DNA from: Mobula hypostoma
Lineage: Eukaryota
Reading direction: 5' to 3'
DNA: 64,000 bases
Assembly: GCF_963921235.1 (NCBI RefSeq)
Contig: NC_086097.1
Location: 114,516,001 to 114,580,000 of the forward strand
Shown here piece after piece: positions 1 through 64,000 of the stretch. A model generated the notes under the pieces. It was not told the origin of the DNA. It saw only the letters and a list, made by a program, of their open reading frames with translations, and did no database searches. A program made the translations under genes and the position numbers. Within the stretch, counting starts at the first letter, position 1; the number at the start of each line of letters is the position of its first letter.

Positions 1-323
1 ATAGCCAGATGCTTTTTCCCAGGGCTGAAATGGCTAACATGAGGGGGCATCGTTTTAAGATGCTAGGAAATAGGTACCGAGGGGATGTTAAAGGTAAGTT
101 TTTCTATACAGAGAATGGTGGGTGTGTGGAATGCACTGCTGGTGGTAGAAGCGGACACAATAGGGTCTTTTAAGAAACTCTTAGATAGGTACATGGAGCT
201 TAGAAAAATAGAGGGCTATGCAGTAGGGAAGTTCTAGGCAGTTTCTGGAGTACGTTACATATTCGGCACGACATTGTGGGCTGAAGGGACTGTAATGTGC
301 TGTAGATTTCCGTGTTCTATGTT
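1..323 (+). mobile_element. CR1 LINE 3' fragment
   Basis: Degenerate ORF2 C-terminus (RGH..K, FF..R.V..WN.L-type motifs) followed by a gtgttctatgtt tail. Confidence 0.85.
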
Positions 324-339
324 TGATGTTCTATGATCA

Positions 340-565
340 TTGATTGGGTTGTATGTTCTTCCTGTGACCATGTGTATTTCCTCCATATGCTCCAGTTCTT
401 CCCCACCCACCCCCCCACATTCCAAAGAGATATGATGGATTTTCGGCATGGTGACAATTTCAGGCTGCCTCCAGCACAACTCACAGAATGTGTTGGTTGC
501 TGACGCAAAATGATGTATTTCCCTGTATGTTTTGATGTACATGTGGCAAATAAAGCTAATCTCTT
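340..565 (+). mobile_element. SINE fragment (V-SINE/HE1-like family, multi-copy in window)
   Basis: gttcttcctgtgacc..tgtgtatttcctcc...tccagtt body shared with the copies at 13.5, 38.6, 43.8, 44.7 and 49.9 kb. Confidence 0.6.
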
Positions 566-589
566 GTTACCTTTATTTTTAAACGGAAG

Positions 590-1163
590 AGATTCTGCAG
601 AAATGCAGAGTAACTCATACAAAATGCTGGAGGAACTCAGCAGGTCAGGCGGTATCATAGAAACATAGAAACATAGAAAATAGGTGCAGGAATAGGCCAT
701 TCGGCCCTTCGAGCCTGCACTGCCATTCAGTATGATCATGGCTGATCATCCAACTCAGAACCCCAATGAACTGGCCTCAACTGTTTCCTGTGGCAGAGAA
801 TTCCACAGAGTCACCACTCTGTGTGAAGAAGTTTTTCCTAATCTCGGTCCTAAAAGGCTTCCCCTTTATCGTCAAACTGTGACCCCTCGTTCTGGACTTC
901 CCCAACATCGGGAACAATCTTCCTGCATCCAGCCTGTCCAATCCCTTTAGGATTTTATACGTTTCAATATGATCCCCCCTCAATCTTCTAAATTCCGAAG
1001 AGTATAAGCCTAGTTCATCCAGTCTTTCTTCATATGAAAGTCCTGCCATCCCAGGAATCAATCTGGTGAACCTTCTTTGTACTCCCTCTATGGCACTTGT
1101 TCCACTTGTTCTTTTCTATGGATGCTGCCTGACTCGCTGAGTTCCTCAAGCACTTTGTGTGTT
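590..1163. mobile_element. Short inverted-repeat element (Penelope-like terminal repeat family) split by a CR1 insertion; arms ~590-655 and ~1095-1163
   Basis: caaaatgctggaggaactcagcaggtcaggc on the left and its reverse complement gctgcctgactcgctgagttcctcaagcactttgtg on the right. Confidence 0.7.
656..1093 (-). mobile_element. Young CR1 3' fragment with an ~80 nt internal deletion
   Basis: (catagaaa)n tail; ORF 777-1061 is the ORF2 C-terminus. Versus the 48.6 kb copy the sequence jumps from actcagaaccc to caatgaactgg. Confidence 0.93.
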
Positions 1164-1549
1164 ACTCTGATCGTTACTTTCACATCAGTTATTTGCCGAC
1201 GTCATAAAATAAATGCAAATCAAGCATTGCTTTCCTTGCTGAACAAGAAACATTCTGTCCTAACATGAGATGCATACTTTGACTAAATGAAATAATTTTA
1301 TCCAGATCAAACCTGAAATGATTAAAAAAACCATTTGTTTAAAAATACACCTTGTATATACAGTCCAGAATTCTAGCACACACGCAACACTCCATAGCTA
1401 TTAAACGTAAACAGGAATAAACTCATGGCACATCAATATCTTAATAATGATAAGCGATAAACATACTACTTCCTCAAAATATATCTACTAAATGTTTACC
1501 AATATTAATAAAACTGAAGACTCACAGATATTGCTTTTAAAGAGAGGAT

Positions 1550-1949
1550 TGTCAACGGGTTCGGACATGGCCTATGCGGAGTGAGAGACGCTGAAGTAGT
1601 TGGATAGTTCACAAACTCTTATGCAAACAATGTTAAAGGGAAACAGAAAACAATAAACACTAGGCCACACAGGGCCGTTGACTAAAACACTCAAATGGAA
1701 AACGAAGCCTACACTGCAGCTGAAAAGAGAAATTAAGAATAAAACAAATACCACTCGTGTCCAGAATCAGTTGACTCGACAGTCCAATTTCTCAGGCAAG
1801 GCGGAATGCAGATAACGAAGCGGAGCTATGTCTGAGTCTTGACAAATACTAGGGCGGAATGAATGGAGTTAAATACTATCACGATGAAATGATAATTAGC
1901 TGACACTTGCATATTCACAAGTGCAGTTGCCGAATCCGTGGTTGTGACA
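1550..1949 (-). mobile_element. Solo LTR related to the chromovirus LTR at 18635/25176
   Basis: TG...CA ends; 5-bp TSD AGGAT (1545-1549 and 1950-1954); reverse complement aligns along its length with 18635-19059. Confidence 0.92.
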
Positions 1950-2339
1950 AGGATGAGAGAGACTTCTTTCCACTGTGTGCTTCAAACTGAAACCCAAATT
2001 AACTCTCATGGGAAATGATATAAAAAATAGTTTAAGTATAGGCAGTGATGTTCATACAAAATGAGCTGTGCCTCTAGAGGCCAGAACTCTCTCCACCTGG
2101 CAACCATGGGACGTCAGACTTAACTATTGAAACCAAAAGTCACTGACGGGAAGAGACTGTCGCTGCAGTGTTGATTTGTACCCCGGGTATCCACACAGAT
2201 CAATATCAAGCTGGTGTGATAGGGGCTCAGCACTCCACCACTACATCAATGCCAGCACACTTGACCAGACAAGAATTTCAATTTCATTGTAACTTTTGAG
2301 AGAGCCAAAATTAAGAGGGTTACTGGCTGATGCAAGGAA

Positions 2340-2878
2340 CAAAAAAATGCATATGCCTTTCATAGTATCTCTAAGAGTTTCACCAATGACACTCTCAATT
2401 TTCTACAGATGTACCATGGAAAACATTCTAGCTTGCTGTATCACTGTCTGGTATGGGGAGGAAAAATGCTACTGCACAGGATCAAAATAAGCTGCAGAGA
2501 GTTGTAAACTTAGTCAGCTCCATCATAGGTACCAACCTCCATAGTATCCAGGAAATCTTCAAAGAGCGATACCTCAAAAAGGTGGCATCTATCATTAAGG
2601 ACCCCCATCAGCCAGGTCATGCCTTGTCTCATAGCTACCATCAGCACACTCAACAATTCAGGAACAGATTCTGAATGGACATTGAACCCATAAACACTAC
2701 CTCACTACCTTTTTATTTTTATTTTTGGACTACTTATTTAATTTAACTATTTAATAAACTATATATATACATTTACTGTAATTCAAATTTTTCTATTATT
2801 ATGCACTGCATTGTACTGCTGCTACAAAGACAACAGATTTCTGACATATGCCAGTGATATTAAACCTGATTCTGTTTC
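2340..2878 (+). mobile_element. Rex1/Babar LINE 3' fragment
   Basis: TLSIFYRCTMENILACCITVWYG and KKVASIIKDPHQPGH peptides; attaaacctgattctg tail. Confidence 0.85.
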
Positions 2879-3009
2879 TAAGTTTTATATTCCAAGAAAT
2901 AATCTTATAGACGAATTATGGTTACAATGTAGGAAATATGGCTGTCACTTTGCACTCAAAGAGCAGACAGATAACCCGGTAATGATCTGGTAACCAGGTA
3001 ATCAGTCTC

Positions 3010-3120
3010 AGTCATTTGTGTGAGGATTAAATATTGACCCAGGTCTCCACTGACATGCCTGTTGCTCTTCAAAACAATATTACATGATCTTTAATGTTTG
3101 CTTTATGAGTTTTCCCACTG
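3010..3120 (-). mobile_element. Ancient DeuSINE/SacSINE1-like relic (similar relics at ~45130-45225 and ~50510-50670)
   Basis: ggattaaatattgacccagg...cctgttgctcttcaaaacaatattacatgatcttta resembles the Deu-domain SINE consensus as I recall it; highly diverged. Confidence 0.4.
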
Positions 3121-3949
3121 TTAACACACAATTTCAAAGAATAAAATATTATTTGGTGTTGTGGACCAGCCAGTGATTAATGTGATTATTCAGTCAAAAC
3201 AATAAATGTAAATTCTTTCCAAACCGTCAGAAATGATAAATAAAATAATCACTAAAACAGCCACAACCTCAAGAAAGCTGCAAGAGTTGGGATTAATTTA
3301 TGAGCTTGACAAAATCATAGATTATGTTAAGAAAAATTCAGGAATATAAAACAGAGTTTAATGCAAACCTCTATACTCGATTAAGGCAACAATACATTAA
3401 AGTCACATTTTAAAATGAATCCTTTATAGTTATAAGCAGTTTTGAAGAGATGGAGTAAAAATGTTTGTTTGATAGCATTCAGTACTTGTAAAACAATCAG
3501 AAATAATAGTGAAACCAGCAACATCAGTGCCAGAATTGTTCTTTGTTTTGTTATACAGTCATATATCACAATATATAGCAGCACGTTACATGACTGCTAG
3601 GCATTTCATTTAAATATTAAATTACCTGCAATAAAATGTTTCAACTCAATGGATGAAATCAATGTAAAAATAATAAATTTAATGAAATACCAGGGGAAGA
3701 TCTGGCAAAGATTTGAAAATAGTGCTTTGCATTGATTTTTTGGTTGGAATCTCTGCTCAGATTAGATGCTTTTTTTCTCCTCCATTACTGCAAGTTCAGA
3801 ATGCTTCATTAATTAGAATGGCACTTCTCAGCATCTTAGAAAGTAGAATATAAAGCAAAGGATTCTGAATAAAGAAAATATAATTGCTGAAAGTCAGAAC
3901 TGCTTGCATTAAGCAGATATTCTTCTGAGTAGGGGAATAGTCTGACATC

Positions 3950-4216
3950 AATTGGCAAAGGGAATATGAGAGGATCATGGGACAGGGGCTCTTGTCTCCA
4001 TCCCTCTCCCTCCTGTCTTCTCTTATCATTTTGGATCTCCCCCCCCACTTTCAAATCTCTTACTAACTCTTCTTTCAGTTAGTCCTGACGAAGGGACTCG
4101 GCCTGAAACATCAACTGTACCCCTTCCTAGAGATGCTGCCTGGCCTGCTGCGTTCACCAGCAACTTTGATGTGTGTTGCTTGAATTTCCAGCATCTGCAG
4201 AATTCGTGTTGTTTGC
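3950..4216 (+). mobile_element. Penelope-like terminal repeat fragment containing a hammerhead-like core
   Basis: Pyrimidine-rich 5' part, then agtcctgacgaagg...gaaac, then gatgctgcctggcctgctg...ccagcatctgcaga; same family as 54534-54666. Confidence 0.75.
4081..4116 (+). ncRNA. Minimal type-I hammerhead ribozyme-like motif (degenerate)
   Basis: agtc-CTGACGA-agggactcggcct-GAAA-ca-TC-aact: conserved CUGANGA and GAAA cores, short stem II, UH triplet, stem I agtc/(g>a)act. Confidence 0.7.
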
Positions 4217-4643
4217 ATTTTTAAGGTATAGGTGTACACTGTGTTACCCTTCATTATTAATATCTGAATTACATCGACCAGTTAATAAGTGGTGCTGCCA
4301 CACTACATATTTGCATTCTTCCGTGCTAGTTTTCAACATCATCAGACCGTAAGCATATTGTATATCATTTGAAAAAATATATAACTTGATAGTTCTGCAG
4401 TTGATTCTAGTAATACCAGATCTAATTTTGATAAAACTGAACATTTTGACTCTTTCAGGATGAGGAAGTTAGTGTTGCATTTTAAAATGTGAAAATATTA
4501 TCATTTGTTTAAGGGAAAATAGAAAGGGGTTGGCTCCTGTAATATTGAATCAATCTGCTGCATACATATGAACTCCTGGCAAATAACTGCTACAACACAA
4601 AAGGGACACTGTCATTGAAATCACTGGGATCAATTCAGATATA

Positions 4644-5210
4644 TGCAATCAATGGCCACTTGATTAGGTACCTCCTGTCCCTAATAAAGTGGCCACTGAG
4701 TGTATGCTTGTGGTCTTCAGCTGCTGTAGCCCATCCACTTCGTGGTTTGACATGTTGTGAATTCAGTAATGCTCTTCTGCATACCGCTGTTGTAATATGT
4801 GATTATTTGAGCTTCTGTTACCTTCCTATCAGCTTAAATCTGTCTGTTCATTCTCCTCTGATCTTTCTAATTAACAAGGTGTTTTCACCTACAGAACTGA
4901 TGCTCACTGGATGTTTTTTTTTTGTTTTTTCACATCATTCTCTGTAAAGTCTAGAGACTGTTGTGCATCAAAATCCCAGCAGATCAGCAGCTTCTGAGAT
5001 ACTCAAACCACCCCTTCTGGCACCAACAATCATTCCACGGTCAAGGTAACATTTCTTCCCCATTCAGATGTTTGGTCTGAACAACAACTGAACGTCTTGA
5101 CCAGGTTGACTTGCTTTTATTCATGTGATTGTTGCCACATGACTGGCTGATTAGATATTTGCATTAACAAGCAGATGTATAGATGTTCCTGAGAAAGTGG
5201 CTACTCAGTG
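4644..5210. mobile_element. Tc1-derived non-autonomous element (MITE)
   Basis: TIR-like ends ca.tca.tggccactt.attaggtac / aaagtggctactcagtg; further copies at 18440, 35847, 36778 and 47520. Confidence 0.8.
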
Positions 5211-5310
5211 GTTGATTAAACGATACCAGGTATAATAGCATACAAGGTCAAATTTACTGCGCACTATAAAAAAATATATATATTGCTAAGAAGCAGATGG
5301 CAATGAAATA

Positions 5311-5994
5311 CAGACAGTCTCCGGGTTGCCAACGTGTTCCGTACCTGAGTCTGTCTTTAAATCGGATTTGTACGTAAGTTGGAACAGGTACATCCAGTAT
5401 TATTTAGCGTCAGTTAGTCAAATGTTTGTCTTAGTGTATAGTATATATTTTACCTTTCTAAGCATATAAAACACTTAAGAAACATATGTATTTCAATAAT
5501 TAAACTACTGCGTTGCTTGGTAATAATTGTAGCTTTCATCGGGGCAGGGCCTTTCACATGCTCCATTATTCTCACTTTATCCTTCATCCTTTAAAATTGT
5601 TCCGATTGTTGACCGACTGTAGCTTAACGCTTTTCCAATGACTGATGGTGTTTCACCTCTTTCCAATCGCCTTATTATTTCCACTTTATTTTCAATCGTG
5701 ATCGTTTTCTGTCAACGGAACAGAAACACTGTGGATTCAGCGGGCGGCGGGTCCTGTGCTCCCCCGGGTCCTAAAGTCCTCCCGCACTGAGACAGGTAGG
5801 GGCGGTGCTGACTGGAAATGTGGGGGTGGGGGTCGGGGTGAATCTTGCTAAGAAATATGTAAGCCAAATACAAAGTTACACACTCAACACAGTGTTAACG
5901 GCAACGACTTAAAATGGCGGACGGCGTTCTCCTTCCTCCGTTCATAAGTACAAGTTGTTCGTAAGTCGGACATTTGTAACTCGGGGACTGCCTG
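5311..5994. mobile_element. Tigger/pogo-type MITE
   Basis: TIRs cagacagtctccgggttgc / gtaactcggggactgcctg, flanked by TA on both sides (5309-5310 and 5995-5996). Confidence 0.85.
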
Positions 5995-6914
5995 TAGTAA
6001 AAGTTAATTCAGCCAGAAGTACCATCAAAGGAGATGTAATCAGAAATTAAAATATTGCTCTAGGCAGGTCCTCATACACATTGGAAATTTATTTCCTTGG
6101 TTATTGGCTTTCTCAAGTTCACGTAAACACTAACAACATCATCAAAATATGGAATTGAAAACTGAAGTATAAATGGTATGAAGTGTGTATCTTTATTTGC
6201 AATTGGTTTTAAATAGTTTGTCTGATCTTACTTTTCTTGACAAACGTGATAAAATTTTATACATAATGTATGTGGTATTTATTGCTTATTATTTAAGTAT
6301 CAGTTTGAAACTTTTGAATTACAGCAAATGGAACAGAAGCAGATCATCTTTTATCTGACCATATGAAGACTAAAAAGAAGGTATAAAGATTTGATTTTCT
6401 CTCCTTAACTTGTTCAACTGTTATCTTTTTCTCCATCCTTGTGATGCAACATTGGTTGGGAATGTCTAGCGCTGCTTGCTTCATGCTTGATACAACTTTG
6501 TAGCATGTATGGGACAGCAAATAAAAATAAACAACAACGAGATGGAACAACTCTTTGAGTACAAGAAGGACGAGACTGCTCAGGCGCGTGACGTAACAGG
6601 ACAGTGCGGAGAGTTTATAAAGGAGACCACCCTATACAGTGGGCAGCTGTTGGAGCGGGCAGCGAAGTGAGCGGTAGCAGAGTGTAGGGCTTTGGCTTCA
6701 ACGGGCTTCGGCGGTAAATGGGAAGAGGCGAAAGTGAAGCACCAACTCTTTTTTTCTCCCCCCCCACCTTCACGAATCGGCCCGGACAGACAGGAACAGC
6801 AGGGCTCTCACAGCTAACGGTTGGAGCTAACAGTTTAAAAAGTTCGTCTGTTTGGTGAGGTAAGTGGGTGAGTAGACTTATTTTTCCCATTTTATTCCTG
6901 TAGAATTAGATAGC

Positions 6915-7850
6915 ATGCCTGCAGGGTTAGTGCTTTGTTCAGGGTGTCAGATGTGGGAATCCTGGGAGACCTCCAGCCTCCCTGATGGCCACATCTGCGC
7001 CAGGTGCACCGAGATGCAGCTCCTCAGAGACCGTGTTAGGGATCTGGGGCTGCAGCTTGATGACCTACTGCTTATCAGGGAAAGTGAAGAGGTGATAGAC
7101 AGGAGCTACAGGGAGATAGTCATCCCTAGGCTACAGGAGTCAGAAAACTGGGTCACTGTCAAGAGAGGGAAGGGAAATGCCTGGATAGTGGAGAGCACCC
7201 CTGTGACTGTCTCCTTCAGCAACAAATATCTTGTTCTAGATGCTGTTGAGGGGGATGACCTGACAGGGGACGCCCACGGTGACCAGGTCTCTGGCACTGA
7301 TCCTGGCGCTGTTGTGCAGGAGAGAAGGAGGGAGAAGAGGAATACAGTAGTCATAGGGGATTCCATAGTCAGGGGAACGGACAGGAGATTCTGTAAGCCT
7401 GGTAGAGATACCCGCATGGTGTGTTGCCTCCCAGTTGCCAGGGTACGGGATGTCTCGGATCGGGTCCAGAATAATCTGAAGGGGGAGGGTGAGCAGCCAG
7501 TTGTCTTGGTACATGTTGGTACCAATGACATAGATAGGACAAAGGAGGAGGTCCTGAAGAGAGATTTCTGGGAGTTAGGAAGGAAGCTGAGAAGCAGGGC
7601 CTCCAGGGTAGTAATCTCAGGATTGCTACCTGTGCCACGTGCTAGCGAGGGCAAGAATAGTAGGATCAGGCAGATGAATGCGTGACTGAGAGACTGGTGC
7701 AGGGGGCAGGGCTTCAGAATCTTGGATAATTGGGATCTCTTCTGGGGGAAGTATGACCTGTTCAAAATGGACAGGTTACACCTGAACCCGAAGGGGACCA
7801 GTATCCTGGTGGGAAAGTTTAATAGAGCTGTTAGGGAGGGTTTAAACTAA
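6915..7850 (+). pseudogene. CR1 ORF1 (CxxC...CxxC zinc finger, leucine zipper, SGNH/GDSL esterase); premature TGA at 7683-7685
   Basis: CSGC...CARC, VIGDSIVRG, VHVGTND; the frame continues after the stop through DRLHLN to GGT TTA AAC TAA (7848-7850). Confidence 0.92.
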
Positions 7851-10792
7851 TTTGGAAGGGGGATGGGAACCGGAATGATAGAATGGAGGAAGGGGAAAAC
7901 AGAAATAAATCTAAGATAGTGAGCAGTAAAGATGTCAGGAAAGACAGGCAGGTGATGGGGCAAATTTGTATCCATTGGGATGAGTTGCAATGCAATAAAG
8001 CTGCAGCAAAATCAAAGCGAGAAGTACCAAATACTGGTCTTAAGGTGTTGTACTTAAATGCACGCAGCATAAGAAATAAAGTGGATGATCTTGTCGTACA
8101 GCTACAGATTGGCAGGTACGATATTGTGGCCATCACTGAGACGTGGCTAAAGGATGCATGTCTCTGGGAGCTGAACGTCCAAGGATACACGGTGTATCGG
8201 AAGGATAGGAAGGTAGGCAGAGGGGGAGGCGTGGCTTTATTGGTAAGAAATGATATTAAATCATTAGAAAGAGGTGATATAGGATCGGAAGAAGCTTTAT
8301 GGGTTGAGCTAAGAAATCGCAGGAGTAAAAGGACCCAGATGGCAGTTATTTATAGGCCTCCAAACAGCTGCAGTGATGTGGACTACAAATTACAACAGGA
8401 AATAGAAAAGGCTTGTCAGAAGGGCAGTGTTATGATAATTGTGGGGGATTTTAACATGTGAGTGGATTGGAAAAATCAGGTCGGCACTGGATCTCAAGAG
8501 AGAGAATTTGTAGAATGTCTGCGAGATGGCTTTTTAGAACAGCTTGTTGTTGAGCCCACTAGGGGATCGGCTGTACTGGATTGGGTATTGTGTAATGAAC
8601 CAGAGGTAATTAGAGAGATTGAGGTGAAGGAACCCTTAGGAGACAGTGATCATAACATGATTGGGTTCACTGTGAAATTTGAAAAAGAGAAGCCGAAATC
8701 TGACGTGTCGGTATTTCAATGGAGTAAAGGAAATTACAGTGGCATGAGAGAGGAACTGGCCAAAGTTGACTGGAAAGGGACACTGGCGGGAAAGACGGCA
8801 GAGCAGCAGTGGCTGGAGTTTATGCGAGAAGTGAGGAAGGTGCAAGACAGGTATATTCCAAAAAAGAAGAAATTTTCGAATAGAAAAAGAATGCAACCGT
8901 GGTTGACAAGAGAAGTCAAAGCCAAAGTTAAAGCGAAGGAGAGGGCATACAAGGAAGCAAAAATTAGTGGGAAGACAGAGGACTGGGAAGTTTTTAAAAG
9001 CTTACAAAAGGAAACTAAGAAGGTCATTAAGAGGGAGAAGATTAACTATGAAAGGAAGCTAGCAAGTAATATCAAAGAAGATACTAAAAGCGTTTTCAAG
9101 TATATAAAGAGTAAAAGACAGGTGAGAGTAGATATAGGACCGATGGAAAATGATGCTGGAGAAATTGTAATGGGAGATAAGGAGATAGCGGAGGAACTGA
9201 ACGAGTATTTTGCATCAGTCTTCACTGAGGAAGACATCAGCAGTATACTGGACACTCAAGGGTGGCAGGGAAGAGAAGTGTGCGCAGTCACAATTACAAC
9301 AGAGAAAGTACTCAGGAAGCTGAATCGTCTAAAGGTAGATAAATCTCCTGGACCAGATGGAATGCACCCTCATGTTCTGAAGGAAGTAGCTGTGGAGATT
9401 GCGGAGGCATTAGCAATTATCTTTCGAAAGTCGATAGATTCTGGCATGGTTCCGGAGGACTGGAAGATTGCAAATGTCACTGCGCTATTTAAGAAGGGGG
9501 CAAGGAAGCAAAAAGGAAATTATAGACCTGCTAGCTTGACATCGGTGGTTGGGAAGTTGTTGGAGTCGATTGTCAAGGATGAGGTTACAGAGTACCTGGA
9601 GGCATATGAGAAGATAGGCAGAACTCAGCATGGATTCCTGAAAGGAAAATCCTGCCTGACAAACCTATTACAATTTTTTGAGGAAATTACAAGTAGGCTA
9701 GATAAGGGAGATGCAGTGGAAGTTGTATATTTGGATTTTCAGAAGGCCTTTGACAAGGTGCTACACACGAGGCTACTTAACAAGATAAGAGCCCATGGAA
9801 TTATGGGAAAGTTACATACGTGGATAGATCGTTGGCTGATTGGCAGGAAATAGAGAGTGGGAATAAAGGGATCCTATTCTGGTTGGCTGCCGGTTACCAG
9901 TGGTGTTCCACAGGGGTCCGTGTTGGGGCCGCTTCTTTTTACATTGTACATCAATGATTTGGATTATGGAATAGATGGCTTTGTGGCTAAGTTTGCTGAT
10001 GTTACGAAGATAGGTGGAGGGGCCGGTAGTGCTGAGGAAATGGAGAGTCTGCAGAGAGACTTGGATAGATTGGAAGAATGGGCAAAGAAGTGGCAAATGA
10101 AATACAATGTTGGAAAGTGTATGGTTATGCACTTTAGCAGAAGAAATAAACGGGCAGACTATTATTTAAATGGGGAAAGAATTCAAAGTTCTGAGATGCA
10201 ACGGGACTTGGGAGTCCTCGTACAGGATCCCCTTAAGGTTAACCTCCAGGTTGAGTCGGTGGTGAAGAAGGCGAATGCAATGTTGGCATTCATTTCTAGA
10301 GGAATAGAGTATAGGAGCAGGGATGTGATGTTGAGGCTCTATAAGGCGCTGGTGAGACCTCACTTGGAGTACTGTGGGCAGTTTTGGTCTCCTTATTTAG
10401 GAAAGGATGTGTTGATGTTGGAGAGGGTACAGAGAAGATTCACTAGAATGATTCCAGGAATGAGAGGGTTAACATATGAGGAACGTTTGTCCACTGTTGG
10501 ACTGTATTCCTTGGAGTTTAGAAGAATGAGGGGAGACCTCATAGAAACAATTTGAATGTTGAAAAGCATGGACAGAGTGGATGTGGCAAAGTTGTTTCCC
10601 ATGATGGGGGAGTCTAGTACGAGAGGGCATGACTTAAGGATTGAAGGGCGCCCATTCAGAACAAAAATACGAAGAAATTTTTTTAGTCAGAGGGTGGTGA
10701 ATCTATGGAATTTGTTGCCACAGGCAGCAGTGGAGGCCAAGTCATTGGGTGTATTTAAGGCAGAGATTGATAGGTATCTGATTGATAGGTAA
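7841..10792 (+). pseudogene. CR1 ORF2 (AP endonuclease + reverse transcriptase); stops at 8459, 9851 and 10553
   Basis: YLNARS, ITETW, GDFN, SDHN, KSPGPDG, QHGF, DFQKAFD, GVPQGS and FADV motifs, all in one frame. Confidence 0.95.
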
Positions 10793-11223
10793 CCATCAAA
10801 GGTTATGGTGAGAAGGCGGGCGAGTGGGACTAAATGGGAGAATGGATCAGCTCATGATAAAATGGCGGAGCAGACTAGATGGGCCAAATGGTTGACTTCT
10901 GCTCCTTTGTCTTATGGTCTTATGGAATAGGGTCAGAGGTACATACCTGGGAACTTTGCAGATTTGATGCAAGTCTCCAATATTTACTGGGATATTGAGG
11001 ATTTCCGGGTGAATCTTCGGGCTCTTTTCCATTCTTACACCACTTTTCTTACCACAGATGGAAGGACCTAAGGGATGTTATCTAAGGCAGCCAGGGTTGC
11101 TGTCACAAGACTTGTCATCATTATGTGCCGAGTCATGTGACATGGGCGATCATGATCTTCCATACGTCTTTATTCTGAGAAGTTCTAATAAGCTCTTCAA
11201 AACTTTTATCTGTCCATCTGTGA

Positions 11224-11720
11224 CATAGAAACATAGAAAACCTACAGCACAATACAGGCCTTTCGGCCCACAAAGCTGTGCCGAACATGTCCCTACCTTA
11301 GAACTACCTAGGCTTTACCCATATCCCTCTATTTTTCTAAGCTCCATGTACCTATCCAGGAATCTCTTAAAAGACCCTATCGTTTCCGCCTCCACCACTG
11401 CCGCCGGCAACCCATTCCACTCACTCACCACTCTCTGCATTAAAAAAACTTACCCCTGACATCTCCTCTGTACCTGCCTCCAAGCACCTTAAAACTGTGC
11501 CCTCTCGTGCTAGCCACTTCAGCTCTGGGGAAAAAGCTTCTGACTACCCACACGATCAATGCCTCTCATTATCTTGTACACTTCTGTCAGGTCACCTCTC
11601 ATCCTCCGGCGCTCCAAGGAGAAAAGGTTGAGTTCACTCAATCTATTCTCACAAGGCATGCTCCCCAATCCAGGCAACATCCTTGTAAATCTCCTCTTCA
11701 TCCTTTCTATGGTTTCCACG
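11224..11720 (-). mobile_element. CR1 3' fragment (different subfamily)
   Basis: catagaaacatagaaa tail; RRFTRMLPGL...LFSLERRRMRGDL peptide. Confidence 0.9.
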
Positions 11721-12389
11721 TCCAGAACATGTCGACAATGCTAATTCTCCCCACTAACCTCACCCCTTTGCACAGTTAGCCACTCATCCTCGTTCTGTCC
11801 CTGGTCTGGTTTCCTTGTAGTAGTTCCCACACTTTGCACTCCCATTCTTCAGTTCTTGGGAGTTCACCATTAACACACCCCAACAGTGAAACAATCACTA
11901 GCTTGGCTAAACAAAACGATCCCTTCAGTTAACATGCTCTACTGGTTTATAACTCATAAGAATAATAATTCTAGACACAGGCATTCCAAACAGTTTCACT
12001 TATTTTCACTCACACCATTACATTGATTTGTAGACAGCAGAATGGCCCCAAAAGACCTGAGAGACACTTGGGGCATCCTAAAATAATGCCTGGGTTAGTG
12101 GGAGCAGGCACACTACACCCTACACAGGACTTAAACCTCAGTTTGGCTTTGCTGGGAGGTGTGCAGGTTGGATTTGGTGGCTGGTGAATGGTTATATTGG
12201 AAAGTTAATGACAAAGTGTGTCATGAAGAAAGCCTCTCTATATTTGAAAATTTTGTACATACGTGTTTTCATTTGCCGATTTGTAAATACTTGTTCTTCA
12301 CAACGTTTGGGCAGCTTTTGTGTTTTTTTCACCGGGCACTAAATAAACCCCCTTTGTGCTAAGGTGCTGTTGTGGCTTACCATCTGCTT

Positions 12390-12670
12390 TTTTTCCAATT
12401 GGTGACCCTCATCGAGAACGCTTACCCATACCTGCTAGCGAGGAGTGACACCATCCCTTGATACAACTCCCTCTCGACTTTTTCTCCCATCAGTTTTTCC
12501 CTTCACTACAAGATGTTCGAGCTTCTCTCTCCTCAATACATGTCCCAAAAATTCCAGCTGCCGTTTCCTGATTGATGATATCAGCTCTCTTCTTATTCCA
12601 GCTTTTCACCACACCTCCTCATTTGTAACTCTGTCCTTCCACGATATTTTCATCATTCTTCTCAAACTTC
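12390..12670 (-). mobile_element. RTE-clade LINE 3' fragment
   Basis: Minus strand gives LRRMMKISWKDRVTNEEV...IRKRQLEFLGHVLRREKLEHLVVKGK..G, typical of the RTE ORF C-terminus. Confidence 0.85.
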
Positions 12671-13010
12671 GAGCCTTCCTTAATTTTGCTTTGATATTGT
12701 CTAACACTTGCTTCCATAATTTAGTGTGGAATGAACGTAGCACCACAACACTGGGACTTTCGTACCCATAGAAATTATATTAATAGAGCCACAAGACTAC
12801 TCACTGATAACTCGGAGGCTCGGGTAAGTATTGGGGGGAGGGGGGAACAGCATTCCGAAGGTGCTGTTCCAAAGTACACAGCAAGTTTTGTACTTGTGCT
12901 TTTTCACACATAATAGTTCCTGCACTTTGTTTAAAGGAAAGGTGGGTTAAGAATGAAGTTACTCTGAATCAAGTCCATAGTGAAACTGAAAAAGCCAATG
13001 TGACACCTGA

Positions 13011-13232
13011 GGGGGAACATCAACTCAGACCATGAGAGGCCTGCGTCGGGCATTTTCATGCCTTACAAGGCACAGATTGGAAGTCTGCGTGGGGTTCCAC
13101 TCTGCGCACAGATATTAGAGCAATGTGTGATTAAGTGTCTTGCTCAAGGGCACAAACACGCTGCCACAGCTGAGGCTCGAACTAGCGACCTTGAGATCAC
13201 TAGACGAACGCCTTAACCACTTAGCCACATGC
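13011..13232 (-). mobile_element. Full-length tRNA-derived SINE with CORE-like body
   Basis: Minus strand has A box tggctaagtgg, B box gttcgagcc, then gtgcccttgagcaagacactt; 7-bp TSD CACCTGA (13004-13010 and 13233-13239). Confidence 0.88.
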
Positions 13233-13429
13233 CACCTGAAATTAGGTCCATCTAATATGATGACCAGTTCAATGTGATCCAAGTTACAAACACACTTGTC
13301 ACAAATCCTTCTTCAGTCATCAGCTCTTAGACCATCATCACCAACCATCTACATCCGCACATTTTCCACTGAAGTCTATTGAACCTATGGTACTGGGGTT
13401 AGCACAACCAACGGCACTATCTTATATTT

Positions 13430-13665
13430 TAAAATTTATTTAGAGATAAAGCACAGTAACAAAGTGCCAATCAGTTCACACCGCCCAATTAGACAGATGT
13501 GCTCAATTAACTTTTTAACCCGCACGTCTTTGGATTATGGGAGGAAACCGGGACACCCACAGGAAATCCATGTGGTCACAGGGAGAATGTACCATTTCCT
13601 TACAGGCAGTGGTGAAATTAAAACCCGGATCACTGGCGCTGAAATAGCGTTATGCTACTGTGCTG
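13430..13665 (-). mobile_element. V-SINE/HE1-like SINE
   Basis: ggaggaaaccgg..cacccacaggaaatcca..tggtcacagggagaatgtac body with an AT-rich tail. Confidence 0.7.
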
Positions 13666-13858
13666 ACTTGTTATTGTAAGTGATCAGAATTGTCCATCTC
13701 TGCAATCCCTTGTGATAGAAATCCCAACTTGCTCTGGCAAATTTGCAACTCATTTTCGTAATTGTAACAGGATTTACATTGAGAGGGACTGTAGAGGTGC
13801 ACAACTTTGATGAAGACAATCCATTCCCAATGTTTGTGTAAAAATTTCTGATCCCTTT

Positions 13859-16800
13859 TTAAGGTAGGAATGCGATGAGGTGGAGGATAAATGCGTGTCT
13901 GAGGGATTGGAGCAGGGGGCAGGGATTCAAGTTTTTGGACCATTGGGACCTCTTTTGGCGCAGGCGTGACCTGTACAAAAAGGACGGGTTACACTTGAAT
14001 CCTAGGGGGACCAATATCCTGGCAGGGAGATTAGCGGGGTCTACTGAGGTGACTTTAAACGAGAATGTTTGGGGAGTGGGAATCAAATTAAAGAGGCTAG
14101 GCGTGAGGAGGTTAGTTCACAACAGGGGGATGGGAACCAGTGCAGAGAGACAGAGGGGTGTAAAGTGAGGGTAGAAGCAAAAAGTACTAAGGAGAAAAGT
14201 AAAAGTGGCAGGCCGACAAATCCAGGGCAAGCATTAAAAAGGGCCACTTTTCAACATAATTGTATAAGGGCTAAGAGAGTTGTAAAAGAGCGCCTGAAGG
14301 CTTTGTGTGTCAATGCAAGGAGCATTCATAATAAGGTGGATGAATTGAAAGTGCAGATTGTTATTAATGATTATGATATAGTTGGGATCACAGAGACATG
14401 GCTCCAGGGTGACCAGGGATGGGAGCTCAACGTTCAGGGATATTCAATATTCAGGAGGGATAGATATGAAGGAAGGGGAGGTGGGGTGGCGTTGCTGGTT
14501 AAAGAAGAGATTAACGCAATTGAAAGGAAGGACATAAACCGGGAAGATGTGGAATCGATATGGGTAGAGCTGCGTAACACTAAGGGGCAGAAGACGCTGG
14601 TGGGAGTTGTGTACAGGCCACCTAACAGTAGTAGTGAGGTCGGAGATGGTATTAAACAGGAAATTAGAAATGTGTGCAATAAAGGAACAGCAGATATAAT
14701 GGGTGACTTCAATCTACATGTAGATTGGGTGAACCAAATTGGTAAAGGTGCTGAGGAAGAGGATTTCTTGGAATGTATGCGGGATAGTTTTTTGAACCAA
14801 CATGTCGAGGAACCAACTAGAGAGCAGGCTATTCTGGACTGGGTTTTGAGCAATGAGGAAGGGTTAATTAGCGATCTTGTCGTGAGAGGCCCCTTGGGTA
14901 AGAGTGACCATAATATGGTGGAATTCTTCATTAAGATGGAGAGTGACATAGTTAATTCAGAAACAAAGGTTCTGAACTTAAAGAGGGGTAACTTTGAAGG
15001 TATGAGACGTGAATTAGCTAAGATAGACTGGCAAATGACACTTAAAGGATTGACGGTGGATATGCAATGGCAAGCATTTAAAGATTGCATGGATGAACTA
15101 CAACAATTGTTCATCCCAGTTTGGCAAAAGAATAAATCAAGGAAGGTAGTGCACCCGTGGCTGACAAGAGAAATTAGGGATAGTATCAATTCCAAAGAAG
15201 AAGCATACAAATTAGCCAGAGAAAGTGGCTCACCTGAGGACTGGGAGAAATTCAGAGTTCAGCAGAGGAGGACAAAGGGCTTAATTAGGAAGTGGAAAAA
15301 AGATTATGAGAGAAAACTGGCAGGGAACATAAAAACTGACTGTAAAAGCTTTTATAGATATGTAAAAAGGAAAAGACTGGTAAAGACAAATGTAGGTCCC
15401 CTGCAGACAGAAACAGGTGAATTGATTATGGGGAGCAAAGACATGGCAGACCAATTGAATAATTACTTTGGTTCTGTCTTCACTAAGGAGGACATAAATA
15501 ATCTTCCAGAAATAGTAGGGGACAGAGGGTCCAGTGAGATGGAGGAACTGAGCGAAATACATGTTAGTAGGGAAGTGGTGTTGGGTAAATTGAAGGGATT
15601 GAAGGCAGATAAATCCCCAGGGCCAGATGGTCTGCATCCTAGAGTGCTTAAGGAAGTAACCCAAGAAATAGTGGATGCATTAGTGATAATTTTTCAAAAC
15701 TCTTTAGATTCTGGACTAGTTCCTGAGGATTGGAGGGTGGCTAATGTAACTCCACTTTTTAAAAAAGGAGGGAGAGCGAAACCGGGGAATTATAGACCGG
15801 TTAGCCTAATGTCGGTGGTGGGGAAACTGCTGGAGTCAGTTATCAAGGATGTGATAACAGCACATTTGGAAAGCGGTGAAATGATCGGACAAAGTCAGCA
15901 TGGATTTGTGAAAGGAAAATCATGTCTGACGAATCTCATAGAATTTTTTGAGGATGTAACTAGTAGAGTGGATAGGGGAGAAGCAGTGGATGTGGTATAT
16001 TTGGATTTTCAAAAGGCTTTTGACAAGGTCCCACATAGGAGATTAGTGTGCAAACTTAAAGCACGCGGTATTGGGGATAGGGTATTGGTGTGGGTGGAGA
16101 ATTGGTTAGCAGACAGGAAGCAAAGAGTGGGAATAAACGGGACCTTTTCAGAATGGCAGGCGGTGACTAGTGGGGTACTGCAAGGCTCAGTGCTGGGACC
16201 CCAGTTGTTTGCAATATATATTGATGACTTGGATGAGGGAATTAAATGCAGCATCTCCAAGTTTGCGGATGACACGAAGCTGGGTGGCAGTGTTAGCTAT
16301 GAGGAAGATGCTAAGAGGATGCAGGGTGACTTGGATAGGTTGGGTGAGTGGGCAAATTCATGGCAGATGCAATTTAATGTGGATAAATGTGAAGTTATCC
16401 ACTTTGGTGGCAAAAATAGGAAAACAGATTATTATCTGAATGGTGGCCGATTAGGAAAAGGGGAGGTGCAACGAGACCTGGGTGTCATTATACACCAGTC
16501 GTTGAAAGTGGGCATGCAGGTACAGCAGGCGGTGAAAAAAGCGAATGGTATGCTGGCATTTATAGCGAGAGGATTCGAGTACAGGAGCAGGGAGGTACTA
16601 CTGCAGTTGTACAAGGCCTTGGTGAGACCACACCTGGAGTATTGTGTGCAGTTTTGGTCCCCTAATCTGAGGAAAGACATCCTTGCCTTAGAGGGAGTAC
16701 AAAGAAGGTTCACCAGATTGATTCTTGGGATGGCAGGACTTTCATATGAAGAAAGACTGGATGAACTGAGCTTGTACTTGTTGGAATTTAGAAGATTGAG

Positions 16801-17208
16801 GGGGGATCTGATTGAAATGTATAAGATCCTAAAGGGATTGGACAGGCCAGATGCAGGAAGATTGTTCCCGATGTTGGGGAAGTCCAGAACGAGGGGCCAT
16901 AGTTTGAGGATAGAGGGGAAGCCTTTTAGGACTGAGATTTGGAAAAACTTCTTCACACAGAGAGTGGTGAATCTGTGGAATTCTCTGCCACAGGAAACAG
17001 TTGAGGCCAGTTCATTGGCTATATTTAAGAGGGAGTTAGATATGGCCCTTGTGGCTACGGGGGTCAGGGGGTATGGAGGGAAGGCTGGGGCAGGGTTCTG
17101 AGTTGGATGATCAGCCATGATCATAATAAATGGCGGTGCAGGCTCGAAGGGTCGAATGGCCTACTCCTGCACCTATTTTCTATGTTTCTATGTTTCTGTG
17201 TTTCTATG
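13859..17208 (+). mobile_element. CR1 LINE, 5'-truncated within ORF1, with uninterrupted ORF2
   Basis: ORF1 end (DGLHLN), 1010-codon open ORF2, 3'UTR stem ggtgcagg...cctgcacc and (tttctatg)n tail. Confidence 0.97.
14054..17101 (+). CDS. CR1 ORF2, endonuclease + reverse transcriptase; open frame with no N-terminal AUG
   Basis: VNARS, ITETW, GDFN, SDHN, QHGF, DFQKAFD, FADD. The track start at 14069 is TTG and the first ATG lies ~210 codons in (DIMGDFN). Confidence 0.9.
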   Translation, partial: FKRECLGSGNQIKEARREEVSSQQGDGNQCRETEGCKVRVEAKSTKEKSKSGRPTNPGQALKRATFQHNCIRAKRVVKERLKALCVNARSIHNKVDELKVQIVINDYDIVGITETWLQGDQGWELNVQGYSIFRRDRYEGRGGGVALLVKEEINAIERKDINREDVESIWVELRNTKGQKTLVGVVYRPPNSSSEVGDGIKQEIRNVCNKGTADIMGDFNLHVDWVNQIGKGAEEEDFLECMRDSFLNQHVEEPTREQAILDWVLSNEEGLISDLVVRGPLGKSDHNMVEFFIKMESDIVNSETKVLNLKRGNFEGMRRELAKIDWQMTLKGLTVDMQWQAFKDCMDELQQLFIPVWQKNKSRKVVHPWLTREIRDSINSKEEAYKLARESGSPEDWEKFRVQQRRTKGLIRKWKKDYERKLAGNIKTDCKSFYRYVKRKRLVKTNVGPLQTETGELIMGSKDMADQLNNYFGSVFTKEDINNLPEIVGDRGSSEMEELSEIHVSREVVLGKLKGLKADKSPGPDGLHPRVLKEVTQEIVDALVIIFQNSLDSGLVPEDWRVANVTPLFKKGGRAKPGNYRPVSLMSVVGKLLESVIKDVITAHLESGEMIGQSQHGFVKGKSCLTNLIEFFEDVTSRVDRGEAVDVVYLDFQKAFDKVPHRRLVCKLKARGIGDRVLVWVENWLADRKQRVGINGTFSEWQAVTSGVLQGSVLGPQLFAIYIDDLDEGIKCSISKFADDTKLGGSVSYEEDAKRMQGDLDRLGEWANSWQMQFNVDKCEVIHFGGKNRKTDYYLNGGRLGKGEVQRDLGVIIHQSLKVGMQVQQAVKKANGMLAFIARGFEYRSREVLLQLYKALVRPHLEYCVQFWSPNLRKDILALEGVQRRFTRLILGMAGLSYEERLDELSLYLLEFRRLRGDLIEMYKILKGLDRPDAGRLFPMLGKSRTRGHSLRIEGKPFRTEIWKNFFTQRVVNLWNSLPQETVEASSLAIFKRELDMALVATGVRGYGGKAGAGF

Positions 17209-17502
17209 TATGCATTAACAATTGATGATAACAAGATTTTTAGCATGCATCACCTGAGTGATATATGCCTAGATACTGGACTTCAGCCGTTTTGGATGAA
17301 ACATGCTAAATTGGTGCAGCTTTTGCAGTAAGACTGTAAACCATGTGAAATTGACCGAAGAGACATCTGAAGCAACATTCCAATAAATTATACACAGAAG
17401 TATGTACTATAACAGACCTGCACTGTTTCTGCAAGATCATACTTAATTTAACGCTGTTGTTGAGGTACTGCTGTACCAGTTCCAAAGGGCACACTCACAG
17501 AG

Positions 17503-17554
17503 TGATTGACAGTAAAAACAAACACCATGGTTACCATGGGTAACAAAGACCACA
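17503..17554. promoter_or_regulatory. Candidate enhancer: clustered TF motifs in unique sequence
   Basis: TGATTGACAG (PBX-MEIS/PREP decamer) 17503-17512, AAACAAACA (FOX-like), GTTACC-ATG-GGTAAC (RFX X-box) 17530-17544, AACAAAG (SOX/TCF-like), GACCACA (RUNX). Confidence 0.45.
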
Positions 17555-17660
17555 GGAGAGAGGGTGAGAGCTCTGCGTTTTATACAATTACATCCAGAAT
17601 TTCATGTCTTATCTCATACTAACAATGGCACAGGAGATTTTCAGCCCATCAGGTCCATGC

Positions 17661-17950
17661 AGGATAGAGGGGAAGCCTTTTAGGACTGAGATTAGGAAAA
17701 CCTTCTTCACACAGAGAGTGGTGAATCTGTGGAATTCTCTGCCACAGGAAACAGTTGAGGCCAGTTCATTGGCTATATTTAAGAGGGAGTTAGATATGGC
17801 CCTTGTGGCTACGGGGCTCAGGGGGTATGGAGGGAAGGCTGGGGTGGGGTTCTGAGTTGGATGATCAGCCATGATCATAATAAATGGCGGTGCAGGCTCG
17901 AAGGGCCGAATGGCCTACTCCTGCACCTATTTTCTATGTTTCTATGTTTC
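17661..17950 (+). mobile_element. Young CR1 3' fragment
   Basis: Near-identical to 16908-17190. Confidence 0.93.
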
Positions 17951-18439
17951 TCCTCACATTCCCGTAAACTGCAGCTGAACATCTCTCACACTTTACTGTG
18001 GTCAGTTAATGTATACCTTGGAAGAATGACGATCTAGAGGCTGCTCCAGGTGTCGTATCGAGCATGTGTCAGAGATAAGGAAGCCAGAGGCCAAGAAGGA
18101 TGCCTTGTGTGTTGGGGTCAGGAGTATTTTTTCATTAGAAAAGCGTAGATATAGGTGCAGTGAAAGCGTCTGGCAGGAGTGAGAATCTCTCAGTGTAACA
18201 ATAACAAAGAAATGTTATGACCTTCCAAAAAGCAGGAGGTTAATTGGAGTACTGACAGTTCTTTCGCAACGTTGTTTAATTAGACACACAAACACACTCA
18301 AGCCATCAGCCGCACACATTTTTATTTGCCAAATTTTTCTTCATTCATCAAGCCATACTTTACCACACCACCCTCCTTTTGCTAACAAAGTACCCCTCCA
18401 CTGCCACACAGAGCTCAAGTTTCCAAATAGACAAAAAGA

Positions 18440-18634
18440 CACTCTGTGGCCACTTTATCAGGAAACTCCTGTAACTAATTAAGTGGCTATTGAGTGCACG
18501 TCTGTGGTCTTCTGCTGGTGTAGCACATCCATTTAAAGGTTTGACATGTGGTACATTCGGAGATGCTCTTCTGCAAACCACTGTTGTAACGCGTGATTAT
18601 TTGAGTTACTGTCGCTTTCCTGTCAGCCTGAACT
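18440..18634. mobile_element. Tc1-derived MITE, left part; continues at ~25605-25655 after the LTR element
   Basis: Same family as 4644-5210; tgtcagcctgaact resumes as agtctggccattctcctc after the insertion. Confidence 0.8.
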
Positions 18635-19134
18635 TGTCACAACCGCGGATTCAGCAGTGCAGTAATACGGCAATGGTGCTTGTGAATTTGCACGTGTCAG
18701 CTAATTATTATTTAACCGTGATTATATTTAACTCCATACTTGTTGTTGTAGTGCTTGTTGAGACTTGGACAGAGCACAGCAACACTTTGCTGCTGTTTGC
18801 ATTCGGCCTTCCCTGAGATGTTGGACTTTCAAGTCACCTGACTCTGAAGACTAGCGGTGTTTGTTTAATGTTTAGATGTTCTTTTCAGTCGCAGTGTAGG
18901 CTTCGTTTTCCTTTTGAGAGTATTAGTTAATGGCCCTGTTTGGTCCAGCATTTATTGTTTTATTTTTCCTTTAACATTGTTTGTATTAAAGTCTGTGAAC
19001 TATCGACCTGCTTCAGTGACTCTCACTCCGCACTTGGGCCATATCCGAATCTGGTAACAGCAAGTCTCAAACAGCAGAGAGAGAGCAGCTGACTTTGGCC
19101 GTGAGGTTCATTGGTCAGGTAGGAGACAAGCTAC

Positions 19135-20163
19135 TGTCACGGTCCTGATCGGTTATTCCCTGGGTCCCTCTAAATTTACTTTGTGTCACGATCAGGACTG
19201 TTGACTCCTTGTTTTCCTTAATTCATTGTTTCCCTGTGTTTCTTGGGCTCTGTAATTAAAGACACTTGAGACTCAGCTGAACGAGCGGTATTTAGTGTTG
19301 GGCTTACAGATACTCGGCGCAAGATCGTTATCGGACGCCACCGAAGCAAGTGCAAGCAAGTCACCCTGCCGGAACGAGCCAAGTTACATAGCCGAAACTA
19401 CTCAAGTCTTCTCCTGGAAGCGAATGCCAGTAAATCGCCTCTCCTCGCTGGAGCCAGCCTATTATACCTTGCCTGATCAAGCCGCTATGCTACCTCACTG
19501 GAGCAGGTCCATCAAGTTAACCCGCCGGAGTGAGACTAGAGCCACTGTCTGTAGTTCCTGGGCCGTGCCAAGGGCTTGCCATTACTTGGAGCCATTCCGT
19601 GTCAAGGTATGAACTATCTATCATTGTGTGGTACCGTCTCTTCGTGTCCTCATCTCCGCTGAGTAGGTCCAGCCGTTTGTCGCTACTCTGAGTTGGGGAA
19701 TCCTGTCCCTCAGTGTTCAGCATCCTGTGTCTAAAAGAGAAGTCCCAGCTCTATGTCCTGTGACCAAGGAGGAGTCCTGGCTCAGTGCTCCGTGTCCTGT
19801 GTCAAAGAAAGGTCCAGGCTCTGATGTTCCGAGTTCTGAGCTCCAAGTCTGGGCTCTGATGTTCCAAATTCTGAGTTCCAAATCCAGGCCCCGAGTTCCA
19901 TGTTTCGAGTTCCATGTCCGGGTTCCGAGTTCCAAGTCCGGGTTCCGAGTTCCAAGTCCGGGCCCCGAGTTCCATGTTCCGAGTTCCATGTCCAAGTCCA
20001 AGTCTAGCCACACATATTCCTGCTTCTGCTTTGCTCACTCCTTGATCTCCTTCGGAACGATCCTTGCTTCCCCGCTTTCCTAGTAACTATTAATAAACTC
20101 TATTTTTGTTAACGCTACAAAACGTCCTGAATTTGCGTCCACCTGTGCTCCGCACTTGTGACA
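19135..20163 (+). mobile_element. Second-family solo LTR (~1.03 kb) nested in the chromovirus leader
   Basis: TGTCAC...GTGACA ends; 5-bp TSD GCTAC (19130-19134 and 20164-20168); TATTTA at ~19289 and AATAAA at ~20092. Confidence 0.9.
19820..20005 (+). repeat. Degenerate tandem repeat (ccgagttcca[a/t]gtcc units) inside the nested LTR
   Basis: Repeated gagttcc/aagtcc motifs. Confidence 0.85.
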
Positions 20164-23100
20164 GCTACAGGCAATGGAATCTGTTCTCAGTGAAGTTACG
20201 GAGGCAATGAAGCAGATAATCTCAGGCCAACAAGCCCAGTCTCACTTGGAGGAACAGGCATCGTCCCTAGCTGCAACTGTTCCACTGCTCACCACAGACA
20301 ATTGGACTCGGGTGTCTGCGATTTCCGCACTCACGACCACCATCCACGAACTTACTGTGAACAGCCAGCATCAGCTGACAGCTATGAACGTTCTCGCCAG
20401 CTCAGTTCAGCAGCTTCAGGCCGCCTCAGTCCCACTCCCAGCATCTCGCAGATAACTCCTTTTCTGCTGCCCCGACAATCTCTGCTACTAATGTTCCCGT
20501 GTCCAGACCAGAGCCGACTCCCACGACCGTACAGGAACCAAGTATTCCACCACCAGGCAGATATTCTGGTGATCCCGACGGTTGCAGGAATTTTATTACC
20601 CAATGCGAGCTGACATTCCAAGCCCAGCCTACTCGTTTTGGTGGTGATGCGCGAAAATTGGCGTACATGTTCAATCTTCTTGACGGACCTCTACTCAGCC
20701 TATTCAACGCTTTACGGGAGCAAGTACGCCCCGCAGTCGTTCCAATATTTCGTGATGGAGTTAAGGGTTTTTGATCTTCCAGTATGTGATCAGGAGGCTG
20801 CCTTGGACCTGCGCCAAAGTAGAGGAACGGTGACAGCCTATGCAGTCAAGTTCCGTACCCTTGCATTAGAGACGAGATGGAATGAGAGATCTCTCATCAC
20901 TGCCATCCAGCGTGGACTGAACGCAGGGGTCTGACATGAGATCGCTGTCCAGGACGAGCAGGACAGTCTGGATGACCTAATTAATCTGGCTGTTCGAGTT
21001 GACGAACGGGTGACTGAATGGCGCAGGGAAAGAATGATTCAAACTTCCTACGCGACGACAGGTCACTGTCTTTCCTTGCTCTCTCCCTCTCCCCCACCTG
21101 ATCACCGTCGTTCCTCGCCCTCTCCCCCTCCCTCAGCACCCAGCACCCAGCCCACGGAGGGGCCTATGCAAGTGGGACACGTGCGCCTGTCTCAAGAGGA
21201 ACAAGAGCGGCACCAGAGAACAGGTTCCTGCCTCTATTGTGGTGATCCAGGACACTTCCGGGCGGCATGTTCCAAGCGTCCAGTAAAAGAGAATACCTGT
21301 CAGCAGGGAGGGAAATCCTGACGGGTCGATTCTCTCTTCAGTCAGCTTCCCCTCATTCTGTAAAGCTGGCAGCTTCCTTGTCGTGGAGGTCTCAGACCCA
21401 TGAGTTTAAGGCGTCTATTGACTCCGGTGCAGCCGGGAATCCTAGGGATACCTTTCTTGCTCAAAGATGGAGAATTCCAACTCAGGAATTGAGAGAAAAG
21501 ATCAGCGTCAAGGCACTGGATGATCGACCTCTGGGAACCGGCCAGATCCACCTTTCCACCCAACCCCTCCAACTGGTGCTGGAAGGCAACCATGAAGAAA
21601 TACCTTTCTATCTGGTTAATTCACCAGAACTGCCACTTGTACTTGGTCTCCCCTGGTTATCCCGACATTAGCCACGGATCGAGTAGTCTCTGAAGGTACT
21701 CAGAGTGGGGACTTGTCTGGGTCCAGCTCTACCTCCATCCCATGAATCCCCTCCTGTGTCAGCCAAGGGTGTAGACCTGTCTGGGATTCCGGCTGGCTAA
21801 GCGGATCTCCTTGAGGTTCAGTAAAAGAAAGGTCACCACCCTGTCCCCACACCGGCCACACGACTGTGCCATAGACCTCCTACCTGACACTAGTCCTTCC
21901 TGGGGCCGGCTCTTTTCCCTCTCTCATCCTGAAACGGTGGCCATGGAGGAATATATTAAGGGGGCATTGAGCATGGGGTTCATCCGTCCGTCAATCTCGC
22001 TTGCTGCAGCGGGCTTCTTTTTTGTGAGCAAGAAAGGTGGCAAGCTTCGTCCCTGCATCGATTATCAGCCCCGAACAACATCGCTGAAGAACTGCTACCC
22101 TCTTCCCCTGCTGGCGTCTGCGTTTGAACATCTCCAGGGAGCATCAATATTTTCCAGAATTGATCTGTGCAATACTTACAATCTGATTCGCATAAGAGAA
22201 GGGGACAAGTGGAAATGGGCTTTCAGCACCTCTAATACTATGAATCAGCCACGATGAATACCTGGTGATACCTTTTGGTCTGGCCAACTGTATTCCAGGC
22301 ATTGGTTAACGATGTGTTCAGGGACACATTGAACGGTTTGTGTACTTAGGTGACATCCTTATCTATTCCCGCTCTCACCAGGAGCATGTCCACCATGTCC
22401 GGAGAGTACTCAGATGCCTTCTTGAAAATAACCTGTACGCCAAGCCTGAAAAATGTGAATTCCATAAAGACCAGGCGTCGTTTTTGGGCTATATAATTAT
22501 CTCATCCAGTGTTCAAATGGACCCTAGTAAAGTTCAGGCAGTTGCAGAGCGGCCCAAACTGTCTACAGTCAAACAGGTACGGTGCTTCACGGGGTTTGCG
22601 AACTTTTATCACCGCTTCATCAGGAATTTTGGCTCTATTGCGGCTCCAATTAATACACTCACCAAGAAGACCTCGGCATGATTCCATTGGACGGACGATG
22701 TCGACCAAGCGTTTACCAAGCCAAAGCGAAGTTTCACCACTGCCCCGCTGCTGCAACACCAGACCCATCTCAGCCATTCATTGTTGAGATGGATGCATCC
22801 GATGTAGGCATTGGAGCTCTCCTCTCTCAGCGCTGGTCTGCGGATAGCCGGCTGCCCCCTTGTGTATTTCTTTCCCATCGCTTGACTCCGGCCGAGAGGA
22901 ATTATGATGTCAGGAACCAGGAACTACTGGCTGTCAGGGAGGCCCTGGAAGAATGACGACACTGGCTGGAGGGGGCAGAGCATCCATTCTTGATCTGGAC
23001 AGATCACACGAACCTCTCCTATATTCAGGATGCTAAGAGACTTGACTCTCATCAAGCCTGGTGGGCTCTCTTCTTCACACGGTTCAATTTCGTCCTCACT

Positions 23101-23729
23101 TATCATCCCGGCAGCAAGAATACAAAGACTGACGCTCTCTCCCGGCAGTTCGATGGATCTGAGGACAATGCCAATCCAGAGCCGATTCTTCGTCGCTCGT
23201 GTATCACTGCTCCGGTGATCTGGGGAATAGAGGCAGAGGTGAGGGCCGCCCAACAATCAGATCCAGGCCCGGATGGGGTACTTCTCAGCTGGCTGTTTGC
23301 CCCTGCTGCGGTACGTTCCAAAGTGTTGGAATGGGGTCACTCCTCTTGTCTGGCTGGACATCCGGGAATTCAACGGACTCAGGAATTTATAAAGTGACAA
23401 TTTTGGTGGCCATCTATGTCCCAGGATGTCCACGAATTTGTATCCATCTGTCCCACCTGCTCTTGGAACAAGACATCACGCCAGCGTCCTACGGGTCTGT
23501 TATGTCCACTGCCTGTGTCCCACCGCCCCTGGTCCCACCTCTCAGTAGATTTCATCACTGGTCTGCGCCCATCTAATAGAAACTCCACCTTGTTGGTCAT
23601 TGTGGATCGATTTTCAAGGCTGCCCACTTCATTGCCCTCCCCAAGCTCCCATCAGCTCGTGAGACTGCCACACCCATGGTTCAACATGTGTTCAGGCTCC
23701 ATGGTTTTCCTCAAGACATAGTATCTGAT

Positions 23730-24321
23730 TGGTTCCAAGGTTGTCAAGCCAAGGGGTGATAGTGGGGACAAACTCCCACTACCTAAAAGTGCTCCTCACG
23801 GTATGCATCTCAAATAGCCTCTGACAACCAAGTCCAACTCCTGGCCTTCTCGTGTGGCTTAGCTTCTAAGCCCGGCGGAACTGTTTCTACTGACAGGAGA
23901 AGGGGCGAATGCGGTTACCGGCGCCTTAAAACTAATGCTTCGGGTAGATGGAGCTCGTCAGCCTGGGAAGGCGGTCCATCTAAGAGAGGGAAAACTCTGA
24001 TTTCAAACTCTGCTGCCTTGCGGCCATACCCACTCATGGGAAAGGCTTCAGGAGTAAACCCTGAGAACAAATCCGGAGCTGGAGTCCCTGAGGCAGTCTG
24101 ACATTGCCTTCAACCTTGTTCTGGCAACCCCTGAGCCGACACTGCTGCCAAGCTGTATCGGCCCTTGCCTTCTCTTGGACAACATCAGTGTCGTGGAGAG
24201 GGGAGACTTGCTGCATGGGCAACTGCCGGTCTTCTATACAACCTCACCCAGGCCTGTGCCCTGGAGAGGACGCTCCAGGCGCAGATCCATGGTCTCGCGA
24301 GACTAACGAATGCCACCACAA
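23730..24321 (+). mobile_element. Non-coding RTE-related retroposon inserted in the chromovirus integrase
   Basis: Splits DIVSD|HGPQFTS with an imperfect 8-bp TSD tatctgat/tgtctgat. Contains an RTE-5'UTR-like motif (ctaagagagggaaaactctgatttcaaac) and an RTE-like 3' end (tccatggtctcgcgagactaacgaatgcc). Confidence 0.7.
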
Positions 24322-26468
24322 TGTCTGATCATGGACCACAGTTCACTTCCCGCTTTTGGAAGGCTTTCTGCTCTCTTGGAGGAGCCATGGCCAGCCTCTC
24401 ATCTGGCTTCCACCCCCAATCTAATGGCCACACTGAGAGAGTGAACCAGGAGTTGGAGAGAACCCTGCGCTGTCTTGCCTCTTCCAACCCCACGCCCTGG
24501 AGCTCCCAGTTGGTTTGGGCAGAGATCGCCCACATTCACCTCCAGTCGTCCTCCACCGGTATGTTTCCCTTTGAATGCCAGAAGGGATTCCAGCCCCCAT
24601 TCTTCCCTGATCAGGAGATCAGTGTAGGAGTTCCTGCTGCTGAACAGCTGATCCAGCGCTACAAGCACAGCTGGAGACGAGCCAGGGCTTCTCTGCTGTG
24701 CGCCCAGAAAGAACATTCCCGGCAGGCTGATCGGATCTGTCGAAAGGTAAGGCCATTCAAGCCAGGAGAGGAGGTCTGAGTGGCATCAAGGGATCTTCCC
24801 CTGTAAGTCGAGAACCAGATTTTGGCACCGCATTACGTGGGACTGTTCGTAGTGGAAAAGGCTGTCCAGGTGTTCTATAGATTGCGTCTTCCAGCATCAC
24901 TGAAGATCCACCCAGTATTTCATGTTTCCCAGCTCAAGCCGGTTACTACCACTCCCCTGGCTCCAGTCACCCCTCCTCCCTATCCTCCCCACCTGGTAGA
25001 TGGTTCCCTTGTCTATACTGTGCGGCGCCTCCTGGCATCTTGCTGGATACATGGTAAGGTCCAGTACCTTGTGGACTGGGAAGGGTATAGCCCAGAAGAA
25101 TGTATGTACTTGGATCCCGGCGAAGGACATCTTGGTCTGTGGCACGTCAGGGGCTGCGCCTGGGTGGGGGGGACCTGTCACAACCACTGATTTGGCAGCG
25201 CAGTAGATACGGCAAATGTGCTTGTGAATTTGCACGTGTGGCTAGTTATTATTTAATCGTGATAGTATTAACTCCATACTTGTCGTCGTAGTGCTTGTCG
25301 AGACTTGGACAGAGCATGGCAACACTTCGCTGCAGTTTGCATTCGGTCTTCCCTGAGATGTTGGACTTTCAAGTCACCTGACTCTGAAGACTAGCGGTGT
25401 TCGTTTAATGTTTAGATGTTCTTTTCAGCCGCAGTGTAGGCTTCGTTTTCCTTTTCAGAGTTTTAGTTAGTGGCCCTGTTTGGTCCAGTGTTTTTTGTTT
25501 TATTTTCCCTTTAACACTGTTCATATTAAAGTCTGTGAACTATCGACCTGGTTCAGTGTCTCTCACTCTGCATTTGGGCCATATCCAAACCTGGTAACAG
25601 AACTAGTCTGGCCATTCTCCTCTAACATCTCTCATTAACCAGGCTCTTTTGCCCTACCTTTCTATTCTGCCTTCTCTCTCATTCCTTTCCAATCCAGATT
25701 AAGGGTTTGGCAAGAAAATGTTGACAGTTCTTTTCCCTCCATAGTTGCTGCCTGACCTGTTAGGTTCCTCCAGAATTTTGTGCGTTGCTCAAGAACCAGC
25801 CACTTAGAGTCATAGAAAAGTACAGCACAGTATCACGCCCTTCAGCCCAACTAGTCTGTGCTGAAACATTTAAACTGTCTAGGCTCATCGACCTCAACCT
25901 GGACCATAGCCCTCCATACCCCTGCAATCCATGTACCAATCCAAACTTCTCTTAAATGTTGAAATCGAGGTCGCGTGCACCACTTGCACTGGTAGCTCAT
26001 TCTGCGCTCTCATGTTCCCCTTAAACTTTCATCTTTTCCCCTTAACCCAAGACGTCTAGTTGAGTTCCACCCAAACGCATTGGAAAGAGTGTGCTTGCAA
26101 TTACCCTATCTATATCCCTCATAATTTTGTATACCTCTATCAAATTTCATTCTACATTCCATGGAATAAAGTCCTAACCTATTCAATCTTTCTTTATAAT
26201 TCGGGTCCTCCAGTTCAGGCAACATTCTTATAAATTTTCTCTGTACTCCTTCAACCTTATTTACATCTTTCTCATGTAGGTGACCCAAACTGAACAAATT
26301 ATGTCTCACCAAAGTCTTATATAGTATAACTTCAACATAACATCCAATCTCCTGTACTCTGTACTTTGATTTATGAAGGCCAGTGTAGCAAGAGTTCTCT
26401 TTACATCTCTATCTACCTGTGACACCATTATCAATGAATTATGGACCTGTGTTTCCAGATCCTTTTCA

Positions 26469-26650
26469 CAAACAAGAGAAAATCTGCAGGAGCTGGAAAT
26501 CCAAACAACACACACTAAATGTTGGAAGAACTCAGCAGGCCAGGCAGCATCTATGGAAAAGAGTAGAGTTGGCATTTTGGGCTGAGACTCTTTGGTAGGA
26601 CATATCGACTGTACTCTTTTCCAAAGATACTGCCTGGTCTTCTGAGTTCC
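26469..26650. mobile_element. Penelope-like inverted-repeat element inserted in CR1
   Basis: Arms ctcagcaggccaggcagcatctatggaaaagagt / actcttttccaaagatactgcctggtcttctgag; imperfect ~12-bp TSD ccagatcc.ttt. Confidence 0.8.
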
Positions 26651-27277
26651 CAGATCCCTTTGGTCTACCACACTCCTCAGTACCTTCGGTTCACGGTGTA
26701 AGACCTACTCTGGTCAAGGAGCAACACCTCACACTTATCTGTATTAAATTCCACATGCCATATTTGAGCCCATCTCTCCACTGCAAACTTTAATGGTCTT
26801 CCTCACTGTCTACTGCATCTCTTAATCTTGGTGTCATCAGAAAATTTGCTGATTCAGTTAACCACTTTATTATCCAGACCGTTGATATAGATGTCAAACA
26901 ACAACAGACTCACACTGATCCCTGCAGCATTCCACTAGTCACAGGTCCCCAGTCAGAGAGGCAGCCCTCTACTACCACTCTCTGACTTCTCCCACAAAGC
27001 CAATGTCTAATCCAGTTTATAATCTCACCTTGAATGCCAAGTAACTGAACATTCCTGACCAACCTCCCATGCAGGACCTTGTCAAATGCCTTGCTAAAGA
27101 TCATGTAGACAATATCCACTGTCTTGCCTTCATCCACTTTCCTGGTAACTTCCTCAGAAACTCTAAGTTTGGTTAGACATGATCTACCACACACAAAGCC
27201 ATGCTGACTATTCTTATTCAGTCTCTGTCTTGCCAAATACTTATATCTCATCTCTTAGGATACCTTCCAATAACTTC

Positions 27278-28018
27278 CAAAGGTTCGAAGATGAAATTTA
27301 ATGTCAGAGACATGTATACAATATGCTTTTTCTTCGCAAACATCCACAAAAGCAGAGGTGCCCAGAAGAATGAACGACAGCTAAACGTGAGAAACCCAAA
27401 GTCCCATCCAAGCTTCCCCCTCCAGCACGTAAGCGGCAGCGAGCAACAATCCCCCCCACCAGCAAAAAAAACGTGCATCAGTACCGTCACTGAGCCCATG
27501 CGTGAGCTAAGCAATAGCAAAAACGCAGACCAAAGTTACCCCAAAGGCTTCACATTTCATCCAAAATTTGACAAACCACAGGTTCTCTCTCTCCCTGGCA
27601 AGAGAGAGGGAGGTGTCTTCCATTTTCACAGCTAGCGGGAGACATAACAACAACCCAGCGGTTTATGATGTTAAAAGTCCATTTTGTCACTTTTTTAGAG
27701 CTCTGTGTCCAAAGATCGCAAAGATCTCGGGTCTTCAGGCCCACAAAGAAAGATTTTCCGGCCTCCCCAACGACACACGAGTCTTCTGCCGTGACACCGA
27801 CCCTTGATCTGCCCCTCTCCAGAGTCCCGAGATCTTAGGCTTCCGAACACGATCAAGATCCTCAGGCCAAACCCTTGGTGTGTCATACAATGGCCAGTCG
27901 TGGAACTCCAAGTACAGGTCCCATTCCTGCAAAGAACTGAAGCCTGCATGTAACTCCAGGTCAGGGTCTTCAAAAGGAAAAAATAAAGATATTAGATGTA
28001 GAAATAGAGCTGTTTTCC
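27278..28018 (-). mobile_element. Non-coding retroposon (Rex1/L2-tail-like, unclassified) inserted in CR1
   Basis: CR1 sequence breaks at aataacttcc and resumes at ccactactgat; the insert ends in attaaa plus a short tail on the minus strand. Confidence 0.55.
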
Positions 28019-30451
28019 ACTACTGATATCAGGCTCACTGACTCCTGGTTCATTTTTTATACAGCAAAACAACACTAACTATCCTCCAATCCTTTGGTAC
28101 CTCACCTTTTGCTAAGGGTGATTTAAACATCTCGGCTAGGGCCCCAACAATTTCTGCACTTGTTTCTCACAGGGAACACCTTATCAGGCCCTTGGGATTT
28201 ATCTCCCCTAGTTTGTCTCAAGACAGCAAACACCTCTTCTGTAACTTGTATATGGTCCATGACCTTGATGCTGCTTTGCCTCACTTCTTTAGACTCTGTG
28301 TCCTTCTCCCGAGTAAACACAGATGCAAAAAATTCATTTAAGATCTCCCCATCCCTTTCCACTCCATGCATAGATCACCAGTCCGATCTTCCAAAGGGCC
28401 AATACTGACCCTTGTTATCATTTTGCTCAATATATCTGTAGAAGCCTTTAGGGTTCTCCTTCACCTTGTCTGCTAGTGCAACCTCTTGTCTTTTTTTAGC
28501 CCTCCTGATTTTCTTCTTGAGAGTTCTCTTACATTTCTTTTACTCCTCAGGCACATCACTTGTCCCTACCTGCCTATACCTGCTATGCACCTCCTTTTTT
28601 TCTTAATCAGGGCCTCAGCATCTCTTGAAAACCAAGGTTCCCAAATGTGTTATCTTTGCCTTTTATTCTGATGGATGCATACATGATTTGTACCCTCAAA
28701 ATTTCACTTTTGAAGGCCTTCCACTTACCAGAAGATAGTACCTTTGCCAGAAAATAGCTTGTCCCAATCCACACTTGCCAGATCCCTTCTGATACCATCA
28801 AAATTGGCCTTTCTCCAATTTAGAATCGCAACCTGCAGACCAGATCTCTCTTTTTCCATATTTACTTTGAAGCTAATGGCATTATGATCATGAGATCCAA
28901 AGTGTTCCCCGACACAAACTTCTGTCACCTGCCCTGTCTCATTCCCTAATAGATCAAATACCTCACAATCTGTCATTGGGACCTCTATGTCCTATTTAAG
29001 GAAACTTGCCTGAACACATTTGATAAACTCTATCCCATCCAGTCCTTTTATAGTTTGTGAGTCCTTGTCAATATGTGGAAAGTTAAAATCACTACTCTGA
29101 CTACCTTATGTTTCTTGCAACAGTCTCCAACCTCTATACAGATTTGTTCCTCTAATTCACGCAAACTATTGGGTGGTCCATAATACAGCCCCATTAATGT
29201 GGTCATACCTTTCTTATTCCCTAATTCCACCCATAAAGCCTCACTGGATGAGTTCTCCGGGCTGGCCTGACGGAGTTGTGCAGTGACATTTCCCTTGACT
29301 AGAAATGGCACCACTCTGTTACTTCTCAAACAATGGAACCCTGGAATATTGAGCTGCCAGTCCTGCAACCAAGTCCCACTAATGACTACAATATCATAAT
29401 TCCATGTGTTGATTTATGCCCTGAGCTCATCTGCCTTTCCTAGAATACTTGCATTAAAATATACGCAGCTTAGGACACCAGTCACACCATGCTCAATCTT
29501 TTGATTCCTGACTTTGTCTGAGGTCTTAGCATCTGTCTCCACAACCTTTTCACTATCTGTTCTGGCACTCTGCTTCCCACACCCCTGCAACTCCAATTTA
29601 AACTCCTTTGTGCAGCACTAGCAAACCTTCCCACTGGAATATTAGACCCCCTCCATTTCAGGTGCAAACGGTCTCTTCTGTACAAGTGCCGCCTTCCCTG
29701 AAAGAGAGCACAGTGATCCAAAAATCTTATGCCCTCCCTCCTACACCAACTCCTTAGCCACTGTATAATCTTCCTGTTTCTGGTCTCACTAGCATGTGGC
29801 ATGGGTGGTAATCCTGAGATCACAACCTTGGATGTCCTGTCCTTTAACTCCCTGAACTCACTTTGCAGAACCTCGTCACTTTTCCTACCGATGCCATTGG
29901 TACCCACATGGACCACAACCTCCAGTTGCTCACCCTCCCACCTAGAATGCTGAGGACTCAGTCCAAGATGTCCCAGAGCTTGGCATCCGGGAGGCATCAT
30001 ACCATCTAGAAATCTCATTCTTGTCCACAGAACCTCCTTTCTGTTTTCCTAACAAATCCCCTATCACCACAGCTCATCTCCCCCTCCCTTTCCTTCCGAG
30101 TCAGAGCCAAACTCAGTGTCACAGACCTGACCGCTGTGACTTTCCTCTGCTAGGCCATCTCCCCCCTCAGCAGTATCCAAAGTGATATACCTCTTGTTGA
30201 GGGAGATGGCCAAAGGGATACTCTGCACTGGCTCCTTAACCCCTTTCCCCTTCCTGACTGTCATCCAGTCTCCTGTGTCCTGCACCTTGAGTGTAACTAC
30301 TTCTTTATATGCCCTATTTACCACCCCTTCAGCCTCCTGAATGATCTGGAGTTCATCCAGTTCCAGCTCCAACTCCTCAATGCGGAGTGTTAGAACTTGT
30401 TGCTGGATGCACTTCTTGCAGTCATAGTCATCAGAGACACTGGAGGTCTGT

Positions 30452-30684
30452 CTATAGTTGGATGCTCCTCTTGTGGGATGTGGAAAGGCCCAGACTGGGT
30501 GACAGTCAGGAAGGGGAAAGGGGTTAAGGAGCCAGTGCAGAGTACCCTGTGGCCATCCCCTTCAACAACAGGTATATCACTTTGGATACTGTTGGTGGGG
30601 GGGGGGGAATGGCCTAGCAGAGGAAAGTCACAGCGGTCAGGTCTGTGATGCGAAGTTTGGCTCTGTGTGACTCAGAAGGAAAGG
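30452..30684 (+). mobile_element. Inverted CR1 ORF1 segment
   Basis: CSSCGMW and DWVTVRKGKGVKEPVQS; reverse complement of ~30087-30270. Confidence 0.85.
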
Positions 30685-32589
30685 CATTCCTACTGTTCTA
30701 ACTGTGCAAATATAAAGAAGGTTTTATAAGTGCAAGCAAAAGGCAGGGGAGTCCAGTTCAGCTTTTGTGGCTGAACTGAAGAAATTGTCTCAGCATTTTC
30801 AGTTCAGTGATGGACATAACGGTGCATGCAAGTATCATTTAGTTTGTGGGATCTAACCAAAAGGCATTCAAAAACAACACAACTCACAACTACAGAGCAG
30901 TTGAAATCACTGTATGAATAGAAACAGTAGTAAGAGACACAATTGAGTTGCAGTCAGGAATGAAAGTGAGTGAGAACAAAATTGCAACATCGAAACGGAA
31001 ACCTGCCTAGGCAAACAAATTGTGTTATCGTCGTGGCAGGGGCTCACGTCCACCAGAACAATGCAGGTGCAAACGCAAAACTTGCAGAAAATGCAGCAGA
31101 ATAGGATACGTACAAACAGCATATTGGGCAGGCAGAAATAAGTGGACTGCACAGGGTAGTGAAAAAGATAAAATGTCAAATTGCAGTTTCTGAAGTCACA
31201 CCATTGACGCACAAGGATTACACAAATGTGCAGAGAAAATTCATGCAGTGGTGGATGCCCCGAGGCCAAAGGACATGTCACAATGGTGGTTCCTTTTAGA
31301 ATTTGTCAATTACTCAGATAGGTTCTTGCTAAACATGGCTGCTGAGCTCTACCGTTGAACTGATTACTGAAGAACAGGAAGAAATGGCAATGGATAAAGC
31401 AGTGTGAGGTGGCTTTCCAAAAGGTGAAGGAAGATGTGACATCAGACACTGTACATTATGATCCACATTGTCCAGTGAAGCTTGTCTGTGACATCTCACA
31501 GTCGTGTCATGTAATGAGTGATGGATGTGAACGCCTGCCCTTACCACTGCAGAGAAAACTATGCACAGATTCACAGAGAGACCTTAGATATGATTTGGGG
31601 TGTAAAACGTTTCAACCAGTCGTTGTATGGGAGAGAGTTTACCCTCGTTACTGATCATCGACCACTAGTGTCCATTTTCAATCCACAGAAGGGTTTCACT
31701 AACAGCGGCAGCAAAAACTCAAAGATAGGCTCTGTTTTTTGGAGGACACAATTACGAGTTTGAATTCAAGAGGACGACTATTCATGGAAAAACTGATGTA
31801 TTGTCCTACTTATCCTTGGAGAAAGAAATACCCCAAAAATTTACAAAAATGGACACTCCTCTTGATGTATACCCCTAAAAGTCTCCCTATTACGGCAGAG
31901 ATGATCCAAAGGGAAACCAGAAAATACCCCACACTGTCTCAGGTCTACATGGGCTGGAATGAGCAACAGAAATTCCAGTTCTCTCATTTCTAGCAGAGCC
32001 AGGATGAACTTGAAAACCAAGGTTCCCTACACGTGTTATCTTTACATTTTATTCTGACAGACGCGTGCAGGATATGTACTCTCAAAATTGCCTTATGTGG
32101 GAATTGAGAGTTGTTGTACCATCCAAGCTGAGAGCTAAAGTGTTGGAGGATCTACATGTTTCTCATCAAGGCATTGTCAAAATTAAAACACTGGCTCAAA
32201 GCTTTGTCTGGTGGCCTGGGATAGATCAGCAGATTGAGCAGCTTGCTGTGCACTGTTCAGCAGGCCAACACATCCAGAAGATACCAAGTGCAGTACACTC
32301 CACATCCAACAACTCACCAACTACGTTGTTCCTGGGTCCTCCCTTGTGCTCATGCTTGAATCTCCTCAAACCCAATCTCAGAAGAGGAGTGCAGGACAAA
32401 CATCTGAAACAAGGAGTTTCAATAATTTACTCCTGGATGAGCAGCCCTTGCGAGGGACCACAGAAGTGATCAAAAGTGGGCAGTTGGAAAGATTAAGGAC
32501 AGAACTGGACAAATCTTCTATGCAGCGGAGGTTGCGTCTGATGTCATCTGGTGACAACACATCAATCAGGTGAGGAGACCAGAGTCAAT

Positions 32590-33079
32590 TGGAGACCAGA
32601 TTGATTCCTGGGATGGCAGGACTTTCATATGATGAAAGACTGGATCGACTAGGCCTATATTCGTTGGAATTTAGAAGATTGAGGGCGGATCTTATTGAAA
32701 TGTATAAAATCCTAAAGAGATTGGACAGGCTAGATGCAGGAAGATTGTTCCCGATGTTGGGGAAGTCCAGAACAAGGGGTCACAGTTTGAGGATAAAGGG
32801 GAAGCCTTTTAGGACCAAGATTAGGAAAAACTTCTTCACACAGAGGGTGGTGTATCTGTTAAATTCTCTGCCACAGTAAACAGTTGAGGCCAGTTCATTG
32901 GCTATTTTTAAGAGGGAGTTAGATATGGCCCTTGTGGCTAAAGGGATCGGGGGTATGGAGGGAAGGCTGTACAGGGTTCTGAGTTGGATGATCAGCCATG
33001 ATCATACTGAATGGCGGTGCAGGCTCGAAGGGCCGAATGGCCTACTCCTGCACCTATTTTCTATGTTTCTATGTTTCTA
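32590..33079 (+). mobile_element. Young CR1 3' fragment inside the Gypsy relic
   Basis: ORF2 C-terminus and (tttctatg)n tail. Confidence 0.93.
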
Positions 33080-33291
33080 TCACAGAGGAGGCTTAAGAAC
33101 CTGAGATTGCTTCACAGCCAGAAGTCTCAACTGACGAGTGGGATGACATCCTCCTTGTCAGGAAAGATGTTGTCCCAGTAGAGTCAGAAATCCTCCACAG
33201 TGATTAAATCTTTAGGCTTGAATGGGACGATTTAAAACTTACTATGGTGTGGATGTCTATATAGTAGTTGTATTATTGTAGTATACTGTGT

Positions 33292-34262
33292 GTATATATT
33301 AATGACTTAGATGAGCGAATTAAATGCATCATCTCCAAGTTTGCGGATGACACGAAGCTGGGCAGCAGTGTTGGCTGTGAGGAGAATGCTAAGAGGATGC
33401 AGGGTGACTTGGATAGGTTAGGTGAGTGGGCAAATTCATGGCAGATGAAATTTAATGTGGATAAATGTGAGGTTATCCACTTTGGTGGCAAAAACAGGAA
33501 AACAGATTATTATCTGAATGGTGGCCGATTAGGAAAAGGGGAGGTGCAACGAGACCTGGGTCATTGAAAGTTGGCATGCAGGTAGAGCAGGCGGTGAAAA
33601 AAGCGAATGGTATGCTGGCCTTCATAGCAAGAGGATTCAAGTACAGGAGCAGGGAGGTACTACTGCAGTTGTACAAGGCCTTGGTGAGACCACACCTGGA
33701 GTATTGTGTGCAGTTTTGGTCCCCTAATCTGAGGAAAGACATTCTTGCCATAGAGGGAGTACAAAGACGGTGCACCAGATTGATTCCTGGGATGGCAGGA
33801 CTTTCATATGATGAAAGACTGGATCGGCTAGGCTTATACTCGTTGGAATTTAGAAGATTGAGGGGGGATCTTATTGAAACGTATAAAATTCTAAAGGGAT
33901 TGGACAGGCTGGATGCAGGAAGATTGTTCCCGATGTTGGGGAAGACCAGAACGAGGGGTCACAGTTTGAGGATAAAGGGGATGCCTCTTAGGACCGAGAT
34001 TAGGAAAAACTTCTTCACACAGAGAGTGGTGAATCTGTGGAATTCTCTGCCACGGGAAACAGTTGAGGCCAGTTCATTGGCTATATTTAAGAGGGAGTTA
34101 GATATGGCCCTTGTGGCTAAAGGGATCAGTGGGTATGGAGAGAAGGCAGGCACAGGGTTCTGAGTTGGATGATCAGCCATGATCATACTGAATGGCGGTG
34201 AAGGCTCGAAGGGCCGAATGGCCTACTCCTGCACCTATTTTCTATGTTTCTATGTTTTTATG
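33292..34262 (+). mobile_element. Young CR1 3' fragment inside the Gypsy relic
   Basis: YINDLD...FADD through to the tail; small deletion/frameshift at ~33565. Confidence 0.94.
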
Positions 34263-34532
34263 TATAACATGACTAGAGAGCAATGCATTGCATATTTGCA
34301 TTGAGTTGGAGTTTGTAACTAAGCAGGGAGGTGTGTTGCATATTTGTAAATATATTGGTTGATTAAGCATGCTCTGTTTATTTACATAATTCATTATGGG
34401 TTATATGTAAGAAGTATGTAAATGGCACATGTTATGATGCCACCATGTCATATGTCAGCACCTCAGTAAAGTAAGATTTTCCTGGATCCTGAGATGTTTT
34501 ATCGATTAGTTTTGGAGTTACAAAATGGAACG

Positions 34533-35820
34533 CCTCTGCACTCCTCAGTGCCCTACCGCTCACTGTGTAAGTCTTACTCTGGTTGCCCTCCCAAAGTGCA
34601 ACACCTTATACTTGTCTGCATTAAATTCCTTCTGTCATTTTTCAGGTCATTTTTCCAGCTGGTCTAGATCCTGCGGCAAACCTTGATGCCTTCCTCACTG
34701 TCCACTAAGCTCCCAATCTTGGTGTCATCCACAAATTTCCTGTTCCAGTTTAGTACGATATTGTCCAGACAGTTGATATAGATGACAAACAACAACTGAT
34801 CCAGCACTGATCACCGCAGCACACCACAAGTCACAGGCCTCCAAAGAGGCAACCATCTACTACCACTCTCTGACTTCTCTCATGAAGCCAATGTCTCATC
34901 CAATTTACTACCTCATCTTGAACGCCAAGTGACTGAACATTCTTGACCAACCTCCCATGTGGGATCTTGTAAAATGCCTTGCTAAAGTCCATGTAGACAA
35001 CATCCACTGCCGTGCCTTCATCATATTCCTGGGTAATTTTCTCAAAAAACTATAAGATCCCTTATCAGTCCCTGTCTATCCAAATGCAATTGTATATCCA
35101 GTCCCTTGGAATACTTTCCAATAACTTTTGCATTACTTAAGTTAGGCTCCCCAGGCTATAATTTCCTGATTTATTCTTAGGCTTTTCTTTAAAAAACGGA
35201 ACAACATTAGCTATCCTCCAATCTTCCAAGCATCTCACTTATTCCTAAGGATGTTTTAAATATCTCTGTTAGGGCCCCCACAATTTCTGCACTAGTCTCC
35301 CACTAGGTTGCAGGGAAAACTTGTCAGGTCCTGGAGATTTATCTACCTAATTTCCCTCAAGACAACAAATACCTCCTCCTCTGTCATCTGTATGCGGTCC
35401 ATAACCTCACTGCTGTCTTGTCTCACCTTGGACTCTGTGTCCATCTCCCAAATAAATACATATGTAAAAAATCTATTTAAGATCTCTCCCATCTTTCGAC
35501 TCCACACATCGATGACCATTCTGATCTTTAAAAGGACCAATTTTGTGCCTTGCTATCCTTCTGCTTTTAATATATCTGTTGAATTGTTTGAATTCTCCTT
35601 CACCTTGTCTACTAGAGCAAACACATGCCTTCTTTTAGGCCTCCTGATTTCCTTCTTAAGTGTTCTCTTGCATTTGTTATACTCCTCAATACCTCATTAA
35701 TTCCTATCTACCTATACCTGCTATGCACCTCCTTCTTTTGCTTAACCAGGACCTCAACATCTCTCAAAAACCATGGTTCCTTAAACATGTATTCCTTGCC
35801 TTTTTTTCTAAGAGGAACAG
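34533..35820 (-). mobile_element. Old CR1 internal ORF2 fragment
   Basis: Aligns with 26670-27270 and 28020-28680. Confidence 0.85.
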
Positions 35821-35846
35821 AGTTGTATTTTAACAGAATTACTGTA

Positions 35847-36367
35847 CACTCAGTGGCCATTTTATTAGGTACCTCCTGAATCTAATAAAGTGGTCACCGT
35901 GAATGTTTGTGATCTTTTGCTGCTGTAGTCCAACCACATCATGGTTTCAAGCATGATTACTTGAGTTACTGTCATCTTCCCGTCAGCTGTAACCAGTCTG
36001 CAAATTCTCCTCTGACTTCTGTCATTAACAAGGCGCTTTCACTCACAGAACTGCCACTCACTTGATGTTTATTGTTTTTTGCACCATGCTTAGTAAGCGC
36101 TAGAGACTGCTGTGCATGAAAATCCCAGGTGATCAGCTTTTTCTGAGATACTCAAACAACCCCATCTAGAACCAACAATCATTCCACGGTCAAAGTCACT
36201 TAGATCATATTTCTTCCCAGTTCTGATGTTTAGTCTGAACAACAAATTAACCTTTTGACCATGTCTACATGCTTTATGCATTGAGTTGCTGCTTCATGAT
36301 TGGCTGATTTGATATTTGCGTTAGCGAGCTGGTGTACAGGTGTACCCAATAAAGTGGTCACTGGATG
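35847..36367. mobile_element. Tc1-derived MITE
   Basis: TA-cactcagtggcca...aaagtggtcactggatg-TA. Confidence 0.85.
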
Positions 36368-36777
36368 TAATACTGCAGAGTTCAGGCAGTTCTAAATGCT
36401 GAAATAAAATGTGAACTGGCAGTTTGTGATTCTACAGTGTTCAGAATTCCCAGAAATTGTTTGCTTCAAGGCTTTTGCATATTTGAACTCTAACCTAAAG
36501 CTCTCATATTTGATTCCTTCATTTCAAGTCAAGTGGGGAACAAAACAACTGTGACACTTAACCTGATGTAGGGAGACTCAGCAAGTGACCATTTAAGACC
36601 ACAAGGAGTCCAGATCCCTGATGCTCCTGTGACGAATTACTGATGGCATCTTACTGATATCTGTATTCAGGTGAATTACTCAAAATGTGGAAATCACTGT
36701 TGCCCAGGTTACCATGAATGAATGCTTGTGGTTTCATTGAGGATCTAGGATCAGGGATCAACTTTACTCACCACAAA

Positions 36778-37035
36778 CACTCAGTGGCCACTTTATCAGG
36801 TGCACCTGTGCACCTGCTCAGTAATGCAAGTATCTAATCAGCCAATCATGTGGCAGCAACTCAATGCATAAAAACATGCAGACATGGTCAACTGGCTCAG
36901 TTGGTGTTCAGGATCAAATTGATTCTACTATTTCGTCCTTTATTTGGAATAATAAAAAACCAAGAGTTAATAAGTGTCATTTACAAAAATCCAAGTGATT
37001 TTGACTGTGGAATAGTTGTTGTTACCAGACATGCA
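36778..37035. mobile_element. Partial Tc1-derived MITE carrying a short L1-like insert (~36911-36996)
   Basis: cactcagtggccacttt start; the insert reads DQIDSTISSFIWNNKKPRVNKCHLQKSK, like L1/Tx1 ORF2. Confidence 0.7.
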
Positions 37036-37039
37036 ACAA

Positions 37040-37420
37040 AAATCATTCAACAGTTATAAAGAATAAGGAATTATATAAAATATAAAGTGAGAGTTGAACT
37101 ATGGATATGGAATAAAATTTGCATAAATACATAAATACCAGCATATATTTACAATGGAAGCAGCATTATAAAAAGTGGTTTTAAGTGTCTACAGTGCAGA
37201 GATGGGGTAATGGACAGGGCTTACTAAAAGATGGTTGATCAGATTAATATTGACTCTTTATTCCTTTCCACAGATGCTGCCTGACCAGCTGAGTACTTCC
37301 AGCATTTAGTACGTGTTACTCTGGATTTGCTGCCCAGGAGAAGGAATGTTTAAGGCGTGAAGATTTTGTTTTAATAGCCCTACAGTGCTCTCCAGAAGGA
37401 AGCTTTTGGATATAGCAGTT
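37040..37420 (-). mobile_element. Rex1-like 3' fragment interrupted by a Penelope-like repeat piece (~37250-37330)
   Basis: ttctggagagcactgtagggctattaaaacaaaa resembles the SG.RYR.IK.KT motif; insert gatgctgcctgaccagctgag. Confidence 0.55.
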
Positions 37421-38018
37421 TCATTAACACTTAACCACAGAAATCAAAGCAACATCCCCTTCCTGAGATGCACTGGGTCAGATGAGGACTACCAAGAGCT
37501 TACTCCAGCCGCAGCACCATTCGCACTCCTTTGTATTCGACCCATTTAAGGTAAAGGCCAACATTCCATTATCTTCTAAAATTATTTATTGTATCTGTCT
37601 ACCAGCTTTTAGTGATTTATGTACTTGACGGCTAAAGTTTCTGCTCATCTGCAGTTCCTAGCTTCATGCTATTAAAAAGAATTGTTCGATTTATCTCTCG
37701 TAGGTCAAAAGTGGATGATCTCAGAGTTTTTTACATTGCACTCCATCTGCCATATTATTTCCCAGTCATCTATCAATGTCCTTTTACAACCTTGTGCTCT
37801 TGCTACACTATTTACTGGACCACCTAATTTAATATCATCACCAAACCTAGATAAAGGTCTCTGTCTGTAAACATACTGAGCTTCCAGTATAGATTCTTAG
37901 TACATACCGAATACCTTGAGTGCAAACGTATTGTTCCTTCTATTTGTCCCTAACCTCCACCCAATCCCCTGTGTGAGCATGGTAGCATAGTGATTAGCAC
38001 AGTGCTTTACAGTGCCAG

Positions 38019-38607
38019 TGTAATGTGCTGTAAGGCTTTACTGCTAATGTAATGGCCTCTCTGTAAGGTTTCACTGCTAATATAATGATTTCCCTGTAGC
38101 AGCAATGTTTGGGTTATGACGAGAGATAACGGGGGCTTTGGAATGTATGCTAGCCAATGAGCGGGATGTTGTTCTTTCCTGTGGGTCTGGGAGCAGGGAT
38201 TTTGCGGTCTTTTGCTGGGGAGGGATGAGGGGAGTAGACGTGAACGGAGAGAGTTGGTAGACCGCCAGACGAAGTGGACTTGGAGCTGGGATCCGAGGGT
38301 CGGCTACGCTCGGTGGAGGTCGACGGGGAGCAAATGAGTGGAACCGTGAGCTCCAATGTTGCACATTAGACCATTCTTGAGAATGGGCCCTTTTCTTATT
38401 TTGTTTCCTTACTAACCATATAGTCAAATTAAGAATTATAAAGCTCAATCGTTTAATCGTGTATTGTGTACTGTTCGTTATTTCGTGGTACTGATTTGTA
38501 ACAGAGGACACATCACACAGCATCCACCCGAACAAGATTTCTTAAATTTGGCTGGGTTGAGGGCTGTCTTCCCCTACATTAAGCGGCTAGCCTAATCGAG
38601 AGTTACA
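38019..38607. mobile_element. Solo LTR inserted in a SINE (SINE ~37975-38018 and 38608-38850)
   Basis: TGTAA...TTACA ends; 4-bp TSD CCAG; internal ~27-nt direct repeat near the left end. Confidence 0.85.
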
Positions 38608-38849
38608 CCAGCTGTAAGATTGGGGCTCAGTTTCCGCCACTGTCTGTAAGAAGTTTGTACTTTATCCCCGTGACTGCATGGGGTGCCTCTGAGCACTCAG
38701 ATTTCCTCCCAAAGGAGTACATTTAGGGTTAGTAAGTTGTGGACATTCTATGTTGGCACTGGAAGTGTGGTGACATTTTGGGGCTGCCACTAACTCAATC
38801 CTTGCTGATTTCATCTGATGCAAATGATGCTTTTCACCGTATGTTTCTA

Positions 38850-41800
38850 TAAGACCACGGGAGAAGAATTAGGCCATTTGACCCATAGAGCCTCCTCCAC
38901 CATTTCATCATAGCAGATCCATTTTCCCTCTCAGTCCCAATCCGCTCCCTTCTTCCCCTATCCCTCTTGCCCTAACTAATCAATCTCTGCCTTAAATATA
39001 CCTGATCGCTTGGCCTCCACAAAAATTCTACAGATTCCCTACTCTAGCTAAAGAAATTCCTTCTCACCTCCGTTCTAAAAGAATGCCTCTCTATTCTGAG
39101 GCTGTGTCCTGTGATCTTAAGACTCCCCTCTCCTAGGAAACATCCTCTTCACATCCACTCTATCAAGGTCTTTCAACAGTCAATAGGTTTCAATAATGTC
39201 ACCCTTCATTCTTGAATTCCAGTGAGTGGAGGCCCAGAGGCATTAAACACTCTTCATATGACAAGCCTTTCAATGCCAGAATCATTTTCATTAACCTCCT
39301 TTGAACCCCCTCCAATATCAACAGATCCTTTCTTAGATAATGGGTCCAAAACCACTCGTAGTACTCCAGGTGAGGCCTCACCAGTGCCTTATAAAGCCTT
39401 AACATTACATCCTTGCCTTTATATTCTAGCCCTCTCAAAATGAATGCTAACATCGCATTTGCCTTCCTTACCACTGACTCAGTCTGCAAATTAACTTTTA
39501 AGGAATCCTACATGAGGACTCCCAAGTCCCTTCGCACACAGTTTTTTGAATTTTCTCTCCATTTATAAAATAGTCTACAGTTTTATTTCTTCTGCCAAAG
39601 TCCATGACTCTATATTCCATCTGCCACTTCTCTGTCTAGCCTCCTAATCTGTCTAAGTCCTTCTGTAGCCTCTTTACTTCTTCAAAACTACCTGACCCTC
39701 CACCTATCTTTATATTGTCCTCAAACTTGGCCACAAAGCCATGAATTCTGTCATCCAAATATAACGTACAGCGTAAAAATATGGGTCTCAATACAGGCCC
39801 CCTGTGGAACACCACTAGTCACTGGCAGCTAACCGGAAAAGGCTCCCTTTATTCTCCTGCCAATCAGCCAATGATTTGTCGATACTGGTATTTTCCCTGT
39901 AATACCATGGGCTCTTAACTTGTTGAGCAGCCTCATGTGTGGCATCTTGAAAGTCTCAAGCATACAACATGAACTCAAGAAATACAGCTACGATCTGTGC
40001 AAGGTCATCAAGGCAGCAAAACAACAATACATACAAGATTCAGACTCAACTTTCTACCAACAACACTTGCAGCTTATGGCAAGGTCTGCACACCATCGCA
40101 GAATTCAAAGTTAAGCGCAGTGGAGTTTCCAACTTTGCTGCTTCTCTCCCAGAGGAGCTAAATCTTTTTTACGCTCAATTCAATGTTGCCAACACTGAGC
40201 CCCTGAGGAGACCTGCAGATGATGAAACCAGCAGCTTGGTCATCTCTGAGGCCAAAGTACGCAGGTGCTTCCAACGGGAGGACAGTCGCAGGCTGTGGGA
40301 CCAGACGGCAGGGCGAGTACTCAGGATGTGCGTGGCACAACTGGCTGGCATATTTACAGACATTTTGAATCTCTCCTTCTCCCAGTGTAGAGTGTTCTCC
40401 TGCTTCAAAACAACCACCATTGTTCCTGTACCTAAAAAGACCAAGGTAACATGTCTGAAAGACTGGCGTCCTGTCGCACTCACCTCAATAATAAGAAAAT
40501 ACTTCGAGAGGCTGGTAAAGGACTGCATCTGCAGCATGCTACCACCCACACTGGACCCCCTACAATTTGCCTACCGACACAACCGATGGACAGATGACAC
40601 AATAGACACAGCTCTACTCCCCATCTTTACACATCTGGAGAAGAATGATACTTATGTGAGAATGATGTTCTTGGACTACTGTTCAGTATTCAACACCATA
40701 ATTCCCTTCAGGCTCGACAAGAAGCTCAGAGACCTCAGCCTTCACCCTGCCTTGCGCAGCTGCATCCTGGACTTCCTGTCAGATCGCCGGCAGGTGGTAA
40801 GAGTGGGCTCCCTCACCTCTGCTTCTCTGACCCTCAACACAGGTGTCCCTCAGGGCTGTGTACTATGTCCCCTCCTTTACTCTCTGTATACCCATGACAG
40901 TGTAGCCACCCAGAGCTCCAATCTGCTAATTAAATTTGCTGACAACACTACACTGATTGGCCTAATATCAAATAATAATGAGGCAGCCTACAGAGAAGAA
41001 GTCATCACCCTGACACGGTAGTGTCAAGAAAACGAACTCTCCCTCAATGTCAGAAAAACAAAGGAGCTAGTTGGGGATTACAGGAGGAATGGAGACAGGC
41101 TAACCCCATATACATCAATGGATCTGGGGTTGAGAGGGTGACCAGCTTTAAGTTTCTCGGCATAAACATCATCGAGAATCTCACATGGTCTGTACATATC
41201 AGCTGTGTGGTGAAAAAGGCACCTCTTTCACCTCAGACGGTTGAAGAAGTTTGGTGTGGCCCCCAGATTCGAAAATCTTTCTATAGGGGCATGAGTGAGA
41301 GCATCTTGACTGGCTGCATCACTCCCTGGTATGGGAACTGTACATCCCTCGATCACAGTACTCCTCAGAGGATGGTGCGGAGAGCCCAGTGCATCTATAG
41401 ATGTGAACTTCCCACTATTCAGGATATTTACATAGACAGATGTGTGAAAAGGGCCCGAAGGATCATTGGAGACCTGAGTCACCTCAACCACAAACTGTTT
41501 CAGCCGCCTCCATCTGGGAAACGGTACCGCAGCATAAAAGCCAGGACCAACAGGCTCCGGGACAGTTTCTTCCACCAGGCCATCAGACTTGTTAATTCAT
41601 GCAGATACAATCGTATTTCTATGCTATATTGACTATCCTGTTGCACATAATATTTGTTATAAATTACTATAATTGTACATTGCACATTTAGACAGAGATG
41701 TAATGTAAAGATTTTTACTCCTCATGTATATGAAGGATGTAAGTAATAAAGTCAATTCAATTGAACAATCAATTCACTGATTCTCCTTTGTCGACCCTGC

Positions 41801-42180
41801 TTGTTATTTCTTCAAAGAATTCCAACAGGTTTGTCAGGCAAGATTTTCCCCTAAGGTAACCATGCTGTTTATGGCCTGTTTAATCATGTGCCTCCAAGTA
41901 CCCCAAAACCACATCCTTAACAATCAACTGCAAGATCTTCGCAAGCACTGAAGTCAGACTAACTGGCCTATAATTTCCTTTCTTCTGCCTCTCTCCCTTC
42001 TTGAAGACTGGAGTGACATTTGGAATTTTCCAGTCTTCAGGAACCATGCCAGAATCAATTGATTCTTGAATGATCATTACCAAAGCCTCCACAATCCTTT
42101 CAGCCACATCTTTCAGAACCCTGGAGTGTACACCATCTGTTCCAGGTGACTTATCTGCCCTCAGACGTTTCAGTTTGACA
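38850..42180 (-). mobile_element. CR1 ORF2 3' half (38850-39945 and 41765-42180) split by a Rex1 insertion
   Basis: LYKALVRPHLEY and KSPGTDG...GNYRPVSLTS peptides are collinear across the insertion. Confidence 0.9.
39950..41765 (+). mobile_element. Rex1/Babar LINE, 5'-truncated, degenerate RT
   Basis: DWRPVALTS, LDPLQFAY, GVPQGCVL, FADNT, ESILTGCITPWYG, PSGKRYRS; aataaagtcaattcaatt tail. Confidence 0.95.
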
Positions 42181-43443
42181 TACATGTGCCAAATAAAGCT
42201 ACTCTCTAATAAGTTCCTTCCTGATTACTTCTCCATTGCAAAAAAGGGGCCAGGTTGTCCTGCATTTACTCTTGCTTCCTTGAGGTTAAAAGAAAATTTT
42301 TAAAAACTGCCCAGCCTAGGAACTTGAAATAAATAGAATATGCTGGAAACACTCAGCAGGCCAAGCAGCAGTGACAACAAGAAAAACAGTTAATATTTCA
42401 GGAAACGGATCCTTCATTGGAACTATGTAGCAAAGAAAAACAAGTTAGTCTACAAAAAAAGAAAAGATGGGGGGAGAAATTCCTTCATCGCCTTCTCTGC
42501 TACTGAGAAACAACTTGTCTGCTTCCTTCCCAGTTCTGACAAAGGCTCCGTGAATTGAAACATTATCTATTTTGAACCCTATCAGATCGATTGTGGTAAA
42601 TGATTCGACCTCCAGTGCCGTTGTGAGTTTGCAGCTCCCGCACTGTAAGTTGTCCAGCATGTACAGTGGCTGAGATGCCTCGGTAAAAACGTTTCACCCT
42701 ACTACTTCATTGCTGTTTTTGCTCCAGGCGTATGTAACATACTTTCTCTTTCCACTGATGCTACCTGGGCTTCTGGCATTGTCTGTTTTTATCCCTGTGG
42801 TTAATATAAGGTTATATACATTATGTCCGACAGTTTAGTTAACTGTTGTGTGAAATTAACCCAAGATGTCCAGTCCGCTTCTCCACAGGTTTCTGCCACC
42901 TGGAGTGATCCAACAGAAGGAGGGCACACCATGATTCGTGGTGATCGGGTCCTGATTAAGAAAAGTAATTTTATGTTACACCTTGGCCATCACGTGACTT
43001 CAGTCCTTGCTCAGTTCTTTTTCAGTTTACCCTTTAATAAGCATTTAATTCACAGCACTACTTATGTACACAGTAACATCTCCAGCTGCAATGTTGACGT
43101 TGTAAAGCATTGTGCTAACCTTATCGTTGATGGGTTCATTACTGCTGAAGCCGTGGAGTTCCTCTGGCAGTTTACATTTTTTTGCTCCAAACTTCACCAT
43201 CTGTAGTCTTTTACATGCTTACAATTCGTCCTGAAACCTTTGATCCTTTGGAACATAATATCACCCTAGAACCAACTCTCTGAGGATTTGATGATGGATT
43301 CAAGGCCCAGTTGAACAGCTTAATATGTAAAATAGGCTTACAATAGAAGATAAGAGATCAAATCGGCTTTGTCTGTCACATATACATTGAAGCACACAGT
43401 GAAATGTATTTTTTGTGCCAATCAGAGGATGTGCTGTCTGACC

Positions 43444-43766
43444 TGTCATGAGCCCTGCAGGCCAGTGCACCTGGATTTGTTAATTGCTGACTTATCTAGC
43501 GTTGTTAAGCCCTTGTGCTGTCTGTTTAACCTTGTCAAGTTTATTGTGACTGGATCGGGTTTTCCGCGTACTGTGATTATTTAAAGTGGGTTCCCAATTA
43601 GCAGGGTCCTTGTGTTTCAAGAATGATTGGTCTTGTTCTATCGCTTGGTCAAGGCACCCATGTTCAGTTGGAATTCCTATGAATAAACTCCTGTCTCTGT
43701 CTCAATATGGGGGTCTGTCGTTCCTCTGCATCTGGAGTCAGTAGTTTTTCAGCGTACACCGTGACA
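43444..43766 (+). mobile_element. LTR-like insertion splitting a minus-strand SINE (~43340-43436 and 43767-43997)
   Basis: TGTCA...TGACA ends with internal TATTTAA and AATAAA; no clear TSD. Confidence 0.6.
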
Positions 43767-44016
43767 GGAGGCAGCCCCCAAATGTTGCTGGGCTTCCAGC
43801 TCCAACATAGCATGCCAACAACTTTCTAAGCCTTACCTGTACATCTTTGGAGTGTGGGAGGAAACCAGAGCAATGGGCGGAATCCATGGGGAAAACGTAC
43901 AATCTCCTTCCAGACAGCGGCGGAAATTGAACCCTGATTGATTTTACAGCTGGCACTGTAAAGCACTGTGCTGACCACTATGCTACCGTGGTGCCGTAAG
44001 GTGATAGATTGCCAGT

Positions 44017-44058
44017 ATCCCTGGGTGGGCTTGAACCATCAACCTTTGGTAAACAGCC
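44017..44058 (-). pseudogene. tRNA-Asn(GTT)-derived fragment (anticodon arm to 3' acceptor strand)
   Basis: Minus strand ggctgtttaccaaaggttgatggttcaagcccacccagggat versus vertebrate tRNA-Asn ggctgttaaccgaaaggttggtggttcgagcccacccagggac; the 5' half is absent. Confidence 0.8.
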
Positions 44059-44197
44059 TTACTGATGAATGATAAATGTGGTAGTGAGGGAACGCCTCCT
44101 CATTGAAGCTTTATCTTTTTGTTTTGTCTGGGTCCTATACACTGCACTATTGATGTTTTCACTTTTGTGCAGAACTTAAAATATGATCAAAGCAGCA

Positions 44198-44295
44198 CTC
44201 ACAAAATGCTGGAGGAACTCAGCAGGCCAGGCAGCATCTATGGAGAGGAGTGAATGATCGATGCTTTTGGGCTGAGACCCTTCATTGAGACTGCT
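44198..44295 (-). mobile_element. Penelope-like repeat fragment with decayed hammerhead core
   Basis: acaaaatgctggaggaactcagcaggccaggcagcatctatgga...gggctgagacccttcatt. Confidence 0.75.
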
Positions 44296-44621
44296 TTCTC
44301 AAGCAATTATACAAGAACTAATGGCCTTATTATAGCCAAGAAATAATGCTGCCCTAGTGAACACTTATCCTTCTACAAACTAAATTAAATTTGATATTCA
44401 TTAATATAATTGTAGTTTGAGGCATCTTGCTACACTCACTTGTTGTAAACTACTCAGGTCATGGACAGATCTCTATAACAAGTTCTTTTTACCAGTGATT
44501 CACATTAACTGAGATGAAAGCAGATTAAAGTATTGTACCTAATTAACACTTTGTAATGCTGTACCTTGCTAACAAATGGTTTATAAGAATATTACACTGC
44601 TGTGTTGTGCGAGTTGCCATA

Positions 44622-44900
44622 GGATGCCACGGTAGCATAGCAGGCAGAGAGACGCTATTACAGCCTGGGGCACTCCAGAGTTCGGAGTTCAATTCTGGCA
44701 CCGGCTGTAAGGAGCCTGTACGTCCTCCCCGTGAACCGTGTGGGATTCCTCCAGGAACTCTGGCTTCCTCCCACAGTCCGAAGACCTACTGGTTGGGCGG
44801 TTATTTGGTCATTGTAGATTGTCCTGTCATTAGGCAGGTGTTAACTAGGTGAGTTGCTCGGAGTTGCAACTCACTCGTATCTCTAAATAAATAAATAAAT
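44622..44900 (+). mobile_element. V-SINE-like tRNA-derived SINE
   Basis: ggtagcatagc A-box-like, gagttcaattc B-box-like, family body and (aaat)n tail. Confidence 0.7.
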
Positions 44901-45235
44901 TCAAAATTTCTCTTTACTTAAGCTTTCATCAGATTACAATATAGGTCAGATATATGTTTTATATAACCTCAAACTACAAAAATACATGACAATCTAATTT
45001 AAATTAATTAGTTGATGGTAATATAGTAAGTAAAGACCAACTTGCATGCAGCAGGCTTTCAGAAAAGCAACGTGATGACTTTTTCTGACATAGAGTCTAA
45101 TGTATACAAACGTATTTTAACCAGAGCACAGGGCCACGTTGGAAATAATGCCCGAGGATCTTTTGAATTAGGGTAAGTGATTTGAGTTTAATACCTCATC
45201 TAAAAGGTAGTACTCTGTAATACTACATTATGTTT

Positions 45236-45903
45236 GGAGGAGAGACGGCGGCACGACACAGCGCGCACAGCCGCTCTGAATGATATCTGTATTTGTTAAG
45301 TAGGGTACTGTGCACAATCCTGATTTGATGCAGACAGATGTGAGAAGCACGGAGGAACATCTGGAAAAACTTCTGAAATGCCCACTTCACTGCTGCTGCT
45401 ACTGTGCAATCGAGAATCTCCGGAGGGGAAGGCCCCAAATCCTTGGGTTTGCCTATTGTTTGGCGGCTGGGGCCGAGGTCGAAGTGCTCGACAGAGATGG
45501 TGCTCAGTGTCGGAGCGCTGGTCGGAGGCTCGAAGTTTTCGGACTCAAGAGTCGGCTGTGGTCAGGTGCTTCCAGGGTGCTGCATCGGCAAGTTTGCGGC
45601 GCTGGAGGTTCATGGCAGGGAGAGTTTTTCTTCCTTCTACCATCTGTGTGAGATGATGGGACTTTCGAGAGACTTTGAGACATTTTTTTACCGTGGCCAT
45701 GGTCTGTTCTTTATCAAATTACGGTATTGCTTTGCACTGTTGTAACTATATGTTATAATTATGTGGTTTTTGTCAGTTTTTCAGTCTTGGTCTGTCTTGT
45801 GTTTCTGTTATATCATAATGGAGGAACATTGTATCATTTCTTAATGCATGCATTACTAAATGACAATAAAAGAGGACTGCCTGTCCTCATAATCTGATCT
45901 AAT
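45236..45903 (+). mobile_element. Non-coding CpG-rich retroposon (unclassified)
   Basis: GC-rich 5' part contrasting with AT-rich flanks, AT-rich 3' part, aataaa and a taatct repeat tail. Confidence 0.55.
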
Positions 45904-45949
45904 ATGAATATTGGCTTAGCTTAGGTCTTTGGAGCAGCTCTTAAACCCA

Positions 45950-46760
45950 TGATAGAACACAGGGCAGTACCATTCAGGAACAGGTTCTTCAGCTCATGAC
46001 ATGCTGAACTAATTAAACTAGCAATGAAATGTCCAGCAAATCCCTTCTGCCTACATAATGTTTGTATTCTGGCAGAGTATTACAGGCACCCTGTAGAAAA
46101 CAAACCACGTTTGTCCAACTTCTTCTTGTAGCACATGTCCTCTAATTCAGGCAGTGTCCTGGTAAACTTCTCCAAAGCCTTGGCATCCTTTCTATAATGG
46201 GGAAATCAGAACTGAGTACAGAACTCCAAGTGGCACCTAACAAGAGCTGTATAAAGCTTAAACGTAACATTACAACCCTTGAACTCAGTGCCTCGTATGC
46301 CATGCTCCTTCCTTCCTGCCCTATCAATATGTGCCAACACCTACAGGAAGCTTTGGACTAGGACCCCGAGATCCTCTCTACATCAGCACTGTGAAGGGTC
46401 TTGCCATTTTCAGTGTACTATCCCTTTACATTTGATCTCCCAAAGTGCAATACTTCACATTTGGCCAGGTTAAATTCTATCTGCCATTTTTCCACCCATA
46501 TCGGCAACTGATCTATATTCAGTTGCATCTTTTGGCAATCTTGTGCACTACCTACAACACCACAAACCTTTGCACCAACTGCGAACCTACTAACCAAACA
46601 TCTACATTAATCACAAACAGCAGAGGAATCCCTGTGGGGCACCACTAGTCAGGGACCTCCAGTTAGAATAAGTCCTGTCAACCACTTCTATGGGCAAGCC
46701 AATGCTGAATCCGAACATCCAAGTCGCCATGGATCCCAAACTCTTAATCTTCCAGATGAG
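45950..46760 (-). mobile_element. Old CR1 fragment
   Basis: Degenerate ORF2 3' region. Confidence 0.7.
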
Positions 46761-47519
46761 AAGACTCCAGCTCAAATGTCTAGTTCATCTCCAGTCATTA
46801 GGGTCAATTGTGAGACATAGAGTGCAATGCACTGATGCATTTGACTCAAATGTACATCAATAGAAAGAATTTTGTTTGGACAAATGTCTAAGAAAAGGGG
46901 CAATTGAGGCACAGATGACACAGCTAAAGTTCATAAATAAATCTGTTGCAAGATAGTCATTTCCTCTCTCCAGTTATTTTATCAAGAAGGATATAGATTA
47001 AGGTGCTTCACTTTATCCACGATCCACTTCTATGAGATATTGTGCCTCAATTCTTCCAGCATGCACCATGAAAACTCCTGAAACAGTTCAAAGACTCTAT
47101 TCTACATTCTCAGGACAGGTATTTATATGGTTTGTGTATCGGTGGCATCCTTCTCTCCTCAAGGTCAGTCAGTCTTTGAAGGGGGCTCAGGCTTTAATAA
47201 GTCTAGAGGTCTATTTCTTATTACTTAAACTTCGGTGATCTACTGAGATCAATAGGCAAGAGTTTTTAAAACTTCATTTTGACTTATTTCTTGGTTTTTT
47301 AACCAAAAACATAATAATTCCATTAGTATTTGCTATGGAGCAACAAAATGCAATTTGCATTGCCAGCAGACCACAACTCGCTGGTAAAATTCTGCTATTA
47401 AATGCGATTGCAGGAAGTGCCAAGATTGGCTGATTCACCTCAGGGAGGATGGGAAAGAGTAAGAGGTTGAAAAAGGATATGAACTCCTACAGGCTTGTGT
47501 TGGTAGAGGCTTCAAAGTA

Positions 47520-48068
47520 CATTCAGTGGCCACTTTGTTAGGTATAACCTACTCCTTTAATGTTAATATCTATAATCAGCTAATCTTGTGACAGCGACTC
47601 ATTGTATAATAGCATGGAGACATGGTCAAGAGATTCAGTCGTTCTTCAGACCAATCATCAGAATGGGCAAGAAATGTGATCCATGTGACTTTGGCTGTGG
47701 AACAATTGTTGGTGCCAGATGGAGTGATTTGAGTATCTCAAAAACTGCTGATCTTCTGGGATTTTCACACACAACAGTCTCGAGAGTTTACAGAGAATGG
47801 TGCAAAAAACAAACAAAAAAGATCCAGTGAACAGCAGTTCTGTTAATGAAAGAGGTCAGAGGAGAATGTCTGGACTGGTTCAAACTGACAGGAAGGCAAC
47901 AATAACTCAAATACCCACACATTACAACAGTGGTGTCCAGAAGAACATCGCTGAACACACAACACGTCGAACCTTAAAGTGTGAGATACAGTAGCGGAAG
48001 ACCACAAACATACACTCAGTGTTATTTTATTAAGCACAGGAGGTATCTAATAAAGTGGCCACAGTGTG
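47520..48068. mobile_element. Tc1-derived MITE (opposite orientation to the 4644 copy)
   Basis: TA-cattcagtggccacttt...aaagtggccacagtgtg-TA. Confidence 0.85.
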
Positions 48069-48402
48069 TAGATTGGTTGTATTCAGCTGAGCGAACAGTG
48101 CAAGTCGCGGACAGCTGAAGCAAAAAAGTAGAACACAATTTAGTGCAACAGTCACAAAATACTTTATTTATAAAGTTACTTCATTTTACATACATGATTC
48201 GATTTGCTTTGCTCAAAAGGGCCAACAATTGGTCCCTTAAAATAAAAAGAATACATTAATTAACAGACTGTCTATATACCAAACGTTTACAGTAATTATG
48301 TTTCAGATTCTGAATCTGACCTTCTCACAAATAAATTGCATTGACAGTCTCTGAGAAAAGATTAATTATCCAAATTATTTCTTATTCACAGGCTTTCTTT
48401 AA

Positions 48403-48408
48403 TTTATT
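48403..48408 (-). terminator. Candidate TIMM21 polyadenylation signal AATAAA (second candidate at 48163-48168)
   Basis: tttatt on the plus strand ~60 nt and ~300 nt downstream of the TIMM21 stop codon. Confidence 0.5.
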
Positions 48409-48468
48409 AAAGCATGAAAGGATCTCCGGCTTTCTCCCAGCATATCAAAAAATACACATTCATGACGT

Positions 48469-48561
48469 TCAGCGGTTGTCTTCAACAATAATGGTTCTTT
48501 TGGGATAGGTGTCAAAGTCCACAAATATGTAACGAAAGTCATACTTTCCACTTTCTGGGTT
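48469..48561 (-). CDS. timm21: TIMM21 last coding exon, 93 nt including TGA
   Basis: ctctttatttcag|AAC CCA GAA...AAC CGC TGA = NPESGKYDFRYIFVDFDTYPKRTIIVEDNR*, matching the Tim21 C-terminus (NP.SG.YDFRYIFV....YP.RTII.EDNR). Upstream exons were not found in the window and presumably lie beyond 64000. Confidence 0.95.
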   Translation of the reverse strand, partial: NPESGKYDFRYIFVDFDTYPKRTIIVEDNR

Positions 48562-48589
48562 CTGAAATAAAGAGCATAAGACATTTCAT

Positions 48590-49320
48590 AGAAACATAGA
48601 AACATAGAAAATAGGTGCAGGAGTAGGCCATTCGGCCCTTCGAGCCTGCACCACCATTTATTATGATCATGGCTGATCATCCAACTCAGAACCCCACCCC
48701 AGCCTTCCCTCCATACCCCCTGACCCCCGTAGCCACAAGGGCCATATCTAACTCCCTCTTAAATATAGCCAATGAACTGGCCTCAACTGTTTCCTGTGGC
48801 AGAGAATTCCACAGATTCACCACTCTCTGTGTGAAGAAGTTTTTCCGAATCTCGGTCCTAAAAGGCTTCCCCTCTATCCTCAAACTGTGGCCCCTCGTTC
48901 TGGACTTCCCCAACATCGGGAACAATCTTCCTGCATCTAGCCTGTCCAATCCCTTTAGGATTTTATACGTTTCAATCAGATCCCCCCTCAATCTTCTAAA
49001 TTCCAACAAGTACAAGCCCAGTTCATCCAGTCTTTCTTCATATGAAAGTCCTGCCATCCCAGGAATCAATCTGGTGAACCTTCTTTGTACTCCCTCTATG
49101 GAAAGGATGTCTTTCCTCAGATTAGGGGACCAAAACTGCACACAATACTCCAGGTGTGGTCTCACCAAGGCCTTGTACAACTGCAGTAGTACCTCCCTGC
49201 TCCTGTACTCGAATCCTCTTGCTATAAATGCCAGCATACCATTCGCCTTTTTCACCGCCTGCTGTACCTGCATGCCCACTTTCAATGACTGGTGTATAAT
49301 GACACCCAGGTCTCGTTGCA
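48590..49320 (-). mobile_element. Young CR1 3' fragment in the last TIMM21 intron, sense orientation
   Basis: Open ORF2 C-terminus 48686-49321; tail; apparent TSD TTCAT (48585-48589 and 49321-49325). Confidence 0.95.
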
Positions 49321-49779
49321 TTCATTATCAATGTGAATTTAGTTTTCTCTCATCCATTGTAACACGGCATGGAAAACAAATGGTCCTAAGGTGATGCTTA
49401 ATGCTTCTGGAATTGGTTACATCTTCTCTCAACAGCTAAAACAAGGTGAAAGACTCTGGGAATTTATTTTAAAAGTGGTGCATCCTGTTGGATTGGAAAC
49501 TTGATGGGCTTTTGTTCTGGCAAGATGCAGTCAGCGTTACTGCGAGTTTTGGGGGGGATGAATATGGAAACATTCTGTGGCCAAGACTCCTAAACGACTG
49601 CAGGCCTGTATGTGAAATATCAATGTTCCAGGGCATTTAATTCTAAATACATGTTTTAATTTTATGTGTGATTGGCAAAGGTGCAGATTTCAGTACTAAA
49701 TATTTTAGTGAACAAGTGAAATTTACTTTTAACAGTGGATAATGTATAAAGAACTTTTTAAAAATATTTTAATAGTGTA

Positions 49780-50072
49780 GTTTTATTCATTTATTTAGTA
49801 TTGAGATACACCGTGGAGTAGGTCCTTCTGGAACTTCGAGCCACACTGCCCAGCAATCCTCCAATTTAGTCCTAGCCTAATCATGGGACAATTTACAATG
49901 AACAATTAACCTACCAACCAGTATGTCTTTGGGCTGTGGGAGGAAAGCGAAGCACCCGGAGGAAACCCACGCATTCACAGGGAGATTGTACAAAATCCTT
50001 ACAGGCAGTTGCAGGAATTGAACCTGGGTTGCAGGTACTATAAAGCGTTGTGTTGTTACGTGTGTTAAACCA
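49780..50072 (-). mobile_element. V-SINE-like SINE in the last TIMM21 intron
   Basis: gggaggaaagcgaagcacccggaggaaacccacgc body; ggttcaattcc B box on the minus strand. Confidence 0.72.
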
Positions 50073-50361
50073 TGGTCTAAATTCCCATTCTTCAGTATGC
50101 ACTGATTTACACCTCTGCTACCAACCTACTTCGAGACCCCCACTAATAACAAACCACACAGCTATCACTCTTGCCTGGATTACCCCAGCAAAGAATTTAG
50201 CATGTAGCATTATATTGCCTCCAAATCCACTGAATGAAACTCAGAGGCTGTGGAAAACAAACACTTAAAAAAAACCTCAGTTTTTTCAGCTTAAAAGAAA
50301 GACCTAAGAATTAGCGAAACAGGCTACACAAAGCAGTACAAAAAGCGAAATATTAACTAAC

Positions 50362-50464
50362 CTCCTTTGCATCCAAGTGCACTGTTCCTTTTATAGGCTC
50401 AGAGCCTTCAATGTAAAATTTGAGTTGCATATGCTTCACACCATGCTTCACATACTCTATGTGA
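50362..50464 (-). CDS. timm21: TIMM21 (mitochondrial inner membrane translocase subunit Tim21), penultimate coding exon, 103 nt
   Basis: Minus strand reads ttttcttttatttcag|T CAC ATA GAG...GCA AAG GAG|gttagt, i.e. HIEYVKHGVKHMQLKFYIEGSEPIKGTVHLDAKE. This resembles the Tim21 C-terminal region (YVKDG.KH...KFYIEGSEP..GTV). Canonical AG/GT sites; joins the next exon in phase 0. Confidence 0.95.
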
Positions 50465-50761
50465 CTGAAATAAAAGAAAAACAGAAATACATCTCAAAGG
50501 TTTAAAAAGAACAAACATGGATTTATATTCCTTTTTCATATCATCAGAATATCTCAAAGAGCTTTTCAGTCAGTGACTATTGAGATATAATGAGTTTGAT
50601 TTGCTGGCACAGCTGCTGATTTTTTCTTAATATAAATATTAAGATGCTGAACATTTACTATTGACCAGAATGCTACATCATCTGGGCCATGCTACCTTCT
50701 CACTAGGCAGGAGGTATAGGTGCTTTATTCCTCCACCACCAGGTTCAACAACAGTTAGCTT

Positions 50762-51373
50762 ATGGGATGTTAGCTTTCATAAGTCGAGGGATAGAGTTTA
50801 AGAGTCGCGATGTAATGATGCAGCTCTATAAAACTCTGGTTAGGCCACACTTGGAGTACTGTGTCCAGTTCTGGTCACCTCACTATAGGAAGGATGTGGA
50901 AGCATTGGAAAGGGTACAGAGGAGATTTACCAGGATGCTGCCTGGTTTAGAGAGTATGGATTATGATCAGAGATTAAGAGAGCTAGGGCTTTACTCTCTG
51001 GAGAGAAGGAGGATGAGAAGAGCCATGACAGAGGTGTACAAGATAATAAGAGGAATAGATAGAGTGGATAGCCAGCGCCTCTTCCTCAGGGCACCACTGC
51101 TCAATACAAGAGGACATGGCTTTAAGGTAAAGGGTGGGAAGTTCAAGGGGGATATTAGAGGAAGGTTTTTTACTCAGAGAGTGGTTGGTACGTGGAATGC
51201 ACTGCCTGAGTCAGTGGTGGAGGCAGATACACTCATGAAATTTAAGAGACTACTAGACAGGAATATGTAGGAATTTAAGGTGGGGGGTTATATGGGAGGC
51301 AGGGTTTGAGGGTCAGCACAACATCGTGGGCCGAAGGGCCTGTAATGAGCTGTGCTATTCTATGTTCTACGTT
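50762..51373 (+). mobile_element. CR1 3' fragment inserted in a Rex1 3' fragment (~50670-50760 and 51375-51670)
   Basis: ORF 50767-51270 is the ORF2 C-terminus; ttctatgttct tail. Confidence 0.9.
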
Positions 51374-51899
51374 ATTAACCCTACAACCATCAGGTTCCTA
51401 AACCGGCATGGATAACTTCACTCACCTCAATTCTGAACTGATTCCACAGACTCACTAAGACAGTACAACTCAAGTTCTCAGTATTACTTATTTATTTTTT
51501 TATTTACACGATTTGTCTTTTGCATATTGGATGTCTGTCAGTCTTTATGTAAAGTTCTTCATATACTCTACTGTATTTATTCTCCTGTAAATGGCTGCAG
51601 GAAAATGAATCTTAACAAAGTGTATGGCGTCATCTACCTACTTTGGATATAAATTCACTTTGAACTTTGAATGGCAGGAAAAATCTGGTGCCTTTGAAAA
51701 AGTAAATACTATGGGATCGTTTTCATACTTAGTCAAGAAGGTAAACATCTCATCCAAAGGGCAATGCCTTCTTTATACTGTTTTGGTTGAAGTGGTGGTG
51801 TGTGATTGGTGTTGCTGCCTCATAACTTCTGGAAGTCATGCTCGATTCTGATCCTTAATGCTGTGTGAAACATGTATGTGTTATCTCCCCAACTCAATA

Positions 51900-53410
51900 A
51901 CATGCTAATTGCCGAATAGCTACCAACAGCAACCAATGGCTAATTGCTGCGTCCTCTGTTTCACGGAGACATGGCTCAATTCGGACTGGCTGGATATGGC
52001 TGTTAGACTCAAGGGCTTCTCAATCCACTGGATTGACCGGACTGCTAATTCAAAGAAGGCAAAAGGTGGGGGCATGAGGTTCATGATAAACTCTTCGTGA
52101 TGCTCAGACATAGCAGTCTTGTTGGCCTCTTGTTTCCCCAACCTGGGAACATCTCATGATTAAATGCTGTCCATTCTACTTACCAAGAGAGATCTCCTGT
52201 GTGATCCTGACCATAAGACACAGGAGCAGAATTAGGCCATTTAGCTATTCGAGTCTGCTCTGCCATTCTATCATGGCTGATCCCGGATCCCACTCAACCC
52301 CATACACTTGCCTTCTCGCCATATCCTTTGAAGACCTGACCGCTCAGGAAATGATCAACTTATGCCTTAAATATAGGCGCAGACTTGGCCTCCATCACAG
52401 TCTGTGGCAGACTTACTACTCTCTGGCTAAAAAAAAAAAATCCACCTTACCTCTGTTCTAAAGGGTGCCCCTCAATTTTGAGGCTGTACTCTCTAGTTCT
52501 GGATACCCCCACCATCACCACATCCACCCCATCCAGTCCTTTCAACATTCGGTAGGTTTCAATGAGATCCCCCGCATTCTCCTAAATTCCACTGAGTACA
52601 GGTCCAGAGGTGTTAAATGCTCCTCATATGTTAACCCCTTCATTCCCGGAATCATCCCTGTGAACCTCCTCTGGATTCTCTCTATTAACAACACATTCCT
52701 TCACATATTACCAAAGGCCAATGTTAAGAAAGCACTTCATGTATTGAGTGCCACAATTCATAAACAAAGAACTGCCTACCCTACACCTTTCAAAACTTTG
52801 CTGAGGACTTCAATCATGCTTGCTTGAAGAACTCTCTGCCCAATGATTATCTGCAGAACTAGGGGCACTTGAATGGAAAAGCCTACAAAAAGTAATGGAT
52901 ATGGTCCAGTCCATCACAGGTAAAGCCCTCCCCACCATTGAGCACATCTATAAGGAGCACTGTCGCAGGAAAGCAGCGTCCATCATCAAAGACACCCACC
53001 ACACAGCCAAGCTCGCTTCTCTCTGGCTGTCAAGAAGGTGGTACAGGAGCTCAGGACCCACACCACCAGGTTCAGGAACAGTTATTAGCTCCTCAACCAT
53101 CAGACTCTTGAAGCACAATGGATAACTTCACTCACCCCATGACTGAACTATTCCCGCAACCTATGAACTCACTTTCAAGGACTGATCGTCTCATGTTCTT
53201 AATATTTATGGCATTATTATTATTATTATTTTGTTTTGATCTATTTTCATTTGGTGTTTGCACATTGTTGTCTTTTGCGCATTGTGGTGTGCTGTTTTTC
53301 ATTGATTCTATTGTGTTTCTTTGTATTTACAGTCAATGCCCGCAAGAAAATGAATCTCAGGGTAATATATTGTGACATATATATAATTTGGTAATAAATT
53401 TACTTTGATT
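51900..53410 (+). mobile_element. Deleted Rex1/Babar LINE (endonuclease and 3' end) interrupted by a minus-strand CR1 3' fragment (~52211-52700)
   Basis: VLCFTETWLN, GGGM.FMIN, KCCPFYLPRE, RKAASIIKD; CR1 tail accataagac. Confidence 0.85.
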
Positions 53411-54533
53411 GTGATTTGACTAACCAAAGATACCAGGAGAGATACTAGGAGAAATATACTAGAAAAGGTTGGTGGGGGATTGGGAGGGTTAGAAGTAAAT
53501 ATGTAGACATAAATCGAATAGGGTTATGGTAGTGGGTGTAGGAAGATATTAGGAGAGATCGGTGGGGGATGGGTTGTGGTTGGGGGGAGGGGGAGGTGGT
53601 TGATGTGAGTGAGAAAAGTAAGTGAAAGAATGGGATTGACAGGTCCTGACAGCCACCAAGCTCTACTCAGGTCAAGAGGCCTCCAGCAAATTTGTAAGGA
53701 AATAGGGCTCTTATTCAAGATTATTGCAGGTCAGAGAGTATGTCCTAAAATTTCCCAATTCAAAGGTGAAAGAGATACCATGAAATGAGTGTTGAAAAAT
53801 ATGTTTAAATGTTATTTGAATGTTTTGGTGAAATAAATAATCTGCTGGCTCTCATCCTATGACTGATTCTCGGATTGATCCACTCTCTCGGGAGCTAATT
53901 TGTAACAGTCAAGCACAAATGATTAGCATTCTAAATGCAATTAAGCAAACCACTGCAATAGTTACCTTAAGCTTCATGCTTGGTAGCAACATGGAGCCAA
54001 CATATTTCTCCGGGTGACAATATTTTAAAGAAATAAACAAAGATATCTAAAGGAAAATAGCTGGGTTTTACCACAATCTGCAAACAGTTAGATAGGATAA
54101 ATTTGGAAATACAAGTAATGTTATGACTTAAAAACCTGTCCTTGATGTAGAACCAAAAATGAGAAAAATGAGAAAAATGAGATGTTGGAAACATTGGTTC
54201 ACAATCCCTGAGTGGCCATGACCTGGTAGGGACTGCCAAGGTAGTGAATATAGACACTGTAGAGTTGTTAAGAGATAAATTTTGGAGGTAAAATATATCA
54301 GCTTAAATTTTTAAATCAGAGTTTAGTGAGCTATCAGGCAAATCTGCCTCAGCCTTGTTTCTGATGGAAGGCCATCAAGTTGGACTGTAACCCTGCTTCT
54401 CTTTCCAAAGATGTGGCAGGACTCAACTTTTTTTCAACTTTAGTTACTGCCTATCTGCCACTTCTAACAATTTGCTCTTAGCTCAGCTCTTGAGTATTGC
54501 AAGATGTGATTAAACACAAGCTCACATAAAATT

Positions 54534-54666
54534 CAAACACGAGGAAATCTGCAGATGCTGGAAATTCAAGCAACACACACACAAAATGCTGGTGAGCGCA
54601 GCAGGCCAGGCAGCATCTCTAGGAAGAGGTACAGTCGACGTTTTAGGCTGAGACCCTTCGTCAGGA
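54534..54666 (-). mobile_element. 133-bp Penelope-like retroposed unit with hammerhead-like motif at its 5' end (54633-54668)
   Basis: 13-bp TSD CTCACATAAAATT (54521-54533 and 54667-54679); minus strand agtc-CTGACGA-agggtctcagcct-aAAA-CG-TC-gact. Confidence 0.85.
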
Positions 54667-55078
54667 CTCACATAAAATTTCTGTCAGTTTACAGGCACAC
54701 ACTTTGTGCAACTGGATCCGCAATTTCCTCAATTACAGACCCCAGTTAGTTCAGATTGGCAACAACATCTATTCCGCAATCTTTATCAGCACCGACGCAC
54801 CACCAGACTGTGTGCTCAGCCCCCTGCTCTACTTGTGTTATACTTATGACCTAATACCATATTAAAATTTGCTGATGACTTCACAGTCCTTTGGCCGAAT
54901 CAAAGTTGGTGATGATTCAGCATATAGGAGGGAGATTGAAAATCTAGCTGAGTGGTGCCACAACAACCACCTCTCACTCAAGGTAATACATACAAAATGC
55001 TGGAGGAACTCAGCTGGCCAGGCAGGATTTATGGAAAAGAGTAAAATAGTTTAATTTTTTCCATAGGTGCTGCCTGAC

Positions 55079-58000
55079 TGTTACATGCCTCAAGGAGATC
55101 TGTGTTTTTTTTTGTGAGAATGATGTAGTGGTCTTTTGAAGGTCACCTGATGTAATTTTCCCGCCGATGTGAAGGTCACGTGATGACATGTGCACACGGG
55201 TATATAAGGGTAGACCCCAGATGACGCAGTTAGTTTTTAGTTTTTAGATTTCCAGATAGAACGTGCTGTGTCTCCGTTTCTGTTGTGTGCTTGTTTTTGC
55301 GACACATTTCATTTTTAAAATGGAGTGTTGCGTTCTATTGCAAGATACAGTATTATTAGACTGGAAATTTTTGGCCAGATGTGCTGATTTTCCCTATGCC
55401 AACAGTAGAAGGGAGAGTGAAGACTTTATCGAAGTACAGGACTGAAGGATTGAGAGGAGTTGGCATCGTTCAGCAGTTTAACAAAGGATCGACCTTATTG
55501 AGTCCTCGTTGAAGGAGTAGCGACCTTTATCGGAGATAACTCTTGCCAAAAGAGCAAAGAGTTCATGCAAAGGTTTGCTCTCTCTAAAAGAAATTAAAGT
55601 CAGTTGTTTAAAGCTGTTTATTTACTGCATTGCGAATCCTTCGGACAGAACCAGCAGGAAAGTCACGTCTATGAAGAAATCCTTCTCCAGAGAAGTCTCT
55701 CCCAATTGAACGTATAAGTCTGTGGGACTTGCGAATTTACCATTTTACAAACTATATCTGACTTTACCTCTTTAAGAACTTTTTCTGCATTTAACACTTT
55801 AAGAACCAGTGCCGAGTGACCACTTGTTGAACGGCTGCATAGCAGTTAACTTCTGGTTAAGGTTTTCGTTTGTTTTTTTTCTTTATTGTTTATGTGTTTA
55901 ATAAATGTTTGGTTGTTTTTATATAACCTGTCTCGATTGATATTCATTGTTGCTGGTTACGTAACATAATCTGCGGGGGCTCACGGGTGATGTTCCGATT
56001 TTGAGTGTAAGTGCTGGTAATTGCCATTTTGATTTGGAAAAGGGAAATATCCGATTTTTTTTAGTTTGGTTGGTGTGTGTGTTGTATTCGGCAACAATGG
56101 ATATTGACGGGTTTATGGAGACGCCTAACTCGGGGTCTTTAGAGAATGCGAGAAAACCTGAGGTATTTGAGATTGCGAGGAAGTTGGATATTAAAGGAAT
56201 TACGAGGAATTCCGCCAAGGCTTTCATACAAAGAAAAATCACCGAGCACTATATTAATTTGAAATTGTTTGATGAGGAGATGTTAGGTAAGTTTGCAATG
56301 AGTAAGCTGGAAATGCAGTTACATCTTGAACAAATAAAGTTAAAGCAATTAGAAGCTGATTTGGAAGAGAGTTGGTTAGAAGCTGTAAATAAACAGAAGG
56401 AATTCGAAGCTAGGGAGGCTATTAAAATAAGGGAATTTGAAGAAAGAGAGGCTCTTAAAAAAAAAAGGAAATTTGAAGAAAAAGAAGCTGAAAACCAGAG
56501 GAAATTTGAGCTAGAGATGCAGAAATTAAAGTCCGGGAATCAGTCTTCTGGTTCTACGAAACAGTTTATTGCTAGTCGTGAGGTTATTTCGGCTCCTCCA
56601 TTTAATGAAGCTGAAGTGGACAAATATTTCCAGCATTTTGAAACTATTGCTCTAGTTTAAAGCGGCTGAAAGACCAATGGCCAGTGATGTTACAAAGTGT
56701 ACTCAAAGGCAAGGCACAACAAGTTTATACAGCTTTAGATGCTGAGCAAGCACAGGATTATGATATTGTTAAGCAGCATGTATTAAAGGTGTATGAGATG
56801 GTTCCGGAAACGTATAGAGAAAGATTGAGAAATGTGAAGAAATCGGTGGAAAAAACTTATGTGGAGTTTGCCTATGAGAAATCTGTGTGTTTTGAGAGAT
56901 GGGTTTCCTCTAAAAATGTGAATGGGGAGTACAATAAATTAAAAGAGTTGATTTTGCAGGAGGAATTTAAGAGAAGCATTCCTGTTGGAAGTGAGAACAT
57001 ACTTAAATGAACGGGACACTGCTGCATTGCAGGAGATTGCTAAGTTAGCTGATGAGTACGTTTTAATTCACAAGAATAAATTTTGTCCAGGTAAAATTTT
57101 TAAAAGGAAAAATAGCACAGAGAGTCAAGGTAAATCAGACATTAAATCTGAAGTTAGTGAGAAAAGTGAGGGTGAAGGGAGACATGTGAAGGAAAGACAT
57201 TTTGTTATTATTTGTAATTATTGTAAGAAGCCTGGACATGTAACAGCTAATTGCTTCCGATTGAAAAGGAAAGAGAAAGAAGTAGCCCCAGATACTAGTG
57301 TGCAGCATATTGAAAAAACCTGTAAAGCCACAGGGTTCAGGAAATATTAATGAAGATGTGTCAAAGTCTGACCAAGTTAAGAAGGGATATGAAAATTTTA
57401 TAACAGAAAGATTAGTATCCTTGAAAGAAGGATCCAATTCAGTACCAATAAGGATACTTAGAGATACTGGAGCTTCTCAATCACTAATATTAGACAGTGT
57501 GCTAAAGTTTAGTGATGAGTCTGACATTGGTGAGGTAAATTATATAAGAGGAGTTTGGACTGCCCTTATGCCAGCACATTTACATAGAGTAAATTTAAGG
57601 TCAGGATTAGTTACAGGGGTTGTTAAAGTAGGATTACAATCCAGTTTACCTGTGAATGATGTTTCTCTTTTGTTAGGGAATGATTTAGCAGGTGGACAAG
57701 TTTTTCCTGAAGTGCATTTGACAACAAATTCAAATTTTGAGGAACCACAGAGGGATTCTAACACAGATTCTTCCTGTGATCTAACAAGAGCTATGGCTAA
57801 AAAGACTGATGTAAAGGATGAGGTTGTTACCCATGACAGTTCAAATCAAGATTCAAATTTTGAGGATGCATCAGAAACTTTCTTACCTACATTATTTGAT
57901 CAGGATTTTGGTGGTAAGTCTGATCAGGAAGATTTGTCTTTATCTCGGAAGGAGATGAAAGCAGAGCAGGGTAGAGATCCTGTGATAGTTAAATTAAAAG

Positions 58001-61000
58001 AACAAGCTCTTCCAGATAGTGAAATTGGAATAGTACCAGTAGGATATTATTTTGAAAATGGGGTACTAATGAGAAAGTGGAGATCGCCTACAATTCCTGC
58101 TAGTGAGGAATGGGAAGTTAATCATCAGTTAGTAGTTCCTAAAATTTACCGAAATGAGATTTTAACTATGGCTCATAGTATTCCTTTGGGTGGTCATTTA
58201 GGGGTAAAGAAAACTATGAAACATAGAAACATAGAAAATAGAAAGAATAGAATAGAAAGAACAAAGTTTCTAAACATTTTTATTGGCCTAATTTAAGACA
58301 AGATGTTGCAACATTTTGTAGAACGTGTCATACGTGTCAAATTGTGTGTAAACCTAATCAGGTTAGCCAGTGGCCCCACTGCAACCAATTCCAGTATTCG
58401 GTGAGCCATTCTCAAAAATCATTGTAGACTGTGTAGGTCCATTGCCAAAAACTAAAACTGGACATCAATATTTATTAACTATTATGGGCACAGCGTCTAG
58501 GTTTCCAGAGGCAGTACCTCTTAGGAATATAACAGCCAAAACTATGACAAAGGCTCTTATAAAATGTTTTACTTATTTTGGGTTGCCTAAAGAAATACAA
58601 TCAGATCAAGGTAGTAATTTTATGTCTGGGTTGTTTCAGCAGATAGTTTATAAACTGGGAGCAAAACAGATAATTTCCTCAGCCTATCATCCAGAAGCAC
58701 AAGGAGCTTTGGAGAGATTTCATTCTACACTAAAAACTATGATTAGGACATATTGTGTGGAAAATGAAAAGGACTGGGATGAAGGTATACATTTACTACT
58801 TTTTGCAGTAAGTGAGGCAGTACAGGAATCATTAGATTTTAGTCCTTTTGAACTTGTGTTTGGACATAGAGTTTGAGGACCTTTGGCCTTGTTGAGGGAA
58901 CAGTGGATTAATAAAGAAGTACACACTAATTTTCTAGATTATGTTTTAAAATTTAAAGAAAGATTGTATAAAGCTTGTAGCTTGGCCAAGGAAAATTTAA
59001 AATTAGCTCAAGAGAAGATGAAGACTTGGTATTATAAGGAAGCTAGGATGAGGTCATTTAAGCCTGGAGATAAGGTGTTGGTTCTTTTCCCAGTGCAAAC
59101 GAACCTGTTACAAGCTAAATTTCATGGTCCTTATCAGATTAAATCTAAGGTAAATGATGTAGATTATGTGGCAAAAACGCCAGATCAGAGAAAGACAGCA
59201 CAGCTGTGTCATATAAATATGATAAAACCGTATTATGAGAGAGAAGATGCTATTATGACTGTTGTGATCAATAATGAGTCTGATCTTGATAAAAACTTAA
59301 CGGAGGATTCATCTGAAACTCAGTTTAAACCCAACATTATTTCAGTCAGGTTACCAAATTCAAAAATTCTAGAAAATATTGATGAAAAATTAGCTCATTT
59401 ACAGCCACAGCAGAGACAGCAGATGAAACAATTAATTTTTAAATATAGAGATTTATTTCCAGACGTCCCTAGAAGAACCACCGTAGCTACGCATGATGTA
59501 GTGTTGGAGATGCAAAACCAATAAAACAACATCCGTATCGAATGAACAGGGAAAAATGTGAACTTGCTGAACAAGAAATTAAGTATATGTTAGAGAATGA
59601 TATTATTAGACATTCTAATTCGAATTGGAGTTCCGCATGTGTTATGGTGCCTAAGCCAGACAATAGTATTAGGTTTTGTACGGATGACAGAAAGGTGAAT
59701 GCTGTGACAAAAACTGATGCATATCCAATCCCTAGGGTAGATGATTGTATGGGTAAAGTTGGACAGGCCAAATTCCTTACAAAAATTGATTTGTTAAAAG
59801 GTTATTGGTGTGTTCCATTGACGGATAGAGGTAGAGAGATTTCAGCATTTGTAACCCCATCTGGGTTATATGAGTATAATGTTCTTCCATTTGGGATGAA
59901 GAATGCACCAGGTATTTTTCAGAGGAGGATTAATAGTGTGATTCAGGGATTAAAAGATACAGATGCCTATATTGATGATTTAGTTACTGGAAATAATACG
60001 TGGAGGGCACATATTACTGCAGTGGAGGAACTATTTGAGAGACTTCCAAAAGTTAGCTTAACTATTAACTTAGTTAAAAGTGAATTTGGTCATGCCACTG
60101 TGACTGTTAAAGAAAAGGGTTAAGGAAATTAGACTCCAATTTAATAACACAGTCTAATGTTACAGGAGTACAATATTCTGATCACTCATATTAAGGGTAA
60201 AGATAATGTGATTGCTGATTGTTTATCTAGATGTTAAATGAACAATGAAAATTTGTTTTTTTTTGGAATGGTATTTTCACATTTGTAACACTCCTACTGT
60301 ACATTAGTTAGTAAAGTGCTGAAAGATAAGACTATATATATTATGTTGTAAGTTTTATACCTTTGTATTTTTTTTGTAAATTGTTAATTCTTAAAATTTT
60401 GTTCTTTAAAAGACCAATTTTTTTTTGGAGGTAGGTGTTACATGCTCAAGGAGATCTTTTTTTTGTGAGAATGATGTAATGGTCTTTTGGAGGTCACCTG
60501 ATGTAATGTCATGTGATGACATGTGCACCACGGTATAGAAGGGTAGACCCCAGATGATGCAGTGAGTTCTTAGTTTGTAGATTTCCAGGTAGAATGTGCT
60601 GTGCCTCCATTTCTGTTGCGTGTTTGTTTTTGTGACGCAGTTTCATCTTTAAAACGGAGTGTTGCATTCTATTGCAAGATACAATATTATTGGACAGGAA
60701 ATTTTTGGCCAGATGTGCTCATTTACCCTATGCCAGCAGTAGAAGGGAGAGTGAAGACTTTATTGAAGTACAGGACCGAAAGATTGAGAGGAGTCGGCAT
60801 CGTTCGGCAGTTTAACAAAGGATCGACCTTATTGAGTCTTCGTTGAAGGAGTAGCGACCTGCATCGGAGATAACTTTTGCCAAAAGAGCGAAGAGTTCAT
60901 GCAAAGGTTTGTTCTCTCTAAAAGAAATTAAGGTCAGTTGTTTTAAACTGTTTATTTACTGCATTGTGAATCATTCGAACAGAACCAGCAGGAAAGTCGC

Positions 61001-61302
61001 GTCTATGAAGAAATCCTTTTCCAGAGAAGTCTCTCCCAATTGAATGTATAAATCTGTGGGACTTTCGAAGTTACCATTTTACGAACTATATCTGACTTTA
61101 CCTCTTTAAGAACTGTTTCTGCATTTAACACTTTAAGAACCAGTGCCGAGTGACGACTTGTTGAACAGCTGAATAGCAGTTAACTTCCGGTTAAGGTTTT
61201 TGTTTGTTTTTTTTCTTTGTCGTTTATCTGTGTTTAATAAATGTTTGGTTGTTTTTATATAACCTGTCTCGATTGATATTCATTGTTGCCGGTTATGTAA
61301 CA
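55079..61302 (+). mobile_element. Gmr1-like Ty3/Gypsy retrotransposon (gag-PR-IN-RT-RH order), degenerate
   Basis: LTRs 55079-55966 and 60436-61302 (TGTTACAT...[A/C]GTAACA-type ends); TSD CTGAC; gggggctc tRNA-Pro-like PBS remnant. Gag CNYCKKPGHVTANC, PR RDTGAS, IN (GHLG, DCVGPLP, SDQGSNF, ERFHSTLK, GPY) upstream of RT (YIDD); RNase H largely deleted. Confidence 0.97.
58219..58260 (-). repeat. CR1 tail-only micro-insertion in the Gmr1 integrase
   Basis: gaaacatagaaacatagaaaatag, identical to the young CR1 3' end, plus tagaa repeats; interrupts GHLGVKKTM|NKVSKHFYWP. Confidence 0.8.
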
Positions 61303-62057
61303 CTGACCCACTGAGTTCCTCCAGCACTTTGTGTGTATTATTTGACTTCCAGCATCTTTTTCTTTGTGAACTTCTCACTCAATGTCAGCAAGGCCAAGGA
61401 GTTGATTATTGACTTCAGGAGGAGGAACCCAGAGGTCCATGAGCCAGTTCATATCAGGGTGTCAGAGGTGAAGAGGATCAGCAACTTTAAATTCCCTGGT
61501 GTAATTAGTCCAGAGGATCTGTCCTGGGTCCGTGTAAGTGTCAATATGAAGACAGCACAGCGGCTCCTCTATTTTCTTAAAAGTTCTCAAATAATTCAAG
61601 ATGTCATCTAAGACTTTGACAAACTTCTATAGATGTGCAGTGGAGAGCACACTGACTGGCTGCATCTCGGCTTGGTATAGAAACTCCGATGCCCTTGAAA
61701 AGTCTACCAAAAAGCCCAGTCTATCATGGGTAAAGCCCTCCCCACCTTTAAGCACATCTACAAGGAGCACTGTAACAGAAAAGCAGCATCCATCAAGGAC
61801 CCACACCACTAGACCATGTTCTCTTCTCACTGCTGCCAACAAGAAAGAGAAACAGGACCCACACCACCAGGTTCAGGAACACTATTAACTCTCAACCATC
61901 AGGTTCTTGTACCAGACAGGATAACTTCACTCACCAATTACTGAACAGTTCCCACAACCTAGGGAATCGCTTTCAATGGCTCATCATCTCATGTTCTTTA
62001 GATTTATTGCTTATTTATTTATTTATTTGTATTATTATTTTTTGTTTGCACTTTGTA

Positions 62058-63596
62058 CAAACCCCATTTCCAGAAAAGTTGGGATATTTTCCAAAATGCA
62101 ATAAAAACAAAAATCTGTGATGTGTTAATTCACGTGAACCTTTATTTAACTGACAAAAGTACAAAGAAAAGATTTTCAATAGTTTTACTGACCAACTTAA
62201 TTGTATTTTGTAAACATACACAAATTTAGAATTTGATGGCTGCAACACACCCAACAAAAGTTGGGACAGTAGCATGTTTACCATTGTGTTACATCACCTT
62301 TCCTTTTAATAACACTTTTTAATCGTTTTGGAACTGAGAATACTAATTGTAGTAGATTTGCAATTGGAAAATTTGTCCATTCTTGCTTGATATAAGACTT
62401 CAGCTGCTCAGCAGTCCGTGGTCTCCGTTGTCTGATTCTCCTCTTCATGATGCACCATACATTTTCAATAGGAGATAGATCTGGACTGGCAGCAGGCCAG
62501 TCAAGCACACGCACTCTGTGTCTACAAAGCCACGCTGTTGTAGCCCGTGCAGAATGTGGTCTGGCATTGTCCTGTTGAAATAAGCATGGACATCCCGGGA
62601 AGAGACGTCGCCTTGATGGCAACATAAGTCTCTCTAAAATCCTAATATACACCTCAGAGTCAATGGTACCTTCACATACATGCAACTCACTCATGCATAA
62701 CAATCTGGATGGTCGTTTTCATCTTTGGCACGGAGAACTCGACGCCCGTTTTTTCTGAAAACTAGCGGAAGTGTGGACTCATCTGACCACAGCACACGGT
62801 TCCAGTCTTTCGGTCCATCTGAGATGAGCTTGGTCCCAGAGAACTCACTGGCGTTTCTGCATAGTGTTGATGTATGGCGTCCTCCTTGCGTAATACAGTT
62901 TCAAGTTGCATTTCTGGATGCAGCGACGGACTGTGTTGAGTGACAATGGTTTTCCGAAGTACTCCCGAGCCCAGGTGGCTATACTTGTCACAGTAGCATG
63001 ACGGTTTCTTAGACAGTGCCGCCTGAGGGCTCGAAGACCACGCGCATTCAGCAGTGGTTTCCAACCTTGCCCTTTACGCACTGAGATGTCTCTGAATTCT
63101 CTGAATCTTTTCACAATATTATGTACTGTAGATGTTGAAAGACCTAAATTCTCTGCAATCTTGCATTGAGAAATGTTCCTTTTGAACTGACTAACAATTC
63201 TCTCACGAATTTTGGCACAAAGGGGTGAGCCACAACCCTTGCTTGCAAAGACTGAGCCTTTGATGGACGCTACTTTTATACCCAGTCATGATACCTCACC
63301 TGCTACCAATTAGCCTGCTTAATGTGGAGTCTTCCAACCGGTGTTACTTGAATATTCTGTGCACTTCTCAATCTTATTTTAACTCTGTCCCAACTTTTGT
63401 TGAGCGTGTTGCAGCCATCAAATTCTAAATTTGTGTATGTTTACAAAATACAATTAAGTTGGTCAGTAAAACTATTGAAAATCTTTTCTTTGTACTTTTG
63501 TCAGTTAAATAAAGGTTCACGTGAATTAACATATCACAGACTTTTGTTTTTATTGCATTTTGGAAAATATCCCAACTTTTCTGGAAATGGGGTTTG
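62058..63596 (-). mobile_element. Tc1 DD34E transposon, IR/DR type, with frameshifted transposase
   Basis: ~208-bp TIRs (caaaccccatttccagaaaagttggga...), internal DR aaaagttggga, TA TSD; transposase pieces WSDES and QQDNARPH-(34)-SPDLSPIENVW. Confidence 0.97.
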
Positions 63597-64000
63597 TATT
63601 TTCACAGTTTGTCGTCTTTTGCACATTGGTGTATTGTCTTTTTTTGTGTGTGGATTTTCATTGATTTTCATTGTACTTCTTTGTATTTACTATGAATGCT
63701 TAAAAATGAATATGTTGTACAAGGTGACATCTATGTATGTTGACAATTAAATTTACTTTGACCTTGAACTTTGAATCATTGCCGTGCTTGCTGACCAACA
63801 CAATTCCCCTCAATATCTTGACTTTAACATTCTTATCACTATTTCCAAATCCCTTTGTGTCCTCAATCTTTCCCATCTCCAACATTCTCCAATGCAACCA
63901 CTGTTAGAGATACTAGACTTTGTTTTACCACTACTATCTTTCTGGCAATGTGACACATTCCATCATTCAGACAATCAGACCATAAAACACAGGAGCAGAA

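Follow-up and report, generated by a model that had tools for sequence, protein, structure and literature searches.

A conserved slippery heptamer and downstream G-run at the ORF1-ORF2 junction of CR1 LINEs: a candidate signal for programmed -1 ribosomal frameshifting

The retroviral gag-pol arrangement, like that of the CR1 LINEs, places a structural ORF upstream of a polymerase ORF in the -1 frame, and in Rous sarcoma virus the shift site abuts the gag stop codon. The 1a/1b junction of the coronavirus IBV likewise has its polymerase ORF in the -1 frame, with an in-phase heptamer, U_UUA_AAC, that is identical to the one found in CR1. The CR1 junction differs from both of these in belonging to a non-LTR retrotransposon and in that no conserved downstream stem-loop was found at it. 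This heptamer is among the most shift-prone for mammalian ribosomes (PMC5009743). In the frameshift at the PRRSV nsp2 site, stimulation is by nsp1beta/PCBP acting on CCCANCUCC, an unstructured, protein-bound motif located 11 nt 3' of the shift site (PMC5009743). Both the PRRSV and the CR1 sites have a short motif from nucleotide 11 past the shift site, but that of CR1 is G-rich and the likeness is positional only.

CR1-group elements are the dominant retrotransposons of most vertebrates (PMC13343379), and reviews describe the translation of ORF2 in bicistronic LINEs as ‘unclear or unconventional’, with reinitiation as the working model. SART1 couples its ORFs through a UAAUG, L1 uses an unconventional initiation of ORF2, and both reinitiate (PMC3708506, PMC2881922). 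These elements share with CR1 a bicistronic LINE RNA in which ORF2 is tied to the end of ORF1, and a UAAUG is seen in a few shark CR1s. Unlike SART1 and L1, CR1 has no conserved start codon, displays a conserved slippery heptamer and would produce a fusion protein. Canonical vertebrate CR1s are described as combining an esterase ORF1, an ORF2 with APE endonuclease and reverse transcriptase (RT), 5' truncation and a repeat-type 3' end (PMC13343379, PMC4316615, PMC3905857). A word search of the available text of these three papers did not recover ‘frameshift’, and the junction signal described below is present in their data but not discussed in that text; nor does a 2016 review mention CR1 within 300,000 characters of its text. 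We found no report of CR1 frameshifting in the literature searched, to which the founding CR1 papers (Haas 1997/2001, Kajikawa 1997, Kapitonov and Jurka 2003) and the Repbase reports do not belong, and the novelty of the signal is provisional.

The junction of a CR1 copy from Mobula hypostoma

The window analysed here is a 64,000-nt stretch of the Mobula hypostoma genome (NC_086097.1, positions 114,516,001 to 114,580,000), in whose coordinates a CR1 LINE copy, hereafter copy B, extends from about 13864 to 17209 on the + strand. Copy B is 5'-truncated at about 13864: loose contig ends at this point continue as ORF1 sequence in other copies, and in copy B no more than about 65 codons of ORF1 are left. 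This remnant (13864..14060, +) encodes the C-terminal end of an SGNH esterase, as indicated by tblastn, a weak Pfam Lipase_GDSL_2 match below the cut-off, and a match to the Mobula hypostoma ORF1 protein P0009. The latter is identical to the remnant at 62 of 65 residues, terminates in …TLN and carries PF13472, indicating that copy B has the esterase ORF1 of a canonical CR1; among named sequences, Hypanus, Mobula and Leucoraja supply the best homologues of this ORF1. The ORF2 frame (14048..17101, +), which lies in -1 relative to ORF1 and spans 1017 codons from stop to stop, encodes an APE endonuclease and an RT (Pfam Exo_endo_phos and RVT_1; PF03372/PF14529 and PF00078, all above their cut-offs). 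The 3' UTR (17102..17209, +) ends in imperfect 8-nt repeats without a poly(A); this short tandem-repeat terminus and the 5' truncation are likewise those of canonical CR1s. In a midpoint-rooted endonuclease tree built without Repbase references, copy B belongs to a starred clade of 23 rows that includes proteins of rays, frogs and birds and excludes the frame-0 elements considered further below. The window also contains five 3' fragments that are 92-98% identical to copy B (655-1095, 17661-17951, 32595-33080, 33283-34263 and 48587-49321); the subfamily is therefore young and abundant.

The preliminary description had placed a slippery heptamer of the form X XXY YYZ, T_TTA_AAC, at 14054..14060 (+) in the phase of ORF1, and a direct reading of the frame as T TTA AAC at the end of …E-V-T-L-N bears this out. 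Its further statements on ORF2 also hold: the -1 frame, said to be open for more than 1000 codons up to 17101, is so from 14048 onwards, and codon 218, at 14699, is the first in-frame ATG, just before the GDFN motif and thus, as had been stated, inside the endonuclease domain and past NARS and ETW. The codon that follows the heptamer in copy B, GAG (14061..14063, +), had been supposed to derive from a TAG. This proved correct, with a T at 14061 in at least 99.6% of the contig depth in each of four runs (X1 0.998, X5 0.996, X9 1.0, X15 1.0). Hence, the ORF1 stop of the family directly adjoins the heptamer, and the GAG is a change private to copy B. Among the rows listed for the contigs of these runs, there is no variant of the heptamer itself. 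In these statements the state of the family is that seen in the contigs of four of 24 runs, contig depth is not copy number, and variant counts refer to the rows listed, beside which stand 38 variant rows of lower support. An out-of-frame AUG at 14065 was rejected as a start, as it opens merely an 8-codon mini-frame in +1.

Two further CR1 junctions are present in the window. In the first, at 7841..7861 (+) in a copy termed A, T_TTA_AAC is followed by TAA and by a G-run at the same spacing as in copy B; here, ORF1 occupies 6915-7850, and ORF2, in the -1 frame, is broken by stops and has two in-frame ATGs in its linker. The second, at 29582..29602 (-) in the decayed copy C, reads T_TTA_AAT (29602-29596, -) and TGG, again with an equally spaced G-run, and its -1 linker of 49 codons is open and ATG-free. 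Thus, all three CR1 junctions of the window conform to T_TTA_AAY. The pattern of heptamer, 10 nt and GGGG has three matches in the window, each of them a CR1 junction, against an expectation of 0.06 and with none of 100 shuffles reaching three; as the pattern was derived from these very junctions, the statistic is a measure of specificity and not of discovery. At the 5' end of copy C, 30492-30684 is an inverted, 88% identical duplicate of 30087-30271, as in insertion-time inversion. Elsewhere in the window, 55079-61302 is an element between 90% identical direct repeats of ~890 nt, whose broken frames include integrase domains with an RT piece downstream of the integrase; we read it as a decayed LTR retroelement in which either the domains are unusually ordered or another element is nested.

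Conservation of the heptamer and the G-run

To examine the junction more widely, we used 62 metagenome loci that had been fetched through ORF1 protein patterns upstream of the junction, blind to the heptamer. Ten of these are CR1-type loci with the ORF1 end covered, eight end before or inside the junction (L003, L011-L014, L016, L022 and L029) and nine are other esterase elements with an ORF2 (L005, L006, L019, L023, L026, L031, L037, L040 and L061); the remainder, without an ORF2 match, were set aside. The ten CR1-type loci show TTTAAAC in eight cases, TTTAAAT in one and a decayed T/A run in one (L008); the last was excluded as decayed, leaving nine loci that, with the three junctions of the window, make up 12 tabulated junctions. 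In all 12 Leu is encoded by TTA with a T immediately before it, and in 10 Asn is encoded by AAC. The background in the same elements is 0.18-0.28 for T at fourfold sites, 0.03-0.62 for TTA among Leu codons (0.14 in the ORF2 of copy B) and 0.31-0.75 for AAC, and a conserved Leu 22 codons upstream of the heptamer is TTA in none of nine. These positions of the heptamer are free, in the sense that changes at them are synonymous or nearly so, and the endonucleases of the tabulated loci share no more than about 35-58% identity with the copy B enzyme. The counts are not independent because the junctions share descent; in this sample, nucleotide conservation at the junction goes beyond what coding requires.

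Published consensus sequences provide a second source, namely the 1,003 elements in Supplementary Table 2 of PMC13343379, of which the first 400 nt of each entry were searched. Here, TTTAAACTA has 23 matches, 17 of them at ORF1 ends, and TTTAAACTG has seven, two of them at ORF1 ends; a further junction row recovered with upstream anchors brings the TTTAAAC junction rows to 20. Their hosts, inferred from the row prefixes, are alligator, crocodile, bearded dragon, bullfrog, coelacanth, bowfin, a teleost, elephant shark, sharks and rays. These positive counts are selected on the motif, and a search with eleven synonymous variant strings of the heptamer served as the control: within the same part of the table it returned 23 matches, none at a junction. 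As the consensus rows have dropped columns, they were excluded from frame and stop counts. No CR1 junction was recovered from the viral contigs searched or from a scan of genome contigs, the latter returning 30 loci under bacterial titles, at 24-34% identity.

The second conserved feature is a G-run, at 14071..14081 (+) in copy B, which we regard as a candidate 3' stimulator. In 11 of the 12 junctions at least four G residues start exactly 10 nt past the heptamer, and the Gly codon inside the run is GGG in all 11, against a background of 0.21-0.42. Of the features expected of a frameshift site, the X XXY YYZ heptamer in phase and a -1 frame open from the heptamer (8 of 10 linkers) are present, but a stem-loop 5-9 nt downstream was not found: folding of 11 junctions at two lengths detected no conserved hairpin and no shared fold (z from -1.8 to +2.0, pseudoknots being outside the model). 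The lack of a hairpin or other established stimulator is the main gap of the frameshift model. G4Hunter places the junctions at the 90th-99.9th percentile, but a quadruplex is predicted in only three of the 11, and L002, L007, L018 and L048 have a single G-run each; natural quadruplex stimulators of frameshifting have been anticipated but are not known (PMC5009743). A search for a long-range partner of the G-motif yielded none shared across five elements; a match in the 3' UTR of copy B was discarded, as it is not repeated in the other four. The linker of copy B has a second copy of the junction G-motif at 14123-14140, 54 nt (18 codons) past the first and without a heptamer, which is matched by the junctions of other subfamilies; it may be a relic of a junction duplication or an ORF1 swap in which the -1 phase was kept.

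Based on the above, we propose that canonical esterase-ORF1 CR1 LINEs probably express ORF2 by programmed -1 ribosomal frameshifting, which would generate an ORF1-ORF2 fusion. The ribosome would meet U_UUA_AAC at the last two codons of ORF1, with the stop codon next. The majority would terminate there and free ORF1p, and a minority would slip back by one base, the Leu tRNA moving from UUA to UUU and the Asn tRNA from AAC to AAA, to translate a free linker of 38-90 codons followed by the endonuclease and the RT. In the subfamily of copy B the predicted product is a fusion of about 1320 residues (311 + 1013). The adjacent stop, together with the G-run after its fixed 10-nt spacer, would supply the pause, the latter probably by being bound by a protein or folded as a quadruplex rather than as a hairpin. 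We favour frameshifting because it explains at once why the heptamer is fixed, why a stop adjoins it, why ORF2 has this phase and why no start codon is conserved.

The linker and the initiation of ORF2

In copy B, the ORF2-frame linker between the heptamer and the N of NARS (14060..14311, +) has 86 codons and is free of stops and ATGs. The preliminary description held it to be unrelated to the linker of the 7.8-kb copy (copy A) except for the G-run, and we accordingly obtained no alignment between them beyond the G-rich motif. The openness of all 86 codons has a shuffle probability of 0.002, and the absence of ATG one of 0.15. A single change, G>A at 14165, converts linker codon 40 from GTG to an in-frame ATG with an A at -3. 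By contig depth, this ATG accounts for 23% in X1, 97% in X5, 0% in X9 and 12% in X15; the GTG/ATG share thus differs sharply between organisms, and the accompanying variants suggest several young sub-lineages. In organism A most of the depth, 77% in X1 and 88% in X15, belongs to the form without the AUG. In X9, the sole contig form spanning the full junction has 12 differences from copy B across 13864-14760, none of which creates an ATG, and in X1 the variant tallies leave room for minor unlisted ATG-making changes at 14089, 14266 and 14294 only.

It follows that the lack of an AUG is genuine, and that it is widely shared instead of being confined to copy B: it is the majority state in X1 and X15, and not the loss, in this copy, of a consensus AUG upstream of VNARS, the finding that the preliminary description had named as fatal to its argument. 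Its claim that ORF2 has no usable AUG stands for copy B and for the majority form, but does not extend to the whole subfamily, given the 14165 ATG in a sister variant. It had also taken the missing AUG as independent support for frameshifting or non-AUG reinitiation. Ordinary AUG initiation is indeed unlikely, but taken alone the argument, although valid, is weak because 15% of shuffles are ATG-free, an AUG-bearing sister form exists and many CR1 linkers have an AUG. Moreover, it does not separate frameshifting from non-AUG reinitiation; what separates frameshifting from reinitiation is the heptamer fixed at synonymous positions, together with the fixed G-run.

Between the heptamer and the first catalytic Asn, the linkers of the different loci range from 38 to 90 codons and are mutually unrelated in sequence. 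Eight of the 10 with an endonuclease in reach are in -1 phase and stop-free, with 3-10 stops in the +1 frame, and the other two (L018 and L048) are out of phase. In 8 of the 12 junctions the -1 frame opens just 1-5 codons upstream of the heptamer. An ATG is absent from four of the eight open linkers and in the other four first appears 4-22 codons in, at no constant place. Predicted ORF2 proteins likewise have their Met anywhere from 1 to about 100 residues ahead of NARS, with no common place (15-29 residues in stork gene models), bearing in mind that gene callers bias starts.

The openness of the linker fits frameshifting and immediate reinitiation alike. The latter, in which translation would resume in the -1 frame directly at the ORF1 stop or shortly past it, on an AUG if available (as in SART1) and otherwise on a non-AUG codon (as in L1), with the G-run and a downstream UGGGA holding the ribosome, is an unlikely account of the CR1 junction, albeit one with real precedent. 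Calicivirus-type UGGGA tethers lie upstream of the restart site, unlike the G-motif of CR1, which is downstream of the stop. Reinitiation is a known mode for SART1 and L1 (PMC3708506, PMC2881922, PMC5009743). A UAAUG over the ORF1 stop is seen in 3 of the 20 published junction rows, all shark consensus sequences (PMC13343379), and L001 has an in-frame ATG 2 nt past the stop; on the other hand, UAAUG is absent at the ORF1 stop of copy B and in all 12 tabulated junctions. In the -1 frame, the codon over the stop is CUA in most cases and is followed by differing codons (GAA, GAT, GGT, ATT and others), which amounts to no conserved start. Reinitiation also leaves the fixed base before Leu and the fixed TTA and AAC codons unexplained. 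Frameshifting and reinitiation may both coexist in CR1s.

A different reading regards the heptamer as a by-product: ORF1p would need a C-terminal Leu-Asn, the DNA would be kept by descent, and ORF2 would start at a linker AUG or near-cognate codon, such as the GTG or ATG at 14165 with its A at -3, through leaky scanning or a shorter RNA. Linker AUGs are indeed frequent, and 42 of 69 ORF1 homologues, counted by eye, have L-N at the junction. Yet related esterases terminate in other residues, synonymous sites a few codons upstream vary freely where those of the heptamer do not, the frame is open from the heptamer to the first AUG, including all 86 linker codons in copy B, and the GGG bias of the G-run departs from background, all of which render this reading improbable. 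Finally, it is hardly credible that the motif serves to join an upstream AUG to ORF2, whether as a splice acceptor (CTAG/G) or through polymerase slippage: a TAG followed by G or A does resemble a YAG acceptor in many copies, but copy A, L024 and many of the published rows have TAA or TGA as the stop, so that the AG of the acceptor is gone, there is no pyrimidine tract, the homopolymer runs of the heptamer are only 3 nt with the G-run lying past the stop, and, as weak evidence from contigs, the rows listed for the possibly-RNA run X15 include no joint at the junction.

Esterase LINEs without the heptamer

The programmed frameshift proposed for canonical CR1s finds a contrast group in esterase LINEs that lack the heptamer. 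In L005, L006, L023, L037/L040 and L061, as well as in L026 and L031, which have lesions, ORF2 follows the ORF1 stop in frame 0 (positions 1818 in L005, 1827 in L006, 2049 in L023, 1266 in L026, 2216 in L037 and 452 in L061), and in four of them the stop is UGA-C. L061 has no Met until inside the endonuclease core, and L019 differs from the rest in having a separate Met-led ORF2. Five frame-0 elements are included in the midpoint-rooted endonuclease tree, where they lie outside the clade of copy B, which holds all the heptamer rows. Hence, within this small sample, the heptamer and the -1 arrangement go together. Judging from their frames, it is possible that the frame-0 elements use stop-codon readthrough.

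More tentatively, and with a good deal of doubt, we suggest that recoding might be general among the esterase-ORF1 LINEs, whose polymerase would then be translated as an ORF1-ORF2 fusion in the manner of retroviral Gag-Pol. Canonical CR1s would shift to -1 at U_UUA_AAC, helped by an unstructured G-run stimulator that jawed vertebrates have in common, and their relatives would read through one stop codon, often UGA-C. Whether bound by a protein or folded as a quadruplex, the G-run would in that case be a natural stimulator open to host control. If CR1s do frameshift, their enzyme would join esterase, endonuclease and RT in one protein, whose ratio to ORF1p would be fixed, ORF2 annotations that begin at the first Met would be wrong, and constructs for testing CR1 activity would need to include the junction, whose signal spans about 25 nt. 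A frameshift would also offer a candidate stimulator without a hairpin.

Two minor observations concern the spread of these elements. L002, L007 and L018 represent a divergent CR1 lineage, with an ORF2 about 40% identical to that of copy B, which does not group with the named vertebrate rows and in which the heptamer and the spacing of the G-run are kept; from this lineage, the signal may predate the vertebrates. Further, P0021 and P0076 are homologues of CR1 ORF1/ORF2 recorded under bacterial names (Pseudomonas and Carnobacterium) on contigs of 3-4 kb, and these records are probably host DNA.
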